Shown piece after piece: positions 1 through 5,278 of a DNA stretch of 5,278 bases (within the stretch, counting starts at the first letter, position 1; each line of letters starts with the position of its first letter). The position numbers and the translations under genes were made by a program. Source of the stretch: Histomonas meleagridis 2922-C6/04-290x (Eukaryota > Protista > Parabasalia); assembly GCA_020184695.1 (NCBI GenBank), contig JAANOX010000240.1, forward strand, positions 1 to 5,278, read 5' to 3'. The notes beneath the pieces are model-generated. The model was not told the origin of the DNA. It made no database searches and saw only the letters and a program-made list of their open reading frames with translations.

Positions 1-310
1 ATATTCAAAAATGTGATTTTATATATGAATTAGCCAAAGATATATATCACATTAAAGGATGCTTATTAAATTAAAAAGAAACTTTCCCATGGAAGTTTCT
101 AAACTATGGGGTGTCGAAACTAATAATAAGGAAAATATGAATAATGTGAACTTCAAAGCAAAATTTAAATATAAAGCATATAAAAAAATAATGTATATTA
201 AACCATGAATTATGCTTCAAAATAATTAAGTAAACATATTTTAATAATTTTAAATCAATGCTGAATTTTTATTATAATGATGAACGAATAATAGGGGATC
301 ATTGTATAAA

Positions 311-361
311 TATTAATTAAAAATAATAAATTAAATAATTAAATAATAAATTAAAATAATA
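311..361. repeat. A/T-only low-complexity tandem repeat
   Basis: AAATAATAAATTAAATAATT (321-340) followed by AAATAATAAATTAAAATAAT (341-360). Confidence 0.5.
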
Positions 362-2041
362 AGTTTCGAATAATTGTTGTATCAGATTAATTTTGGAGTT
401 TATATTTTAGATCTTGAAAATAATTGTGGCAATATAGAAAATGAATATCGATATATTGCTTATAAATATTTATATTTTCTCATTGTATAATTTTTTTAAG
501 TAATCTGAATGTTAATATAAAATTGATTTTGAAAAATGTGCATTAATATTTCGAAATATATTTTTTCAAATTATAATTTTTTTTTACAGAAAATGGTTTT
601 TGAATAACAAATATTTAAAAATTAGAAATTTGAAGAAATTGCATAAATTATAAATAATTTTCTATAAAAAACTAACAAACATAATAATTTTCATTTTATC
701 ATAAATATGTCAAATCAAATTACAATACATTAGGATAAACAGTAAAAATATATAATTGATCTTCATCTCACAACATGATTTTTTGCCTATGTCTGTTCGC
801 ATTATTTATCAAATTTCATATCGTTATTGAATTTCTCTAATACTAAAATAAAAATATTTTCATTATTTATATAGGTATTCAAATAACTACAAACATTTTA
901 TGATTTACCTAATTATCTTGTTATTATTTTTAGAATATGAATAAAAAATAAGCATTTAGTAAAAATAAGTCAAAAAAATATAGAATCATTGAATCGAACC
1001 CTTGGAATACAAAATGAAAAACAGTAACCATTAAATTCATGATGTATATCCCTACTGATAGATGATATTGGATAATATCTATTTATATTTATATTTTTTA
1101 TACCATTTATAATAAAATAACTATTTTGATTGATTATTTTTATATTGTATTATTGATTGACTTTATTTGATTAAAACCATTTATTTAAGTTTCAATATTT
1201 ATTGATTCATACTAAAATTTGCATCTAGAATTTCTTTCATGAATAAATTGTTGTTATGTAATAAATTTTGAATGTTTATTTTACTTCAGTTATTTCATCT
1301 CCAATTAATTTTGAAATAATTTTTTGAATATAATCTGATTAACATCAAATCAAGTAGATTAAAATGGTTCAATTAAATTTATTCTGCAAAGCGAAGGTAA
1401 TCCAAATTATTTCAGTATTATATTAATTAAATGAACTTAAAAATAATAATATTTCAGAAGTAACTGACGATATTCGCATGAAACAAAAAAAGTATATATG
1501 AAAATTTTGATTCATTCGATTTCTGTTTGTTTTATGGTACAATAAACTATATTTCACAATATATTGAATAATAATTTTATTATTTTTCATATTATATTTT
1601 TAATTCAAAACGAAAAAATTTAAAAGGGGACCAGGAAAACAATCTAGTCTGGTAAGAATGTCATTTATAAAATAAATATATATTCTTTAAGTTTAATGTA
1701 TTCATGTTGAACTTAATCAATGATCTAAAATTACAATGCTTTTTTGATGAATTTATTATAGATTTGTTCAATATATTTTTTTTTCTTTAAAATCATCTGT
1801 AATTTATATATTTGCAATTCCTTTAACAACAAAACATGCAACTCGCACTTTTTTCTATCATGTAAAAAGTTATTAATTTGATATATCAACAAAATGTGAA
1901 GCTTAAGAGATTCATTTATTATTATTATTATCTTTAAATGATGCGATTTTTGATCATGAATTTATTTTGATCATATGACATATCTATTTAAAAATGCAAA
2001 ATATTTATGGCTTATTTTATTTTCATTGAAAATATGAGTGA

Positions 2042-2500
2042 TATTATATTTCAGAATTTTTAGTGTATTATTTTTATTCAAATTTTTCATCGTTTTTTTA
2101 CAACAAGGAATTTCCCTTTATCAATCAAAGGGCAAAGGAAACCTATCGTAAAAATCCGATACATCCAATATTTCTCAAACCCGGGCGGCTGATTTATCAT
2201 ATACAATTACCCTTCATTCGCTTCATTTCGTGATTTTTTCGATATCAACTTTTTCTACGCACTTAAAGTACAAAATATTTCAATTTTGGATTACAATTGG
2301 AAAAAAATCAATCATTCTTATGAAACCTTATTTACTGAACTATATTGTGGATCGAAATGTTGCTGAAATTAACGATCAATAAACGGTCACCAATTATCAA
2401 AACTTTATTGATTCAAAAAGTCGAATACGTCAAAATATTTTGAGGTGGCTGTGATTATTTTTAACGTCCCATATCGTGTTCGATCAAGTAAAGTATTTAA
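2042..2500 (+). pseudogene. Possible degraded coding remnant of unknown product
   Basis: Locally more GC than 1-2000, with stop-poor, protein-like stretches in shifting frames (EFLVYYFYSNFSSFFYNKEFPFINQRAKETYRKNPIHPIFLKPGRLIY, 2042-2232; YPSFASFRDFFDINFFYALKVQNISILDYNWKKINHSYETLFTELY). No recognised motif, and the strand is uncertain. Confidence 0.25.
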
Positions 2501-2520
2501 TTTCATTGGTTACTTTACAT

Positions 2521-3987
2521 AAAAGTGACATTGAAATATAAACTTGAATCATAATTATCTAAATTGATTATATATTGATATTTTTCATCAAGTCTATCAA
2601 AATATTTTAAATCCTTATCAAATAAATCATCAATGATTTCTAATTGCAATTATATATTATCTGTTAAAATGAAAATATCGAAAATATTTTGTGAATAATT
2701 ATTTTTAAAGTCTGTAATTATAACGATAGGACATGATTTCGAATATGGATCTAAAGAGCATAAATAAATTACGAAAACAAAATTTTCAATTTGATTTTGA
2801 TTCTTTTTCATGAATAAATTATATTTTTTTTCATTTTTTATACATTTTCGAGCCGAACCTTTGGGAATCTGTTTAATGAATTTTAATCCTCTAACTTTTC
2901 CATCAATTGAAATGCCAACATATGACTTTAAAGAAATTGCATCAATAGAAATTACATATCTTGAATCATTATCATATCCAAATATTTTTATGATTTTTTT
3001 TAATTTTCCATATCATTATTAAATATTTCTGTTTAAAGATCATATTTTTCAAAATATTTATATCTATACCTTTTTACAGTTCGAAATGATGGTAAATTAA
3101 AAATTTGTTGTAGAATATTATACCAACTTTCTTCAACAGAACCGATAATTGTAAGTATTTCCTGAATTTGTGATGAATAATAATTTTTTTTTCTAATGTT
3201 GGCATTTAGAATTGAATTTTGGTAATGTGCATTTAGAAAACTATTATTTGTATTTTTTTCATATAAATTATCATATAATTTTTTCATCTTATTAGATTCA
3301 TTTTTCAATTTTTTAATTTCTTCTCGTAATCCCGATTTTTATAATTTCAATTGCTATATAGAATTTTTGAGCTTGAAATTTTCATTTTTGACAGTTCTTA
3401 ATTCTTCATAGATCTTACAGATTTTTCAATTTCTAATTTTTCGTTTTCTTTGTATGCACAATTCGAATTAATAATCAAAGACTAATATTTAATTGACCTG
3501 ATTATCTCCCGGAGGTCATTATTTTCTTGCTGTAGTGCATTATTATTCAATTAAATATTATAAATAGTTTCTTGCAACTTTTAAATATTTTGTTTTGATT
3601 CGATAATTATCTGATTTTTTTCGTTTATTTCATCAATTTTCCTTTTATAAATATTACCAATTTTGTTTTCCTTTTTCGGGCTGAAACTCATTTTAAGGAT
3701 GTACTCCAAATCCTCGACTTTCTGATGAGACGCATAGAAATTTTTTTTTGATTGACAGAAAAAGTTGAAACTTTTCTTCTTATTTTTGATCTTTGAGAAT
3801 CTCCGATAAAGCATATCCTATCCATTGATACTTTGGATTGTGTAATTGTAAGATTTCTACCATTTAAACCTGTCTGAACAGACAAGGTGACTGCATTAAT
3901 ACTTGAGGAATTCATTATTCTTTTTGTACTAAAATAAAATGTATCGAATAATATTTGAAATAATTCTTCCACAATTTTAGAATGATT
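2521..3987 (-). pseudogene. Central segment of the same transposase: coiled coil, LPSxRT helix and first two RNase H-fold acidic motifs; truncated before the C-terminal catalytic region
   Basis: Reconstruction with about 4 frameshifts (~3855, ~3655 or ~3745, ~3421, ~3001) reads NHSKIVEELFQILFDTFYFSTKRIMNSSSINAVTLSVQTGLNGR/QLHNPKYQWIGYALSEIL...RGFGVHP.../coiled coil (KIYEELRTVKNENFKLKNSI*QLKL*KSGLREEIKKLKNE)...SWYNILQQIFNLPSFRTVKRY.../IFGYDNDSRYVISIDAISLKSYVGISIDGKVRGLK...FVFVIYLCSLDPYSKSCPIVII...EIIDDLFDKDLKYFDRLDE. YxxLxxxFxLPSxRT followed by hydrophobic-D (VISID) matches the known layout of P/THAP9-type transposases. FDKD is taken to be a decayed FDGD-like second Asp. The family call is from motif recognition only. 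Confidence 0.75.
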
Positions 3988-3996
3988 ACTCAGAAT
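3988..3996 (+). repeat. Left copy of 9-bp target-site duplication ACTCAGAAT
   Basis: Identical to 4910-4918. The bases on either side differ between the copies, so the match is exactly 9 bp. Confidence 0.85.
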
Positions 3997-4007
3997 TGAA
4001 TTGTCCC

Positions 4008-4056
4008 GTACGGAAATTCTCAAAAATCATTCAATTTTTGAGTAAACCACTCAAAA
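4008..4056 (+). repeat. Outer left inverted-repeat module (A)
   Basis: GTACGGAAATTCTCAAAAATCATTCAATTTTTGAGTAAACCACTCAAAA, 44/49 identical to the reverse complement of 4855-4903. Confidence 0.9.
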
Positions 4057-4140
4057 AGTTGAACAGATTTTTATCCACGTTATGAAATAATAATATTGTA
4101 ATCTGTTTGGATAAATAATCATTCAAATCATTTTTTAGAT

Positions 4141-4203
4141 TTTTTGTACACCAGCTGTACGGAAATTCTCAAAAATCATTCAATTTCGGTGTAAACTATT
4201 CAA
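4141..4203 (+). repeat. Inner left inverted-repeat module (B)
   Basis: TTTTTGTACACCAGCTGTACGGAAATTCTCAAAAATCATTCAATT...AAACTATTCAA. 4141-4185 is 44/45 identical to the reverse complement of 4744-4788, and 57/63 over the full module. It shares the GTACGGAAATTCTCAAAAATCATTCAATTT core with A. Confidence 0.92.
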
Positions 4204-4223
4204 TCACATTCCAATCCATCCCT

Positions 4224-4286
4224 GCGTTTGTAATCGTATTTCACTGTAAAAGCCCGGCTTTTACAGTGAAATACGATTACAAACGC
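4224..4286. repeat. Perfect 63-bp palindrome (31-bp arms, 1-nt spacer)
   Basis: GCGTTTGTAATCGTATTTCACTGTAAAAGCC-C-GGCTTTTACAGTGAAATACGATTACAAACGC; all 31 pairs checked by hand. Confidence 0.97.
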
Positions 4287-4288
4287 TG

Positions 4289-4301
4289 GCGCCTTCGGCG
4301 C
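4289..4301. other. GC-rich mini-hairpin GCGCC-TTC-GGCGC (c-GAA-g loop on the minus strand)
   Basis: 5-bp all-GC stem 2 nt downstream of the long palindrome, standing out in an AT-rich background. Confidence 0.75.
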
Positions 4302-4725
4302 TCGCATGAAAAAATTTGTTGTAGAGTTGTATACTCGTTTTGTCTTGTATGAAACAAATGGATTAATGAACCCTTCAACTTTTTGTGTGTAATATATTGT
4401 TGTATTCTATTTTACACTTTTGTATAGAAGTTTCATGTATATTCCGATTGTTAACGGTTTTGGGGTGGTCCATAAGAATTTTCAGTATTTTTCACTTACA
4501 AAATAAATACCTCGTTACAAACTCTCTAGAGAGAACCCTGATTCATTATAAATTGTATTGTATTATATAAAATTATCATCTATAATAGATAAAAAATATT
4601 CTTCATTGTATTTATGAGATTCAGCGCTGAATTGCCAAATTAAATTTGATTTGCATTTGCTGCTTCAACAAAGGTCCTTCTTCAGCCTCTAACGGTCGCT
4701 AGTACGATAAAGTGAAAATTTTGGC

Positions 4726-4788
4726 TTGAATAGTTTTCTCATTAATTGGATGATTTTTGAGAATTTCCGTACAGCTGGTGTACAAAAA
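4726..4788 (-). repeat. Inner right inverted-repeat module (B')
   Basis: Inverted copy of 4141-4203. Confidence 0.92.
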
Positions 4789-4854
4789 TTCCCGATAATG
4801 CATCCGTCACTTTCCTATCGCTTTAACGACGATCGATTATATCTTATTTTTCAC

Positions 4855-4903
4855 TTTTGAGTGGTTCACTCGAAAATTGAATGATTTATGGAAATTTCCG
4901 TAC
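4855..4903 (-). repeat. Outer right inverted-repeat module (A')
   Basis: Reverse complement reads GTACGGAAATTTCCATAAATCATTCAATTTTCGAGTGAACCACTCAAAA, with 5 mismatches to A. Confidence 0.9.
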
Positions 4904-4909
4904 ACAACA

Positions 4910-4918
4910 ACTCAGAAT
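4910..4918 (+). repeat. Right copy of 9-bp target-site duplication ACTCAGAAT
   Basis: Identical to 3988-3996. Encodes ILS on the minus strand. Confidence 0.85.
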
Positions 4919-5272
4919 GAAATCAAAATTTTTCACATTAACGATAGGTTTTTCTACTATGAATCCTGATTCGATTGATAGTAAATAAGCAATTGTCCCC
5001 TCATCATATGGAAATAATGATTTATCATATTCATTGTTTGAAATTGTAATTCCAAATTATGTTTTTTTAATAACTTTTAAAGGTTGTAATTCTTTATCTG
5101 TTATGCTAACTATTATTTGATCAGTTGATATTTTTTTTGTAGTTTAAACGGATGTCAGCAGGTGACAGTCACCCTGTGAAGGAAGAGACGGCTACATATT
5201 TGCTTATTTTCGTTTTTTTTCGGCTTTCTTGTCATTTAAGATCGGATCATCGAATGATTTCCAATCCCTCAT
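4910..5272 (-). pseudogene. N-terminal segment (121 codons) of a decayed P-element/THAP9-like DDE transposase
   Basis: Manual translation from ATG 5272 gives MRDWKSFDDPILNDKKAEKKRK*ANM*PSLPSQGDCHLLTSV*TTKKISTDQIIVSITDKELQPLKVIKKT*FGITISNNEYDKSLFPYDEGTIAYLLSIESGFIVEKPIVNVKNFDFILS. This is one frame with 4 TAR stops (5204-06, 5192-94, 5144-46, 5057-59). It joins in frame to 3987 (NHSKIVEELF...) once 3997-4918 is removed. An in-frame TAA precedes the ATG (5273-75), so the true start could lie outside the window. Confidence 0.75.
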
Positions 5273-5278
5273 TTATGT

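Follow-up and report, generated by a model that had tools for sequence, protein, structure and literature searches.

The insertion and its host

The window, that is, the whole stretch of 5,278 nucleotides that was analysed, comes from the poultry parasite Histomonas meleagridis and is a patchwork of dead transposon pieces. A transposon with a target-site duplication is inserted at 4002-4909, within a dead gene fragment. The features are listed here in the order of their coordinates.

3772-3987, minus strand: host, downstream half of a dead 450-bp piece of a repeated gene (probably from the C-terminal region of a P-like transposase)
3988-4001, plus strand: target-site duplication, left copy, 14 bp (first nine bases perfect, last five, TGAAT, decayed; 12/14 matches, in register with the canonical termini)
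4002-4909, minus strand (the orientation of the published consensus and the sense of the transposase): non-autonomous element of the IS481EU-5N1_HisMel type, 908 bp, TGTCCC...ACAACA, with relatives 83-93% identical and two 29-mers of the consensus exact
4002-4056, plus strand: terminal inverted repeat of the TGTCCC end, holding end motif copy 1 (4008-4054)
4129-4203, plus strand: internal inverted-repeat arm, CCAGCT and then end motif copy 2 (4157-4203)
4221-4289, no strand: 34+1+34 palindrome, family-conserved with compensatory changes, with a small GC hairpin after it (about 4289-4301)
4571-4710, minus strand: what internal deletion has left of the transposase coding region, around the first catalytic D, recognised by DNA homology to an ORF-bearing copy
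4726-4800, plus strand: internal inverted-repeat arm, end motif copy 3 (4726-4772, inverted) and then AGCTGG
4774-4909, plus strand: extra outer module of the TGTTGT end, not in the 860-bp published consensus, ending in a terminal inverted repeat (4855-4909) with end motif copy 4 (4857-4904)
4910-4923, plus strand: target-site duplication, right copy, ACTCAGAATGAAAT, nearer than the left copy to the paralogous empty sites
4924-5138, minus strand: host, upstream half of the same 450-bp dead fragment

The 9-mer ACTCAGAAT has exactly two matches in the window, at 3988-3996 and 4910-4918, and two matches were seen in 0/200 shuffles. The stretch between the two copies starts with TG and ends with CA, and scripted excision of 3997-4918 leaves a single open frame on the minus strand, which reads ...PIVNVKNFDFILSNHSKIVEELFQILFDTF... 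across the junction. A genome search with both window flanks identified eight paralogues in the same genome (C69, C61, C244, C37, C138, C85, C111 and C255) that align uninterrupted to 3772-3996 and 4910-5138, the two flank matches overlapping by exactly nine bases. In the alignment each of them has a single equivalent of the 9-mer, this being ACTAATAAT, ACCCATAAT or ACTCATAAT. The intact 277-aa ORF of the C85 paralogue is continuous across the interruption point (...VEKPIVNVENFDIIISNHSKIVEEFFQILFDTF..., also given as ...NFDIIISNHSKIVEE...). The empty sites and the continuous paralogue ORF thus confirm both the insertion and its position. A reading made earlier from the sequence only had described the flanking 9-mers, the TG...CA ends and a frame restored by collapsing the two copies to one, and had suggested looking for uninterrupted host paralogues with a single 9-mer; the excision, the eight empty sites and the paralogue ORF bear this out.

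The boundaries and the length of the duplication have to be revised. By its canonical terminus the element proper is 4002-4909, which is 908 bp, and not the 913 bp of 3997-4909 that had been proposed: TGTCCC starts at 4002, and ACAACA (which is TGTTGT in reverse) ends at 4909. Once the left end is placed at the canonical 4002, GTACGG is preceded by 6 nt on both sides, and therefore the asymmetry previously reported (11 versus 6 nt) disappears, five decayed bases of the duplication (3997-4001) having been counted as element. In this register 3988-4001 (ACTCAGAATTGAAT) and 4910-4923 (ACTCAGAATGAAAT) match at 12 of 14 positions, and the peak is sharp, with 12/14 at n=14 compared to 5/13 at n=13 and 2/15 at n=15. 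The extension from 9 to 14 bp is based on the canonical terminus of the family and its usual duplication length, since the five extra bases match at 3/5, which is not significant at 24% GC. The perfect 9-mer is the intact part of a 14-bp duplication, in which two changes have since occurred in the left copy. The 9-bp duplication of the sequence-only reading was therefore right as to a perfect 9-mer on both sides, but falls short of the true duplication, which is 14 bp with 12/14 matches in a family whose duplications measure 14-16 or about 24 bp.

The interrupted sequence is a 450-bp fragment running from 5138 to 3772 on the minus strand, and the gene is repeated at least eight times. It is probably a P-like transposase, as suggested by a 326-aa ORF upstream in the C85 paralogue, which gives collinear sub-threshold matches to the P-element HTH (PF12017, E 0.0059) and to the N-terminal part of a TNP-like RNase H (PF21787, E 0.015). 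P element / THAP9-like transposases have a P-type HTH domain and, after it, a TNP-like RNase H domain. The interrupted 277-aa paralogue ORF itself has no Pfam or PDB match, and the ESM Atlas result (≤0.83) was uninformative. In the window, the host ORF was searched as separate pieces, the joined protein coming from script translation only; a Pfam scan found no match for the two pieces flanking the insertion, its sole match being a weak P-type HTH farther on in the minus strand.

It is worth adding that a second decayed P-like N-terminal region lies on the minus strand at 2515-3308, where 3036-3308 matches PF12017 (E 0.029) and is followed by an ISIDAISL-type RNase H start. This region is unrelated at the DNA level to the interrupted fragment. 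Another repeat, at 3600-3771, matches C273, C179 and C126 with 85-93% identity and adjoins the end of the P-like fragment at 3772.

Family copies, transposase and published relatives

The genome searched was the attenuated-strain assembly of Histomonas meleagridis, consisting of 281 contigs and 43,133,364 bp (Table 1 of Palmieri et al., 2021, PMC8529796). A search with 3997-4909 identified about 20 related copies or fragments with 70-93% identity, and a 29-nt end motif gave 41 matches at ≤3 mismatches, compared to 0 for a control in which the pattern was reversed. In complete copies one terminus is TGTCCT and the other TGTTGT (reverse complement ...ACAACA), with GTACGGAAATTCTC... directly after each, and these terminal hexamers directly adjoin the duplications, except at C85, where AAT lies between. 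The matches within the duplications bounded by these termini are as follows.

C177: 15/15
C97: 15/15
C150: 14/15
C83: 14/14
C238:177.6k: 14/16
C21: 13/15
C85: about 16/25 (class about 24 bp)
Window copy: 12/14

The seven other independent insertions have duplications of 14-16 bp, with one of about 24 bp, and a 9-bp duplication in register with the termini was found in none of the family copies measured. The expectation that genome copies would share termini and have variable 9-bp duplications is borne out as to the termini of the complete copies, and not as to the duplications. The window copy is about 11-17% diverged from its relatives, so that two changes in the 28 bases of its duplication are to be expected, and with this divergence it is old. 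A palindromic target preference was not significant, with 23/62 symmetric pairs at the eight insertion sites against a null of 18.3 ± 3.7 (P = 0.13).

Copies of 1.3-1.5 kb with the same ends (C83, C21, C238:564.7k and C99) contain ORF pieces with the D...D...E motifs of an integrase core. The copy at C238:564.7k (1341 bp) has a 289-aa ORF with an above-threshold match to Pfam rve (E 1.5e-9). The best NCBIfam match of this ORF is IS481 transposase (E 1.9e-27, with IS3 at 1.7e-11), the score of 96.5 bits being below the curated cut-off of 224. Sequence searches of the PDB, with the IS481EU transposase and with the host paralogue ORFs, had no meaningful result. The copies at C21:103695-105035 (L024) and C238:564687-566027 (L025/L053), the two ORF-bearing ones of IS481EU-5, have homologous flanks, and therefore go back to a single insertion that was afterwards copied along with its surroundings, and not to two transpositions.

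The window element itself has no transposase ORF, and retains only a remnant of about 140 bp. The protein-level trace in the window element is weak (tblastn E 0.046), and the remnant is supported by homology at the DNA level: window positions 4571-4710 align to positions 455-590 of the ORF-bearing copy at C238:564.7k with 69% identity (blastn E 7e-12). Both ends and two internal segments of the window element are shared with the copies at C21 and C238:564.7k, and the homologous internal segments imply that it is an internally deleted, non-autonomous derivative. The suggestion that longer copies with the same ends would encode a transposase has thus proved correct, the copies being 1.3-1.5 kb and IS481-like. 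The related suggestion, of a non-autonomous element mobilised by a superfamily other than that of its host, agrees with the lack of an ORF and with an rve/IS481-like enzyme set against a probably P-like host, and fails only in naming Mutator-like or Merlin elements.

Elements of IS481EU, a superfamily found in parabasalids, have TGT...ACA (TNT..AYA) termini, and their duplications measure about 4, about 15 or about 25 bp (Kojima & Bao, 2023, Biology 12:365, PMC10045372). Five IS481EU families and the non-autonomous IS481EU-5N1_HisMel have been described in Histomonas meleagridis, where the families have 15-16-bp duplications and one 5N1 copy has a degenerate duplication of 24/25 bp (PMC10045372). 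In the same work, IS481EU-5_HisMel is 1391 bp long and encodes a transposase of 304 aa, its duplications being 13/15/16 bp; IS481EU-5N1_HisMel is 860 bp long and is listed with 3 copies and a duplication of 21 bp (Table S1, PMC10045372). Both deposited consensus sequences begin TGTTGTGTACGGAAATTCTCAAAAATCATTCAATT..., and that of 5N1 ends ...GAGAATTTCCGTACAGGACA (PMC10045372).

Four characteristics of IS481EU are seen here. An rve-type transposase closest to IS481 is present at C238:564.7k, with the window copy keeping a remnant only; TGT...ACA termini are found in the window (TGTCCC at 4002, ACAACA to 4909) and in the complete copies; the duplications fall into discrete classes (14 bp in the window and 14, 15, 15, 15, 15, 16 and about 24 bp elsewhere); and the host, Histomonas meleagridis, is a parabasalid. 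The family is therefore already known, having been published from the same species as IS481EU-5N1_HisMel / IS481EU-5_HisMel, and the element does not belong to an undescribed family as had been thought (PMC10045372).

Comparison with the 5N1 consensus was made by inspection of the text and by two 29-mers of the consensus, which are found exactly in the window at 4440-4468 and 4608-4636 on the minus strand. By eye, the order of elements in the consensus is the same as on the minus strand of the window: motif, transposase remnant, GC hairpin, palindrome, inner motif, CCAGCTGG palindrome, outer module and terminus. The window copy thus resembles IS481EU-5N1_HisMel in species, in its termini (TGTTGTGTACGG... 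and ...CCGTACAGGACA), in its end motif, and in an interior with a palindrome and a transposase remnant, and copies with the layout of the consensus (C85 and C238:177.6k) are 83-89% identical to it. However, it appears not to be collinear from end to end with the 860-bp consensus, having a second copy of the end motif, together with an outer module of 131 bp (about 4774-4903), at the TGTTGT end, and lacking about 80-105 bp near 4497-4513. Its duplication is 14 bp, compared to the 21 bp (24/25 degenerate) listed for IS481EU-5N1_HisMel (PMC10045372). With IS481EU-5_HisMel, the autonomous partner, it shares terminal sequences and motif, but it has no transposase ORF, only the remnant of about 140 bp at 69% DNA identity.

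Further afield, prokaryotic IS481 elements resemble this family in having an rve-type DDE enzyme (IS481 being the best NCBIfam match) and TG...CA ends, and some IS481 members have duplications of about 15 bp (PMC10045372, discussion). The family differs from them in its eukaryotic, parabasalid host and in a score that does not reach the curated IS481 cut-off; of the bacterial IS481 elements, most have 6-bp duplications (PMC10045372).

Taken together, we conclude, with a probability of about 0.93, that the element at 4002-4909 is an old copy of the IS481EU-5 lineage that has lost internal sequence and is non-autonomous, with IS481EU-5N1_HisMel as its nearest published relative, and that it inserted in a dead and probably P-like fragment. 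It is one more decayed copy of a catalogued parasite family, with no new superfamily or mechanism.

End motifs and palindrome

The end motif, of about 47 bp, is present in four copies in the window element, two at each end. In every family member examined, the ORF-bearing ones included, CCAGCT precedes the internal copies, and TGTCCT or TGTTGT precedes the terminal ones. The outer module (query 778-913 of 3997-4909) is matched elsewhere only in the 1515-bp copy at C83 and in fragments at C266, C278 and C258. In the 717-bp copies (C177, C97 and C150) and in the consensus-type copies (C85 and C238:177.6k), the terminal hexamers are joined to inner-type sequence. The shorter family members are best explained as having arisen by deletion between direct motif repeats.

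All copies of the IS481EU-5 type, with or without an ORF, have the 34+1+34 palindrome in the same position. Across nine copies, 13 of the 32 predicted pairs show compensatory changes, and broken pairs are almost absent from the long stem. Kojima & Bao (2023) mention no hairpin, palindrome or subterminal repeats for IS481EU (PMC10045372). Both the doubling of the end motif at each end and the palindrome maintained by compensatory changes thus go beyond the published description. Among the extracted family loci, the palindrome together with its GCGCC-TTCG-GCGC hairpin (window 4221-4301) is also found at L005:1561-1656, L015:1716-1815, L054:1908-2009 and L017:1508-1603. In the published IS481EU-4_HisMel consensus, a comparable pair of hairpins, unlike these in sequence, follows the ORF.

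Alternative readings and proposed mechanism

The perfect 9-mer on both sides, the TG...CA ends and the long inverted repeats are all compatible with the reading originally offered, of a non-autonomous Mutator-like or Merlin element with a true 9-bp duplication, in an undescribed family. Mutator-like elements make duplications of 8-11 bp and have a MuDR-type transposase in their autonomous members, while Merlin makes duplications of 8-9 bp and has an IS1016-like transposase. The likeness to the window element lies in the long inverted ends, the perfect 9-bp core of the duplication being coincidental here, whereas transposase type, duplications of 14-16 or about 24 bp and TGT...ACA termini all set the window family apart. 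Given that the seven other independent insertions include none with 9 bp, that the ORF-bearing copies with the same ends encode an rve-type, IS481-like DDE transposase, and that the family is published as IS481EU (PMC10045372), this reading is extremely improbable. A genuine 9-bp duplication could also be proposed within IS481EU, for which it would be off-class, with TGAAT (3997-4001) being filler or a carried-over piece of donor flank. It would explain why the 9-mer is perfect and the next five bases match at only 3/5, and the C85 copy also has AAT before TGTCC. However, the register peak at 14 is sharp (12/14, against 5/13 and 2/15), the duplication is directly at the TGT terminus in every other complete copy but C85, the divergence of about 11-17% leads one to expect the two changes, and the published length classes are about 4, 15 and 25 bp (PMC10045372), so that a 9-bp event is distinctly unlikely.

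The layout of the element suggests a further possibility, namely a nested pair, in which a 619-bp element (4155-4773) jumped into the centre of a miniature element of about 290 bp. In its favour, the inner unit is found alone at C177, C97 and C150 with 15-bp duplications of its own, the outer modules are joined without it at C278, and it lies in the middle of a perfect palindrome, TTTTTGTACACCAG|CTGGTGTACAAAAA. Yet in the window no direct repeat flanks the inner unit, whose borders are inverted rather than duplicated, and it is for this reason that deletion between motif repeats is preferred over nested insertion. In addition, every copy has CCAGCT before its internal motifs and TGTCCT/TGTTGT before its terminal ones, and the stand-alone 717-bp copies carry the terminal hexamers, which fits deletion between direct motif repeats and not use of the inner borders. 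The consensus of IS481EU-4_HisMel also has 2-3 motif copies per end (PMC10045372). We therefore consider nesting to be very unlikely, and return to a single, internally deleted IS481EU-5 copy.

For such a copy, a mechanism can be proposed by analogy with IS481/IS3-type DDE enzymes and retroviral integrases (PMC10045372, discussion). An IS481-like DDE (rve-fold) transposase would be supplied in trans by an ORF-bearing IS481EU-5 copy, and would bind the TGT...ACA inverted ends and the repeated end motifs of about 47 bp. The stagger of the cuts at which the element then joins target DNA would be about 14-16 bp, with gap repair giving rise to the duplication. At the window insertion this would have produced 14 bp, after which the two changes gained by the left copy would have left the perfect 9-mer.

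The doubled motifs and the covarying palindrome may possibly be required in cis for IS481EU-4/5 transposition, with the extra transposase sites helping to set the cut spacing of about 15 bp, and the window layout may be ancestral, the shorter forms being deleted from it. We put this forward tentatively, as more doubtful than not, and Kojima & Bao (2023) describe nothing of the kind (PMC10045372). If true, it would explain why copies that have no ORF keep the motifs and the palindrome. The doubled end motifs and compensated hairpin could guide experiments on the 15-bp and 25-bp duplications of IS481EU. A short direct repeat that is perfect can be what survives of a longer, decayed duplication, and superfamily calls that are made from duplication length should be checked against other copies.

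Finally, about ten fragments of approximately 100 bp match only the stretch from the inner motif to the centre of the palindrome, for example C191:7390-7493 (L026), C52:24493-24588 (L029), C52:128300-128402 (L030) and C37 (L028). Three of them run on into common unrelated sequence (GGGGCCATTATCCCCC...), and two have common upstream flanks. These fragments may belong to another repeat that captured this end of the element.
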